A stretch of DNA of 64,000 nucleotides from assembly GCA_963823665.1 (NCBI GenBank), contig CAWGMQ010000008.1:1856001-1920000 (forward strand). Reading direction: 5' to 3'. The position numbers were made by a program, and so were the translations under genes. Source of the stretch: an uncultured Planctomycetota bacterium (GTDB taxonomy: Bacteria; Planctomycetota; Planctomycetia; Isosphaerales; Isosphaeraceae). Under the pieces are notes generated by a model. That model was given only the letters and a program-made list of their open reading frames with translations, searched no databases and was not told the DNA's origin. This document shows positions 1-64,000 of this stretch, piece after piece (within the stretch, counting starts at the first letter, position 1; the number at the start of each line of letters is the position of its first letter).

Positions 1-486
1 GGCGGCAAACTCGCCGGCGAGAATCATCTTGAGGGCGACCAGGCGGTTCAGGCGACGGTGCCGGGCCTTGTAAACGACGCCCATGCCGCCGCGTCCGACT
101 TCGGAGAGGATCTCGTAATCGCCGACCCACCAAGGCGCGGTCGCCGGCGACGCGTCGTCGTGGGTGGGCGCGGTTGGCTGGGGAGTTGGACCAAGAGGTG
201 CCGATCTACGACCGGTCATGGCCTCGCGCAGGCGGCCTCGCTGCAGGGCACGGACGGCGGAAATGCGACCGGCGGGGTCGTCGGGCGCGTGGACATCAGG
301 AGATGTCGCTTCCCTTAGCCGATTCACGATCGGATCGGGTGCGGCGAGACGCTCGAGGGTGGCGCAGCAAGACTCACATAAGTCCAGATGAGCAGCGAGC
401 CATTCGAGATCCGCCCGGGCGACCATTCCGAGGGAGAATGCGTGCAATTGTTCGGGAGTGGGATGGCCGGAGGCCGGCTCGGGCAT
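1..486 (-). CDS. Ser/Thr protein kinase with N-terminal zinc-finger (HxxxCxxC) anti-sigma-like segment; 3' partial, runs off window
   Basis: Manual translation from ATG at 486: [20 protein letters not shown]...[10 protein letters not shown]...[41 protein letters not shown] (kinase subdomains I-II). Not in ORF track because it is truncated. Confidence 0.9.
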
Positions 487-555
487 GACGGGAACTCGGA
501 TAAGCGAATGGAATCGTCTCGTTGCAGTTGAAAGCGGGCTCGGGGGGTGCGAAGC

Positions 556-1158
556 TCAGACGAATTCTTCGCCGCTGCAATCGATCAAGCCCGCGGCCTC
601 TTCGCGTATGCGCTGCAGCACACGTGATTTGGCCACGTAGACCGCCCCGACGCTCATTCCGAGCTCGGCGGCCACCTCGGCGCCGGTGGCATTGTCCAGG
701 GTGAGGCGGCGAAAGGCGCGGAAAGTCACCGGCTCGAATTCTTGCTCGACCAGGTCGAAGAGGCATCGGAGGACGTAGCGGTCGTGTTCCTCGTTCCACT
801 GGCGATTGAGCGCGCTATTGGGGTCGGCGACCTCGTTCAAGATATCGGCCACGGTGCTGCCACCGGTGAGCGGCGGCCCTGAAGCGCGGGACCGCCAGTA
901 ATCGCTGAAACGGTTCGCGGCGATGCTGCGGAGCCAGGACCGGAAGGCGCCGGGATGGCCGGGGTGCTGGAACGACGGCAGGGATTTCACGACCGAGACG
1001 AGGATTTCCTGGGTGAGGTCGTCTCGGTCGTGCTCGGGGAGATTCTGCTGCCTCAGCCAGCCGGCGAGGAAGGGGCGATACAGACCGGCGAGGTCTTTCC
1101 AGGAAGACTCATCGCCTGCCTGCGCCCGGATCAGAAGGCTCTGTCGAGTAACGCCCAT
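556..1158 (-). CDS. ECF sigma-70 factor (planctomycete kinase-associated type)
   Basis: TRQSLLIR...W..L..LY, DDLTQE, FRSWL..IA, C-terminal HTH VAAELGMSVGAVYVAKSRVL; directly upstream of the kinase. Confidence 0.92.
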   Translation of the reverse strand: MGVTRQSLLIRAQAGDESSWKDLAGLYRPFLAGWLRQQNLPEHDRDDLTQEILVSVVKSLPSFQHPGHPGAFRSWLRSIAANRFSDYWRSRASGPPLTGGSTVADILNEVADPNSALNRQWNEEHDRYVLRCLFDLVEQEFEPVTFRAFRRLTLDNATGAEVAAELGMSVGAVYVAKSRVLQRIREEAAGLIDCSGEEFV

Positions 1159-1317
1159 ATTGTTGGATCGACCCTCGTCGGATGGTCAATTGTAACAGTT
1201 TCCGGCAGCGAGGGCAGGCTGGCGGAAATCTTGCACCGCCTGGCTGGCGATGGCGCCTGTTTGCGCGCGGCGCCGAACTGCTGAAAGGTTTGCGAGGTCG
1301 CCAACGCTTAAGTATGC

Positions 1318-1788
1318 ATGCGGATCGGTCGTCAACGTGAGCGCGACCGGAACGACGCTTTCTGGCGTCGGGGGGATCCGCGATTTGCCTGCTCTGTCTC
1401 CAATTCATCGCGGAGCCACGACGTGAAAAGCTGCTATTCCCGTTTCAGCTTCGAGTATCGGATGGAATCCAGCGCGGACGAGCTGCGCGTTTACCTGCGC
1501 GGCCAGCTTGTTTACGAGACGCTGCAAGCGACCGAGTCTTGCTGGGGAGCCGTGCGCGCCGGAGCGATGCCGAGAGTGGTCCTCGATCTCTCCGAGGTGA
1601 GCTTCATGGCGAGCGCGGCGCTGGGGTCGCTGCTCTCGCTTCGGCATTCGCTTGCGTCGCGAGGGTGTTCTCTGGGGATCTCGGCGATGAGCGACGATGT
1701 GCGCGAGATCATGGAGGTGAGCGGACTGAAACGGCTGTTCACAATCGATGCGGCGATTGACGAGAAAGTGCACGAATCCGCGGCGTGA
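1318..1788 (+). CDS. STAS-domain anti-anti-sigma factor (true start possibly downstream)
   Basis: VVLDLSEVSFMASAALGSLL...VREIMEVSGLKRLF. Confidence 0.85.
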   Translation: MRIGRQRERDRNDAFWRRGDPRFACSVSNSSRSHDVKSCYSRFSFEYRMESSADELRVYLRGQLVYETLQATESCWGAVRAGAMPRVVLDLSEVSFMASAALGSLLSLRHSLASRGCSLGISAMSDDVREIMEVSGLKRLFTIDAAIDEKVHESAA

Positions 1789-1871
1789 GCGGTCGCGCGT
1801 GAAATGAGGGAAAGCGGCGTTCCACTCTTCGTTTCGAAGAGAATCCCTGGTGAGCAGAGGGGCTGGATTCG

Positions 1872-2999
1872 ATGATCCGGATTGCACTGCGGATGATTTT
1901 CGGTGCACGCGGCCGGTATGCGACGCTGGTGCTCGGGCTGGCGTTCGCAGTGTTGTTGAGCACGCAGCAGGTCGCCATCTTGCTGGGCGTTCTGGAGCGG
2001 GCTACAGGACCGCTTCAAAACATCGGTGTTGCCGATCTGTGGGTAGTCTCGAGGGACACGATTTCCATTGATTTCCTGCGCGACATGCACGTGCGTGAGC
2101 TGATGCGGGTGCGGTCGGTGTCCGGCGTCGAATGGGCCGAACCGCTCTTGAGCTACAAGGCCGCGGCCAACCTGCCGGGCGGAGAGTATTTCAACATGCA
2201 TCTGATCGGGATCGACCGATCGAGCCGGATCGGCAGGCCTCCGGAGGTGCTCAGCGGCGACCTGGCGAGTCTTGATCTGCCCGACACGGTCTTCGTCGAC
2301 GTGGCGGATGGCAGGAGCGTGCCGCGGCTCGGGATCGGGGACGTGGTCCATATCGGCGGGCGGCGCGTCCGGGTGGCCGGCACGTGCCGAGCCCGGGGCG
2401 GGCTGGAGGGGCGAGTTATCCTGTTCACATCGGTCGAGAATCTCAGACGTTTCATTCCGCCGATCGCGCAAAGCATCAGCATGATCCTGGTCAAGACGAG
2501 GCCGGGGATTGACGTGGGAGTGGTGGCCGAGCGGATCGGCAAGCTGCCGGACATCGTCGCCTTGCGGGCGGGCGAATTCCGGTGGCGGTCGATGAAATTT
2601 CTGATGGTCCGGACTGGGGTCGGGCTGAACTTCGCGATCACCGCCTTGCTCGGCTTCGTGGTGGGAGTGGTGCTGGCCACGGTCGGCTTTTACCAATTTG
2701 CGTCGGACAATCTCCCTTACTTCGCCATGATGCGTGCGGTGGGTGCGCGGAATTCCACATTGGCGGGCGTGGTGCTGGTGCAGGCGGTTGTGGCCGGACT
2801 CATCGGCTACGGGGCCGGCATTGGCCTGGCGGCCCTGGCCACGCTTCCGGGACTGGCTCCGGGCGCGGTGCTGACGTCCCGCTTTCCGTGGCCGCTCGTG
2901 TTTTTCGGCATGGTGCCGATGCTGGCGTGTATCAGCGCGGGGAGTCTGATCAATCTTCGTCGGGTGCTCAAGGTCGACCCTGTGATCCTTTTTCAGTGA
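1872..2999 (+). CDS. ABC transporter permease, DevC/FtsX-like
   Basis: N-terminal TM, ADLWV, periplasmic domain, AMMRAVGA, three C-terminal TMs, KVDP end. Confidence 0.88.
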   Translation: MIRIALRMIFGARGRYATLVLGLAFAVLLSTQQVAILLGVLERATGPLQNIGVADLWVVSRDTISIDFLRDMHVRELMRVRSVSGVEWAEPLLSYKAAANLPGGEYFNMHLIGIDRSSRIGRPPEVLSGDLASLDLPDTVFVDVADGRSVPRLGIGDVVHIGGRRVRVAGTCRARGGLEGRVILFTSVENLRRFIPPIAQSISMILVKTRPGIDVGVVAERIGKLPDIVALRAGEFRWRSMKFLMVRTGVGLNFAITALLGFVVGVVLATVGFYQFASDNLPYFAMMRAVGARNSTLAGVVLVQAVVAGLIGYGAGIGLAALATLPGLAPGAVLTSRFPWPLVFFGMVPMLACISAGSLINLRRVLKVDPVILFQ

Positions 3000-3009
3000 A
3001 AGCTCAACA

Positions 3010-3756
3010 ATGAGTGGCGAAGCTTCGGCGCTCCAGCTCAGCAAGATCACCAAGGTTTACGGGTCGGGACCGCGCGCGGTGCACGCACTGCGCGGGGTTG
3101 ACCTGCGGGTGGAACCGGGCCGGCTGGTGATGCTGGTCGGGCCCAGCGGGCGCGGCAAGACGACGCTGCTTTCGATCATCAGCGGCCTGCTCAAACCCAG
3201 CGGCGGCGAAGTCGAGATCTTCGGCCAGTCGTGGAGCAAGTGGGGTCGCAACGGATGCGCGAGGGGGTCGATGGTCGGCATGGTGTTTCAGAAATTCTAT
3301 CTGATCCCCACGATCACGACGCTCGACAACGTCGCGATGGCGTTGCTCGTGCGCGGACTGGGGCGGCGCGAGGCGGAGACGAGGGCATCGCGGACGCTCG
3401 AACGAGTGCGGCTCGGCGGCAAGCTGCTCGCGATGCCGGGCGAGCTTTCCGGAGGCATGCAGCAACGGGTGGCGCTGGCACGGGCGATCGTGGGCGAGCC
3501 GCGACTTCTGGTCTGCGACGAGCCGACGGCGAACCTCGATTCGGAAACCGGACACGCGATCATGGAGCTGATCCTCGAGGCGAATCGGGGCAGCGACGAG
3601 CGCGGCCGGCCGCGGAGCGTGCTCGTCGTGACCCATGACCCTCGGGTGCTGCGATTCGCGGATGTGATCTATCACCTTGAAGACGGCAGGCTTCGCCCGG
3701 CGGGCGAGGACATGCTGTTGCGGGTGTGGCAATCGGGTCTGGCTCTCGCTCAATGA
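3010..3756 (+). CDS. ABC transporter ATP-binding protein (DevA/LolD-like)
   Basis: Walker A GPSGRGKTT, LSGGMQQRV, DEPTANLD, VTHD. Confidence 0.95.
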   Translation: MSGEASALQLSKITKVYGSGPRAVHALRGVDLRVEPGRLVMLVGPSGRGKTTLLSIISGLLKPSGGEVEIFGQSWSKWGRNGCARGSMVGMVFQKFYLIPTITTLDNVAMALLVRGLGRREAETRASRTLERVRLGGKLLAMPGELSGGMQQRVALARAIVGEPRLLVCDEPTANLDSETGHAIMELILEANRGSDERGRPRSVLVVTHDPRVLRFADVIYHLEDGRLRPAGEDMLLRVWQSGLALAQ

Positions 3757-3807
3757 CGCACTTTTTCCGCCGGCTTGCGCCGGGCCAACACAACTGGAGT
3801 GACAGCG

Positions 3808-4884
3808 ATGATCAAGTGGACGACCATAATCGCGGCCTTGCTGGGAATTCCTCTGACCTGGTGGGCGGTGCAGGCGTCGACCGTGCCGCCGCCGGTACTG
3901 GCACCTGATGAATCTCCCCCCGTCAACCCGTTTTCGAATGGGATTGCCGCGCCGGGAACGGTGGAGGCGGCCAGCCGGAACATCCGGGTGGCGGCTCCTG
4001 AGCCCGGTCAGATCGCAACGGTGTTTGTCCGCGTGGGCGAGCAGGTCAAGGCCGGAGACCCGCTCTTTCGGCTCGACACCCTGTTGACTGAAGCCGAGCT
4101 AGCCAAGGCCGAAGCGGCGGTGGCTGTCGCCGAGCGAGAGGTGGAACGGCTGCGCGGCATGCCTCGCCCAGAAGAGATTGCGAGGCTCCAGGCGGCATTG
4201 GACGAAGCAACGGCGAGGCTCGCGCACAAACGTCTGGAGCACGAACGAGCCCTGCGGCTTTATTCACGCAACGTTCTGAGCCATCAAGAGCTCGGTGACG
4301 CGATCCTGGCGCTCGACGTGGCGGCGGCCGGGCAAAGGCAGGCGCAAGCAGACCTGAAGCGCGCACAGGCGGGGCCGTGGAAGCACGATCTGGCTGTTAC
4401 CGAGGCCGCGAGCCGGCGTGCCCAGGCCGAGGCCGACATGATCCGGGTGCGACTCGATCGTTTGACGGTGCGGTCGCCGATTGCCGGAACGGTGCTGAAG
4501 TGCTACGTGGAACCCGGTGAGATTGCGCCGATGGGCGACAAGCCCGCGATCGTCGTCGGAGACCTTTCGGTGTTGCATATCCGGGCGCAGGTTGACGAGC
4601 GGGATGCGCCGAGGCTCGCGGCTAATTGTCGCGCCTTCGCGTTCGTGCCGGAGGAGGCCGGGCAGTCGCGCAAGCTGAACCTCCAGATTCTGCGCATCGA
4701 ACCGCTGGCCGTGCCCAAGAACCTGGCGACGGCCTCCAACGCTGAGGTGGTCGAAACTCGCGTGGTCGAAGTTCTGTTCCGTCTGGAACCCGGCAAGGCG
4801 ATGCTGCAGCTCTATCCAGGTCAGGTGATCGACGTATTCATCAAGGCGGCGAGCCCGGCAGGACGGGAGAGCATGGGGCAGTGA
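3808..4884 (+). CDS. HlyD/DevB-family membrane fusion (adaptor) protein
   Basis: N-terminal anchor, lipoyl-like halves VFVRVGEQVKAGDPL and VRSPIAGTVL, coiled coil, TRVVEV. Confidence 0.9.
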   Translation: MIKWTTIIAALLGIPLTWWAVQASTVPPPVLAPDESPPVNPFSNGIAAPGTVEAASRNIRVAAPEPGQIATVFVRVGEQVKAGDPLFRLDTLLTEAELAKAEAAVAVAEREVERLRGMPRPEEIARLQAALDEATARLAHKRLEHERALRLYSRNVLSHQELGDAILALDVAAAGQRQAQADLKRAQAGPWKHDLAVTEAASRRAQAEADMIRVRLDRLTVRSPIAGTVLKCYVEPGEIAPMGDKPAIVVGDLSVLHIRAQVDERDAPRLAANCRAFAFVPEEAGQSRKLNLQILRIEPLAVPKNLATASNAEVVETRVVEVLFRLEPGKAMLQLYPGQVIDVFIKAASPAGRESMGQ

Positions 4885-4916
4885 CCAAAGGTATAATATC
4901 CAGGAAACGGACTACC

Positions 4917-5933
4917 ATGCAGATCACGGGCCCGCGTCCTGAAGAGTGGCTGCGCATCACGCCGGATGGGCTCTATTGCTCGCCCGGAGATTTCCTGATC
5001 GACCCGGTTCGCCCAGCAAGCCGGGCACTGATCACGCACGGGCATGCAGACCACGCGCGTCCGGGTCACGGCGCTGTGCTGGCGACGGCGGGAACACTCG
5101 CCATCATGCGAAGCCGGTTCGGAGAGAATGCAGGCGAGGGCCAGGCAATAGCTTACGGCGAGAAGACCGGCGTGAACGGGGTGGATGTCACGTTCCTGCC
5201 GGCCGGTCATGTGCTGGGAAGCGCCCAGATCGTGCTCGAATACGGCGGCAGCCGTGTTGTTGTTTCGGGCGATTACAAGCGGCGGCGCGACCCGACGTGC
5301 GAGGAATTCACACCGCGATCATGCGATGTGTTCATCTCGGAAGCGACGTTTGGACTGCCCGTTTTTCACCATCCGCCAGACTCGACGCAAATCTCGAAGA
5401 TTCTGGAGGCTCTCGAGCGCGAGCCGGAGCGCTGCGTGCTGGTTGGCGCTTATGCACTGGGCAAGTGCCAGCGCGTGATCTGCCTGCTGCGCGAGGCAGG
5501 TTATGATGACACCATCTACCTGCACGGGGCGGTGACGGCCTTATGCGAACTATACCGCCGGGCGGGCGTCGAGCTTGGCTCGATCGAGCCGGTTCAAGAT
5601 CTCGATAAGTCTTCGCTGCAAGGCAAGATCGTCATGGCTCCGCCTGGGGCGCTTGCCGATCGCTGGTCAAGGCGTCTGCCTGATCCGATCTGCGCGATGG
5701 CTTCCGGGTGGATGGCGATTCGCGCGCGGGCGCGGCAGCGAGGGGTCGAGCTGCCGCTCGTCATTTCCGATCACGCGGATTGGGATGAGCTCACGCAGAC
5801 GATCAGGGATGTGGGTGCATCCGAAGTATGGATTACACACGGGCGCGAAGACGCGATCGTTTACTGGGCGACGCAAAACGGTTTGAAGGCGAGGCCGCTC
5901 GACATTCAGGGCTACGAGGATGAGGGAGATTGA
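4917..5933 (+). CDS. Ligase-associated DNA damage response exonuclease (beta-CASP metallo-beta-lactamase)
   Basis: THGHADH, PAGHVLGSAQ, VSGDYKR, EATFGLPVF, SDHADW, THG. Confidence 0.95.
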   Translation: MQITGPRPEEWLRITPDGLYCSPGDFLIDPVRPASRALITHGHADHARPGHGAVLATAGTLAIMRSRFGENAGEGQAIAYGEKTGVNGVDVTFLPAGHVLGSAQIVLEYGGSRVVVSGDYKRRRDPTCEEFTPRSCDVFISEATFGLPVFHHPPDSTQISKILEALEREPERCVLVGAYALGKCQRVICLLREAGYDDTIYLHGAVTALCELYRRAGVELGSIEPVQDLDKSSLQGKIVMAPPGALADRWSRRLPDPICAMASGWMAIRARARQRGVELPLVISDHADWDELTQTIRDVGASEVWITHGREDAIVYWATQNGLKARPLDIQGYEDEGD

Positions 5934-7519
5934 TGGAGGCCTTCGCGAAGCTTCTGGATAGCCTGTCCACGAGCGGCTCGACTCTGGCCAAGCGGCGTCT
6001 GATGGCTGATTACTTCAAGGCGACGCAAGATCCCGAGCGGGGCTGGGCGCTGGCGGCGCTTGCAGGCACGCTCTCCTTTCCGACGGCGAAGCCTAACGTG
6101 ATACGCGAGCTGGTCGCGAGCCGTATTGATCCGGTGCTCTACGCGCTTTCGCGCGACTATGTGGGCGACATGGCCGAGACCGTGGCGCTCATCTGGCCCA
6201 ACGATCGACGTCGCGAAGAGCCGCTGCGCCTGAGCCAGATCGCTCTTGTCCAGTCGCAAACCGATCGGAAGGCGTTGCAAGCCGAGCTTGGTACGTGGCT
6301 CGATCAAATCGATCCCGTCGGCCGTTGGGCGTTGCTCAAGCTGATCACCGGCAACATCCGCATCGGTGTTTCCGCACGGCTGGCGAAGACGGCCTTGGCG
6401 GACGGGTTCGGGAAGGACCTCGATCAAATCGAGCAGCTCTGGCATGGCCTGGCGCCTCCTTATCAATCACTGTTCGCGTGGCTCGAAGGCCATGCGGAAA
6501 TGCCGGTGCCGGCGCGGTGCGCGGCATTCCTGCCGATGATGCTTTCTCATCCGATTGAAGACAGCGAGCTTGAGGCGATTGATCTGCACGCGTTTCAAGT
6601 CGAGCCAAAGTGGGATGGCGTGCGGGTGCAGCTTGCGCGATCGGGCGAGCACATTGCGCTCTACTCGCGAACAGGCGACGACATCAGCGAGACGTTTCCG
6701 GACATCGTCAAGGCTACGCTGGCCATCGATGAGCAGGAGTTCGTGCTCGACGGTGAATTGTTGACCAAGGACCAAGACGAGATTGCGCCGTTCAATGCGC
6801 TGCAGCAACGACTTAACCGGAAGAAGGTCACGCAGGCCATGCTCGCGGATTACCCCGCGCATATCCGGCTTTACGATATCCTGATTGATCGGGGTGAGGA
6901 CATCCGGGGCCTGCCGCTGCGTGAGCGGCGGGAGCGGCTGGAAGGCTGGTATATGCGGTATACTTCGCGGTCGATGGATCTATCGCCGGTGCTCTCGCTT
7001 CGAAGCAAGGATGAGCTGCAAGCATTCCGGGAAGAGGCGCGAGCGAATCCACAGAGCGGGGTCGAGGGCGTGATGATCAAGAGGCTGGAGAGCCCTTACA
7101 TCGCGGGCCGGCCGCGCGGACATTGGTTCAAGTGGAAGCGGAACACGCTGACGCTCGATTGCGTGTTGCTTTATGCGCAGCGTGGCAGCGGCAAGCGATC
7201 TTCGTTCTATTCGGATTACACATTCGGGGTCTGGCATGAAGGCATGCTGCTGCCGATCGGCAAAGCGTATTCGGGATTTACCGATGAAGAGCTTTTCAAG
7301 CTGGACAAGTGGATCCGGGCCAACACGATCAATCGGTTCGGGCCGGTGCGCGAGGTGAAGCACGAGCTGGTGTTCGAGATCGAGTTTGATTCGATCCACG
7401 AGTCGAGCCGGCACAAGTCGGGGCTGGCCATGCGGTTTCCGCGGGTGCAGCGGATCCGGTGGGACAAGCCGGCTGGCGAGGCGGATTCGCTTGAGAATGC
7501 GCGGAAGCTGGCGGTTTGA
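5930..7519 (+). CDS. ATP-dependent DNA ligase (Lhr/exonuclease-associated type)
   Basis: YVGDMAETVAL, motif I EPKWDGVR, LDGEL, EGVMIK, WFKWKR, LAMRFPR; 4-nt overlap with exonuclease. Confidence 0.95.
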   Translation: MMEAFAKLLDSLSTSGSTLAKRRLMADYFKATQDPERGWALAALAGTLSFPTAKPNVIRELVASRIDPVLYALSRDYVGDMAETVALIWPNDRRREEPLRLSQIALVQSQTDRKALQAELGTWLDQIDPVGRWALLKLITGNIRIGVSARLAKTALADGFGKDLDQIEQLWHGLAPPYQSLFAWLEGHAEMPVPARCAAFLPMMLSHPIEDSELEAIDLHAFQVEPKWDGVRVQLARSGEHIALYSRTGDDISETFPDIVKATLAIDEQEFVLDGELLTKDQDEIAPFNALQQRLNRKKVTQAMLADYPAHIRLYDILIDRGEDIRGLPLRERRERLEGWYMRYTSRSMDLSPVLSLRSKDELQAFREEARANPQSGVEGVMIKRLESPYIAGRPRGHWFKWKRNTLTLDCVLLYAQRGSGKRSSFYSDYTFGVWHEGMLLPIGKAYSGFTDEELFKLDKWIRANTINRFGPVREVKHELVFEIEFDSIHESSRHKSGLAMRFPRVQRIRWDKPAGEADSLENARKLAV

Positions 7520-7559
7520 AGCGGGGGGGCGGCGGGCCCCTGGTCATGGCAGCTCGGCG

Positions 7560-7823
7560 TTAGAAGCCGCGCTCGGCGATCTTGTCGGCCACGAAGGCGA
7601 GCATGTGGGCAACGAAGTTCGTCTTATCGGCGCTTGAGGCACTGCTCTGGTTGATGATGTGGGCGGCTGCCAGGCCTGCGAGTAATCCGGCGTTGAAGTC
7701 GTCCGATTGCAGCCCGGTGAAGTTCTCGTCGTAGAGCTGGCGCTCTAGGTCGGAGAGATGCTCGACCTGACTCGCAAATTGCTGGATCTGCTTGGCGTCG
7801 AAGCGGGTGTCGATGGTGAACAC
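7560..7823 (-). CDS. hypothetical protein (87 aa)
   Basis: GTG start with GGAGG RBS right after ynfA; sequence VFTIDTRFDAKQIQQFASQVEHLSDLERQLY... looks protein-like. Confidence 0.55.
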   Translation of the reverse strand: MFTIDTRFDAKQIQQFASQVEHLSDLERQLYDENFTGLQSDDFNAGLLAGLAAAHIINQSSASSADKTNFVAHMLAFVADKIAERGF

Positions 7824-7840
7824 GGTGCCTCCAGAATTCG

Positions 7841-8167
7841 TCAGCTCGTTCGCGGGGCGAAGAGGATGAGGGCTGCGCCAGCGAGGCAGATGGATGCGCC
7901 GAGCAGATCCCAGCGGTCGGGGCGAATGCCTTCGGCGGCCCAGAGCCAACCGACTGACGCGAGGATGTAGATACCGCCATAGGCGGCATAAGCGCGGCCG
8001 GCGTGGCTTGAGTCGATGCGGGTGAGGGCCAGGGCGAAAATGATCAGAGCCGCAAGACCCGGGAGAATCCAGAGCGGGCTCTTCTGCATTCTGAGCCACG
8101 CCCAGAACGCGAAGCAGCCGCTGATTTCGCCTGCTGCGGCCAGGAGATACCAAAGAAGCGATCTCAA
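7841..8167 (-). CDS. ynfA: YnfA/UPF0060 small multidrug-resistance-like membrane protein
   Basis: [35 protein letters not shown]. Confidence 0.93.
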
Positions 8168-8184
8168 TTGTGTTCAGCCGGCGC

Positions 8185-9003
8185 CTAAGCAATGGATTCA
8201 AGAGTCAGCACGAAGATCAGGGTCGAGTGTCCGGGAATGGGTCCGTTCGCCTGATTGCCGTAGCCTTCGGCCGGAGGGATCAACACGATTCGCGTTTCTC
8301 CGACCTGCATGCCGGTTGCTCCTTCGTCAAAGCCGGGAATGACCTGTCCCGTGCCGAGTGTGAAGCTAAAGGGCGCTCCACCGTCGTTGAGGGAGTCGTC
8401 GAAGATGTGGCCATTTTTCGCGAGATAGCCCGTGTAGAGCACACTGGCCGTTTGGCCTGACTGGATTTCGGGACCAGATCCTTGCGCGATCGTCTCAATC
8501 TTCACGCCACCGGCGAGCGTAGTGTAGGCGGGCTTGCTGACCACGAAGGACTTATTCGCGCGGCTCTTCGAGTACGCACCGACGGGGTTGAAGGATGCAG
8601 TGATCGGGTATTTGCCGAAGAAGAATGCGGGCCCGCCGGGCGGTTGTGTCAGAGTGTATGTGGCGTCGCTGAAGGCAAACTTGGGGTTCGTCGACGTTTC
8701 CGGCGACAGGGTGAGCGACTGAATGATCGCGCCGTGCTCAGTGATATTCACGGTTCCTTGCGGCGAACCCGCGCTGGCGGGTGCCCGCACCGTTACCGTG
8801 AACGTAATGGGTTGGCCCAGGGTTCCGGCGCTCACCGCAATCGATGTCTGTGTTTTCGCCGCACGCGCAGTCCGCGCGGCGATCTCCGCAGCGGATTGAT
8901 GAATGATGCTGGCAGGGGCAATTCCTGAGAGAACAACGCGGCTTTCAAGGACATTGGTCGCGAGCGAAAGAGCCGGCGCGAATTGCAATCGTCTTTTGTT
9001 CAT
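8185..9003 (-). CDS. FKBP-type peptidyl-prolyl isomerase with planctomycete LExR N-terminal motif and Ig-like domain
   Basis: LESRVVLS; Ig-like LGQPITFTVTV...GTV; FKBP YTGYL..G.IFDDS, VIPGFDEG, IPPAEGYG, IPGHSTLIF. Confidence 0.92.
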   Translation of the reverse strand: MNKRRLQFAPALSLATNVLESRVVLSGIAPASIIHQSAAEIAARTARAAKTQTSIAVSAGTLGQPITFTVTVRAPASAGSPQGTVNITEHGAIIQSLTLSPETSTNPKFAFSDATYTLTQPPGGPAFFFGKYPITASFNPVGAYSKSRANKSFVVSKPAYTTLAGGVKIETIAQGSGPEIQSGQTASVLYTGYLAKNGHIFDDSLNDGGAPFSFTLGTGQVIPGFDEGATGMQVGETRIVLIPPAEGYGNQANGPIPGHSTLIFVLTLESIA

Positions 9004-9123
9004 GCGAATGGTCCTGCGGAACAGATTGGGAACTCCGTGCGTCAAGAGTATACAGAACGCTCGAAAACGGAAAACCGAGCTTTTGGAAACGCGCGCCGGA
9101 CAATGTTAAGGGAGGGAAGATAG

Positions 9124-10162
9124 ATGCGAAGTCGTTTGATGCTTTCTGTCGTTGGTTGTCACGCCGAGGGTGAAGTGGGCGACGTGATTATCGGGGGCTT
9201 TCTGGCGCCCGCGGGCGCGACGATGTTCGAGCGGATGAGGACGATGGAGCGCGACTTTGACCATGTGCGCCGATTTCTGCTGTGTGAGCCGCGAGGAAGC
9301 GTGTGCCGGCATGTGAACTTGCTGACGCCCCCGATCAATACCGGTTGTGACGTCGGCGTGATCATCATGGAGCCGACGGAATATGTGCCGATGTCGGGGT
9401 CAAACCTGATCTGTACGGTTACGGTGATCCTGGAGACCGGAATCGTTCCGATCAAGGAGCCCGAGACCATCGTGATGGTCGATACACCCGCCGGGGCGGT
9501 GAAGGCTGTTGCGGAATGTCGAGATGGGCGGTGCCTGTCAGTGGAATTCGAGAATGTGCCGAGCTTTGTCGATCGCCTGGATGCGGCGATCGACGTGGCG
9601 GGACTGGGGACTGTCAGCGCGGACATTGCCTACGGGGGAATGTTCTACGCGATCGTTGATGCGACGAAACTGGGATTCCGCGTGGACGCCTCGGAGGCGC
9701 GGGAGCTTGCTGTCGCGGGTGAAGAGATCCGGCTGGCGGCACGCGAACAACTGGAGGTCATCCACCCTGAGAACCCGGGAATTCGGGGTGTCTCCATCGT
9801 CCAGCTCGCGCGACCGTTCGAGGGAGCCGGCAACGTGACGCGAAACACGTGTATCGTCGCGCCGGACGGTCGGACCGGAGCCCGACCGGCACCGGCACGT
9901 GGCGCGAATGGCCGTTCTTCATGCCCGCGGCCAGATGGCTGTCGGCGATTCGATGATCCACGAATCCCTGATCGGAACGCAGTTTCGCGGGCGGATCGTC
10001 TCGACGACGTCAGCCGGAGGCCGGTCGGCGATCATTCCCGCCATCAAAGGACGAGCCTGGATCACCGGGTTCAGCACGTACCTCCTCGACCCGGATGACC
10101 CGTTCCCCGAGGGCTATTTCCTCCGCGATAGCTGGGGCGTGACTGGCGAGATCACACAGTAA
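9124..10162 (+). CDS. Proline racemase superfamily protein, Ser/Thr catalytic type (frameshifted near 9865-9900)
   Basis: HAEGE, LLCEPRG, MSGSN, AYGGMFY; two single-base restorations give APGRSDRSPTGTGTSARMA; C-terminus DPDDPFPEG in another frame. Confidence 0.85.
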
Positions 10163-10185
10163 AAAGTCGGGAGTAGAGTGCCTCA

Positions 10186-10213
10186 TTGACATTTGTCGGA
10201 AGACTCTTACAAT
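10186..10213 (+). promoter_or_regulatory. sigma70-type promoter TTGACA-N16-TACAAT
   Basis: Near-consensus hexamers about 50 nt upstream of ATG 10262, which has an AGGAGG RBS. Confidence 0.6.
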
Positions 10214-10261
10214 TGTCGTGAGAGACTCACTTCGTCCCCTATTTCATGTAGGAGGCCGCCG

Positions 10262-10639
10262 ATGAAACGATCGATGATCGCGGTGTGCTTGCTGCTTCTG
10301 TCACCGGGCACGGTGATCGCGTGTTTCGAGGATCACAACGCGGGTGCGGGCTGGTTCGATGCACAATCAGTGCGTTTTGCGGGCTACGGGAATGATGGCC
10401 GAGCGATGCAGCGGGATCGGCTGATGGAGATGGCGCTGATTGCCGCAGGGTCGGGGGCGTTGATCGTGTTCTGCGTGCTGGGCCGCGCGATGTTTCGTTC
10501 GGCCCGGCGCAGGGAGATTTCACCGTTCGAGGAGAGCGAGCGAGTACCGCTGGGGGTGCCATTTGACGAGCCGCCGTGGGATCCAAGCTGTGAATGGTCG
10601 CCGGGGGACAGACTTGCGCCTAGCTCGCCGGGAGTGTGA
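10262..10639 (+). CDS. hypothetical membrane protein with signal peptide
   Basis: MKRSMIAVCLLLLSPGTVIA signal, one TM, AGGAGG RBS, promoter upstream. Confidence 0.6.
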   Translation: MKRSMIAVCLLLLSPGTVIACFEDHNAGAGWFDAQSVRFAGYGNDGRAMQRDRLMEMALIAAGSGALIVFCVLGRAMFRSARRREISPFEESERVPLGVPFDEPPWDPSCEWSPGDRLAPSSPGV

Positions 10640-11286
10640 GCCTGGTTGCCTGGCCGCTTTTGAGCTCGATGGCAAGCGGCTTGCTGCCTTGGTTGGCGCT
10701 CGAGGGATTGGGGCGGCCACGGATCACGTAGCGGCCCGCGGGCACGTCGCGGAACATGACCTGATTGGCGGCATCGATATTCGAGGAGCCGCCCCACGAT
10801 CCGACGACGGATCCGCCCTCGGGCAGCATTTCCACGATGTTTGTGCAGGTGCTCCCAGTTCTTCGGTTGCCAAACCATGAAGACCCTGTCCATTCTTGCG
10901 CCTTGCCGTTTGGCTGGCTCGCGGTTCATGTTGAGCCAGAAGCTCGCTCCGACGCCGTCGTGGAGAATCACACGTTTGTTCTTGACTTCGAGCGTGGCGA
11001 AGCCGGCCAGGATTTCGCTTAGCGCCCTGGCGTCACCGCGACACTCAGAATGCCACTGGCCGCCGCCATACGGCGGGCCCTCCCACCAAGCGATCCGGCT
11101 TTCGGTGTTGAAGATTGCGGCGGCGCCTTTGGGCCAACCGGGATCGGCGAGACGTTTGTTGCCTTCGCCTCCGGTGATCGATGCCAGCGCGCTCGGTGAA
11201 GATAACGACGTAATCGCCGCGATGAGCAGTAGTAAAGTGACGGTAGGAGAGAACCTGTGGGCGAGATTCTTCAAGAAATTCGGCAT
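10620..11286 (-). pseudogene. Exported planctomycete protein, apparently internally deleted or frameshifted at ~10850
   Basis: Signal peptide + DPGWPKGAAAIFN...WWEGPPYGGGQW, then an abrupt frame switch to a prealbumin/carboxypeptidase-regulatory-like C-terminus (FRDVPAGRYVIRGRPNP). Confidence 0.55.
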
Positions 11287-11422
11287 GGCAGGAATCTCCG
11301 CTGGTCGAAAGGGTTTCGCCGGCCCCATTCTAGCAAACGATCGTCGAGATGCTTTCTTAGGAACGGGTCGGGAACGAGTGCTGCCGATTTATGTCAAGCA
11401 CGCTGCGGAGCGGAACAAACGC

Positions 11423-11449
11423 CGTTCCGACGCGGAGCGTCGGAACGAG
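11423..11449. repeat. REP-like palindrome CGTTCCGACGC-GGA-GCGTCGGAACG(AG)
   Basis: Perfect 11-bp stem in intergenic DNA, preceded by a degenerate half (CGCTGCGGAGCG at 11401). Confidence 0.65.
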
Positions 11450-11644
11450 GGCGTTCAGTCGTGGTGGAGTAGATACCGAAATCGGGAAGTTAATTCCGGC
11501 GTGTTCCTTATCAGAAGGCACGAGTGACCGGTGTCGATGCGTTCGTTCTTGGTGTATTCTGGTTCGTCTGAAGCGTGTGTGTGCTTTTTTGCCTCGGGAA
11601 GAGACCGATCGCCGGGGCGACTGTCAATTCTCGGAGCTCGGAAC

Positions 11645-12260
11645 ATGACACCCGTCTTTGCACTGTCCACCGTGGCCACAGCTCTTCTGGGTGTGGCGCT
11701 GGTTGTGGTCTTTTTCGTTTTTTACGGGATATCTACGTTCAATACACTGGTCGCGTTACGGAACCGCTACAAGAACGCGTTCAGCCAGATTGATGTGCAG
11801 CTCAAGCGGCGGTACGACTTGATTCCAAACCTTGTGGAAACTGCCAAGGGATACATGAGTCACGAGAGGGAGACGCTGGAGGCGGTCATTCACGCGCGGA
11901 ACCAGGCGGTCACGGCACAGCAAAAGGCTGCGACGAGCCCTGGTGATCCGTCGGCGATGACGGGTCTAGGCGCGGCGGAGGGCCAACTGACCGGCGCACT
12001 AGGCCGCCTGTTCGCGCTGGCGGAAAGTTATCCCGATCTGAAGGCCAACACGACTATGCTGGCGCTTCAAGAGGAGCTGACTTCGACCGAAAACAAAGTC
12101 GCGTTCTCGCGGCAATCGTTCAACGACGCGGTCATGACTTATAACACGCAGGTGGAACGATTCCCGGCATCACTGATTGCGGGGATCGGCGGTTTTGCGC
12201 GCGCAGCTTTTCGAGCTGGAATCGCCCAAGGAACGCGAGGCGCCGCGCGTTTCGTTTTGA
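11645..12260 (+). CDS. lemA: LemA family protein (frameshift near 12200)
   Basis: NAFSQIDVQLKRRYDLIPNLVETAKGY..HE, ESYPDLKAN, LQEELTSTENKVAFSRQ; tail LFELESPKEREAPRVSF* in shifted frame. Confidence 0.92.
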
Positions 12261-12336
12261 CGGGTGCTCATCGGCGTAGATTGACTGAAATCGTTGAAGG
12301 CACCGATCAGGGAAAGCTCCAGGAGACGGGTCGTCG

Positions 12337-14283
12337 ATGGACTTTTTTCAGAATCAGGAGGTCGCGAGGAAGAAGACCGGCCGGTTGATCGTGTACTTCT
12401 TGCTCGCGGTCATCTTGATCATCGTGACGGTGTATCTGGCGATTGCGGCGGTGCTGCACTGGGCGGAGCCTGCGGCCCGGGAAGGCGGCGTGGTCGATCT
12501 TCCCTCGCTGTGGGATCCCCAACTTTTCGTGGTGGTTGCCGCGGGAACTGCCGCGCTTATCTCCGGGGGAAGCCTGTACAAGATCGCATCGCTCTCGGGT
12601 GGCGGGCACACGGTGGCCGAATTGATGGGCGGGCGACTCTTGCACCCCCAGACGAGCGATCTTGACGAGCGGAAGATTCTGAACGTCGTCGAGGAGATGG
12701 CGATCGCGGCGGGCACGCCGGTCCCGGCGGTGTATTTGCTCGAGAACGAGGAGGGTATCAACGCGTTTGCTGCGGGGCATTCTCCCAATGACGCCGTGAT
12801 CGGAGTGACGCGGGGCTGCGTGCGGACTCTTTCGCGCGACGAGCTGCAAGGCGTGATCGGGCATGAGTTCAGCCACATTCTGAACGGGGATATGAAGCTC
12901 AACCTTCGACTCATGGGGGTGCTCTTCGGCATCTTGTTGATCGGGCTTTCGGGGTACATCCTCTTGCGAAGCACGTCGGGTTACAGGGTGCGGGCGAGCG
13001 ACCGTGAGGGCGATCGGGGCGGGCGCAATATCCTGCCTTTGATCGGGCTGGCGCTGTACGTGATCGGGTACGTCGGTGTGTTCTTTGCAAACCTGATCAA
13101 AGCCGCGGTCTCGCGACAGCGGGAGTTTTTGGCCGACGCCTCCGCGGTGCAGTTCACGCGCAATCCCGACGGTATCGCCGGGGCGCTCAAGAAGATCGGG
13201 GCGATTGAACAGGGCTCGGCGATCCGCGAGCCGCGGGCCGCGGAGGCCAGCCACATGTTCTTCGGCAATGCCGGGACGGCGGGTCAACTTTTTGGACTGC
13301 TGGAAACGCACCCGCCACTGGTCGAGCGAATACGGCGGCTGGACCCATCGTTCGACGGGGATTTCTCGAAGGTTCGGCTCGATTCACCGGGGGACGAGCC
13401 GCAACGAAGCTTGAAGCCGGATCGCCAAGCTCGGCCGAGGTCGTTTTCATTCAACCCGGCGGAAGCGGTGGCGCGGGTGGGGACGATTGGCGCTCCTCAA
13501 TTGCTTCATGCTGCGGGGTTGCTCGAGGACTTGGCGCCGGCAATTTCGACGCAGATTCAGGACCCGCTTGGAGCGCAGGCCACGGTTTTCGCGATGCTGC
13601 TGGACCCGAGTGAGGCAGTTCTGCAGCAGCAGCTTGCGTGGCTCAACCAGTTTGCTCATCCGGCCGTGGTGCGGCAGATGCGTGTCGTGTTGCCCGAAGT
13701 GAGGAAGCTTTCGCCCGAGGAGCGGCTGCCACTTGTGGAGCGGGCCATTCCGGCGCTGCGGCAAATGACGCCGGCTCAGATGCGTGAATTCTTGAGCGGA
13801 GTGAAGGCACTTGTCGAAGCCGACAACAATCTGGCGATTTTCGAGTATGCGCTGCAGCGGCTGCTGTTGCGCCATCTGGTCGCGTATTTTGTGAAGCGCC
13901 CGTCGAATTCGCCGAAGTACGCGACGGCCGAGCCGCTGGTCGAGTCTGTCAAAGTTGTTCTCTGCACTCTGGCTCGCGGCGGTCAATCGTCGTCTGAGGC
14001 GGTTGCGGCGGCACTTTCCTCCGGTGTGAAGGCGCTCGGCTGGCCGGGGGCGCGATTCGAGGTATCGGCTGAGTACGCGACGGACCTGATTCGACTTGAC
14101 GCTGCGCTTCGCACGCTTGACCAGGCAAGCAAGCCGCTCAAGAAACAAATCTTGCTGGCGTGTGCGGCGACGGTCGGCGCCGACGGCCGAGTGACAGTCG
14201 AAGAGGGCGAGCTGCTGCGAGCGATCTCTGATTCGCTCGATTGCCCTATGCCGCCGCTTCTGGACGCAGAGGAGCGAAGTTGA
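12337..14283 (+). CDS. M48 family (HtpX-like) Zn metalloprotease, LemA-associated long form
   Basis: MDFF..QE.AR, NVVEEMAIA, INAFAAG, HEFSH, SRQREFLADASAVQFTRNP, THPPL..RI. Confidence 0.93.
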   Translation: MDFFQNQEVARKKTGRLIVYFLLAVILIIVTVYLAIAAVLHWAEPAAREGGVVDLPSLWDPQLFVVVAAGTAALISGGSLYKIASLSGGGHTVAELMGGRLLHPQTSDLDERKILNVVEEMAIAAGTPVPAVYLLENEEGINAFAAGHSPNDAVIGVTRGCVRTLSRDELQGVIGHEFSHILNGDMKLNLRLMGVLFGILLIGLSGYILLRSTSGYRVRASDREGDRGGRNILPLIGLALYVIGYVGVFFANLIKAAVSRQREFLADASAVQFTRNPDGIAGALKKIGAIEQGSAIREPRAAEASHMFFGNAGTAGQLFGLLETHPPLVERIRRLDPSFDGDFSKVRLDSPGDEPQRSLKPDRQARPRSFSFNPAEAVARVGTIGAPQLLHAAGLLEDLAPAISTQIQDPLGAQATVFAMLLDPSEAVLQQQLAWLNQFAHPAVVRQMRVVLPEVRKLSPEERLPLVERAIPALRQMTPAQMREFLSGVKALVEADNNLAIFEYALQRLLLRHLVAYFVKRPSNSPKYATAEPLVESVKVVLCTLARGGQSSSEAVAAALSSGVKALGWPGARFEVSAEYATDLIRLDAALRTLDQASKPLKKQILLACAATVGADGRVTVEEGELLRAISDSLDCPMPPLLDAEERS

Positions 14284-14328
14284 ACAGGACGTAGAGGCGA
14301 GAACTCGGTTTCCGACTGGAGGTTCAAG

Positions 14329-14541
14329 GTGCGACTCAGGAAACTCATCGAGGCCCTCACGGAGCTATCGGTTCAGCGTGGGCCTGATGTCGATATCAAG
14401 ACCATGCCAGTTTTCATGTTTGATCCGTCCAAGGGAAGGAAACCTGGCGTCTGCTCGTTCTACGTGGGTGAGCAGACGGGTTTATCCAGCCAGTCGAAGC
14501 GCGTCAGAACGACTCGAAGTGTCATCATGGAGGTGTCGTGA
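14329..14541 (+). CDS. hypothetical protein (70 aa) overlapping fwdB start
   Basis: GGAGG upstream of GTG, GTGA overlap with next gene; no recognisable family. Confidence 0.35.
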   Translation: MRLRKLIEALTELSVQRGPDVDIKTMPVFMFDPSKGRKPGVCSFYVGEQTGLSSQSKRVRTTRSVIMEVS

Positions 14542-15812
14542 ATTTGCACGAGCATATCGCCTGTACGGTTTGCGGCTGCGTCTGCGACGATCTGCGGATC
14601 ACGGTCGACCGCGGACGGATCAGCAAGGCCGAGGGCGCTTGCCGGCTGGCAGAACCGTGGTTTCTTGGTCAGGAGAGCCGCCAACCTCCGGTTGCTGTGA
14701 TCGAAGACGAGTCAGCCCCGCTCGAAGTCGCTGCGGTTCGGGCCGCAGCTCTCCTTCGAGCGGCTTCCTCACCCCTGATCTACGGCATGTCGCGCAGCAG
14801 CACCGAGGGACAGCGTGCCGCCATCGCCCTGGGTGAGCGGATCGGAGCCACCATCGATACAACCGCCTCCTTGTGCCACGCCCCATCTGTCATCGCGGTG
14901 CAAGAGGTCGGTGAAGTGACCTGCACCTTGGGTGAGGTCAGGAATCGAGCTGATCTGGTGATTTTCTGGGGATCGAACCCGGTTGCCAGCCACCCCCGCC
15001 ACTTCGAGCGCTACTCACTTTTACCCCAAGGCCGAAATATCCCTGGCGGACGGGCTGACCGTACACTCGTCGTGGTCGACGTGAAACCGACCGCCACCAC
15101 GGAAGTGGCGGATTTTTTCTTGTCGATCGAACCAGGCAAGGATTTTGAAGCGCTCACGACGCTACGTACCCTTGTCCGGGGTGAGTCCGTGGACGCAAGC
15201 TGCTCGACCGGCGCGCCTTTGCGCGTGCTGGAAGACCTGGCCGAACGGATGAAGACGTGCCGGTACGGGATCGTCTTCTTCGGCCTGGGCCTGAGCATGA
15301 CGGGCTTGGGGCAGCACAACGTCGAGGCGCTTCTCTTGTTAGTGCGTGACCTGAATCGCTACACCCGCTTCAGTGCCCGAAAGATGCGTGTTCCTGGTGA
15401 CGTGACCGGGGCCGACATGGTTCTGACATGGCAGACCGGCTACCCGTTCAGTGTGAACTTTTCAAGGGGCTTTCCCCGATACAACCCCGGCGAATTCTCC
15501 GCCCAGGCGATGCTGGAGCGGGGTGAAGTTGATGTTTGCTTGCTCGTGGGCAGCGAGGGACTCACTCGGTTTTCCGAGAAGGCAATCGCTTGCTTGTGCC
15601 GGATACCCACGATCGTCCTGGATTACCCCACAGTCGAGTCGTTGATCGTACCCACCATCGGCTTCACAACGGCGGTCTACGGCATCCACCGGCCTGGCAC
15701 GGCCTACCGAATGGACGGAGTCCCGATCCCGCTCCGGGCGTTCCTTCCCAGCGACTATCCGAGTGACTGCGAGGTACTGACGATGATCAACGACCAGTTC
15801 AAGGAGGACTAA
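14538..15812 (+). CDS. fwdB: Formylmethanofuran dehydrogenase subunit B / formyltransferase-hydrolase complex beta homologue
   Basis: CTVCGCVCDDL, TASLCHAPS, TLGEVRNRADLVIFWGSNP..SHPRH, WQTGYPFSV, GTAYRMDGVP. Confidence 0.92.
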   Translation: MNLHEHIACTVCGCVCDDLRITVDRGRISKAEGACRLAEPWFLGQESRQPPVAVIEDESAPLEVAAVRAAALLRAASSPLIYGMSRSSTEGQRAAIALGERIGATIDTTASLCHAPSVIAVQEVGEVTCTLGEVRNRADLVIFWGSNPVASHPRHFERYSLLPQGRNIPGGRADRTLVVVDVKPTATTEVADFFLSIEPGKDFEALTTLRTLVRGESVDASCSTGAPLRVLEDLAERMKTCRYGIVFFGLGLSMTGLGQHNVEALLLLVRDLNRYTRFSARKMRVPGDVTGADMVLTWQTGYPFSVNFSRGFPRYNPGEFSAQAMLERGEVDVCLLVGSEGLTRFSEKAIACLCRIPTIVLDYPTVESLIVPTIGFTTAVYGIHRPGTAYRMDGVPIPLRAFLPSDYPSDCEVLTMINDQFKED

Positions 15813-15924
15813 CTTGCTGCGGTCGATTCGAAGGCCCTGCCGCAGTCGATCGGCGCCGTCTGAGCTGAATGGCACGTCCTGAGATCTCAAGGCCAGAGAG
15901 GAGACCCGGCCAAAGACCGGCGAT

Positions 15925-17445
15925 TCAGGGCGACTCGAGCACGACGCGGATCGTCGCGGACCGGGGGGCGTCGCAGGTCAGGAGCCGGCGCGAGGGGTCC
16001 CAAAGGCAGGTTGCGTCTCCGGGCTCGGCCCTCGGCCGTGAGCCAGGCGGGAACAGCCCGGCCGGCACGATGATCTCCGTGGGCCCCAGTCCGGGGCGGT
16101 GTGCCCAGACGAACTCGAGGCGCGGACCTCCCCGTGGCGGCGCCGTTGCCTCGAATCGGAAGCACACGGGCACGCCGGCTACCCGATGCGGATAGGGGCG
16201 TGGCCGGTAGTTCGGCCGCGGCCGACCGGCGGCGTCGAGCAGGCTGAAGTCTTCGCGGTTCCACCCCTCGCCGGCCTGGAGCGCCAGGCGGGCCGAGATG
16301 GTCCACTGCATCCCCGAGGCGAGCGCCGCGTCGAGTCGGTCGTAGTGATAGTCGACGTAGACGCCGGCCCGCCGCGCGCCGCCCGGGATGCCGAACTCGC
16401 CGAGCAGTAGCGGCACGCCCCATTCCGACGCCTTCGTCTCCATCCGAGCGAAGGCCCGGTCGATCACGGCTGTCCGACCACCCCCGTCCTCTCGCACGAT
16501 CGCCAGGGGCCTGTAATAGTGCGGTGCGAACGCGATGTTGTCCAAGTCCGGGGGCGGCAGCCGGGTCCGGAAGCCCGTGGCGGTCGGCCCGCGCCCCTCG
16601 AGGAACAGGATGGCCGTCGGGTGTCGGGCGCGCAGCGCAGAGGCGGCGGCGCAATACAGCGGGGCAATCTCCCGCCGCTCGTCTCCCCAGGGCTCGTTCA
16701 GCGGGTCGTAGCCGACGACCCCCGGGACCGCGACGAAGGCCCCCGCGACTCGCCCGAGCATGGTGAGGTAGCGCGTGCGGACGCCGTACGCATCGGCGTA
16801 GAAGTCTGCGAACGAGCGGTACACGCCCGGGTCCAAAAGCTCGAGGAGTGGCCAGCGCTTGCAGCCGCAGCCGTTGTCGGGCGGGTGCGGCGTGGCGCGG
16901 GGCGAAACGGCCCACAAGGGGAAGCCGGCGCCGCAGCCGTAGCAAAGGGTGCGGGCGAAGCCGTCTTGGTGAATGTCGATGATCACGTAGAGCCCGCGCG
17001 CCCAGGCCATTTCGGCGACGGCGACCAGCCGCGCGAGATACGCCTCGTCATAGCGGCCCGGCTCCGGTTCGTACGCCTCCCAGATGAAAGGGAGGCGGAT
17101 CGCATTGAAGCCCAGCTCGGTTAACCGGTCGATGAGGACCGGGTCGTCCGGCGTGGGGAAAGGGGGGAGTTTGCCATCGCCGCCGAGGTTGACCCCGCGG
17201 AGCAGGACGACGCGGCCATCCGGGCCGACGAAGTGCCGGCCCACGACCCGGAGCACGGCCGAGTCTGCGGCGTGGCGCGCCGGGCCCGGGGATGCGGACT
17301 GGGCCGCGGCGACGGATTCGCTAGGGGAGATGCTCGCCATCGGGCAGGCCGCACAGGCGAACAAGAACAGGGCCGAAACCGAGCCCCGCGCCCCGCGGTG
17401 TCGGCCAGCCTCAAGCCGCATGGGCATCGGCAAGGGGAGATCCAT
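15925..17445 (-). CDS. Glycoside hydrolase family 5, endoglycoceramidase-like (start uncertain)
   Basis: GRVVLLRGVN, GFNAIRL..IWEAYEP, IDIHQD, NEP, HYY, GEFG, RPYP..VAG C-terminal domain. Confidence 0.88.
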   Translation of the reverse strand: MDLPLPMPMRLEAGRHRGARGSVSALFLFACAACPMASISPSESVAAAQSASPGPARHAADSAVLRVVGRHFVGPDGRVVLLRGVNLGGDGKLPPFPTPDDPVLIDRLTELGFNAIRLPFIWEAYEPEPGRYDEAYLARLVAVAEMAWARGLYVIIDIHQDGFARTLCYGCGAGFPLWAVSPRATPHPPDNGCGCKRWPLLELLDPGVYRSFADFYADAYGVRTRYLTMLGRVAGAFVAVPGVVGYDPLNEPWGDERREIAPLYCAAASALRARHPTAILFLEGRGPTATGFRTRLPPPDLDNIAFAPHYYRPLAIVREDGGGRTAVIDRAFARMETKASEWGVPLLLGEFGIPGGARRAGVYVDYHYDRLDAALASGMQWTISARLALQAGEGWNREDFSLLDAAGRPRPNYRPRPYPHRVAGVPVCFRFEATAPPRGGPRLEFVWAHRPGLGPTEIIVPAGLFPPGSRPRAEPGDATCLWDPSRRLLTCDAPRSATIRVVLESP

Positions 17446-17724
17446 GTGAGAGGCAGCGCTCCCCCACTCCGGCACTCCGCCCCTCGGCCATTCAATTCAT
17501 CCCGCCTGCGGGACCCGCCCCCGGGGCTATGGGCGCGTGACTACATCTAACTCGGAATTCGATCGAGTGGAAGACCAATTCCCGGGGGCGGGAAGGCCGA
17601 ACGGCTTGGCTCTCAGCGGTTAATTCATGCGTATTCCGGGAATTTTTGCACGCGGCCGGCGAATCTCCCTGCGCAGCGACTAAACGGGTGAAACCAGAGC
17701 CTCGTTGTTAACCAGGGTGAAGCC

Positions 17725-18110
17725 GTGAATTGGTTCCTGCACAATTCGATCGCCGATCTATACGGCCCCTATTTCCTCGTTTTTTACGCCGGTACAATCG
17801 TGACGCTGGTCGTGACGTGCTTTCGCTCGGTTCGCGGGGTTGACCGAACGATTGAGCTCGATCTATCGAAGATCACCAGCAAGGTCGAGCCATACGAGAT
17901 CGCGTAGGGAGCGTGGCTGTGGTGTTTCGGCACCGTCGTGATTGTTGGTCTCGGAGGTTAAAAGTTGATGGTCGCAATCGCCAAAGGTCACCGCAACGTC
18001 GCATTCCTGGTGATTTTCGCGGGAATCGGACTGATCGCGCAGGCCATCGTGTGCTTCGCCCAACCCCGCGCCAGCCGTCTGGGCAAGGCCCATCTGGCGC
18101 GGGCGGCGTG
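17725..18110 (+). pseudogene. Remnant of TIGR04222-type membrane protein
   Basis: MNWFLHNSIADLYGPYFLVFY...EPYEIA* then KGHRNVAFLVIF...SRLGKAHL in another frame. Confidence 0.6.
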
Positions 18111-18129
18111 TCCATCGGACATCTCGCCC

Positions 18130-18385
18130 CACCCCCTGGACTCGCGAAGCCGTCGATGTCGTCGCGCGGAATGTGGAGCGCGTGAAGTCTCGAATTCACT
18201 GTCCGCTCATCCTCGAGAACATCACGTCGCCAATGATCGTGCCCGGCAGCGAAATGGATGAGGTCGAATTCCTGACTGCCGTGCTCGATCGCACAGGATG
18301 CGGCCTTCTTTGCGACGAGCCCGCACGATCGGGAGGCAACACGCGCGATGGGACTAGCCGAGGTCCAGAAGGTGATGGCCAACTG
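18130..18385 (+). pseudogene. Remnant of DUF692 (MNIO) gene plus first codons of the following partner gene
   Basis: PLILENITSPMIVPGSEMDEVEFLTAVLDRTGCGLLCD is the DUF692 core; followed by MGLAEVQKVMA. Confidence 0.65.
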
Positions 18386-18647
18386 CACCCCGCCCGACTC
18401 TAGCGATCTGGTGGAGACCACCGTGGCGGAAGAGCGTCCGACACATCGTGATTTCTGCGCCGGTGTGGCGGTTCCGACGTCGGAATGCATGCTCGAGGCC
18501 CTCCGCGTAGCCGAAAGTGGACGAGTATCTGCTTTAGAGGCGGCAGGCGGCGCGAGTCGCTATAATCGAGCTTGTTGTGCGAATGGTTCGGATTCAGTGC
18601 CGGTCTCACGGAGCTCTTCGTTCACTCACTTCAACAGGGGATTGCCG

Positions 18648-20431
18648 ATGAGGCTTCGCGCGGCGTGGCTTGGCGCGGTCGTCATAATTGGCCCGCTCAT
18701 GGGTTCGGTTGTCGCCAAGACGATTGCGATCGGTGAGGTCGTTCCGAACCTCGAATTCAAAGACATCCGCTACTTGCGACGGACACTGTCTGACCTAGGT
18801 GCGCACAAAGGTCTTGCACTGGTCTTTCTGAGTACCGATTGCCCCGTTTCCAAACGCTTTCTCCCCAAGTTGCGAGAGCTTTCTGAGTTCTACAGCCAGA
18901 AAGACATTCAGTTCGTGGGCGTTTTTTGTTCGACCCAAGATACCGTCATGGAGATCGCCTCTTTTGCGCTTGAAAATGACTTACGATTCGCGGTGGTGAA
19001 GGATGAGGAGAACGAGGCTTGCGGCGCCCTGGGCATTGATCGCGTGCCGCAAGTCGCCGTCCTCGATCGTGAGAACCGGCTGGCGTATCGCGGTCGGATC
19101 AACGATCAATACCGGGTCAGCGGCACGCAGCCAAGCGCCAGCCGCGAAGACCTCGCTACAGCGCTCGACGAGCTGTTAGCCGGTAAGCCGATCTCTGTAA
19201 AGGAGACCCCCGTCGACGGCTGCAAGGTAACGCCACCTTCTGCCCGTAAGTTTGAGCCACCGCCAACCTTTCACGGCGACGTCGCGGCGATCCTCGAGCG
19301 GCGGTGCCAGCGCTGCCATCATGCGGGAACGCCGGCGCCATTCGCTCTCTGACCAACTACGACGAAGTCAAAAGCCACAGCGAGATGGTGGCCGAAGTTG
19401 TGCGCGATCAGCGAATGCCCCCTTGGTACGCGGACCCGAAGTACGGGCATTTCATCAATGCGCCCGGGATGACGGCGGACGAACGCGACAAGGTCGTGGC
19501 CTGGGTGAACGCGGACTGCCCCGCGGGCGATGAGGCGCGCGCGCCAGCGCCACGGGTCTTCGCCAAGACCGAATGGCGCATCGGTGAACCCGATTTGAAG
19601 GTCACCATGAACGCGCCCGAGAAGATCCCGGCGCAGGGGTTCATTCCCTACAAGTACGTGGTCTTGCCGCACGTTTTCAAAGAGGACACGTATGTCAGCG
19701 CGATTGAAATCTTGCCGCACAACCGCAAAGTTGTGCACCATTGCAACATGGCCTATGTCAGCGTCGCGAAGATGAAGGGGGGCGACGACACTTTCATCAC
19801 CGGCTATGTACCGGGCGGACAACCGATGGACTTGCGGCCGCAGCAACCATCCGACCCTGAGGTCGCATACAAGATCCCCGGCGGTTCGACGCTGGTGCTG
19901 CAAATCCACTACACGACGACGGGCAAGGAGGAACAGTCGCTCATCTCGGTCGGCTTCCGCTACCCGCAAAAGGGCGTCGACAAGATTTCGCATCACTTTG
20001 TTCTGGATCCGCACGATATCGCGATCCCGCCCGGGGACCCGATGTGGCGGATGTCAGCGGCGAAGACGATTCCCCAGAGCGCGACGCTGCTCGGCATGTT
20101 CACGCACATGCACGTCCGCGGACGCGACATGACATTCATCGCGGAATACCCCGACGGCAAGCGCGACACGCTGCTGGAGATCCCCAACTTCAATTTCAAC
20201 TGGCAGCTTGCCTATCTATGCCGCAACCGCCTACCTGCCGGCACCAAGATCGAAGCCGTAGCCCATTTCGACAACTCGAGATTCAACCCGTATAACCCCG
20301 ACCCCACCCGCACCGTCCCGTACGGTCCTCAAACATACGATGAAATGTTCAACGGGTTTGTCTTCTGGACAAACGACGACGAAGATCTCAAGCTGAACAT
20401 CGATGCCAAAACGGGTCGCGTTGTAAAGTGA
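18648..20431 (+). CDS. Redoxin + heme c + copper type II (PHM-like) monooxygenase fusion (2-nt frameshift near 19345)
   Basis: STDCPVS, YRGRINDQY, CQRCH, MPPW, VVHH, LQIHY, HMHVRG, FNWQ, DEM. Confidence 0.88.
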
Positions 20432-20441
20432 GGGCCGGACG

Positions 20442-22451
20442 ATGGGCGGTACGGGTTTGGTCGGGGTCATGGCGCTCTACAGCCTACTTGGGACGGGCGA
20501 ACCGGCGAAGCCGACGGTGAGTTTCCGACTGCAGGACCATCGGGGAGCCTGGCACACGCTCGACGAGGCGCGCGACCGAAAGGTCGTCGTCCTGGCCTTC
20601 CTCGGGACCGAGTGTCCGCTCGCCGAGGCATATGCTCCCAGGCTCGCCGAGCTTGCCCGCGATTTCTCTAAGCGAGGTGTCGCCTTCTTCGGCGTCGACG
20701 CCAACGAGCAGGATGGGCCGGTCGCGATGGGTCGGTTTGCGGAGAGGCATGGCCTACCATTTCCGATGCTGAAGGACGTCGGCAACGGCCTGGCCGACCA
20801 GGTCGGGGCCGAACGGACGCCCGAGGTCTTCGTCCTGGATGGGTCGCGGGCCGTCGTCTACCGCGGCCGGATCGACGACCAGTACGCCATCGGCATCCAT
20901 CGACCCTCGTCCACCCGGCACGACCTGGTCGACGCCCTCGATGCGGTTCTCGCCGAGCGGCCGGTCGCGACGCCGAGGACGGACGCGGTCGGGTGCAAGA
21001 TCGGCCGGGTTGCGAAGCCGGCCAAGGGCGGCGCCGTGACGTACGCGAAGGAGGTCGCTCGCATCCTCCAATCGCACTGCGTGACCTGCCACCGACCCGG
21101 CGAGATCGCTCCGTTCTCGCTGACCGACTACCGCCAGGCGGCCGGCTGGTCGAGCATGATCGAGGAGGTCGTCGATGATGGTCGAATGCCCCCATGGCAC
21201 GCCTCGCCCAAGCATGGCAAGTTCGCCAACGACGCCCGGCTTTCAGCCGAGGAGAAGAAGGCGATTCGCGACTGGGTCGCCGCCGGCTCGCCCGAAGGAG
21301 ACCCGGCAGATCTACCCCCGCCGCCTCATTTTGTCGAGGGATGGCAGATTCCCCGGCCCGACGTTGTCCTGGAAATGCCCCGTGAGATCGAGATCCCTGC
21401 CGAGGGATCGATGCCTTACGAGCTGGTCGAGATCGACCCGAAGCTCACGCACGACGTCTGGGTGCGCACCTCGCAGGTCCGGCCGGGGAACACCGCGGTC
21501 GTCCACCACGTTGTCGCCTTCGCCCTGCCTCCCGGTGTCGAGAAGATCGACGAGGCCGGCGGCGATTTCCTCGCCGCCTACGCACCCGGCATGCCGGCCC
21601 GCGTCATGCCTGAAGGCGTGGCCAAGCGCATCCCGGCCGGGTCGAAGATCGTCCTCCAGCTCCACTACACTCCCCGGGGAACGAAGCAGGTCGACCGCAG
21701 CCGGATCGGCCTCGTCTTCGCCGACCCGGCGACCGTCCACAAAGAACTGATGTCGGGCATGGCGCTTAACCTCCGCCTCCAGATCCCGCCCGGAGCGACC
21801 GACTACGTCTCGCGGGCCGATTTCCGGTTCTCGCAGCCCTCGTTGCTCCTCTCGCTCTTTCCGCACATGCACCTGCGGGGCAAGTCGATGAGGTTCGTCG
21901 CCGAATACCCCGACGGCCGCCGCGAGGTCATCCTGGACGTACCCCGATACGAGTTCGACTGGCAGAACCTGTACGCCCTCGACCAGCCCAAGCCGATGCC
22001 GGAAGGGACGATCCTCCACACCGAAGCCCGCTTCGACAACTCGGCCGAGAATCCGAACAACCCGGATCCAAGACGCGCCGTCACCTTCGGTGAGCAAACG
22101 CGCGATGAGATGCACGTCGGATACCTCAACTTCGCCCTCGCCGACCAGGACCTCACCCTCGGCATGCCCACCTCGAAGCGACTCGCGAACGGCCAGTACG
22201 AGGTCACCTTCCACCACCGGCCCGCAGCGCGGGCAAAATCGGTCGCACTCGTCGGCACCTTCACGGACTGGAAGGAACGGCCTCTCGCGATGACCGGTCC
22301 GGATGCCCTGGGGAACTACTCGACGACAATCGCGCTCGACGCCGGGTCGCACGAGTACAAGTTTCTGATCGATGGGGAGACCTTTTGCCATGACCTGGGC
22401 AACCCTGAATCGGCCGGGTTCTTTCTTAACAGCTTGATCCGGCTGCCCTGA
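20442..22451 (+). CDS. Redoxin + heme c + copper type II monooxygenase with C-terminal CBM48/AMPK-beta-like domain
   Basis: GTECPLA, YRGRIDDQY, CVTCH, MPPW, VVHH, HMHLRG, DEM; tail VTF...SVALVGTFTDWK...L..GSHEYKFLIDG. Confidence 0.9.
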   Translation: MGGTGLVGVMALYSLLGTGEPAKPTVSFRLQDHRGAWHTLDEARDRKVVVLAFLGTECPLAEAYAPRLAELARDFSKRGVAFFGVDANEQDGPVAMGRFAERHGLPFPMLKDVGNGLADQVGAERTPEVFVLDGSRAVVYRGRIDDQYAIGIHRPSSTRHDLVDALDAVLAERPVATPRTDAVGCKIGRVAKPAKGGAVTYAKEVARILQSHCVTCHRPGEIAPFSLTDYRQAAGWSSMIEEVVDDGRMPPWHASPKHGKFANDARLSAEEKKAIRDWVAAGSPEGDPADLPPPPHFVEGWQIPRPDVVLEMPREIEIPAEGSMPYELVEIDPKLTHDVWVRTSQVRPGNTAVVHHVVAFALPPGVEKIDEAGGDFLAAYAPGMPARVMPEGVAKRIPAGSKIVLQLHYTPRGTKQVDRSRIGLVFADPATVHKELMSGMALNLRLQIPPGATDYVSRADFRFSQPSLLLSLFPHMHLRGKSMRFVAEYPDGRREVILDVPRYEFDWQNLYALDQPKPMPEGTILHTEARFDNSAENPNNPDPRRAVTFGEQTRDEMHVGYLNFALADQDLTLGMPTSKRLANGQYEVTFHHRPAARAKSVALVGTFTDWKERPLAMTGPDALGNYSTTIALDAGSHEYKFLIDGETFCHDLGNPESAGFFLNSLIRLP

Positions 22452-22465
22452 GCGAGCGTGGCCGA

Positions 22466-24024
22466 TCAGTCGTGCCGGAGCGCCGAGACGGGGTCGAGCT
22501 TCGCCGCGCGCCGGGCGGGATAAACTGCCGCGACGATCGTCACGCCGACGGTGAATACGAGGACCGTCACGCCGATCCAGCGCGGGAAGGCGAAGATCGA
22601 GCCCGAGAGCTCGATGTTCATGTCGCGGTGGATCATCGAGCGGACCCACGCGTCGCCCGGGAACGAGATTAACCAGGCCAGAAGCAGGCCGAGCAACCCG
22701 CCGATCAGGCCAATCAAGCCCCCCTCGATGACATACAGGGCCTGGAGCTGCCAGTTTGCCGCGCCGACGGCCTTCATGATGCCGATCTCCCTCCGCCGTT
22801 CAAGGACGCTCATCAGCATCGTGTTGGCGATCCCGAGCGACGACACGAGCAGGGCCACCCCGGCCACGCACGTCATCCCGCCGAAGATGAGCAGGTAAGT
22901 CAGCCGCTCTCGCTCGATGCGTTCGACGATCGACGAGCCCTGCATGCCGAGCGCTTCGACGTTCTTGACGACCTCCTTGGCGTTCCTCATGTCGTCGACG
23001 AACAGTACTACCTGGTCGACACCCTCCTCGCGACGGGCCGGATCGCGGAACATCAGCTCGACCGCAGTTCGCCGGGGCAGCACAAGGTCCGTGTAGGCGG
23101 GGAATTGGCTCCAGGCTTCCTTGCGCTCATCGTCGGTCAACTCGCGGAAGATGCCGACGACCCGGAAGTCGTCGACGACGACGACCGAGTCAACCTTCGC
23201 CGATTCTCGCCGGATCGCTTTCCGCAAGGCTGCACTCTCCTCCGTGGTCAGGCTAAATCTGTCGAGCGCCCCGGGATCTGCCAGGCAAGCTGGCGGAGCG
23301 CCGCATGCTCCTCGGGGCTGCCGCTGGATTTCGACCGATCAGATAGCATGACACTCACGCTCGGCCCATCTTCCTGGCCTCGAATCTCGATCCGCAGGGG
23401 CTTGCCGAGGACCTGGTCCAGGTCTGCGTCGTCGATCAGCCCGATGCGGTGCGCGAACATCTCCGAGAGTAAAACCGATCGCTCGTCGTCCGAGTCAAAC
23501 GACCGGCCGAAGACGACCCGCTTACGGAACTCCGGGTCCTCGCCGGCGCCGGAGGAGACGCTCGCCTCCTCGGGCCGGTTGCCCAGCGTCGCGACGACCA
23601 TGCTTCCGACGATCGGAACCATCCGCCCGACATGCGCAATGCGCGAAAGCTTTTCCAGCCGGTCCTGGTTCAGGCTGATGCGCTCCTCGCGGGAACGAGT
23701 GTGTCTGGCACGCTGGGCGAGGACCTTGTGGATCCGCTCGCGGCGATCCGGCGACATCCGCCCGGCAACCTTCACGTCGCCAGCCGCCGCGGTCTCGACT
23801 GCCCGCCACCCCGGAGAGACCGTCACCTTCCGCAGGGCGTCTCCCTTGTTCGACTCGCGCTCTATCGTCTGCTGGACCCCCTCGTCGATCGACAGGCTCG
23901 CGGCGAGAACAAACGCGCCGAAGACGACACCCAGGGTCGTCAGGCACGTGCGCAACTTCTGCTGGCCGAGCGAGGCCAGGGGCAACCGGAGCAGGTCGAT
24001 CCACGGCACGAGGCGATCCTCCAA
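22466..24024 (-). CDS. ABC transporter permease, MacB/FtsX-like (homopolymer frameshift at ~23270)
   Basis: KLRTCLTTLGVVFG; GIANTMLMSVLERRREIGIMKAVGA; YPARRAAKLDPVSALR; adding one G at CCCC 23269-23272 joins the two ORFs. Confidence 0.9.
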
Positions 24025-24034
24025 CCAATCCCGA

Positions 24035-24796
24035 TCAAATGCCCCCTGCCGCGATCTGGCCGTCGACCAGCCGTACGATCCGGTCGGTGCAGCTCGCGGC
24101 CAGCTCCTCGTCGTGGGTGACGAGCACGAGGGTGGCGGCGTGCTCGCGGACGTGGTCGAGGATCAGGGCCATGACCTGCCGCGCCGTCTGGCTGTCAAGG
24201 TTCCCGGTCGGCTCGTCGGCCAGAATGACGCGAGGCCGGTTGACGAGCGCCCGCGCAATGGCGACCCGCTGGCTCTCGCCTCCGCTCAGTTGAGCCGGTC
24301 GATGATTCAGCCTCGCCCCGAGCCCGACCGCCTCGAGGGCGACCCGGGCCGCGGCGAGCCGTTCGCGAGACGATCGGCCCGCGAAGACCATCGGCAATTC
24401 GACGTTCTGGAGAGCCGACCTGGAGCCGATCAGATTGAACGACTGGAAGATCATGCCAACGGTCGTCGACCGGAACCGGGCCATCTGGCGCCCCGAGAGC
24501 TGGTGGAGGTCCCGACCGCCGACCCGCAGTCCGCCCGAGCTGGGCCGGTCGAGACCGCCCAGGAGGTTCAATAATGTCGACTTCCCCGACCCCGACTTGC
24601 CCAAGAGCGCCACGCGCTGCCCGCCGGCGATCTCGATCGAGATCCCCCGCAGCGCGTCGACCTGGGCTTCCTTCGTCCCGTAGACCTTCCGTACGTCGAC
24701 TGCCCGGATCGCCACTCCATCCCCTCCGTTGCGATCCGATCCCATCGCGGTTGCATCCTGATCCGAGCGGCCTGTCTGACACCTGTCAACGGCCAA
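24035..24796 (-). CDS. ABC transporter ATP-binding protein (LolD/MacB-like)
   Basis: GKSGSGKST, LSGGESQRVAIARAL, DEPTGNLD, VTHD. Confidence 0.95.
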   Translation of the reverse strand: MAVDRCQTGRSDQDATAMGSDRNGGDGVAIRAVDVRKVYGTKEAQVDALRGISIEIAGGQRVALLGKSGSGKSTLLNLLGGLDRPSSGGLRVGGRDLHQLSGRQMARFRSTTVGMIFQSFNLIGSRSALQNVELPMVFAGRSSRERLAAARVALEAVGLGARLNHRPAQLSGGESQRVAIARALVNRPRVILADEPTGNLDSQTARQVMALILDHVREHAATLVLVTHDEELAASCTDRIVRLVDGQIAAGGI

Positions 24797-25321
24797 TCAT
24801 CGTACCAGATTAGCCTATCGCCGCCAGAGGCGGGCCATCACGAAAGAGGGCCGGGCGGATCGGTAACTGATCGCGATGCTGGCCGAGGGCCGATTAGTCC
24901 GTTTCTCGTGGGTCAAATAGGTTGGCGGCAGCCATGTAATCGCCCCAGAGATGGCTGGGGCTGGTAAGGGCCGGACAGTGTGGATTTCTGACGTTCAGGC
25001 AGCGTGCCCAGGTTCAAGCGCGTCGGAAAGGCCCGGCAGGAGCACCACAGCGCCAATTTTCGCAAGACGCGTTAGCGGATGGACCGAGGAGTAAGGATAA
25101 TCGGTCAGGCGGCCCGCGATTGTCTGGACCTAAGCAGGCGCTGAGGGACCGCCTGGTGGCGTGATTAGGATTGAGATGGGTGTCCGGAGAAGACCTCAAG
25201 CGAAGGCATTGTCTCCGTAGCGCGCGTCGGTATGGTCGACCAAAGCGTCGGAAGGACTCTTCCGCCTAACCGGCACGCGGCGAGGTCGGCACTTGCCGCA
25301 TCACACGCTCCAGACCGGTCG

Positions 25322-25885
25322 TCATGTGTCGCGAGACTCCGCCGCGACATACTTGTAAAGCGTCGGCCTTGAGATGCCGACCGCTTTGCATATTTCGTCA
25401 ATCGCGTGTTTCTTCTGCCGGTAAGGATTGACGGCCACGGCACGCTGCTTGTCGCCGAGCTTTTTTCGCCTGCCGCCTTGCCTGCCGCGTGTTCTCGCGG
25501 CTGCAAGCCCTCCGTTCGTCCGTTTGCGGATCAGGTTACGCTCGAACTCCGCAAGCGCCGGAAAGATAGGAGACACGAGCTTGCCGCCCGGCGTGGTCGT
25601 TTCGATGGATTCGGTGACGCTCTGGAATCCGATCCGCTCGGCCTACAGCTCGGCCATCAGCTCGATCGGTTACTTCAGCGACCACCCCAGCCGGTCGAGC
25701 CGCCAGACCGCCAGTATGTCGCCAGATCGGAGCGTATCGTGCACTCGCTCCAGGGCGGGGCGTTGTGCCTTGCCGCCAATGAGCGTGTTCTCGATGATCT
25801 TCTCGCACCTGGCCCGCTTCAGGGCGTCACGCTGCAAGTCAGGATTCTGCTCTGTCGTTGATACTCTCGCGTAGCCGATGATCAT
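25322..25885 (-). pseudogene. Small serine recombinase (resolvase/invertase), disrupted
   Basis: MIIGYARVSTTEQNPDLQ, VWRLDRLG then stop/frameshifts; LAEFERNLI..RT..GLAAAR.RGR.GGR; HTH ICKAVGISRPTLYKY. Confidence 0.9.
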
Positions 25886-26017
25886 GCCCCACCCCCTTGC
25901 CGCTCGAGTTGAGAAACCCGTCGGAATGTTTGGGAGCGGGCTTTTTGCGATCACGCCGCCAAGTCACCGGCGTGTAAAGAGAACCTCGGTTTGATTTACA
26001 GCCGGTCAGGGCTGTCA

Positions 26018-26121
26018 CCGCCGACCGTTCCTGAGGTCGAGTGATGATTCGAGCTCCTTTCCGTCGTCGCGTGGGACATCATGCGCGCGTCGGTATCGTC
26101 GGACCGAAGCGCGCAACGCGA
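26018..26121. repeat. 104-bp direct repeat, copy 1 (copy 2 at 52146-52249)
   Basis: Gap-free manual alignment, about 12 mismatches. Confidence 0.85.
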
Positions 26122-26299
26122 GAGCCCGAACTTTCCCTCGGCCGCGCTCAGCAACCGAGATGTCCACCGTGCGGCTCCGCCGGCTGCGGGAGCCGGGCGG
26201 TATGGTGTGGTCGTCATGATCCCCCCTCGAAAGCCGCGCACCTTTTTGAGCAGCCCGTGCGACGTTGGGCGCGTCGATGCAGGGTTGTCAGTACATCGC

Positions 26300-27910
26300 C
26301 TACTCCGCCCCGATGTGCTGCCCCGGCTCGGCCACGGATCGCTTCATCAGGAGCACGAGGAGCACGAGCCCCAGGCTCAGGACGGCGAACAGCCAGAAGA
26401 CGTCGAAGTAGGCCAGGGACGCCGCCTGCTGCTGACGGAGGTCGGCTAGCGACTGGAGGGTCATCCCCTGCGACCGGGCCGGATCGCCCGTCCGCTGCAT
26501 GAAGTAGGCCCTGCCAGCTCGGAAGAAGGTCTGCACGTGTGGGTTCAGGGGGCCGAGGTTGTCGCCAACGCGGGCCAGGTGAAATTGCTCGCGCCGCTGC
26601 TCGATGATCTTGTTGATCGACATGCCCACGCTGCCCCCCTCGTTGCGCAGCAGGGCGAACAGGCCCACGGCGGCCGCGCGCAGGTGCGGGGGCGTGTAGC
26701 GGAACGCCGCCACGTTGATCGGGGCGAAGATCATCGAGAGGCCGACGATCAACACCACCCGCGGCCAGATCACCTGCCCGGGGCTGATGTACAGGTTCAT
26801 CCGCGCCATCCAGTAGTTTCCGGCCGCCATCACGAGCAGGCCCGCGGCGATCAGCCAGCGGGCATCAGTGCCCCGACTGATGAGGATGCCCACCACAAGC
26901 ATCATCAGGATGGAAAAGACGCCCGAGGGTGACATCACCAGGCCGGAGACGAAGGCGTCGTAGCCGAACAGGGACTGGAGCAAGGACGGCAGGCACACGC
27001 TGGCGCCGTAGAGGACGCCGTAGGCGCAGAAGATGATGACGCTGGAGGCCGCAAGGTTGCGCTCGCCCATCGGCCGGAAGTCGACCACCGGGTTGGCGAT
27101 CGTCAGCTCCCGGAAGACCAGGGCGCCCAGGCAGACGACGAACAGGACGGCCAACGTCTGGGCCTGCCAGAAGGGGTCGTTGTACCAGTCCCACTCCTGT
27201 CCCTTGCTGAGCAGGATCTCCCAGCACGCCATCATCAGGGTGAGCAGCCCCAGGCCGATGTAGTCGAAGTTGAGCGGCTGGCGACGCAACTCCGCCCGCT
27301 CCTTCTTGAGGTAATCGGGGTCTGTGACCAGGAGGTAACTCGCCAGAAAGCCGATTGCGCCGATCGGTAGGTTGATGAGGAACACCCAGCGCCAGTTGTA
27401 ATTGACCGTGATGTAGCCGCCCAGCGTCGGTCCGATGACCGGGGCGATCAGTCCCGCCACACCGAACAGCGTCATGGCTGTGCCCTGCTTCTCGGGCGGG
27501 AAGCTGTCGATCAGGATCCCCTGGCTGGCGGGCTGGAGGCCGCCGCCGGCGATGCCCTGGATCACCCGGAAGAGGATCAGTTGTTCGAGGCTGGTGGCCA
27601 TGCCGCAGAACACCGAGGCGACAGTGAAGACGGCGATGGAGAGGAGGAAGTAGTTGCGGCGGCCCAGGCGGGCCGAGATCCAGCCCGTAATGGGCAGGAT
27701 GGTGGCATTGGCGGCCAGGTAGCTGGTCATGACCCAGTCGCTGTCGTTCATTGTCGCCGACAGGCCGCCGGCGATGTACCGCAGCGAGGCCGTAGCGATC
27801 GTGGTGTCCAGGATCTCCATGAACGTGGGCACAACCACGGCGACGCCGACAAGCCAGGGGTTGACCGCCGGACGGCTGACCGCGGTCAAGTTGACGGCCG
27901 CGGTGCTCAT
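26300..27910 (-). CDS. emrB: DHA2-family MFS efflux permease (EmrB/QacA)
   Basis: FMEILDTTI, WVMTSYLAAN, LGRRNYF, FRVIQGIAGG, GPTLGG, WRWVFLINLPIG. Confidence 0.93.
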   Translation of the reverse strand: MSTAAVNLTAVSRPAVNPWLVGVAVVVPTFMEILDTTIATASLRYIAGGLSATMNDSDWVMTSYLAANATILPITGWISARLGRRNYFLLSIAVFTVASVFCGMATSLEQLILFRVIQGIAGGGLQPASQGILIDSFPPEKQGTAMTLFGVAGLIAPVIGPTLGGYITVNYNWRWVFLINLPIGAIGFLASYLLVTDPDYLKKERAELRRQPLNFDYIGLGLLTLMMACWEILLSKGQEWDWYNDPFWQAQTLAVLFVVCLGALVFRELTIANPVVDFRPMGERNLAASSVIIFCAYGVLYGASVCLPSLLQSLFGYDAFVSGLVMSPSGVFSILMMLVVGILISRGTDARWLIAAGLLVMAAGNYWMARMNLYISPGQVIWPRVVLIVGLSMIFAPINVAAFRYTPPHLRAAAVGLFALLRNEGGSVGMSINKIIEQRREQFHLARVGDNLGPLNPHVQTFFRAGRAYFMQRTGDPARSQGMTLQSLADLRQQQAASLAYFDVFWLFAVLSLGLVLLVLLMKRSVAEPGQHIGAE

Positions 27911-27981
27911 ACAGGTACTCCTTCGGAATGGTCGAGGGTTAAGGGTGAATCGTCATCCACGCCCGTTGGATCCTCGGTCCG

Positions 27982-29619
27982 TCACGAGCCGGGGCGGCCA
28001 TTGGGGAGAGGTCCCGCCGGTTGCGAGGCGCTCCCGGCGCTGGCCACGGCGGGGCCTGGCCGCAGCGGGCGAAGCGGCTGCAAGACAGCACCGGCATTCG
28101 GCCCGGTCGCCGGCTCTTTGACGTAGACGTAGGGGACCACCGACAGCCCGGCGAACAGGGGGGCCTTGTCGGGGTCGTAGTCGGCCAGCTCGATGCGGAC
28201 CGGCAGCCGCTGGACGATCTTTACGTAGTTGCCGGTGGCGTTCTGCGGCGGCAGCAGGGAGAGGGTCTGGCCGGTCCCCATGGTGAAGCCGGTGATGCGG
28301 CCCTCGAACTCCTTCCGGCCGCCGTACATGTCGACCTCGCAGCGCACCCGCTGGCCGATGCGCAGGTCCGCGAGCTGCGTCTCCTTGAAGTTGGCATCGA
28401 TCCAGATCTCGGTGAGCGAGCGGACGGCCATGAGGCTCTGCCCCGCGGAGAGGTGGTTGCCGGGGTTGACGCTGCGGCTGGTCACCACGCCGTCGATCTC
28501 GCTGACGATGTCGCAGTAGCGGAGGTCCAGCTCGGCCTCGGCGAGGTCGCGCACGGCCTGGAGTCGCTTCGCCTCGGCCCGCCGGACCGCGGGCGCCTCC
28601 GGCACCATCCGCTCCAGGATCCGATCGATGTTCCCGTCCCGGTCGCGCTGGACAAACTCGTCGAGGGCCTGCTGGGGGGTCTGGGAAGCGGAGACGAGGG
28701 GGAAGCCGAGCTGCGCCATGCTCTGGTTGACATCGGCCAGCGCCTGGCGGACCCCGGAGAAGGTCTGGTTGATGTCGGCGGGGACGTCCGTCAGCTCGCC
28801 CGTCTCGGGGTGCGGGCGCAGGCCGAGCGCGACCCGCGCTTCATGGACTTCCTCGAGGGCCTGCTTGACCCCGGCCGCGGCCGTCCGCTCGGTCTCGACG
28901 TATTTGTCGTACTCTTCGCGGGCGATGGCGTTGCGGCTGAAGAGGCCCCGGGCCCGCAGCAGGTCGGCGCGGGCGCGCTCGAAGGACGCCTCCTTGCTCC
29001 GCAGGGCCGCGACCCGGGCCCGCAGCATCGCCACCGAGTCGTCGACATCCTCGATCGACCTCTGGAGCTTCCAGCGCAGGCTCCCGGCCTGGGCCAGGAT
29101 GCCCCGGACCTGGGCCCGGGCGGACATCAGGTCGGCCTCGGCGGCGACCAGGGCCGCGTTCTTGATGTCGACCTGGACCTGGTACGGCTCGTTGTCGAGC
29201 TGGACCAGCAGGTCCCCCTTCTTCACCCGTTCGTTGTCGTCCACCAGGACGCGGCTCACCTGTCCGGCGACCCGGGGGGCCACGTAAGTCACGTGGCCGT
29301 TGACATAGGCGTCATCGGTGGTGACCGTGTCCAGCATCGTTTTCACGGTCGGGGCCAGGTAGTATCCCCCGAGCGCCAATCCGGCCACCACCCCCGTCCA
29401 CAGCAGCACCTTCCGCCAGGGATGCGTTCTTCCCCCTGTCATGGCGAGCGAAGTCGCCGAGGGGGGCTCGATTGCCCGGTCCGCGGCTCGGTCGCCGGGG
29501 CGAGCGGCCGCGTCGGCTGGCGGCCGACCTGACCCATCAGGCGCCTCCGCCTCTGCAGCCCCGAGGGCAGTCGGCCTTGCCGCGATTGCAGTCTCATAGC
29601 CGAGATCAGTGCTTTCCAT
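27982..29619 (-). CDS. emrA: EmrA/HlyD-family adaptor, long form
   Basis: TDDAYVNGH, ANFKETQL, SLLPPQNATGNYVKIVQRLPVRI. Confidence 0.92.
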   Translation of the reverse strand: MESTDLGYETAIAARPTALGAAEAEAPDGSGRPPADAAARPGDRAADRAIEPPSATSLAMTGGRTHPWRKVLLWTGVVAGLALGGYYLAPTVKTMLDTVTTDDAYVNGHVTYVAPRVAGQVSRVLVDDNERVKKGDLLVQLDNEPYQVQVDIKNAALVAAEADLMSARAQVRGILAQAGSLRWKLQRSIEDVDDSVAMLRARVAALRSKEASFERARADLLRARGLFSRNAIAREEYDKYVETERTAAAGVKQALEEVHEARVALGLRPHPETGELTDVPADINQTFSGVRQALADVNQSMAQLGFPLVSASQTPQQALDEFVQRDRDGNIDRILERMVPEAPAVRRAEAKRLQAVRDLAEAELDLRYCDIVSEIDGVVTSRSVNPGNHLSAGQSLMAVRSLTEIWIDANFKETQLADLRIGQRVRCEVDMYGGRKEFEGRITGFTMGTGQTLSLLPPQNATGNYVKIVQRLPVRIELADYDPDKAPLFAGLSVVPYVYVKEPATGPNAGAVLQPLRPLRPGPAVASAGSASQPAGPLPNGRPGS

Positions 29620-29691
29620 GTTGATGCTTCCTCTTCAAATCGGCTCGTACCGCGACCTGGGTGCCAGGGACCAGTATCAGCCGCGGACGGC

Positions 29692-29755
29692 TAAGTAAAC
29701 CGCCGTTGACTTAATCCTAGATGGCTTGACTCTCGAAGTCAACCGTTGTTTACTT
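29692..29755. promoter_or_regulatory. Two palindromic operators (AAGTAAAC-N4-GTTGACTT and AAGTCAAC-N4-GTTTACTT) between divergent emrA and tetR
   Basis: 29692-29713 and 29736-29755 have arms that are mutual reverse complements; TTGACT -35-like hexamer between them. Confidence 0.75.
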
Positions 29756-29790
29756 GGAATGGAAGGGAAATAATTCAGAGGGACCAACCC

Positions 29791-30375
29791 ATGCCCGAGC
29801 GTCGAGTTAGTGCCACGCCGAGACGGCGGCGGGATGCCGCCGCAACCCGGGATGCCATCCTTGAGGCGGCTACCCGCCGCTTTGCCAGCCACGGCTACGA
29901 GCGTGCTGGGGTCCGAGAGATTGCCGCGGACGCCGGCGTGACCGCCGCGCTCGTCAACCGCTACTTCGGCTCCAAGGAGGGGCTGTTCGCCGAGGTGGTC
30001 CGGCGCGCCCTCGACATGGGGCACCTGCTCCAGGGCCCACGGGACGACCTGGCCGACCATCTCGCCCGGCGCGTGGTGTACGGAGGGGGCGACGCACGGG
30101 ACGGGGTACTGACGCCGCTCTTGCTCCTCTTGCATTCCGCCACGGCGCCCGGCGCCGTCAAGCTGTTCCGGCGGGACCTCGACCGCACCGAGCTTCCGCT
30201 CCTCGCCGAGCAGATCGGCGGCGACGATTCCGCGGTCCGGGCTGTCATGGTCATGGCACAGCTCACGGGGTTCGCGATCATGTATCACGTGCTCCGGCCC
30301 AAGGCGTTCGCGAATGCCCGCGGCGAAGAACTGGTAACCCTCCTGTCCGCGGCGCTCGCCGCTTGCATCAAGTGA
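29791..30375 (+). CDS. TetR family transcriptional regulator
   Basis: TRDAILEAA..F...GYE..GVREIAADAGVTAALVNRYFGSKEGLF. Confidence 0.93.
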   Translation: MPERRVSATPRRRRDAAATRDAILEAATRRFASHGYERAGVREIAADAGVTAALVNRYFGSKEGLFAEVVRRALDMGHLLQGPRDDLADHLARRVVYGGGDARDGVLTPLLLLLHSATAPGAVKLFRRDLDRTELPLLAEQIGGDDSAVRAVMVMAQLTGFAIMYHVLRPKAFANARGEELVTLLSAALAACIK

Positions 30376-30492
30376 GGCCCTAGGGGTACGGCTCCGGTTC
30401 CTTATTTGCAGCGCCCAGCGCCCGACGACCTTGATCACGGAAAGGCGGTCACTCTTGGTCTGGCTGTTCATCGTCGCATCCCATGTTGTGAG

Positions 30493-31095
30493 TCACCCCG
30501 GGGCTGGATTGTTTTCCGGTGCGAAGCGGTGCGGTCTAGTCTGGATTCGAATCGGCAACGGATCGACGGGCCTCTCATCCGGATTCGGACCGGACCGCTG
30601 GCCGGACACCTCCGTGGACACGCCACCCCGATAGACCTGGCCGGGGGGAAGGACTTCGGAGCGATCCATCGACACACGACCGATCTTGGGCGTGGCATTG
30701 ACGGCGTCGTTGGCGATGGTGTTGCGTGTGACCGGCGGGACCACAGGGGCGCTGCCGTCGTCGGCTCCCGAGCCGACGATGATCGTCACGGCGGCTCCCC
30801 TATTCGATCCGGTCGGCGCCATCGTGGCGGAACCGTGGACACCGGTACTGTTCGCCGGCAACAGGCCGGAGACGCCCCCCGAGCCCGTCATGGCGGATGG
30901 CGTGAGGAAACCGGGGCTGCCCGACGCGCCGTTAGGATCGGCGACGCTGACGGGGAAGGCACTCATCACGAGGACGTAACCGCCCGTCGTCAGCACGATC
31001 GTGCCCACACCGAGGTTGGGGCCGACCGGCACGAGACGATCCTCCAGCACGCAAGCCCGGAGGTCGGGACAGTACTTCAATTTCGCCTTCATCAT
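30493..31095 (-). CDS. Low-complexity exported planctomycete protein with LEDR motif
   Basis: MKAKLKYCPDLRACVLEDRLVP followed by a Gly/Ser/Thr/Pro-rich region; GGAG RBS. Confidence 0.6.
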   Translation of the reverse strand: MMKAKLKYCPDLRACVLEDRLVPVGPNLGVGTIVLTTGGYVLVMSAFPVSVADPNGASGSPGFLTPSAMTGSGGVSGLLPANSTGVHGSATMAPTGSNRGAAVTIIVGSGADDGSAPVVPPVTRNTIANDAVNATPKIGRVSMDRSEVLPPGQVYRGGVSTEVSGQRSGPNPDERPVDPLPIRIQTRPHRFAPENNPAPG

Positions 31096-31250
31096 TACAT
31101 CTCCGGAGGAAACCCTCCCGCGTGATTCATCGCCAGCCGATCGGGTTACCGGGACGTCGGTGATCCCTCTACCGCTCTGGGCGTGGCCCCTGGACAGCGG
31201 AACTGTTAGAATCCGGTGCGGCGCCCCGATACGTGTGCTGGGCATTCGCC

Positions 31251-31847
31251 ATGAACACGGAACACACCACTGCCATCGTGCAGCGTTACCTGGAGGCGCT
31301 CGGCGGGGACGAGCCCGCCGAGCCGATCGTCCGCGCGCTCTTGGACCGCTCGGTCCGGCGCCTGCAGTTGCTCTGCGGAAATCTCCTGTACCGCGAGTAC
31401 CGCCGCCTGACGCAGCCGCCGCTGAACCTGCAGCCGGACGAGATGCTGTCCGCCGTGGTGGAGCGGCTGCTCAAGGCGATGCGTTCAGCCCGCCCCCGGA
31501 CCGTGCGCCAGTTCTTCGCCATGGTCAACCAGCATATGCGCTGGGAGCTTAATGACCTGGCCCGGCGCCTAGATCATCAGCCGGTCGCGGCGCAACTGAG
31601 TGAGTGGCTGGTGCCGGCGCCTGAAAGCAGTGGCTCGGCTCTCTCGCCGGAGGGCCGCCGCATGCTCGAGGCGATCGACAGCCTCCCCGAGGAGGAGCGC
31701 GAGGTCTTCGAGCTGGTCCGGGTGCAGGGCCTGACCCAGCCGGAAGCGGCCGGGGTCCTGGGCGTCGTACCCAAGACCGTACAAAGGCGACTCAATCGCT
31801 CGCTCTTGCTGCTGGCGAAAGAGCTGGATCACCTCCGTCCGTCGTAA
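31251..31847 (+). CDS. ECF sigma-70 factor (kinase-associated)
   Basis: RQFFAM...MRWELNDLARR; IDSLPEEEREVFELV..QGLTQPEAAGVLGVVPKTVQRR. Confidence 0.9.
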   Translation: MNTEHTTAIVQRYLEALGGDEPAEPIVRALLDRSVRRLQLLCGNLLYREYRRLTQPPLNLQPDEMLSAVVERLLKAMRSARPRTVRQFFAMVNQHMRWELNDLARRLDHQPVAAQLSEWLVPAPESSGSALSPEGRRMLEAIDSLPEEEREVFELVRVQGLTQPEAAGVLGVVPKTVQRRLNRSLLLLAKELDHLRPS

Positions 31848-31860
31848 GGGGCGGCCCGCG

Positions 31861-34800
31861 ATGACCGACGACCCGCGCGTGGAGCGACTGCTGGAGGAGC
31901 TGCTCGAGTCGGGCGGCAGCCCCGAGGAGGCGTGTCGGTCGTGCCCCGAGCTGCTGCCGCAAGTCCGCGCCGACCTGCAGCGGCTGCGGCGCCTGGAGGG
32001 CGAGGTCGATGCGATCTTCCCGTCGTCCGAGCCAGCGGACGGCCGCGGCGCCGCGGACCCGCTGACCGCCGAGCTGCCACGGATCGCCGGCTACGAGGTG
32101 CAGGAGGTACTGGGGCGCGGCGGGATGGGTGTCGTGTACCGGGCGCGGCACCTGCGGCTCGATCGCCCCGTCGCCATGAAGATGCTCCTGGCCGGCTCCT
32201 ACGCCGGTCAAGAGGAGCGCGAGCGCTTCCAGCGGGAGGCGGAGGCGGTGGCTGGCCTTCGCCACGCGAATATCGTGCAGTTGTACGACGCCGGCGAGCT
32301 GGACGCCCGGCCGTACTTCACCATGGAATTCGTCGAAGGTGGCAGCCTCGCTCAAAAGATCGCCGGCATGCCGCAACCGGCACGTCCGTCCGCCGCGCTG
32401 CTTTCGCAGGTGGCGGAGGCCGTCCATTTCGCGCACCAGAGTGGCATCGTCCACCGCGACCTGACGCCGGCCAACATCTTGCTCGCCACCGACGGCACGC
32501 CCAAGGTGACGGACTTCGGCCTGGCCCGCCGGCTCGAGCGAGGCAGTGGATTGACGCTCAGCGGCGTGCCGATGGGTACGCCGAGCTACATGGCCCCCGA
32601 ACAGGCTCGGGGCGAGAAGGGGGCGGTCGGGCCGGCGACCGACGTGTATGCGCTGGGGGCCATCCTGTACGAGATGCTGACCGGGCGGCCGCCCTTCCGG
32701 GCGGAGACGTCGACGGGGACCTTGCAGCAGGTGCTCCACGATGATCCGGTGCCGCCGTCGCGCCTCAACCCCGGGGTGCCGCGCGACCTCGCAACCATCT
32801 GCCTGAAGTGCTTGTCCAAGGAGCCGCAGCGGCGCTATGCAAGCGCCGCCGCGCTGGCGGAAGACCTCCGCCGCTTCCTTCGGGGGGAGTCTATCGCGGC
32901 ACGTCCGGCAGGGCCGCTGGAGCGCCTCGCCCGGTGGGCGCGGCGTAGCCCGGCGGCCGCGGCGCTGCTCGGCGTCACGTTGCTCGTGGCGACCACCGTG
33001 CTGGGCGCCGGGGGCTGGCTGATCGGTGGGCAGATTCTCACCGCGCGGGCGGTGAAGGCGGACTTGCGGGATGCGGACCGGTGGCAAGAGCAGTCGGCCC
33101 TCCCCGAGGCCGGCGCCGCGGTGGAGCGGGCCAAGTCCCGGCTCGGCGAAGGCGGGCCCTTCTGGCTGTACCCGGTTGTCGAGGCGGCCCGCCGCGATCA
33201 TCAGTTCCTGGTCCGGCTCGAGACGATCCGCCTGAATCGATGGACGCTGGTCGAGGGGCATTATAACCATGCCGCCCTGCTGCGCTTCAGCAAGGCGCGG
33301 GCGGATCGGGACTACGCCGAGGCTTTCCGGGACCACGGGCTGGGCGAGCCTCCCAACGACCCGCAGGGAGTCGCGGCGCGAGTCCGGGCCTCCAAATGGG
33401 CTGCCCACATTGTCGCCGCGCTGGACGACTGGGCGGTGTGTGCCGTCGACCCGGCCCGGCAGTATTGGCTGCTGGGCGTGGCCCGCCGGGCGGACCCCGA
33501 CCCCTGGCGCGACCGGGTGCGCGACCCGGCGGTTTGGAGAGATGGGAAGGCCCTGGCCGAGCTAGCGCGGGCGGTGCCACTGGCGGAGCAGCCCCTAACG
33601 CTGCTGCTGGCGCTGGGCGAACGGCTGTCCGCGACCGGTGAGGACGGTCTCGGCTTTGTCCGGCGCGTCCAGGAGCACCATCCCGAAGACTACTGGGCCA
33701 ACTTTACGCTGGCCCTGGCGCTGCACAACGCGGGAAGGCGCCGGGGGGTGATTCTGCACCGGCACTCGCCTATTACGAGAGGGCTCTGAAAATCCGCCCT
33801 GACGCGCTCCCCGTTCAGAACGATGTCGCCCTCGTACTGATTGACAAGAACTGGCTTGGGGACAATGAACGCCCGGGGAGGGGACCCGGGGGCGTTACTG
33901 TCTTTCATCAGCTGGTGAGGAACGCTCCGCACTTCGCTCCAGGCTTCAACAACCTCGGCGTGGCGTGGAAGAATAAGGGCGATTGGCAACAGGCGGGGCT
34001 GGCGTTCCAGGACGCCTTGTGGAACGATCCCGGGCTGGCCCCCGCGCATATCAACCTCGGCGAAGTCCGGGCTGGTTCGGGAGACCTCATCGAGGCGATC
34101 CCCGACTACCGGCGGGCCCTGGAGCTTGACCCCGATAATGCCCGGGCCCACCACTTACTCGGCGTCGCCCTGGTCGCCACGGCTCGCGGGGACGAGGCTA
34201 ACGACTTCTACCCGGAGGGCGTCCAATCCCTCGCCCAAGCCCGTGGTCAGGCCTTGACAGAGGGGGTGGCTCATTATTGGCAAGCACACGACTGTGATCC
34301 CAGGTGGATCTCGGCCCGGAACCCGCTCCGCATCCCTCCGCAGGGCGAACTCCGACTGACGGAAGCCATCGACCACTTCCGCGAAGCCGTCCGGCTGGAA
34401 CCTCAATTCGCCCAGGCCCATGGGTCGCTGGGCCAGGCGCTGCTCGCCCGGCGGGAGTTCACCGAGGCCGAGGCTGAGATCCGGCGCGGCCTCGCCTTGG
34501 TCCCCGAGGGGGACAAGCAGCTCCGCGCCAACCTGGAACGCCAACTGCAGCGCTGCCAGCGCCTGCGCACCCTGGAAGGTCGTATCCCTGCCGTCGTCCA
34601 GGGGAAGGACGGGCCCGCCGCTGCCGACTGCCTGGACTTGGCGGAACTCTGTTTCGTCAAGAAACACTACGCCACGGCCGCGCGCCTGTATGCCGAGGCG
34701 CTCGTGGCCACACCACAACTGACCGAGGACCTGCGCCGGCCAACGATTCAACGCTGCCTGCGCCGCGGCCCTAGGCGGAGGCGGTCATGGCGACGACGTG

Positions 34801-35078
34801 GACGGACTCGGGGAGCCGGAGCGGGAAGCGTTGCGCAAACAGGCGCGAAACTGGTTGCGCCTCGACCTGGCCGCCTGGGCCAAGAGGGTGGACACCGGCA
34901 CGGACGCGGATCGCATCCAGGCTTGGAAGACGTTGGCGCCCGGCGGGACGACCCCGACCTGGCTGGGCTGCGCGACGCGGAAACCCTCGAGAAACTGACT
35001 CCGTCCGAACGGCGGGAATGCCGAGCGCTGTGGCAAGACGTTGCAGCCCTACTCCGCCGTGCTCAAACGACCAAGTGA
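31861..35078 (+). CDS. Ser/Thr kinase with TM and TPR repeats (three apparent frameshifts at ~33745, ~34735, ~34940)
   Basis: [38 protein letters not shown]; TPRs; C-terminal RFNAACAAAL...LRKQARNWLRLDL...DPDLAGLRD...W.DV. Confidence 0.88.
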
Positions 35079-35121
35079 GCATGGGGTTATGCTCAACTCA
35101 ACAGGCGTCGCGCGGAACTGA

Positions 35122-35592
35122 CTACGGCGCCTGGTTCCCGGCTGCCTCGCTCCGGTACCCGGTTTCGGTGCGTAGGCGATGGGCGACCAACTGGCTCATG
35201 ATCGCGAACAACACAGCTGTCGACATTCCGAAAAACAGAAGGCCGTTGGTTGCCTCGAGGGGGCTGAGCAACCGCCACCTCTCAGGCAGCGTGACGTCGC
35301 CATAACCGAAAGCCGTGAAATTCTGGGCGGAAAGGCAGAAAGCCGTCTCGAAGGTCGAGACCTGCCCGCACACAAGAAAGGCCACCGCCCAGAGGGCGAT
35401 CTGGATGAGGTGCGCAACCGCCGTGATCAGCGTAACGATCGCCAAGACGGCGGTGCCCCTCCAGAATCCCAGATCGCTGGAACCGCGTCGGAAGACCTTC
35501 ACCATCACACGCACGATAAGTTGCATCGCCGCGCCGTAGGCGAGCAGACCGCCGAAAAGCAGGACGGTGGCGACCGCGAGGGGCAAGATCAT
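35122..35592 (-). CDS. Two-TM/pore ion-channel-like membrane protein (Ion_trans_2)
   Basis: HLIQIALWA, AFCLSAQNFTAFGYGDV, WRLLSPLEATNG. Confidence 0.85.
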   Translation of the reverse strand: MILPLAVATVLLFGGLLAYGAAMQLIVRVMVKVFRRGSSDLGFWRGTAVLAIVTLITAVAHLIQIALWAVAFLVCGQVSTFETAFCLSAQNFTAFGYGDVTLPERWRLLSPLEATNGLLFFGMSTAVLFAIMSQLVAHRLRTETGYRSEAAGNQAP

Positions 35593-35619
35593 TTGCGGCA
35601 ACTCCCCTTGAATCCATTG

Positions 35620-37155
35620 TCACTTCCGCCTTGCGCCCGATGCGGGTGAGGGCGTGGGGTTCGTCGGGCCCGCCGGAGGAGGGACGAGGGGTCGCAAGAC
35701 GGCTCCGGCGTGTGGGCCGGTCGGCGGCTCCTTGTAATACACGTAGGGGACGACCGACAACCCGATGAACAACGGCACCTTGTCCGGGTCGTAGTCGGCC
35801 AGCTCGATGCGGACCGGCAGCCGCTGGACGATCTTCACGTAGTTGCCCGTGGCATTCTGCGGCGGCAGCAGGGCGAGGGTTTGACCGGTGCCCATCGTAA
35901 AGCCGGTGATGCGGCCATCGAATTCATGCCGGCTACCGTACATGTCGAACTCACAACGCACCCGTTGGCCGATGCGCAAGTCAGCCAGTTGAGTCTCCTT
36001 GAAGTTGGCGTCAATCCAGATCTCGGTGAGCGAGCGCACAGCCAGGAGGCTTTGCCCGGCCTGGACATTGTTGCCGGGGTTGACGTTGCGGCTGGTCACG
36101 ACGCCGTCGATCTCGCTCCTGACGTCGCAATAACGGAGGTCGAGCTCGGCCAGCGCGAGGTCGCGCCGGGCCTGTTGAAGCTTCGTCTCGGCCTGCTTGA
36201 TGGACGGCGCCCGGGCGATTAGATTGGCAAAGATGCGATCGAGATTGCGCTCTGGGTCTTGCCTCTCGAATATGTCGAGGGCTTGCTTGGGGCTCAAGAC
36301 CCACGAAGGGGGAGCGAACCCCAGCAGCGAGGCGCTGCGATACACTTGTCCCAGCGCCTGCCGGATCGCCGAGTAACTCTGGTCGAGGTCGTCGGGAACC
36401 TCGCCCAGGTCGTGGCCCGTGGGAGGCTGGGCTGGCAGACCCAGGCCGACTCGCGACGCCCGCACTGCCTCGAGCGCTTGATCGAGAGCCGCCTGAGCGA
36501 CCTTGACCGACTGGCGCCGCTGGTCGAGCTCCTCCTTGCTGATGCCTCCACTCGGCAAGAGCTCCTCGCCCCGCCTGGAGTTGTTCCCCGCCAGCTCCAG
36601 AGTCGCCTGCCTGCTCTTCAAGGTCGCGATGTTGGACCGCAGGTTGGCGACCTGAGTGTGGACGTCCTCGATGGCGCGCTCGAGCTGGAACCGATCGGTC
36701 TGAAGCTGAGCTATCAGACCGCGCGTCTGCGCTTGGGCGGCCGCCAGGTCCGCCTCGGCCGCCGTCACGGCGGCCTTCTTGACCGCAACCAGGTCCTCGA
36801 AGGGTTCCGTGTCGAGCTGGACCAGCAAGTCCCCCTTCTTCACGCGGTCGTTGTCATCGACCAACACCCGACTCACCTGGCCTGACACGCGGGGAGCAAC
36901 CAGGGTCACGTGGCCGTTGACGTAAGCGTCATCGGTGGAAACCGTGTTCAGCGCCGTTTCCACCGCCGGCTTCAGGAGATATCCCCCCACCGCCAATCCG
37001 CCCAACGCTCCCAGCCCCAGCATTAGTTTTCGCCAGCGGTGGGATGGCGGCCTGGCCTCGGCTGGTTTGGGCGTTTCATTCGTCGCCAGCGTCTTGGGAG
37101 GGTCCGTCCTGGTATCCGTTACCGTCTCCGAGATCTCGTCATGCGTGCTTGCCAT
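35620..37155 (-). CDS. EmrA/HlyD-family adaptor, paralog of 27982-29619
   Basis: STDDAYVNGH, ANFKETQL, LLPPQNATGNYVKIVQRLPVRI; strong DNA similarity to first copy. Confidence 0.92.
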   Translation of the reverse strand: MASTHDEISETVTDTRTDPPKTLATNETPKPAEARPPSHRWRKLMLGLGALGGLAVGGYLLKPAVETALNTVSTDDAYVNGHVTLVAPRVSGQVSRVLVDDNDRVKKGDLLVQLDTEPFEDLVAVKKAAVTAAEADLAAAQAQTRGLIAQLQTDRFQLERAIEDVHTQVANLRSNIATLKSRQATLELAGNNSRRGEELLPSGGISKEELDQRRQSVKVAQAALDQALEAVRASRVGLGLPAQPPTGHDLGEVPDDLDQSYSAIRQALGQVYRSASLLGFAPPSWVLSPKQALDIFERQDPERNLDRIFANLIARAPSIKQAETKLQQARRDLALAELDLRYCDVRSEIDGVVTSRNVNPGNNVQAGQSLLAVRSLTEIWIDANFKETQLADLRIGQRVRCEFDMYGSRHEFDGRITGFTMGTGQTLALLPPQNATGNYVKIVQRLPVRIELADYDPDKVPLFIGLSVVPYVYYKEPPTGPHAGAVLRPLVPPPAGPTNPTPSPASGARRK

Positions 37156-37185
37156 CTAAGTAACTCCCCTTCGGACTGCCAGACA

Positions 37186-38136
37186 TCATGTCCGACCTCC
37201 TTTGATCGAAGCCTGCCCCGCCGCCGAGCCTGTCGACTCGAAGATGTCCACCCACTCTCGATAGCGGCGCGCGATTTCGCTGACCGCGACCTCCCGCGTA
37301 ATCCGACCATCCTTCCAGTCAGCCAGCGGGCCCCAGAAGCTCGTCCGGCCCACGGCGAAGCCGATGAACCCCGTCACGGCCGCCGCGGTCTGCAGCCACT
37401 GGCGGACCTTCGCGTCATCCTCACCGCGGCCGAGGACGATGCAGCCGACGTGGTCTCGCCCACCCCGCCGCACCGAGGCGACGACCTTCAGACAATCCTC
37501 GGGCCCGTCGATCCCCTCGATCTTCCAGACGTCCGGCTCGACACCCGCGGCCTGCAGCTTCGTGATCGCCCGCACCATCAGCTCGGGCCGAAGTCCCCGA
37601 TCGTATTCCTTCTTGTCACCGCCGGAACGGCTGAGCTGCCCCGGCGTCGGGGGCACCAGCAGCTCGAACATGAAGCGGCTGCGACTCCGAGAATGAAGAT
37701 GGTCCGACAATCGCCTCAGCCGCTCGGCCTGGCGCCGATTCAGAGACGCGTCGCCCTCGGGGTTGTATCGCACGAGGACCTTGCAGAAGGTCGGACAGAA
37801 CTCCTCGATGTGACGGGCGAAGTCGTCGCCGTACTCGAAGTCAAAATCGTCCTGGCCGCTCTTCTCGGCCGGGCAGGCGGTGATGTATCCGCGGGTCGCC
37901 GCGTCGCGCAGGATGTCGGCGCCGAACTGCTCGTCGACCAAGATGCCGGCGCGATCCCCTGGAACCCCGAGGGCGAGCGCCTCCTTGAAGCCGTCGTAGA
38001 TGACGAGCTTCATGGCGGTGATCTGGCCGGCCTGCCCCGGGGTCAGCGACCCGTGCCAGCCGAACATGTTCTTCTGGAATGTCCCCCGGTGATCGAAGGG
38101 CAGCACGTAGAGCGGTCGGTCGTATCCGATAGTCAT
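37186..38136 (-). CDS. DUF2090 (IolC-associated class I aldolase-like) protein
   Basis: LPFDHR, GILVDEQFG, KVLVRYNP, FELLVP, PDVWKIEG, VLGRG, GFAVGRT. Confidence 0.85.
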   Translation of the reverse strand: MTIGYDRPLYVLPFDHRGTFQKNMFGWHGSLTPGQAGQITAMKLVIYDGFKEALALGVPGDRAGILVDEQFGADILRDAATRGYITACPAEKSGQDDFDFEYGDDFARHIEEFCPTFCKVLVRYNPEGDASLNRRQAERLRRLSDHLHSRSRSRFMFELLVPPTPGQLSRSGGDKKEYDRGLRPELMVRAITKLQAAGVEPDVWKIEGIDGPEDCLKVVASVRRGGRDHVGCIVLGRGEDDAKVRQWLQTAAAVTGFIGFAVGRTSFWGPLADWKDGRITREVAVSEIARRYREWVDIFESTGSAAGQASIKGGRT

Positions 38137-38219
38137 GATGATCGGTTCTCCTCGGGTTGGGTTCGGGATGCTGAAGCGGGCGCGAAGGAGCCCGCCGGGC
38201 TGTCCATTCCACCGGGTCG

Positions 38220-40358
38220 TCACGCAGAACCGTCTCCTCCCACAAGGACGACAATAGAGCGTGATAGGACCCGGTATCGCAGCGAGGCCACCGCGGCCTC
38301 CTCGCCTGGGTCCGCGATGTCGAGGGGGCTATCGAGCCCTGTGTCGATCGCACGGCGCCAGCCGCCCGGAGGGCTCTCCTGGATCTCGAAGTCGAGCGGC
38401 TCGTGGTACGCATTGATCATGACGTAGAGGTCGCGGTCACCCAGGGACGCCCCGTGCAAGCAATAGGCAAGGCTGTGCGATTCGAACGACAGGTCGACGT
38501 CCGGCCCGACGCCGTACCAGCGGACATCCTCGCGCCAGAAGGACAATCGGCCGAGACTCGGATGAGCCTTGCGGAAGGCGACCATCCGCTTCGCGAAGCG
38601 GTGAAAATCGGCATGCCGCTCGATGCACGACCAGTCGAGCCATGATGTCTCGTTGTTCTGGTTGTAGGGGTTGTTGTTGCCGCGCTGCGTTCGAAGAAAC
38701 TCATCGCCGGCGGCGAACATCGGCACTCCGTTGGCCAGCAACAGGAGGCAGAAGATGTTCTTCGCCTGGCGCTGGCGCAGGTCCATCACCGCGGCGGGCA
38801 CATCCTCGTCTCCCTCCCAGCCGCAGTTCCAGGTCAGGTTGTCCGCGGCTCCGTCGGTGTTGCCGTGGCCGTTGGGCCAGTTGCGTTTCTCGTTGTAGGA
38901 GACGGCGTCGTAGAGGGTGAAGCCGTCGTGGCAGGTGACGTAATTCACCGACTCGAAAGGCCGGTGCGCATTGCGGGAGTTGTCGGGGAACAGGTCGTCG
39001 CTGCCGTAGAGCCGGAGCATGAGCGCCCCAACCATGCCGGGATCGCCGCGGACGAACCGGCGGATGTCGTCCCGGAACCGGCCGTTCCATTGGGACCACC
39101 CCGGCCCGGGGAACTGAGTCCCGAGCTGATAGGCCCAGCCGGCATCCCAGGGCTCAGCGATCAGGTGGACGTGGCGCAGGACCGGATCGGTGCGGATGGC
39201 GGCCAGGAGCGATGTGTCGGCGGCCTCGAGCGCGCCGCCGGGCCCACGGCCCAGCACGGAGGCGAGGTCGAAGCGGAAGCCGTCGACGTGCATCTCCGTC
39301 ACCCAGTAGCGCAGGCTCTCGAGGATCAACGTCCAGGTGCAGATGCTGGCGCAGGCCAAGGTGTGGCCGCAGCCGGTGTAGTCGCGGTAAATCGCTCGCG
39401 GGTCGTCGGACATCATATAGAAGGCGACGTTGTCGATTCCGCGGTAACTGTAGGTGGGCCCGTCCGGGCCGGCCTCGGCGGTGTGGTTGTAGACGACATC
39501 GACGATGACCTGGATGTCTGCCGCGTGCAGGGCGCGGACCATCGCGCGGAACTCGTCGCGGGCTTCACGGGCATCCGACGCATAGCCGGCGTGCGGGGCG
39601 AAGAAGTTCAGAGGCATGTAGCCCCAGTAATTGCCCTCCTGCGGGTCGAACTGCTGCACGGGGAGCAGCTCGACGATGGTGATCCCCAGCTCCTTCAGGT
39701 AGGGGATCTTGTCGATCACACCGGCGAAGGTGCCCCTGCGCTCGGGCGGGACGCCGCTGTTGGGATTCCGCGTGAAGCCGCGGAGGTGCATCTCGTAGAT
39801 GATCATGGTGTCCGGCTGAAGTGGCGGCGTCCGGTCGGGAACCGGGCCGGGGCTCGGCCCTGGTCGTGGCAGGACACCCAGTGGCGCCCGCCCCAGGTTC
39901 GAGCCCGGCCGCCTGGCGGCCTCGCGATCGAAGTCCGGCGGGAAGAAGACCTCCTTCGCGCAGGGGTCGAGCAGGATTTTCTCCGGATCGTACGCGTGCC
40001 ACATCCCCGGCCCGGCGGCGCGGGGCCCGTCGATCCGGTAGGCGTAGTACCGCGCCGCGCCGATATCCCCGCCGACCCGGCAATGCCACATCACCCAGGT
40101 CTTGTTCACCCGCGGATCCAGGCGAAATTCGAGGAGCGGGCGGCCGAGGTCGTCCTCGGCGAATAGCAATAACACCACGCTCTCGGCGTGCTTGGCATAG
40201 AGCGAGAAGTTGTAGGCTTGCTCCGCCTCGATCCATGAGGCTCCCGGCGGAAGGATCTCCCCTTGGGACCGGGCAACGATCGCCGACGGGGGATGAACCT
40301 GACCGCGGCGTGCCTGCCGATTCGACGTGATGAGAGTGGTTTCCGCTGTCATGAACAT
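38220..40358 (-). CDS. glgX: Glycogen debranching enzyme / isoamylase (GH13)
   Basis: NFSLYA, IYEMHLRGFT, NYWGY, DVVYNHT, DGFRFDLA, AEPWD, CHDGFTL.D. Confidence 0.93.
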   Translation of the reverse strand: MFMTAETTLITSNRQARRGQVHPPSAIVARSQGEILPPGASWIEAEQAYNFSLYAKHAESVVLLLFAEDDLGRPLLEFRLDPRVNKTWVMWHCRVGGDIGAARYYAYRIDGPRAAGPGMWHAYDPEKILLDPCAKEVFFPPDFDREAARRPGSNLGRAPLGVLPRPGPSPGPVPDRTPPLQPDTMIIYEMHLRGFTRNPNSGVPPERRGTFAGVIDKIPYLKELGITIVELLPVQQFDPQEGNYWGYMPLNFFAPHAGYASDAREARDEFRAMVRALHAADIQVIVDVVYNHTAEAGPDGPTYSYRGIDNVAFYMMSDDPRAIYRDYTGCGHTLACASICTWTLILESLRYWVTEMHVDGFRFDLASVLGRGPGGALEAADTSLLAAIRTDPVLRHVHLIAEPWDAGWAYQLGTQFPGPGWSQWNGRFRDDIRRFVRGDPGMVGALMLRLYGSDDLFPDNSRNAHRPFESVNYVTCHDGFTLYDAVSYNEKRNWPNGHGNTDGAADNLTWNCGWEGDEDVPAAVMDLRQRQAKNIFCLLLLANGVPMFAAGDEFLRTQRGNNNPYNQNNETSWLDWSCIERHADFHRFAKRMVAFRKAHPSLGRLSFWREDVRWYGVGPDVDLSFESHSLAYCLHGASLGDRDLYVMINAYHEPLDFEIQESPPGGWRRAIDTGLDSPLDIADPGEEAAVASLRYRVLSRSIVVLVGGDGSA

Positions 40359-40417
40359 CGCCGGACGCTGCCGGCTCCTACGAGGATTGTGGACATCTCG
40401 GATCGAGGGATTGCCGC

Positions 40418-41017
40418 CTACAGCTTCCCGAGCGGCCCCGCGGGCGACGGGTCAATCGGCTGGCCGACGTCCGGATAGACGCCCAGCCCGAGTTTCAGGA
40501 GCGTTCGATAATCCTGCATGGAACCCTTGATGAACTCGTCGCCGAAGCCGGCCGCGACGGCCGCATCCACGGCCGCGGTGAAGGCGTCCCGCGCCGCCAG
40601 GTCCGCCCCCACATTCGCCAGTTGCGAAAAGGAGTTCGGTTGTCGCGTGCCCATCAAGTCGACTTCCGCCGGCTCGTCGCGCAGGCCAAGGGATTCCATC
40701 GCGGCCGCGGCCGCGTGGGTCGTCCACACGACCGCCCCGACCGCCGTCTCGCGCACGTACTCGCCCTGCGCGATCGCCCGACAGGCCTCGACCTCCTGGA
40801 TCGCGGTGGGCACATCACGGCAGGGCGAGCACCTCGCGAAGTCCTCCGCCAGGCGGATGGCACCGTCGATGGCCGTCCGGCATCGATCCCTGTCCGGGTG
40901 GCCATCGGGCAGGAGGCCGAGGGATTCCACGCGCCGAGTGCAGCGGGCGGCCAGGGCGACGATCGCCCGGAGCGGTAGCTTCTTCAGGTCTTCTGTCGAA
41001 ATATTCGGGACGATCAT
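40418..41017 (-). CDS. hypothetical Ala-rich protein
   Basis: 199-aa ORF in operon position; LPLRAIVALAARC...LGLG.YP.VG.PIDP. Confidence 0.7.
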   Translation of the reverse strand: MIVPNISTEDLKKLPLRAIVALAARCTRRVESLGLLPDGHPDRDRCRTAIDGAIRLAEDFARCSPCRDVPTAIQEVEACRAIAQGEYVRETAVGAVVWTTHAAAAAMESLGLRDEPAEVDLMGTRQPNSFSQLANVGADLAARDAFTAAVDAAVAAGFGDEFIKGSMQDYRTLLKLGLGVYPDVGQPIDPSPAGPLGKL

Positions 41018-41130
41018 GATTCACCTCTCACGGATGGGGCTGGCATGGTTTGGTCGCTCCTCGATGAGTTGTGGATGACGGATAACGGAGACGGATTCAC
41101 CTCGGCCCGATATCTTACCGGCCGACTGGC

Positions 41131-43665
41131 TCAGGGTTGGTCCACGGGGCACGGCTCGGCGCCCCAGATGTCGCGGGCGTATTCCTGGATCGTGCGATCG
41201 CTGGAGAACGTCCCGGAGTGTGCCACGTTGATGATCGCCCGCCGCGACCAGGCGTCGGGTTGTCCATAGAGCCGGCCGACCTGCTCATGGGTCGTCAAGT
41301 AAGCCGAGAGGTCGGCCAGGTGCATGTAGTAGTCGCCATGGGTCAGCAAGGCGTCGCGGATCGGGCCGAAGACGCCCGGATCGCCCCGGTCGAAGGTTCC
41401 ATACTGGATCAAGTCGAGCGCCCGGCGCGTCTCGGGCTCGTTATCGTAATGGCAGCGGGGGTTGTACCAGCCGCGGCTGCTCTGGACCTGCTCGGCGGTC
41501 AGCCCGAAGAGGAAGAAGTTCTCCTCGCCGGCCGCCTCGGCCATCTCGATCGTCGCGCCGTCGCGGGTGCCGACGGTCAGGGCGCCGTTCATCATGAACT
41601 TCATGTTGCTGGTGCCGCTGGCCTCGAATCCGGCGGTGGAGATCTGCTCCGAGACGTCGCTGGCCGGGATCAGGCGCTGGGCCAGCGTGACGTTGTACTC
41701 GGGTAAGAACAGCACCTTGAGCCGCCCGCGGACCGCCGGGTCGGCGTCGATGACCGCCGCCACGTTGTTGATGAGGTGGATGATGAGCTTCGCCAAGGTG
41801 TAGGCCGGCGCCGCCTTGCCGGCGAAGAAGACCGTGCGCGGGGTCACATCCAGGCCAGGGTCGTCGCGCAGGCGGTTGTACAGCACCACCAGGTGCAGCA
41901 CGTTGAGCAGTTGCCGCTTGTACTCGTGAATCCGCTTGATCTGCGAATCGAAGATCGATTCCGGGTCGATCACCTGGCCGGTCGCATCGCGCAGCCAGCC
42001 AGCGAACCGCACCTTGGCCGCGCGCTTGGCCAGCCGAAAGGCATCGCGGAACGAGGGGTCTTCGGCCAGGGGGAGGAGCTTCTCGAGCAGCGCCAGGTCG
42101 ACAACCCAATCCTCGCCGATGACATCGGTGATGAGCTTCGCGAGGTCTGGGTTCGCCAGCAGGAGCCAGCGCCTCGGCGTCACGCCGTTGGTCTTGTTGT
42201 TGAAGCGGCCAGGGAACTGCTTGGCCAGGTCGCGCATCACGGTCGTCCGTAGCAGTTGCGAGTGGAGCGCGGCGACGCCGTTGGTGCTGTGCGAACCGAC
42301 GACGGCCAAGTGGGCCATCCGGACCCGCTTTTCCGCCTCTTCCTGGATCAGGCTGACGCGGCGGACGCGCTCCTCGTCGCCGGGGTGGCTCCGGCGCACG
42401 TCGTCGAGGAAGCGGCGATTGATCTCGTAGATGATCTCGAGATGCCGGGGAAGGCCGATCTCGAAGAGGGTGATCGGCCAGGTCTCCAGTGCCTCGGGCA
42501 GAAGGGTGTGATTGGTGTAGGCGAGCGTCCGGACCGTCAGGTCCCACGCGTCGTCCCAGCCCAGTCTGGCTTGATCCAGTAGGATCCGCATCAGCTCGGC
42601 GACGGCCAGCGCCGGGTGGGTGTCGTTGAGCTGGATCGCGACCTTATCGGGTAGCGCGTGCCAGTCGTTGCCCCGGCGGCGGAACCGCGCGACGATATCC
42701 GCCAGCGAGCAGGCGACCAGGAAATACTCCTGGACGAACCGCAGGCCCTTGCCGCGGGGCGTCGAGTCGTCGGGATAAAGGACCCGTGTGAGCGACTCGG
42801 CGGCGACCTTTTCGTGGACGGCGTCGAAGAAGTCACCGCGGCTGAACTCCCGGAAGTTGAAGTCCCGATGCGTCGCCGCGCCCCAAAGCCGCAGCGTGTT
42901 GATCGTCCGGCCGCCGTAGCCGACAATCGGCCGGTCGTAAGGCAAGCCCACGAGGGTCGTCGGGACGTCCCGGACGACCTCGAGCCAACCCTCCTTCAAC
43001 TGGAAGTCGCAATTCAGCCCGACTTCCACCGCCTCGCCCGGTCGGCCAACCTCCCAGGGATCGGGGCGGCGGAGCCAGTGGTCCGGGTGCTCGACCTGGC
43101 GGCCGTCGGCGATCTCCTGGCGGAAGATCCCGTACTCGTACCGCAGGCCGTAACCGATCGCGGGGAGCTGGAGCGTGGCCATCGAGTCCAGGAAGCAGGC
43201 GGCGAGCCGGCCCAGTCCGCCGTTGCCCAGGCCGGCGTCGGGCTCCGTCTCGGCAAGTTCCGCCCACTCCAGACCCTCGCGCTCGATGAACTCCCTCGCC
43301 ACCGATTCGGCCCGGAGGTTGAGGATGTTGTTCGTCAGCGACCGGCCGATCAGGAACTCCAGCGAGAGATAATACACCTGCTTGGGGTTGGCCTGATGGT
43401 ACGACTCGTCGGTCTTCAACCAGCGTTGCGAGAGCAGGTCGCGGAGGGCCCCGGCCACGGCCTCGAAGCGCTGGCGCGGGTCGGACTTCTCCGGACGGAC
43501 GACGTGGTCGAAGATGAGGTGTCGCTCGTAGGACGCATCGGGCGTCCCGCAGATCGCGACCGGCCCGCATTCGTATTGATCGAGGAGGGCCTGGGTGAGC
43601 GTGAGGGCCGGCTGGGCTGCCGCCTTTCCCTTGGGCCCCGCGGCGGTGGTGCGTTGCGTCTTCAT
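41131..43665 (-). CDS. glgP: Glycogen/starch phosphorylase
   Basis: YYLSLEFL, GLGNGGLGRLAACFLDS, IQLNDTHP, KRIHEYKRQ, EASGTSNMKF, FSSDRTI. Confidence 0.97.
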   Translation of the reverse strand: MKTQRTTAAGPKGKAAAQPALTLTQALLDQYECGPVAICGTPDASYERHLIFDHVVRPEKSDPRQRFEAVAGALRDLLSQRWLKTDESYHQANPKQVYYLSLEFLIGRSLTNNILNLRAESVAREFIEREGLEWAELAETEPDAGLGNGGLGRLAACFLDSMATLQLPAIGYGLRYEYGIFRQEIADGRQVEHPDHWLRRPDPWEVGRPGEAVEVGLNCDFQLKEGWLEVVRDVPTTLVGLPYDRPIVGYGGRTINTLRLWGAATHRDFNFREFSRGDFFDAVHEKVAAESLTRVLYPDDSTPRGKGLRFVQEYFLVACSLADIVARFRRRGNDWHALPDKVAIQLNDTHPALAVAELMRILLDQARLGWDDAWDLTVRTLAYTNHTLLPEALETWPITLFEIGLPRHLEIIYEINRRFLDDVRRSHPGDEERVRRVSLIQEEAEKRVRMAHLAVVGSHSTNGVAALHSQLLRTTVMRDLAKQFPGRFNNKTNGVTPRRWLLLANPDLAKLITDVIGEDWVVDLALLEKLLPLAEDPSFRDAFRLAKRAAKVRFAGWLRDATGQVIDPESIFDSQIKRIHEYKRQLLNVLHLVVLYNRLRDDPGLDVTPRTVFFAGKAAPAYTLAKLIIHLINNVAAVIDADPAVRGRLKVLFLPEYNVTLAQRLIPASDVSEQISTAGFEASGTSNMKFMMNGALTVGTRDGATIEMAEAAGEENFFLFGLTAEQVQSSRGWYNPRCHYDNEPETRRALDLIQYGTFDRGDPGVFGPIRDALLTHGDYYMHLADLSAYLTTHEQVGRLYGQPDAWSRRAIINVAHSGTFSSDRTIQEYARDIWGAEPCPVDQP

Positions 43666-44339
43666 GCGATGTGGTCCTTCTGCAGAGGGGAGGCTCTTCG
43701 ATCGTGACCGACGGCGGCGGCCATGCCGGGGCATCTCGCCTCGGCCGGCACGGCATGACGATCGTCGTTCCAGAGGCAGATGGCCGGATCCTCCGGCCCG
43801 TGCTCGTAGCCCAGGATCGACAGCGCGGCGGTGCCCAGCACGAAGCGGCAGGCGTCGCCCGGCGGCAGTCCCACCCACTGCGCGGCCAGCACGCGGAAGA
43901 AGTGGCCGTGCCCGAAGATCAGCGTGCGGCCCGGCATCGGACGAAGCCGCGCGATGACCCGATCGGCACGGGCGCCGACCGCTACGACCGATTCGCCGCC
44001 CGGGCAGCCGTCGCGGAAGAGGGACCAGCCCGGACGCTTGCTCCGGATCTCGGCCGTCGTGAGGCCCTCGTACTCGCCGTAATCCCACTCACGTAGGTCC
44101 GCGACGGGCACGGCCTGCTCGTCGAACCCGGCCAGCAGGCACGTCTGGCGCGCCCGTCGCAACGGGCTGACGAAGACCCGATCGAAGGCCAGGCCCCGGA
44201 GGCGGTCGTGCAGGCCCCAGGCGTTGTCCTCGCCGCGCTCGGTCAGGGGCAGATCCGTCCGGCCGGTGTGCTGGCGGCTGATCGTCCATGCCGTCTCGCC
44301 GTGCCGTGCCAGGTAGACTGCCGGCAGTGTCGCGCTCAT
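43662..44339 (-). CDS. Histidine phosphatase (phosphoglycerate mutase family)
   Basis: RHGET.W, HTGRTD, SPLRRA, EWDYG.YEG, GHGHF. Confidence 0.92.
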   Translation of the reverse strand: MSATLPAVYLARHGETAWTISRQHTGRTDLPLTERGEDNAWGLHDRLRGLAFDRVFVSPLRRARQTCLLAGFDEQAVPVADLREWDYGEYEGLTTAEIRSKRPGWSLFRDGCPGGESVVAVGARADRVIARLRPMPGRTLIFGHGHFFRVLAAQWVGLPPGDACRFVLGTAALSILGYEHGPEDPAICLWNDDRHAVPAEARCPGMAAAVGHDRRASPLQKDHIA

Positions 44340-44441
44340 CTTGCGGCCCTCGACGTCGGTTGTCCGGCATTCGGCCGGTCGGGGAAAGTCGCCTCGCCGT
44401 GAGAAATCAGTCGGAACGAGGATCTTCTGGATGGTGCTCAT
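44340..44441 (-). pseudogene. Universal stress protein N-terminal remnant, in frame with the phosphatase
   Basis: MSTIQKILVPTDFS is a typical USP N-terminus; similarity stops after 14 codons. Confidence 0.6.
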
Positions 44442-44465
44442 CGCGCGTCTCCATTCTGGAGGCCG

Positions 44466-46901
44466 TTACTCACCCGCCGGCAGCCTCCACTTCCAGTCGC
44501 GGATCTCCGGCATGTCCTGGCCGTACTTGCATATGTACAGCTTGTGCTCGATCAGCTTGTCGCGCACCGCCTGCTTGGCGTAGGCGGCCTTGCCCCCGAG
44601 CTGCGGCAGGCGGTCCACCACGTCGGCGACCAGGTGGAACCGGTCGAGGTCGTTCATGACCGTCATGTCGAACGCCGTCGAGATCGTCCCCTCCTCCTTG
44701 TAGCCGCGCACGTGCAGGTTATTGTGGTTCGTGCGGCGGTACGTCAGCCGGTGGATCAGCCAGGGGTAGCCGTGGTAGGCGAAGATGATCGGCTTGTCCT
44801 TGGTGAACAGCGTGTCGAAGTCGTGGTCCGAGAGCCCGTGGGGGTGCTCGGACTCCGGCTGGAGCTTCATCAGGTCGACCACGTTGACGACCCGGATCTT
44901 GAGGTCGGGGAGGTGCTCGCGGAGGAGCTGGACGGCGGCCAGGGTCTCCAGCGTCGGCACGTCGCCGGCGCAGGCCATGACCACGTCCGGCTCGCTCTCC
45001 TTGTCGTTACTCGCCCACTCCCAGATGCCGATCCCCGCCGTGCAATGCTTGATCGCCTCGTCCATCGTCAGCCACTGCGGCGAGGGGTGCTTGCTCGCCA
45101 CGATCACGTTGACGTAGTTGCGGCCGCGCAGGCAGTGGTCCATTACCGAGAGCAGCGTGTTGGTATCCGGTGGCAGATACACGCGGATGATCTCCGCCTT
45201 CTTGTTGACCACGTGGTCGATGAAGCCGGGGTCCTGGTGAGTGAAGCCGTTGTGGTCCTGGCGCCAGACGTGCGATGCCAGGAGGATGTTCAGGCTGGCG
45301 ATCGGCCGCCGCCAGGGGATATGGCGGGTGACCTTCAGCCACTTGGCGTGCTGGTTGAACATCGAGTCGATGATGTGGACGAACGCCTCGTAGGTGTTGA
45401 AGATCCCGTGGCGGCCGGTCAGGAGATAGCCCTCGAGCCAGCCCTCGCACTGGTGCTCGCTGAGCATCTCCATGACGCGCCCGTCGGCGGCGAGGTGGTC
45501 GTCGCTGGCGATGACCTCGCCGAGCCACTGCTTGTCGGTGGCCTCGAAGACGGCGGTCAGGCGGTTGGACGCCGTCTCGTCCGGGCCGAAGATCCGGAAA
45601 TTGCGGGTGTCTTGATTGAGCTTGATCACGTCGCGGAGGAACTTGCCCAAGGTGCGGGCGTCCTCGTTCATGACGCCGTCGGTCCGCGACACGGCGATGG
45701 CGTAATCGCCGAAGTCGGGCAGCCTCAGGTCGCGGAGCAGGATGCCGCCGTTGGCGTGCGGGTTGGCCCCCATCCGGCGCTCGCCCTCGGGGGCCAGCTC
45801 CTGCAGCTCGGGGATGAGCCGTCCCGTCACGTCGAAGAGTTCCTCGGGCTTGTAGCTGCGCATCCAGGCCTCGAGGATCTTCAGGTGCTCGGGATGCTCG
45901 GTTGGCTCGGACAGCGGCACCTGATGCGCCCGGTACGTCCCCTCGACCGGCAGGCCGTCGACGACCTTCGGCCCGGTCCAGCCTTTGGGCGTCTTCAGGA
46001 CGATCATCGGCCATCGCGGCCGCTCGGTGACGCCCCGCTCCCGCGCATCGGACTGGATGCGGAGGATGTCGGCGAGGACGCGGTCGAGCGTCGCGGCCAT
46101 GAGCTGGTGCATCGCCTCGGGCTCGTGCCCCTCGACGAAATGCGGGGTGTAGCCGTAGCCGCGCAGCAGATGCTCGAGCTCCTCGCAGCCGATGCGGGCC
46201 AGGACGGTCGGGTTGGCGATCTTGTAGCCGTTAAGGTGGAGGATCGGCAGCACGGCCCCGTCGTGCGCCGGGTTGAGGAACTTGTTCGAGTGCCAGCCGG
46301 TGGCCAGCGGGCCCGTCTCGGCCTCGCCGTCGCCGACGACGCAGGCCACGATCAAGTCAGGGTTGTCGAAGGCCGCGCCGAAGGCATGGCTGAGGCTGTA
46401 GCCAAGCTCGCCCCCCTCGTGGATCGAGCCGGGCGTCTCCGGGGCGACGTGGCTGGGGATGCCCCCGGGGAAGGAGAACTGCTGGAACAGCCGCTTCATG
46501 CCGGCCGCGTCCCGCGAGACGTTCGGGTAGAGCTCGCTGTAGGTGCCCTCCAGGTATGTATTGCCCACCAGGGCCGGCCCGCCGTGGCCGGGGCCCGAGA
46601 TGTAGATCATGTTCAGGTCATATTCCTTGATGACTCGGTTCAGATGGACGTAGATGAAGTTCTGCCCCGGAGTCGTCCCCCAGTGCCCCAGCAATCGGGG
46701 CTTGACGTGCTCGAGCTTCAGCGGCTCGCGCAAGAGCGGGTTGTCATAGAGGTAGATCTGCCCGACCGCCAGGTAGTTGGCGGCGCGCCAGTAGGCGTCC
46801 ATGAGGCGGAGATCGTCCGGCTCGAGGGAAGCCCGTTCGATGCTCGCGCGGGCCTCACCGTAGGCGCTCAGTGAATCTCGTTCGGTTGCGACGGTTGCCA
46901 T
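44466..46901 (-). CDS. xfp: Phosphoketolase (XFP)
   Basis: [54 protein letters not shown]. Confidence 0.97.
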
Positions 46902-47029
46902 GGTTGCCTCCGGAAGGGAGCGATCTGGATGTTCTCGTCGGTGCGCTGTTAACTCGCGGGCTTCTAATCTCCTATGCGTTCGGGGAGGACACCGTGGTGC
47001 GAGGACGTAATTACGCCGCGAGTGCGAGT

Positions 47030-47210
47030 GAGCCGGCATGCTCGAGGAGCACGCCCCGACGTCCCGCAACACGTCCGGGGGTCGCAGGCACATGTCGTGG
47101 GCCCGCATCACGACCTTGGACTGGACACCGCCGACCCGGTCCCCGGCGACCGGCACGAGACCGTCGGTCGCGCCCGTGGCCGTCGGATCGCCGAGGGCCG
47201 CGATGATCAG
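47030..47210 (-). pseudogene. C-terminal remnant of an alpha/beta hydrolase
   Basis: IIAALGDP...TDGLVP...GVQSKVV.RAH...VLLEH resembles esterase/lipase C-termini. Confidence 0.4.
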
Positions 47211-47300
47211 GTGGCATCTCCGACCGTGTCGATCGCTTGATCCCCTTTCGACGTCCGGTCGTGCCTCCCCGAGTTCTCCGGACAGTCACGTCGGGGTCCG

Positions 47301-47344
47301 AAAAACAAAAAAGCCCCGCACCGCGATATGTCGCGGAACGGGGC
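47301..47344 (-). terminator. Intrinsic terminator in the 5' leader of the xfp cluster
   Basis: Minus strand GCCCCG-TT-CCGCGA-CATA-TCGCGG-TG-CGGGGC-TTTTTTGTTTTT. Confidence 0.8.
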
Positions 47345-47395
47345 CACTCTAGAGCCGGGACCGCATTCCCGCCCTGAGAATGCGATAGTCACACA
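47301..47395 (-). ncRNA. Candidate structured leader/small RNA (~95 nt)
   Basis: Hairpin CGCATTCTC-AGGGC-GGGAATGCG, linker CCCGGCTCTAGAGT, then terminator; lies just downstream of a promoter. Confidence 0.5.
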
Positions 47396-47397
47396 TC

Positions 47398-47427
47398 AGC
47401 ATGCCAGGAACTGCTTTGTTTTGTCAA
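47398..47427 (-). promoter_or_regulatory. sigma70-type promoter TTGACA-N18-CATGCT (TG extended)
   Basis: Perfect -35 in an AT-rich patch, oriented toward the leader hairpins and xfp. Confidence 0.55.
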
Positions 47428-47559
47428 CCCATTGGATTCAGGACGGGTAACGTCCAACAAGCAAAACGTGTTGCTTCCTCTCTACACTGACCCACTGCTG
47501 TCAGTGGTGCCTCGTACGCCGCGGCTCATCAACCCGATTCCCAAGGGTACGAGCCGCCG

Positions 47560-47886
47560 ATGAATCCTTCGACTCACATCAAGCAACGGCAGATCCTGTG
47601 GGCGCTCCGGGATGGCAAGCGCTTCGGAAGCGAGTACGGCAACCACCCGGACCCGGCCCAGCGGGCCCGGGTCGAGAGGTCGTTCGTGTACGAACTTGAC
47701 GACAACGACTTGAAGCTGCTCGGCGAAGCAGCCCGGCAGGAATTCGAAGCCGGTGATGGGGACGAACTCGCGGTCCGGCCGGCATCCAGCGCCCCTCGGC
47801 AGGCGGGCGGACAATCGCGGGCGACGCGTTTCAATTCCGCGCTGTGCGCGTCGGTTGGATCGACGAATGGCACGTGCGCGCGTTAG
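47560..47886 (+). pseudogene. Truncated hypothetical protein, possibly a restriction-endonuclease-like N-terminus
   Basis: ARQEFEAGDGDEL...NSALC pattern; ORF degenerates and ends near the resolvase remnant. Confidence 0.35.
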
Positions 47887-47984
47887 ACCGGGCAAGGAGA
47901 CGCGTGAGTCTGGGGTCTTTGGGGAATGCCCAGCTTCTTCATGTTTCGAACTCTAAGTGCCATTCGTCGGATCGACCGAGGCGT

Positions 47985-48063
47985 TGAATGCCGGCTTGAG
48001 GTCATCATGCCGCAAGCCGAGATTTTGCTCCGTCGTCGAAACCCTCGCATAGCGGATGATCAT
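47985..48063 (-). pseudogene. Second resolvase remnant (5' end only)
   Basis: MIIRYARVSTTEQNLGL; upstream 48055-48123 resembles 25877-25955 (GCCGCT.GAGT..AGAAACCCGTCG). Confidence 0.8.
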
Positions 48064-48180
48064 CCTCCACCGGCTGGCCGCTGGAGTAAAGAAACCCGTC
48101 GCAGTGGGTTTTTTGAGATGATGTGGCTTAGCGGCCGACATGCCTGCTGGCGCGCGATGCGAATAGAAGGGGTGCTCACG

Positions 48181-48952
48181 GTAGAGTAGCGGAGGGGCAG
48201 GCAAGCCTGCCTCCTCCGCCCTCCTCAAACCGGACAGACGGATTTCCCGTATCCGGCTTTACCGACCTATCTCGCTCACAGGCAATTCACAGGGGGATCA
48301 ACTAGACATTCACAAACGCCGCAGGCCGAGGCGTTGCAGCTTGGCATAGAATGTCTGGCCTTCCGCTGGGCGGAAGGGGCGTTGACTCCTCCTGTTTGGC
48401 CTTGTGGGCCAGTTTTCTTCTCAGTTCAGAGATTTCTTCCGTAGTGGGACTTTCGTCCAAGCGGATCTCCTTACTTCTGATGGAAACGTTAGGTCGGCAG
48501 GGGTCCTTCGCTCCACGGGAGTTACCCGGCTTCATCGCTACTACGGCCCCCTCCGACTCCCGGCCGTGCCCAGTGACGGTTATTTGTTTCCGCCACTAGT
48601 TGGTTGGGCCCCATGCCATAGGGTCGTCCCACACCGTCGGGTCTCTCAGGGTTTCTCGCGGATCTTTCGACGCCCGCTGTCCCCAACCACCCCGGGTAGC
48701 CCATCCGCTGCTTCTGCTCGTTGCTTCGCGGACGGTATCAGGTTTCAACATCTTTGGGAGGCTGACCACTACCATTGAAGCGTAACGAGGCCGAATCGGG
48801 ATCGCTTTCGCTACGGCTGACGTCTTCGCCTTCTCGGACTCCGGCGAGTGGGGTCACCCCCGCCGCCGCCGAGTTGGCTTCATGGTGAACGAGCAATTGC
48901 CATGGCCAGTTCCTTTCAACTGACGAGATCAACGAGCCTAAGCCTGACGAAC
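48181..48952 (-). mobile_element. Group II intron (772 nt) with internally deleted RT/maturase
   Basis: 5' GTTCGTCAGG; DIII GGAGTCGGAGGGGGCCGTAGTAGCGATGAAGCCGGGTAAC...GGAGCGAAGGACCCC; DV AAGCCGGATACGGGAAATCCGTCTGTCCGGTTT; DVI ending CTACTCTAC; IEP remnants LRRKLAHKAKQE and RSQRPFRP...FYAKLQRLGLRRL*. Confidence 0.92.
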
Positions 48953-49008
48953 CAAAGGCGCCAAGGTGGAGCAGGCGCGAATCGAACATGCAGGCTCTGT
49001 GGTCAGGT

Positions 49009-49293
49009 TCAGTTGAACGGCGGGAGTTCAATTCGACGGGTTTCAGGGATCTGAGGGATGGCATCCGGGACGTCGTTCGGGCCCAAGCTGGCACGGTGCA
49101 AGAATCGCGGGGCGGAGCGAGTCTGTTTATCGTAGCTGAGGGAGGCACGCCGTTCTTGCACGAGGTGGACGAGGTAGGCGCGGACGTCTTCAGGGCTAAG
49201 GTGCTCCGGTGAGGAATTAAAGAAACGTTTGAAGCGGGCGATGCATTGGACGTAGGTGTCGATGGTCTGCAGCGTGGAATTGCGGAGACTCAT
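49009..49293 (-). pseudogene. Tyrosine recombinase N-terminal SAM-like fragment (type found beside IS91-like transposases)
   Basis: LRN....TI.TYV..IARF..FF..SPEHLSPEDVRAYLVHLVQER; no catalytic domain. Confidence 0.75.
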
Positions 49294-49389
49294 ATCCCGC
49301 TTTTCTCAGCGTCAAGGAACCCGTCGCATTATCAGAGATGTTGACAGTGTCCTTTGTGTCCGTCTTCTCCGCGTCTCGGCGTGATGCAA

Positions 49390-51432
49390 TTAACGCGGGG
49401 CTCGCGCCGACTCATCCTTTCGGTCCCCATCACGGCCGGCAAGAGCCTCGATTCGCGCTGCGGCGATCCGGGCGGCGGCCGTGTCGGGTTCATCCCGGAC
49501 GATCTCGCGGTAGAAGACGAGGGCGCCCTCGGGCTTGCTCATCCTTTCCAGAGACTCGGCCATCTTGAGCCTCGACGCCGCAAGCCGCTCCTGTTGCGCC
49601 CGGGTCTTTGCAACGCGCCGGACGGGCTGGCCGGTCTTTCCGGTCGTCGGGGAACTTGACGAAGGGCCACGCACCGAATGGCCGTTCCCAGGATCAGCTT
49701 CCAGTTCGGGTTCGGCCGAAGGCGGTGCCGCCAGCGACTTCAGGAACTCCTCGATCTCCGCTCGCTGCCTCGACGATAGACCGGCGAAGCGTGCGGCCGA
49801 GTCGCTGGCCTGGCCCTTGTGGAATTTCACCGCGTCGTAGACATTCTCGGCCCGGCCATCGTGGAGATAAGGGCCCGAGTCGCGGTAGCCCCAGAGTGGC
49901 GGCGTGCGCCACTCCGACCCGTCGGCGAGGCTGGCCGCTGTCGGGAAATCGACCACGTGCGTACCTTGATAGTAGATGTCCATCGTGACACTGACCAAAT
50001 CGGGTCCCATGTCGTGCATGAGCAGGTCGCTGTAGATCCCGTCGATGTTACCGAGACTCGGGCGGTGACAATCGGCGCACCCGATGGACAGGAACGACGC
50101 CCGGCCGGCTTCGATCGCCTCGGGATGGGGTGAATCCAGGCGCACCGGGGCGGGGAGTGATCGCACGTAGGCGACGAGGGAGTCACACTCCTCCTGAGTC
50201 AGATCCAGGGCCGTCGCCTTCACGTCCGGGGCCAGCGGAGAGATCGCCTGCTTATGTCCGGGAACCTCCAGGCCCAGCTCGCTGGCGCAGGCGCCCAGGA
50301 CGAATTCCCGCAGGCTCGTCGTCTGGGCCTTCCAGCCGAATTTCCCGATGCGTCCGCTCTTCATGGTATTGGCCCGCCCTCGAACCGGACCCGGCTCCTT
50401 CGCGGCCGTTGCGAGCAGCACCTGGTCGGGAAGAGCCTCGATCAGTCCCAGACCGAAAAGGGGTGGTGAGTTACGCTGGGAGGCGACGATACTGCCCCCA
50501 GCAAGCGTCAGTTGCGTGGTGTTCCTCGATCGCGGGGCCGGGAGCCGGGCTTTCAGGTGAGACCGCCACTTCGCGTAGCGGGGATCCACGCCGAAGTGAT
50601 GCAGCACAGTACTCGGCGTATCAACCAGCGCGGGATGGATCATCCTCAGGGCATCCTCGTCGGGTTTGAGGGTGAACGAACTGGCAGTGATCGAGCCCTC
50701 GGCGCAGGAAAGGTTGTAAACGCCACGGGCATCCGTCGTTTTGTCGATGACTTGCCCGCTAACTGCGTTCGCGGCGCTGATAAGGTCAGCAGCGCCACTC
50801 AGTTCCGTCAGGTTGATCCTCACGTCGAATTCCTGGGTTCTCAAGGTCGTGCCCTTCGCCGTGATCACAAATCCATTCCGGAACCAGCCGAAGGCGGGAT
50901 CTTTTGAAAAGTGTATATTTATCGTTTTGGCAGTTCCCCCGTTGCTCAAGAGTTGAGATTGCTCAGGGGTAAGAGGCGGCAGCGGCGAGTGACTCGAGTC
51001 CATTCTGATCTCTACTTTCGAAGTTCCGTCCTCGATGCGCGTGATCTTGGCAGCTCCGGGAATATGGAGCATCCCGGTGCCCAACTCCCTGCCGATCGAG
51101 GTCAGGACTTCGACGTTCATACCCGCCGGCCCACCGCCCCCGACACCACCCTGGCCGTGGCAGGCCACGCACGAGGTCTCGTTGTACACAGGCCCCAGCC
51201 CGTCGCCGCCGTGGCAAAGCGGGTCATTGGGCTGCCACTCGTGCGTGAAGAGGTCCAGGCCCAGCTTCAACTGTTCGCGGGATGGTCGGGACGGCTCCTG
51301 GCCCAAGGCCCCGCCCGCGACCAAAAGGCCGACGATGATCGCCAAGGGTGCCCGGGCCCGTCTCCATCGACGGCAGATCCCCCTAAGAAGTCCCACAGCC
51401 TTGGCCGCGTTCGCGCCGGAGGGGCATGTCAT
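49390..51432 (-). CDS. Di-heme oxidoreductase (DHOR-like) protein
   Basis: GDGLGPVYN.TSCVACH, RNSPPLFGLGL, GKFGWKA, GCADCH, YSDLLMHDMG, EWRTPPLWG, YLHDGRA. Confidence 0.9.
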   Translation of the reverse strand: MTCPSGANAAKAVGLLRGICRRWRRARAPLAIIVGLLVAGGALGQEPSRPSREQLKLGLDLFTHEWQPNDPLCHGGDGLGPVYNETSCVACHGQGGVGGGGPAGMNVEVLTSIGRELGTGMLHIPGAAKITRIEDGTSKVEIRMDSSHSPLPPLTPEQSQLLSNGGTAKTINIHFSKDPAFGWFRNGFVITAKGTTLRTQEFDVRINLTELSGAADLISAANAVSGQVIDKTTDARGVYNLSCAEGSITASSFTLKPDEDALRMIHPALVDTPSTVLHHFGVDPRYAKWRSHLKARLPAPRSRNTTQLTLAGGSIVASQRNSPPLFGLGLIEALPDQVLLATAAKEPGPVRGRANTMKSGRIGKFGWKAQTTSLREFVLGACASELGLEVPGHKQAISPLAPDVKATALDLTQEECDSLVAYVRSLPAPVRLDSPHPEAIEAGRASFLSIGCADCHRPSLGNIDGIYSDLLMHDMGPDLVSVTMDIYYQGTHVVDFPTAASLADGSEWRTPPLWGYRDSGPYLHDGRAENVYDAVKFHKGQASDSAARFAGLSSRQRAEIEEFLKSLAAPPSAEPELEADPGNGHSVRGPSSSSPTTGKTGQPVRRVAKTRAQQERLAASRLKMAESLERMSKPEGALVFYREIVRDEPDTAAARIAAARIEALAGRDGDRKDESARAPR

Positions 51433-51889
51433 GGAAGCCTCCCGCATCAGAGGGTGAGATCCCGGAGCTCCGACTCGAGCCGACTCGCCGGGCCTCGACA
51501 GTCTACCACCTTCTGATCATACGATGCGACTCCTGGATGGGTGCGAAAATGGCTCACGCCACCGCTCTTGGTAGACCCTCGACACTTGCTGCACTGATGT
51601 ATCGCGTGAGAAGTGATGCGCCGACTGGTTCTGTCGTCACCAGGATGTTTCCCGCCGCCACGTTGAAGCCACTCGGCCCCGACGACTATCTTCTGCTTTG
51701 CCACTTGAGGCTCGCCCCCGTGTTGGGCCTTGCCGGAGGCGTCGTCGCCCGCACCTTTGCCGGTTGGCCGCACGGACATGAGGCGACAGGCAGCGGCGAA
51801 GCATCGTCCGACTAGCCCCAGGACGTCGACATGATGAAACCGCCAGCAAGCCGGACGTTCGCTTCTCCCCCGCGTCGATAGCACGGCGA

Positions 51890-52122
51890 CTGAGTACTAT
51901 TCCAGTACGGCCCCGATTCAGTGCGGCAAATACGCGATGAAGTTTCTGATTCATCCGCCACCCGACGTCACAGCCGCCCGCCACGAAAGCGATGACAACT
52001 ATCTTCGCCGTGAACTCGCTGCTCGTTTGCGGTCGGGCGACGTCCACTTCGATTTTTCCGTGCAGTTTTTCGTGGATGCTGAACACACGCCGAAGCCAGC
52101 GTTCAAGAGAACGCAGGTTTGA
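51890..52122 (+). pseudogene. Catalase-like heme protein C-terminal fragment
   Basis: MKF...NYLRRELAARLRSGDVHFDFSVQFFVD..HTP; no N-terminus. Confidence 0.5.
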
Positions 52123-52145
52123 GCAACGGCCCCTCAGATCGAGCT

Positions 52146-52249
52146 CCGCCGCCCGTTCCTGAGGTCGATTAATGACTCGAGTTCCTTTCCGTCATCGCAT
52201 GGGACATCATGCGCGCGTCGGGGTCGTCGGACCGACGCGCGCAGCGTGA
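52146..52249. repeat. 104-bp direct repeat, copy 2
   Basis: Aligns to 26018-26121. Confidence 0.85.
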
Positions 52250-52297
52250 CTGTCGCTACCGATAGGCTGCGTCCACGTGACCGCGAGCGATCCACGC

Positions 52298-55200
52298 TCA
52301 TGCGCCCGAGTCTCGCTGGACGCCCCGGGCTCGCGGCAGGATCGTGAACGTGCCGTTGTCGCCAGGCTGGCCTTCGTCGTTGCCGTCCAGAAGCACGCTC
52401 GCAGCGCTGCTGACCCCGCCAGGCGGAGTCGAGATGACGGTGATCCGGCCGCCCTGCGCAAAGGCCTGTTTTCCGCTCAGCAGCAGGCTCACCGAGTGGT
52501 CCAAGGCGTCGTAAACCACCCTGATCGGGAGGGGATGCAGGATCTGGACCTGCTTTCGCTTGACGTGTTTGGTCGAGATCCAATCGACCTGGTAGTTGGC
52601 CGCATTGCCCGCGGTGGCTGGGTCCATCGCGGCGCTGTAGTCGATCGCGAAACCCGTGAGGACGGGCTTGCCGACCGGCTTGTGCTTCTTGTTCAGCTTG
52701 CGAGTGAACACGGCCTGCTCGCCGATGATGGTCGGGCCATCGGGCGAGACGCGAATGGTCTGCGAGATCGACACGGTTGAGCTGGCGGCGAAGTTGGCGT
52801 CGCCGTTGTACAGCGCGGTGATCGTATGAGTGCCGACCGTCAGGCCGGGCAGGACGAGCGTCGCCTGATCGCTGGTGAGGACCTGCTGGAGCGCAATCGT
52901 CGTCGGTGTGCCGCCATCGATCGTGAAGGTGACCGTGCCTGTGGGCGTGCCCGTTCCCGACTGCGGGGCGACGACCGCGGTCAGGTCGACCGTCTGTCCC
53001 AATGACGACGGATTGGCCGAGGCGTGCAGGGCGATCGTTGTCGCCTGGGTCGCAGGGGTGCCCACCAACACGGAGAACTCGCCGAGCGAGCTGGTCGCGA
53101 TCGCGTTGCCGGCCAGGTCCGTGACTGGGGCGCCGGCCAGAATCACCGAGTACGTTCCCAACGGCGAAGCCGCCCACGTTCCGCCCGGCGGGCTGATCTG
53201 ATACGCGGCCACCAGCGACGGGGCATCGCCCAGGGCGTCGGCGTGCCCCGACGGCGTCACCGACTCGAGGTCGGCGTCGATCGCGACGCCGTTGGGAGCC
53301 ACGACTTGCACGTCGGCCCCGGTGAGCGAAGCGAGCGAGACCGCACCGTTGTCGGTGAAGGTGATCGTGAAGGGATAGGGGGACAGGCCCGCGGCGTTCG
53401 CGGCCGTGACCGCCGGGGCCGACAACGCGGCCGTGGGTGGCGTGGTGTCGGCCACCGCGCCAACCTGGAAGGCGCCGATGTCCGGCGCGGCGCCGCCGGG
53501 GAGACTGTAGCCGCGCTGGTCCGTGTACAGATCGCGGGGATTGCCGGCTTTGCCCAGGGCTGGGCTGGTGCTGGTCAGGGCGATCGTCTCGGTCGGTCCG
53601 CCAAGGTTCTGCAAGCCGGCGGGGTTGAGCCCGGGATTGACTCCGGTGAGGTTCTTCGACCCGGTCAGCGTGCCGGTCGGAGCGGTCTGGAACAGGCTGT
53701 TGGTGGCGTTGATGTTGCCGGCGACGTCGGCCCCGTCCGTGGCGGAATTGCCGCCGAAGAGACAGCTCGACGCCGTGACTCCGCCACTGCCCGACGCGAA
53801 CACCCCACCACCGGAGAACGATGATCCGCCGGGCGGGTCGACCGCCTTGTTCAAGGCAACCGTCGCGTGATTGAGCGTGATGGTCCCCGAGTTGATGAAG
53901 ATCCCGCCGCCGAGCGCCGCCCCCAACTTGCCGGGCACCCCGCCGTTCTGGGCTGTGCCGGTCTGCCCAATGTCGCCGCCGGCTCCGGAGGCGCCTTTCT
54001 TGCCCCTTGCTCCGGTGCCCCCACTCCTGTCTGGAATCCCTCCGAATCCACCGGTACCGCCAGATCCCGCATGGCCCCCAAGACCGTAGTTTCCCCTCGT
54101 GACGACTCCCGAGGAACCGTCGGAAAGCATGAAGATCACGTTCCCGGCGCCGCCGCCGGCACCGAACGCTCCCGCCTGAACGGTATTGCCGGCGACGGTT
54201 CCATTGACGAACGAGAGCGATCCACTCGCGACATAGATCGCGCCACCCCGGCCCGTACCGCTCATTCCGCCATCACCGCCGACACCGGCCTTACCGCCGT
54301 TTCCTCCTACTCCGCCATTGCCGCCGTTGCCCCCATCACCACCATTGGCGCCGTTAATGCCATTGCCGCCGGAACCGCCCCGGCCTCCCCGGCCTCCCGG
54401 GCCGCCCGGACCACCGGCACCACCATTGCCTCCCTGGCCGCCGATTGCACCAGTCCCGCCCGTGGCGATGTTGGTGCTGAAGGTATTTCCGATCAGCGTG
54501 ACGCTGGTGGTCTTACCATTCATCGCCATTGCACCGCCATCGCCATCACCCCCCGCGCCGCCAGCTCCACCTGCGCCACCGGCTCCCCCGGTCTTGCCCA
54601 CACCGCCGGCACCGCCAACCCCACCCTTGCCCCCAATTGCAGGCTTGCCCACGCCTGCGCCGGTTACAAGAAACTCTGGGCGGCCCGCGCTACCACCCAA
54701 AACGCCCTGCCCACCAGTTCCGCCAACTCCACCTAGTCCTCCGCCGCCGCCCTCGGCTCCCGCGCTTCCTCGACCGCCGTGACCACCGGCGGCCTCGTTG
54801 CCGGTGAGCGTCGAGGTGGTAAGGGAGAGCGTCCCTCCGCCGATGTAGATCGCGCCTCCCATCCCGTTACCACCATTTCCACCTTTTCCTCCAGCGCCGC
54901 CATTACCACCTTTACCGCCCTTACCGCCGACACCGCCGGTCCCGCCGTTGCCGCCGGTCGCACCGTCACCGCCGCTGCCGGTTTTGCCGCTGTTGTTAAG
55001 TTCACCCTCACCGCCACCGCCGCCGGCGCCCCCCTTTCCGCCAGAGCCGCCGCCACCGCCGTTACCGCCTCCGAATCCCGGATGGGCGATCCCGCCGAGT
55101 CCTCCAACTCCGCCCCCCGCTTGATTGTTCTCGAATTGGTCTGAGGTGAGGATGACGGTCCCGCCGGAAACGTAGAGGCCGCCGCCAGAGCCATTCCCGC

Positions 55201-56443
55201 CGGCCCCGCCGGCTCCGCCGGCCGCGCCATTGAATCCGGTGGCCCCCGTGCCTCCGACGCCGCCGGTGGCGCCGTTGCCGCCTTTGCCGCCGTTACCGCC
55301 ATTCGTGCCGGCGCTGCCGAGGCCGTGCCCCCCGCCGCCACCGATGCCGCCGGCTCCTCCTACGCCTCCCTGACCGCCCCTGGCGGGCAGCGAGTGCCCG
55401 TTGTCGATCCCGACGGCGCCGGCCGCGCCGCCTGCTCCGCCGGACGCGCCGAGGGCGAAGTTATTTTGGATCGAGCTTCCCGAGATCACGACGGTACCGC
55501 CCGCGACGAAGATCCCGCCGCCGCTGCCGTTGCCTCCGGCGCCCCCCGCGCCGCCGGCTCCGTACTTCAGGGGAGGCTTGGTCGCCTTCCCTGCCTTGCC
55601 GCCTTTCGTTCCATTGCCGCCGGGGCCGCCATTGCCGCCATTCTCACCATTGATGCCGGCCTTGCCGGCGGCCCCCGCGGAGCCGGCGGAGCCGGTCTGG
55701 CCGGCTGAGCTGTTTCCCGGGCCGCCGCCACCGCCGGTGCCTCCGCTGCCGCCATGGGCGGAGTCATCATTGAGGACGGAGCCAATCAGCGTGAGCTTCC
55801 CTCCGGCCAGGTAGATACCGCCTCCCTTCGCGTTTCCACCCGCGCCGCCGGGCCCGCCGGGGACGCTGCCGACGCCGGGAAGCCCGTGCGCACCGTGGCC
55901 GCCGCGGGCCGAGTTGGCATTCACCCAGACATCCTTGAGCGTCACGTTGGCACCTTGAATCAAGAGCCCGCCGCCCAGGGCCGCGGTGCCGCCGACCGCG
56001 CCGCCGTCACGCGCCCTGCCACCAGAGATCTGGAGGCTCGAGAAGACCACCGAGACGCTCGCGCCCGTCTTTCCGATGACCTGGAAGATGCGCGTCTGCC
56101 AGCTACCCGAGGCGGGCTCGATGAACGACTTGGTCTGGCCCGCCCCGATGATGTTGAGGGTCTTGCTCGGAATGCCCGCATCGTCCTGGATGAGCAGGTT
56201 CCCGTCGGTCGTATCGGTCAACTGATAATTGCCGGCCGCCAGGTTGATGGTGTTCTTGGCGTCGTTGTTGCCGTTGGCCTGATCGATTGCATACCGGAGA
56301 CTCCCTACCGATCCGTCGGTGACGGTCGGCAAGACATTGAAGATAGCCGGGGCGAGCCGCTCTTCGAGGAGCTCCGCGATCGGCCACATCGTCGGGCGAC
56401 GGCGTCTTGGGATCGTGCCTTGCCATCTCATTCTTGCGTTCAT
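52298..56443 (-). CDS. Large Gly-rich (PGRS-like) surface protein with beta-helix/choice-of-anchor-Q-like region, Ig-like domains and shared C-terminal domain
   Basis: LEERLAPA motif, GSLRYAI..AN, GGGIY repeats separated by GGxGGx tracts, LQNLGGPTET.AL..SPA..DQRG...DIGAF, Ig-like SANPSSLGQTV. Confidence 0.88.
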   Translation of the reverse strand: MNARMRWQGTIPRRRRPTMWPIAELLEERLAPAIFNVLPTVTDGSVGSLRYAIDQANGNNDAKNTINLAAGNYQLTDTTDGNLLIQDDAGIPSKTLNIIGAGQTKSFIEPASGSWQTRIFQVIGKTGASVSVVFSSLQISGGRARDGGAVGGTAALGGGLLIQGANVTLKDVWVNANSARGGHGAHGLPGVGSVPGGPGGAGGNAKGGGIYLAGGKLTLIGSVLNDDSAHGGSGGTGGGGGPGNSSAGQTGSAGSAGAAGKAGINGENGGNGGPGGNGTKGGKAGKATKPPLKYGAGGAGGAGGNGSGGGIFVAGGTVVISGSSIQNNFALGASGGAGGAAGAVGIDNGHSLPARGGQGGVGGAGGIGGGGGHGLGSAGTNGGNGGKGGNGATGGVGGTGATGFNGAAGGAGGAGGNGSGGGLYVSGGTVILTSDQFENNQAGGGVGGLGGIAHPGFGGGNGGGGGSGGKGGAGGGGGEGELNNSGKTGSGGDGATGGNGGTGGVGGKGGKGGNGGAGGKGGNGGNGMGGAIYIGGGTLSLTTSTLTGNEAAGGHGGRGSAGAEGGGGGLGGVGGTGGQGVLGGSAGRPEFLVTGAGVGKPAIGGKGGVGGAGGVGKTGGAGGAGGAGGAGGDGDGGAMAMNGKTTSVTLIGNTFSTNIATGGTGAIGGQGGNGGAGGPGGPGGRGGRGGSGGNGINGANGGDGGNGGNGGVGGNGGKAGVGGDGGMSGTGRGGAIYVASGSLSFVNGTVAGNTVQAGAFGAGGGAGNVIFMLSDGSSGVVTRGNYGLGGHAGSGGTGGFGGIPDRSGGTGARGKKGASGAGGDIGQTGTAQNGGVPGKLGAALGGGIFINSGTITLNHATVALNKAVDPPGGSSFSGGGVFASGSGGVTASSCLFGGNSATDGADVAGNINATNSLFQTAPTGTLTGSKNLTGVNPGLNPAGLQNLGGPTETIALTSTSPALGKAGNPRDLYTDQRGYSLPGGAAPDIGAFQVGAVADTTPPTAALSAPAVTAANAAGLSPYPFTITFTDNGAVSLASLTGADVQVVAPNGVAIDADLESVTPSGHADALGDAPSLVAAYQISPPGGTWAASPLGTYSVILAGAPVTDLAGNAIATSSLGEFSVLVGTPATQATTIALHASANPSSLGQTVDLTAVVAPQSGTGTPTGTVTFTIDGGTPTTIALQQVLTSDQATLVLPGLTVGTHTITALYNGDANFAASSTVSISQTIRVSPDGPTIIGEQAVFTRKLNKKHKPVGKPVLTGFAIDYSAAMDPATAGNAANYQVDWISTKHVKRKQVQILHPLPIRVVYDALDHSVSLLLSGKQAFAQGGRITVISTPPGGVSSAASVLLDGNDEGQPGDNGTFTILPRARGVQRDSGA

Positions 56444-56709
56444 CCGGCATGCTCCACGGCGTCGAGATCAACGAGCGCGCGGCGAGAGACGAAGCCCCAA
56501 GGAATGCGCCATGCGTCGGACGATCGAGGCGCCTCAGATGCACAGGACGGGATTTGCGACCTCGACATCATCGCCGCGGAGATGCTCGGCCCGCCGTGCC
56601 GAACCCTCCGGCGCTCGTAATGTCGTCAACCATACAGGAGACGGCATCGTGACGTCCCGAACGGACACATTTTTTCCAAGATTCTTCCCGGAGTGGTGTG
56701 CGGGCCTGG

Positions 56710-57020
56710 ACGAACCGCCCATAACTCCTTGAGTGCCTGTTGCAGGAGAGGCAGCGAGCCGTGCTCGTCCGCGGGCGTTCGGCACCGCGGTGGCAACCTG
56801 GTCGACCAAGTTCCGGAGGGGATTGGCACCGGGCAGGATCGTGATCCGAACGGCATCCTAGAGTCGAGGCAACTCTCTGACGGCGATCGGCGTTTGCAAC
56901 CCGGCACGCACGAGGGACGACTTGCCGGAACCGGAGCCGCCGATCACGGCGACGAACGGCCAGGACCTGAGCGGACCGCAAAGCTCCGCGATCTCGAGGT
57001 CGCGGCCGAACTGGCTGCGT
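56710..57020 (-). pseudogene. Collapsed STAND (nSTAND1-like) NTPase remnant
   Basis: [44 protein letters not shown] packed into ~310 nt across frames. Confidence 0.7.
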
Positions 57021-57485
57021 CCCCGTGACCGCGAGCCTTCCCACCTCAGGTGCTCGAAGACCGATCGACGCCTCGGCCTCGCGGGAGGATCGTGAACGTG
57101 CCGTCGTCGCCGGGCTGGCCTTCGTCGTTGCCGTCCAGCAGTACGCCCGAGGCGCCGCTGACCCCGCCCGGCGAGGTGGCGGTGACAGTGATCTGGCCTC
57201 CCTGGGGGAAGGTCTGTGTTCGGCTCAACAGCAGGCTCACCGAGTGGTCCACAGCGTCGTAGACCACCCTGATCGGAACGGGATGAAGGACCTGGACCTT
57301 CTTTCGCTTGACGCGCTTGATCGAGACCCAATCGACCTGGTAGTTGGCCGCATTGCCCGCGGTGGCCGGGTCCATCGCGGCGCTAAAGTCGATCGCGAAG
57401 CCTGTGAGGACCGGCTTGCCGACCGGCTTGTGCTTCTTGTTCAGCTTGCGAGTGAACAGGGCCTGCTCGCCGGTGATTGTGGGGG
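57013..57485. repeat. ~470-bp direct repeat shared with 52265-52740 (3' ends of both surface-protein genes)
   Basis: Near-identical coding DNA ([23 protein letters not shown]...[20 protein letters not shown]) extending ~35 nt past both stop codons. Confidence 0.9.
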
Positions 57486-60400
57486 GAGTCGGGGGCGGCG
57501 GGTTGTTGACGGTGGTCGTGGCTCCGGCGGCCGTCGGCGCCGGCTGGACGAGGCCGAGCGGATCGGTCGCGATGCTGTAGAAGGAGTAGGTGTGGCCGGG
57601 CTGGCCGGTGAATGTGGCCGAGGTCGTCGTCGTCGCCGATTGCCAGATGGTGTACGGGCCGCCTTGGTCGGAGACATAGACGTTGTAGCTGGCGATGCCC
57701 GGGCCGGCGCCGTCGGAGCCCGACCAGCTTACCGTGAAGGTCGTCCCCGAGGTGGCCGGCAGCGGGGCCACGCTGCTACTCGGCGTGGTAACGTCGATCG
57801 TGTTGACCACCACGGTTGTATTGATCGGCGCGTTGGTGTCGAAGACAACCGACGCTTGCTGATTGATCGCCGTTCCCGTCGCCAGGCCCGATCGGGGTTC
57901 GATTGTGTATTGAACATAGCCCTCGCCGATGCCGCTGCTGTTATCCGGCGGCAGGAAGCCATCGGTGACACCGGTCGGCGCCTGGCCGGTGATCGGGTCG
58001 AGCGAGGTGAACGTGACGGTCAATAGGCCGGTTTGAACGTTGAAATTCAGGGCGACCAGCACGTTCAGCGGCGTTCCGTCGACATTCTGATACGACACCG
58101 TCGTCTGGTAATCGGTTAGCCCAGGGGGGACATTGACATGGATCGAGCCGAAGGCGAATGAGCCGAGCTGGAATGTGGACCAGTCGAGGTTGGCGCTGAG
58201 CTGCTCGGTCACAGTGACATCCTGCGCGGCGACGCTGCCGTCGTTTTCGAAGGCGACAGTGTACGGCCAGGGACCGATCGGCTGGAGGAAGCCCTGTGTT
58301 CCGTAGCCCAAGGGGCCGATCAGGGCGTTGGGGTCATGGGGCGCATGGTTGGGAATCGGGATGGTGCCCATCGGTGTCGACGGCAACAGAGGCGGGTGTT
58401 TGGGGGGGGTGCAATCCGGCAATTGCAAGGTATAGTTGCGCAGGTAGTAAGCCAGTGACCCGGGCGACCAGACGTACGAGGGGATCTCGTACCCGCCGGC
58501 CTGCAGGACCGAAGTTACACCTTCAGCGCAATTATTTGTGAAGTAATTGAAAGCCGAGTTATTGAGCGAGTTGATCTCACTGGTCATCCCCGCGGCCACG
58601 TTGTCCGGCACGGAGAAGGAAAAGGTGGTGGCCGGGATGTGATGCTGACGCGAGCTCACATCTTCGCCAAAGCTTTTTGGATAGTTCGCCGGGCTCCCTG
58701 GATACTTCGATAGATAATTTCCGTCGACGTCGATGGTCGCGTGCATCCCAGCTTCACCAATTCCCCAGCCCCAGAGGAAAATGGTCACGTCCTTGCAATC
58801 GGATTTGGATAGGCCGAGGGGATCGCTAAAGGCGATCGGGTCGTTCGCGGCGTATTCTCGGATGTTAGTCCCTCCAGCGATTCCCAGGGGATCGTTGCTC
58901 AAGAACTGCTCCGTCGCCGGCGTGTAGACCCGCGCCCGCATGGAGAACACGTTCGTGCCGATTTGCATGACGCCAAACTGGCCGGCGAATGTGAACGAGT
59001 TGGGCAGAGCGGCCGACACAGTCGCGGTCTCACCGAACGGCAGGTAACTGTACTGGTTGACATAACTACCGCTCGAGCCGGTGAGACCAACGGTGTTGCC
59101 GCTGACATCGAAATCGTAATAACCGGTGCCACTTGGGCCAGTCTGGTTCACCAGACCGAGGCCGTAGGTGTAATCGGCGATTAGCGAGCCGCTGCCGTCG
59201 TACGATGCCACGACATTGCCGCCACCCGCGGGATCGACGAGATCATTCGTCTGCGTGCCACCGACGTTCTCGCCAACGAGAAAGCCGAGCGGGCTGTACT
59301 GGAACGTCGTCACGGTGCCGTCCGGGCTTGTGATCGATTTAAGCTGGCTCAGATCGTTGAAGCCGTAGGTCGTCGTGCCGCTGGAATCGGTGACGCTGGC
59401 CAGGTTGCCATTGGCATCGTAGGTGTAAGTCGTCGAGCCGGCCTGGGTGATCTCGTTGTCGTCGTTGCTGGAATAACTGGTCGTCGCGCCGCTGTCGTCG
59501 ACCGCGGTCAGGTCGCCGGCCGCGTTGTAGACGTAGGTGATGGTCGCGCCTCCCGGGAGATCCACCTGGATCAACTGGCCGGTAGCATCGTAGCCGTACG
59601 AGGTCTTGCTGCCGGCGGCGTCGGTCATCGAAGTCACTTCGTCGAGCACGTTATACGTATAGATGAACGAGGAATTCACGGTCTTGCCACCCGGCGCGTA
59701 GTTCACTTCGCTCGTGAGATCGCCGTCCGCATCGTATGCATAGGTCGTGGACGTACCGTTGCCATTGAGCTTATTCACCAGCTCGTTCAGATTGTTGTAG
59801 GTATACCGGACAATCAAGTTGCCTGAGCCGTCGGTGAGCTCGGAGAGCTGACCGAGCACATTGTAGGTGTAATTCACTGTGAAGCCGTCCTGATCGACGC
59901 TCTGAGTGCGCTCTCCCGCGGCGTTGTAGCTGAACTTGAGATTCAGCAGGTTCGGATAGGTGATCGAGGCCAGCTCGCTGCCGATGTCCTGCCCCTGGGC
60001 GTCGGTGTTATAGGTGAGTGTGGTGGTGCCGGTGAGCGTGCCCGTGGCATCGAAGGTTTCGGCAGTCAGCATGTTGCCCTGGGCGTCGTAGGTGAAGGAC
60101 TCGCCCGTCCCGTCGGAGAACGACTCCTCGGTGACCAGCCCCTGGGCATTGTACTGGTAGTTGACCGGATCGCCGTCCTGCTCGATCGTCTCGGTCATGT
60201 TGCCGAGCGGGTCGTAGCTGAACGACTGCTGGGTGCCGTCGGGAAAGGTGATCGAAAGGAGGTTGCCGGCGGCATCAGCTTTGTACTGGGTCGTGCTGTT
60301 AAGGGCGTCAGTGATCGAAGTGAGGTTGCCCAGCGCGCCATAGGTCATTTGCACCGTCTGGCCGAGCGGATTGACGGTCTCGGTCAGGTTGCCGTTGCTA

Positions 60401-63400
60401 TCGTAGCTGTACTGGTAGATATCGCCGGCCGCGTTGGAGTAGCTGACGAGGTTGCCGTTGTTGTCGTAAGAGAAGGTCGAGAGGCCGCCCGAGGGACCTT
60501 CCTCCCGGGCAGGCAGGCCGAGCGACTCAAACCAGATCGTGGTCTGATCGCCGGCGGCGTCAGCGGCCGTGACCTCGGCCCCGTCGCCGTATGTGTAGGT
60601 GATCGGGTCGGCGCCTCCGTTCTGGCTCACTACGCTGAGACGGCCCTGGGCATCGTAGCTGAAATCCTGCTGCGAGCCGTCGGGATTGGTGATCGAGAGC
60701 AGGGCGTTGGCGGTCTCCGGATTGCTGCCGGTGGCGTAGGTGTAGGAGGTCGTCAAGTTGCCCGGAGCTGTCACCGAGAGCAGATGGCCGGCCGAATCGT
60801 AGCTGTAAGACCAGGTATCGCCCGTGCCATTGGCAACCTGCGACACGAAGCCTTGCGGGTTGTAGGTCAGCGTCAACTGCTCGGTTGGCTCGGAAGCGTC
60901 CGAGGGATTGGAGTAGGTCAGGCCGATGAGCTGATTCTGAGAATTGTAGTCCAGCGTAATCCGGTTGCCGTTGGTGTCTTGCTCGTAATTAAGCTGGTCG
61001 TTGGGAAGGAAGACGTACTGTGCGCCGGAGGTGGCCGTGAAGGTGTAAACGCCGCCGGACTGGGTCAGTGAGCCATACTCGCCGTCGGTGTCGAGGTAGT
61101 CGCCGTTAGCCTGCTCGACGAAGTAGCCGGCGGAAGCTCCGGACGTGATCGTGACGTTGCCGGAGTCGTCCGTGCTCAAGGAGGTCTGCCAACCAGACAC
61201 CCAGCCAAGGCCGAACATTCCGGTCTGGTCCCGGCCGTTGAGCGTCGCGATAAACGTCCGGTCGACGGCCAGCGCCAGGCTGCCCGGCGTGGGCAGAGAG
61301 GCATCGATGGCCGAGCTCAGGCTGGGAGCCGGAAACACGGCGTCGGCCTGCTCGGCGAGGAACGCCCAGAGGTTGTTGACGTCGCTAACCTGGGCCGTCG
61401 TCTCACCGAGGTTGCCGAGGTAGGTGGCGGCCTGCGCCAGCGCGGCATTGTAAGAGTCGGTCGTCGTGCCGACGATCGCCATCAGGTTGCTCCAAATGGC
61501 ATTCCAGGCCGTGGTGGAAACGTTACTGGGCTGGAGCGATGATTTCTGGGCTGACCAGTCGATCGGCTGGCCGGCTTCGATCTGGTCCACCTCGATGGGG
61601 ATCGTGTCGTTATCAATGGGGTCGTTGGAGAGGATGGTCAGGCTGAGCTGGCCGCTCTGGCCGGGCCGCAATATGCCTGTGGGGCCACTCGGCGCCGCTG
61701 CCAGCACAGCAGCCAATGGCGAGAAGTAGTTGGGATCATCCGGCGTACTTAAGAGGACATTGGCATTCGTGGTCGAGATCGACAGGAACGGAGCCAGGAT
61801 GTCGTTTTGGGACGTGTTGGCGTAGCTGACCACGATCGTACCGGTCCGCCCCGGGCGCACGAACTGGGGCGCACTCACACTGATGCTCAGCGTTCCTACG
61901 GCAGCCGCAATGACGTGGAACGACGTCGTCGCCCTAAGCGCCTGGCTCCCCTGCTGAACGCTCAGGGTGTAATTGCCGACGGACGCACCGTCCAGGTCGA
62001 AGGTGGCGTAAATCTGGCTCGCGCTGACGAAGTCGATCGACGAGGCGGCGATCGATTTCGAGCCCAGGGTCAACGTGGCGGTATCCAAGGGCGCCAGGTT
62101 GGTGCCGTCGATCGCGACGGTGACATTACCGGCATTACCGCCCGAGGTGGTCGAGAGGGACGAGATGGTCGGGGCACTCCCCTGGGTGACGGTCAGCGTG
62201 TAGCCGGCTGTGGCCGCCGCGCCGGAGATGCTCTCGACCAGGATGTTGTAGGTCCCCGCCGTCAAGACTTGCGGCACCACGGCCGTCTGGCCCGGCTGAT
62301 TGGGGACGGCCGAGGAGTCCTGATAGTTGTATGGCGTCGGCAGAGTCCCCAGGCTGACATAAACCGCTAGCGAACCGGAGGCGGCCGCGCTCGCGGCGGA
62401 AACCACCAGCGAACCGCCGGCCGGCACGGTCACCTGGTAGTAGTTCTCTTGCTCGGCTTCCGTGAACGAGCCAGTGGCGGCCTTGCCGAGTGTCAGGGAT
62501 GGCAGGCTGACCGCGAGCTGTCCGCTCGCGGCCAGGGTGTTGTTCGCGCGGTCGGGGTCGGCGATCTGGTAGAGGCTGTCGGCCTCCACGATGACGTAGT
62601 AAGATCCCGGCGCCAAGGCTGGTACGGGCGCGGTCAGGCTGCCGGTGTAAGTGGCGCCGGCGCCCAGGCCGCCCGTATGCACCACCGAGCCCAGCAGGAG
62701 CGAGCTGCCGGTGATCGTCGCGGTGGGTGAAAGATAAACGCTGTCCTGCCAGTTTCCGGCGGCGGCCGTGGTATCCACGTCCGTCACATTCCAGCTTACC
62801 GCGATCGCCTGGCCGACGGCTGCCGTGGACGGAATATTCACGCTGGTGATAGCCAGGTCCGCGCCGACGGCGGCCGTGTCCAGGTCGAGCGCCGTGGCCG
62901 TCTGGGTCGCGGTCATTCCGGAAGGCAGACCCGTGACCGTGGCGAAGCTGCCGGTCGCACTCGCGAACGCCAGCACCGGATAATCGTCGCCGAACGTCGG
63001 GGTGAAGCCGTTCACAAAGTTAACGTTCAGGTCCCCGCCCAGCGCGGCCGAGCCGGTGACGGCGACCTGCCCGTACTCGCCGCTTGAGGGCGTGCCACCG
63101 ATTTGCAGCGCGAGCGATCCGGCCGAGGTCTGGGCGAAACCGCCGCCGACATTGAGCTCACTGCCAGCGCCCAAGGTCAGGCTGCCGCTGTTGCTGAACG
63201 CGCCATCGGTTGACAACGCGGCCCCGCCGGTGAGGCCCAGGCTGCCGCTGTTCGACGTCAGGCTGTCCAGACCGGCGATCGTGGCGCCGGCTCCGCCTGA
63301 GGCGATGGTCGCGGCACTGCTGGTGATGCTCGTGCCGTAGGGGAATTCCAGCGTGGCGCCGTCGAGTGCGTTCCAGGTGCCGCCGGTCAGGCCGCCGCTC

Positions 63401-64000
63401 GAGAGCTGGGCAAACGAGGTCGGCTCGAGGTCCAGCGTACCCGAGTCCGCCTCGATGGTACCGGTGTTGGTGAGGAGCCCGTAGATCGACAGCGTCGACG
63501 TCCCGCTGCCCGCCGTCTTGCGGATGGTGCCGGCGTTCACGACGGCCATCTGGTCGTCCACGCTGTCGATGCCCGAATCGGATTCAATCAGGTAGGACGC
63601 CCCCGCATCGTTCTCCAGGGTGGTGGTGGAGACGGTGTCGCGTTCCAGGTCGAGGTTGCCGCTGCCGGTCTGGATTATGGTCCCTTCGTTGTAGAGCGTG
63701 CCATCCTTGAGTGCCTTGTCGTTGGAACCGGCGAGGTTGATGGTCCCCAGGTTGGTCACGTTGCCCAGCGAGGCGTAGAAGTAGCCCCCGGTCCACTGGA
63801 ACATGGTGCCGGAAAAGTTCAGCGTCAAGCCCGCGCCGGTCGGGCCGTCACCCGAACCGATAGCGGGAAAGATCTCGCCTCCGCTAAACTGCACCGTTCC
63901 GCTCCCGGAGCCGGTGAGCGTTCCGCCGTAGCTTCCGTACATGTTCATGTTTAGGTCCGTCAGGTCGACCACGGCTCCCTGGCCGACGTTGAAGGTGACC
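57046..64000 (-). CDS. Giant YD/RHS-repeat surface protein (5' partial) with CARDB/PPC-like domains, internal cassette and shared C-terminal domain
   Basis: ADLAITSV...[17 protein letters not shown], many YD repeats, YSYLPFG, RARVY.P...[25 protein letters not shown]; frame stays open to the window edge. Confidence 0.92.

Follow-up and report, generated by a model that had tools for sequence, protein, structure and literature searches.

A class F-like group II intron lineage and the degenerate tandem repeats in which it is found

RmInt1 and RmInt2 of Sinorhizobium (class D) are IIB introns that, lacking an endonuclease domain, home into a multicopy element with priming that depends on the replication fork, and their target is one conserved insertion-sequence site. 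The lineage described here, represented by one intron in the window (the whole 64,000-nucleotide stretch of DNA that was analysed), is unlike them in that its targets appear to be a family of degenerate arrays of 15-30 nt, with variants that are tracked across phyla. Three target habits have been distinguished among bacterial group II introns, namely homing sites, terminators and attC sites (PMC4424553, available text). Class C (IIC) introns, as presented in the accessible portions of PMC4424553, PMC7306698 and PMC12584367, are like our lineage in using multicopy non-coding sites and in having no endonuclease domain, but they recognise a hairpin, have a short EBS1 and lack EBS2, whereas in the lineage considered here EBS1, EBS2 and EBS3 all pair inside a direct-repeat array.

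Class F introns (g2-g5) are reported to have a strong lagging-strand bias (PMC8919778, in the part available), and Ge.ur.I1-1, So.us.I2 and Pe.th.I2 are tabled as inserted in non-coding sequence (PMC3552965, available text). In the 5' exon of Ge.ur.I1-1 (class F / IIF; Nagy et al. 2013, PMC3753933), IBS1-like AUUCG stands not only at the normal position but also 9 nt and 19 nt upstream, and the two upstream sites serve as alternative splice sites, a behaviour left unexplained in the available text of that paper, in which the word 'repeat' does not occur. Ge.ur.I1-1 resembles the window lineage in its IIE/IIF RNA features and in its site spacing and repeat variant, which are as at locus L093 and at L237, an array arm beside a gene of the GxxExxY nuclease family; the likeness is drawn from published exon bases, outside our tree, and Ge.ur.I1-1 is full length whereas the window copy is ORF-deleted.

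Among the named introns compared, the nearest is Ni.ha.I1 (class F g3; Toro and Martinez-Abarca 2013, PMC3552965), whose RT-X protein is 41.6% identical (E 7e-84) and likewise has no endonuclease; the locus compared falls inside the coordinates published in the accessible text of that paper. Unlike the window lineage, Ni.ha.I1 belongs to a separate, supported clade and has a transposase gene, rather than tandem mini-repeats, as its insertion site, and as sister g3 introns both it and L235 interrupt transposase genes. These placements come from a quick maximum-likelihood tree of 94 proteins, midpoint-rooted, from which four partial proteins were left out and in which L203 is a junk long branch. 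The tree was sampled outside the core class F proteins (Ge.ur.I1, So.us.I2 and Pe.th.I2) and class E references; the window lineage would likely belong in core class F. Repeat-type sites fall in a clade of 62 rows and in a separate clade of 9 rows, and these clades span, by record labels that may be mis-binned, Planctomycetota, Acidobacteriota, Verrucomicrobiota, Myxococcota, Thermodesulfobacteriota, Bacteroidota, Cloacimonadota and others. The named relatives closest to the window intron come from planctomycete assemblies, which suggests a planctomycete host. No such repeat target is named in the available text of the reviews and surveys PMC4424553, PMC12584367, PMC7306698 and PMC8919778, and we did not find the landing habit described in the literature searched, though Simon 2008, Michel 2007, the Zimmerly intron database and the supplements of Nagy 2013 could mention it.

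Anatomy of the window intron

Reading of the sequence, together with Rfam, places a group II intron of 772 nt on the minus strand of the window, running from 48952 to 48181. The match to Intron_gpII (RF00029) covers 48181-48261 (46.1 bits, E 6.9e-6), and the boundaries match those of three full-length relatives in the same genome. The 3' end, AC, fits the AY end of group II introns; the 5' end, GUUCG, is one base off the GUGYG consensus, and the same start is common to five copies in another genome (G011).

All elements of the intron given here lie on the minus strand. A consensus fold built from 42 homologues, covering domain I and then domains II and III, places domain I at 48646-48947, domain II at 48559-48641 and domain III at 48500-48551. 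Domain IV (48261-48498) keeps an intact basal stem and remnants of both ends of an RT/maturase ORF. Domain V (48227-48259) carries the AGC triad expected of group II introns and domain VI (48183-48226) a bulged A at 48187, the putative branch point by its position; both domains were assigned from Rfam and the sequence. In the consensus fold alpha (48888-48895) pairs with alpha-prime (48715-48722) in 40-42 of the 42 homologues at each of 8 positions, within a six-domain fold. As in subgroup IIB, EBS1, EBS2, EBS3-IBS3 and delta-delta' can all be identified. Features of IIE/IIF RNAs are also present: alpha-prime lies in the terminal loop of a stem-loop (a IIE/IIF feature according to the available text of PMC3753933), the domain V loop has 5 nt, and the intron without domain IV measures about 535 nt, inside the 450-700 nt range of ORF-less length. 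Nagy 2013 also gives an additional bulge loop in DId3 for IIE/IIF introns; the d3 stem of the consensus fold shows a 2-nt bulge, which may or may not be its counterpart. The class C / IIC combination of a short EBS1, no EBS2 and insertion after a hairpin is not what the window intron displays; judged by its sequence, it is a class F-like RNA of IIB type that has lost the greater part of its ORF.

The three full-length relatives in the window's genome are 1,999 nt long, are 79-80% identical to the window copy over the first 519 nt, and encode a 429-residue RT/maturase in which TIGR04416 spans residues 34-403; the 26 residues left after this match leave no room for an endonuclease domain. An RT-X protein without that domain, as class F requires, is thus found in the three relatives, the window copy retaining remnants only. 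A contig of 1,566 nt from a soil run matches window positions 48179-48389 with 3 differences and then has about 1,285 nt of unmatched sequence before the match resumes at 48455. Given so nearly identical a full-length contig, the window copy is an internal deletion derivative, with its main deletion junction at 48390/48389 and, again relative to the soil contig, a second deletion at about 48433-48454. The copy was found only once in its genome, and in itself it is an ordinary decayed element: it would have inserted at one repeat site and then lost about 1.3 kb of ORF, and would be mobile only with protein supplied by a relative. Three RNA runs contain intron-like contigs, which are relatives of the window copy and may be DNA, and these were not taken as evidence of expression. 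Other ORF-deleted derivatives were seen at L185 (906 nt), L204 (803 nt), L085 (second copy, 702 nt), L203 (680 nt) and L045 (first copy, 669 nt), and in L085, L045 and G002 ORF-deleted copies stand beside longer ORF-bearing ones.

Next to the intron lies a truncated N-terminal fragment of a tyrosine integrase (49009-49293, minus; PF13495, E 2.5e-12), of which paralogous fragments occur elsewhere in the genome, and on its other side is a short reading frame (47980-48064, minus) that we take, from a motif, to resemble the start of a serine resolvase and for which no Pfam match was found. The resolvase-like frame and the integrase fragment mark the region as mobile-element debris, part of which is duplicated about 28 kb away. 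Genes at 38220-47156 (minus) are presumably, as read by eye, those for glycogen debranching enzyme, glycogen phosphorylase, histidine phosphatase and phosphoketolase, and a di-haem oxidoreductase gene (PF06537) occupies 49390-51447. A second group II intron family is present in the same genome (G000) in eight copies (L029-L036) with an identical domain V score, at C3:189494, C3:1261461, C6:916125, C6:1323786, C8:517186, C8:675649, C8:1396090 and C11:561049; in each of these copies the flanks diverge only after an additional hairpin that resembles a second end of domain VI.

Exon recognition and the repeated target

Homologues were taken from the best 80 of 585 related loci and from family genomes, so that the set is biased to close relatives. 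The 5' end was located in 100 of them, 62 of which also have the 3' end, and 12 matches without a recognisable 5' end were excluded. In an unbiased scan every intron column was compared with every exon position over 90 rows and with no assumed structure, L081 and nine more rows with too little exon or intron being left out. The top ranks went to nt 266 with exon +1, to nt 198-201 with exon -2 to -5, and to nt 171-172 with exon -8/-9.

An earlier note on this DNA had proposed as EBS1 a stem-loop at 48745-48765 whose loop, CAAAG (48756-48752), is complementary to the last five exon bases. The sequences, coordinates and rebuilt junction on which it relied are all present, as is the stem-loop, and both the scan of 90 homologues and the consensus fold of 42 identify the loop as EBS1 (intron nt 197-201, 48752-48756), the terminal loop of a DId3 stem-loop (48741-48767) that also bears delta; a sixth position is an A-C mismatch in the window copy. 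Covariation between EBS1 and IBS1, put forward in the same note as a check, is borne out. Over 49 homologues with distinct EBS1 6-mers, pairing averages 4.29 of 5 positions against 2.36 when shuffled (maximum 2.90, 10,000 shuffles), perfect 5-nt pairing is seen in 30 of the 49 against a shuffled mean of 1.4 and maximum of 8 (again 10,000 shuffles), and each of the six IBS1 positions shows compensatory changes. Four poorly aligned rows (L206-L209) were left out of the covariation counts, in which three further rows had a 5' boundary 2 nt off; this works against pairing, and was corrected for the periodicity count given below. Because of kinship among the homologues, and because one genome contributes several sites, p-values from shuffling are overstated.

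EBS3 (G266, at 48687) is in Watson-Crick register with the first 3'-exon base in 53 of 58 homologues, and delta (C196, at 48757) pairs with nt 161, which in the window copy is delta-prime (G161, at 48792, in the coordination loop), in 85 of 86. The four copies in the window's genome represent three EBS1 alleles, each of which fits its own exon. EBS2 (CGCU, nt 171-174, 48779-48782), which forms a bulge in the consensus fold, reads the G-YG junction of the preceding repeat unit: of 71 triplet matches, 56 end at -7, -8 or -9, corresponding to periods of 8, 9 and 10. In 32 of 49 the base in the middle of EBS2 is identical to EBS3 (p=0.0003; the mean of the shuffles is 21), as one would expect were the two to read equivalent positions in successive units.

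Two further groups of homologues may be recorded here. Three Verrucomicrobiota introns (L070:947, L080:229 and L097:953) start with GAAAGCG, a start two bases longer than in the consensus, their boundary being set by EBS1 pairing. The five copies in G011 (L180-L184), which are the closest relatives of the window intron, agree with one another over about 900-1,300 nt and have an EBS1 displaced by two bases along the repeat unit; domain V is absent from the stretches of them that were examined, and the DNA beyond resembles serine-recombinase genes by eye.

The target is a degenerate direct repeat with the core NTYYG|YG and a period of 8-10 nt, the period at the window site being 8. There the 5' exon (48953-48965, with IBS1 at 48953-48957 and IBS2 at 48959-48962) comprises one and a half 8-nt units and the 3' exon (48175-48180, with IBS3 at 48180) the remainder of the last unit, both on the minus strand. 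Three intron-free paralogous sites in the genome, 84-93% identical to the 5' flank of the intron, continue in the same way as the 3' exon and hold an uninterrupted repeat of two or three units. Introns in tandem, 8 nt apart, are seen at L045, L072 and L104 and on one contig of run X1. The description of the motif in the earlier note as short, palindromic and REP-like does not survive: a REP unit is an imperfect palindrome of 20-40 nt, the units here are direct repeats of period 8-10, and palindromy is confined to pairs of arrays in opposite orientation. The multicopy repeats of Geobacter metallireducens (PMC2700814, available text) were likewise rejected as a counterpart, as their consensus sequences differ and they have no intron link.

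Genome counts were made by pattern searches with a reversed-pattern control. The window-site pattern occurs 27 times in its genome against 1 for the control, or 55 times against 0 when one mismatch is allowed, in keeping with the prediction that the motif would be over-represented, and the pattern of the three full-length copies in the same genome occurs 23 times against 0. In other host genomes the repeat variant that matches the resident intron was counted at 136 against 0 (G119), 551 against 29 (G131), 397 against 99 (G133), 100 against 0 (G148) and 95 against 0 (G128). Few copies were found in some hosts (5 against 3 in G132, 0 against 7 in G147, 3 in G037 and 2 in G085), for which genomes are incomplete and patterns narrow. 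As judged from these patterns, the targets are degenerate tandem arrays of 15-30 nt, multicopy and non-coding.

Two observations stand beside these counts. One intron sub-clade (in G119, G073, G085 and G126) targets another abundant repeat, of the type TTGG(G/C)TT(C/T)G, present in up to 366 copies, and the period at TTGG(G/C)TTCG-type targets differs from that of the 8-10-nt units; the link to GxxExxY genes described below concerns the latter. At L166 (G000:C5, about 1067575-1067595, minus), ten bases equal to the 3' end of the full-length introns lie directly before a three-unit array, possibly as the scar of a deleted intron and possibly by chance.

Taken together, we consider it probable, at roughly 0.8, that the window intron derives by ORF deletion from a class F-like intron without an endonuclease, of a lineage that homes to degenerate 8-10-nt tandem repeats (NTYYG|YG) that are multicopy and non-coding. 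Sequence comparison demonstrates that two adjacent units are recognised by base pairing, that the lineage retargets among variants and that empty sites exist in multiple copies. By sequence, EBS1 and EBS3 between them read one unit across the G|Y junction and EBS2 reads the corresponding junction of the unit upstream, so that two adjacent units make up a complete target, and the EBS sequences shift together with the repeat variant. That the lineage uses a multicopy repeat, as had been suggested, stands as far as repeat targeting is concerned, but not with respect to a single fixed motif: the lineage is not tied to one motif and switches among repeat variants.

As to mechanism, excised intron RNA with its protein would reverse-splice into the strand rich in pyrimidines, which would probably be single-stranded DNA at the fork, and nascent DNA would serve as primer, as established for introns without an endonuclease domain (PMC4424553, available text) and in line with the lagging-strand bias reported for class F g2-g5 introns (PMC8919778, in the part available). 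We infer that the lineage stays on the repeats because these are abundant, lie outside genes and have variants one or two EBS changes apart; persistence through abundance, neutrality and short mutational steps thus seems to us quite likely, and the repeat array may plausibly act as a safe harbour.

GxxExxY nuclease genes and alternative readings of the sites

The GxxExxY family (TIGR04256 / PF13366 PDDEXK_3) is encoded by 32 of the 35 genomes searched, all of them intron hosts. We counted tandem NTYYGYK units with 8-10 nt spacing within 150 nt of 39 GxxExxY loci from the window's genome and other host genomes; units are near 25 of the 39, on both sides in 17, as against 13 of 395 control windows. 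The units that bracket these genes are mostly inverted arms and their variants are those used by introns, the window's own variant flanking GxxExxY genes at L251, L258 and L259. One full-length intron copy in the window's genome sits in a repeat directly before a TIGR04256 gene. Around the introns themselves, an inverted partner array is present upstream at 17 of 71 sites and downstream at only 4 of 44. Neither a function nor a flanking repeat was found for GxxExxY, TIGR04256 or PF13366 in the literature searched.

These associations, and the fact that the lineage keeps its repeat type across many phyla while EBS sequences turn over, would be understandable if the intron depended, beyond base pairing, on the GxxExxY nuclease and the arms, with a nick or an extruded hairpin giving strand access or a primer. 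We regard such dependence as unlikely. A GxxExxY gene lies within 900 nt of only 2 of 82 intron sites, so that a rule by which the intron directly adjoins such a gene was rejected, and within 900 nt of none of the 27 loci of the window's repeat variant; most intron sites are arrays without the gene. A partner arm within about 400 nt is absent at 54 of 71 sites, and priming at the fork would already be enough without a nuclease. Our expectation is no higher for the proposal that this cross-phylum lineage lives as a dedicated parasite on an undescribed system of nuclease and repeats, in which EBS2, EBS1 and EBS3 would form a tandem-repeat reader and GxxExxY cleavage or arm extrusion would replace the missing endonuclease in giving strand access or priming.

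The window itself contains a second array, which belongs to the same 8-nt family but is oppositely oriented (49367-49384, plus; 13 of 18 bases identical to the rebuilt site, by eye). This is the inverted sibling that had been reported, and it is the sole other match of four repeat patterns in the window. Lying about 415 nt away, it is not counted among the 17 of 71, and it is possibly the partner arm of the intron's array; the pair encloses the tyrosine-integrase fragment, not a GxxExxY gene.

Less probable again is that no repeat is targeted, and that the repeat-looking flanks are merely what ordinary homing produces when IBS1 is rich in pyrimidines and IBS2 resembles it, since the requirements of EBS1 and EBS2 will force some similarity one period apart. 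The similarity, however, extends to positions mostly untouched by EBS2: exon positions -5 to -2 are like those one period (8, 9 or 10) upstream at at least three of four bases in 53 of 81 sites (65%); the corresponding shares are 19% among 24,926 control positions and 14.5% among 457 controls matched for NTYYG. A strict tandem pair is found at 25 of 52 rebuilt sites and in 1 of 578 control windows. The remaining 27 of 52 fail this strict test, a point in favour of homing without repeat targeting. About half of the homologous introns have flanks of the same repeat type; on flanks, over-representation and DId3 position alike, the conditions that would have refuted the earlier note turned out in its favour. 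The motifs also form genome-wide families without introns, to which the empty paralogous sites add intact examples. We conclude that homing without repeat targeting is largely refuted for the window site and for the strict half, and that it may hold for the sites, roughly 15 of 81, that look unrelated by eye (for example L043, L052, L053, L075, L094, L109 and L112).

Recognition in the manner of class C, with the intron or its protein reading a DNA hairpin of REP, terminator or attC type beside the site, is very improbable even though arrays often form inverted pairs and the window's sibling lies about 400 nt off, for a full EBS1 of 5-6 nt, EBS2 and the AGC triad are present, no stem-loop is seen by eye directly 5' of IBS1, the site is inside an arm and not after a hairpin, and the protein, which is closest to those of class F, stands apart from any hairpin rule; the analogy with attC- or terminator-targeting introns drawn in the earlier note accordingly fails on mechanism, because full EBS1, EBS2 and EBS3 read the target by base pairing.

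Implications for group II intron targeting

Homing to tandem repeats thus appears to be a real and non-trivial habit, apparently unpublished at the level of the lineage, though assembled from standard parts. To the described habits the lineage adds base-pair homing at a family of tandem arrays, maintained in many phyla through changes of EBS sequence, and the three EBS1 alleles in one genome constitute a natural record of intron retargeting. EBS2 is dispensable for in vitro splicing of two other IIE/IIF introns (PMC3753933, available text), and reading of the preceding repeat unit suggests a role for it. For the biochemically studied class F intron Ge.ur.I1-1, targeting of a repeat array would, by analogy, offer a simple account of the alternative splice sites. 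A link between the intron and the orphan GxxExxY nuclease family, absent from the earlier note, also emerges from the analysis. Should the lineage prove to be a parasite of a nuclease-plus-repeat system, bacterial group II introns would have a fourth kind of target specificity, and the point of intron insertion would mark the substrate of the nuclease.
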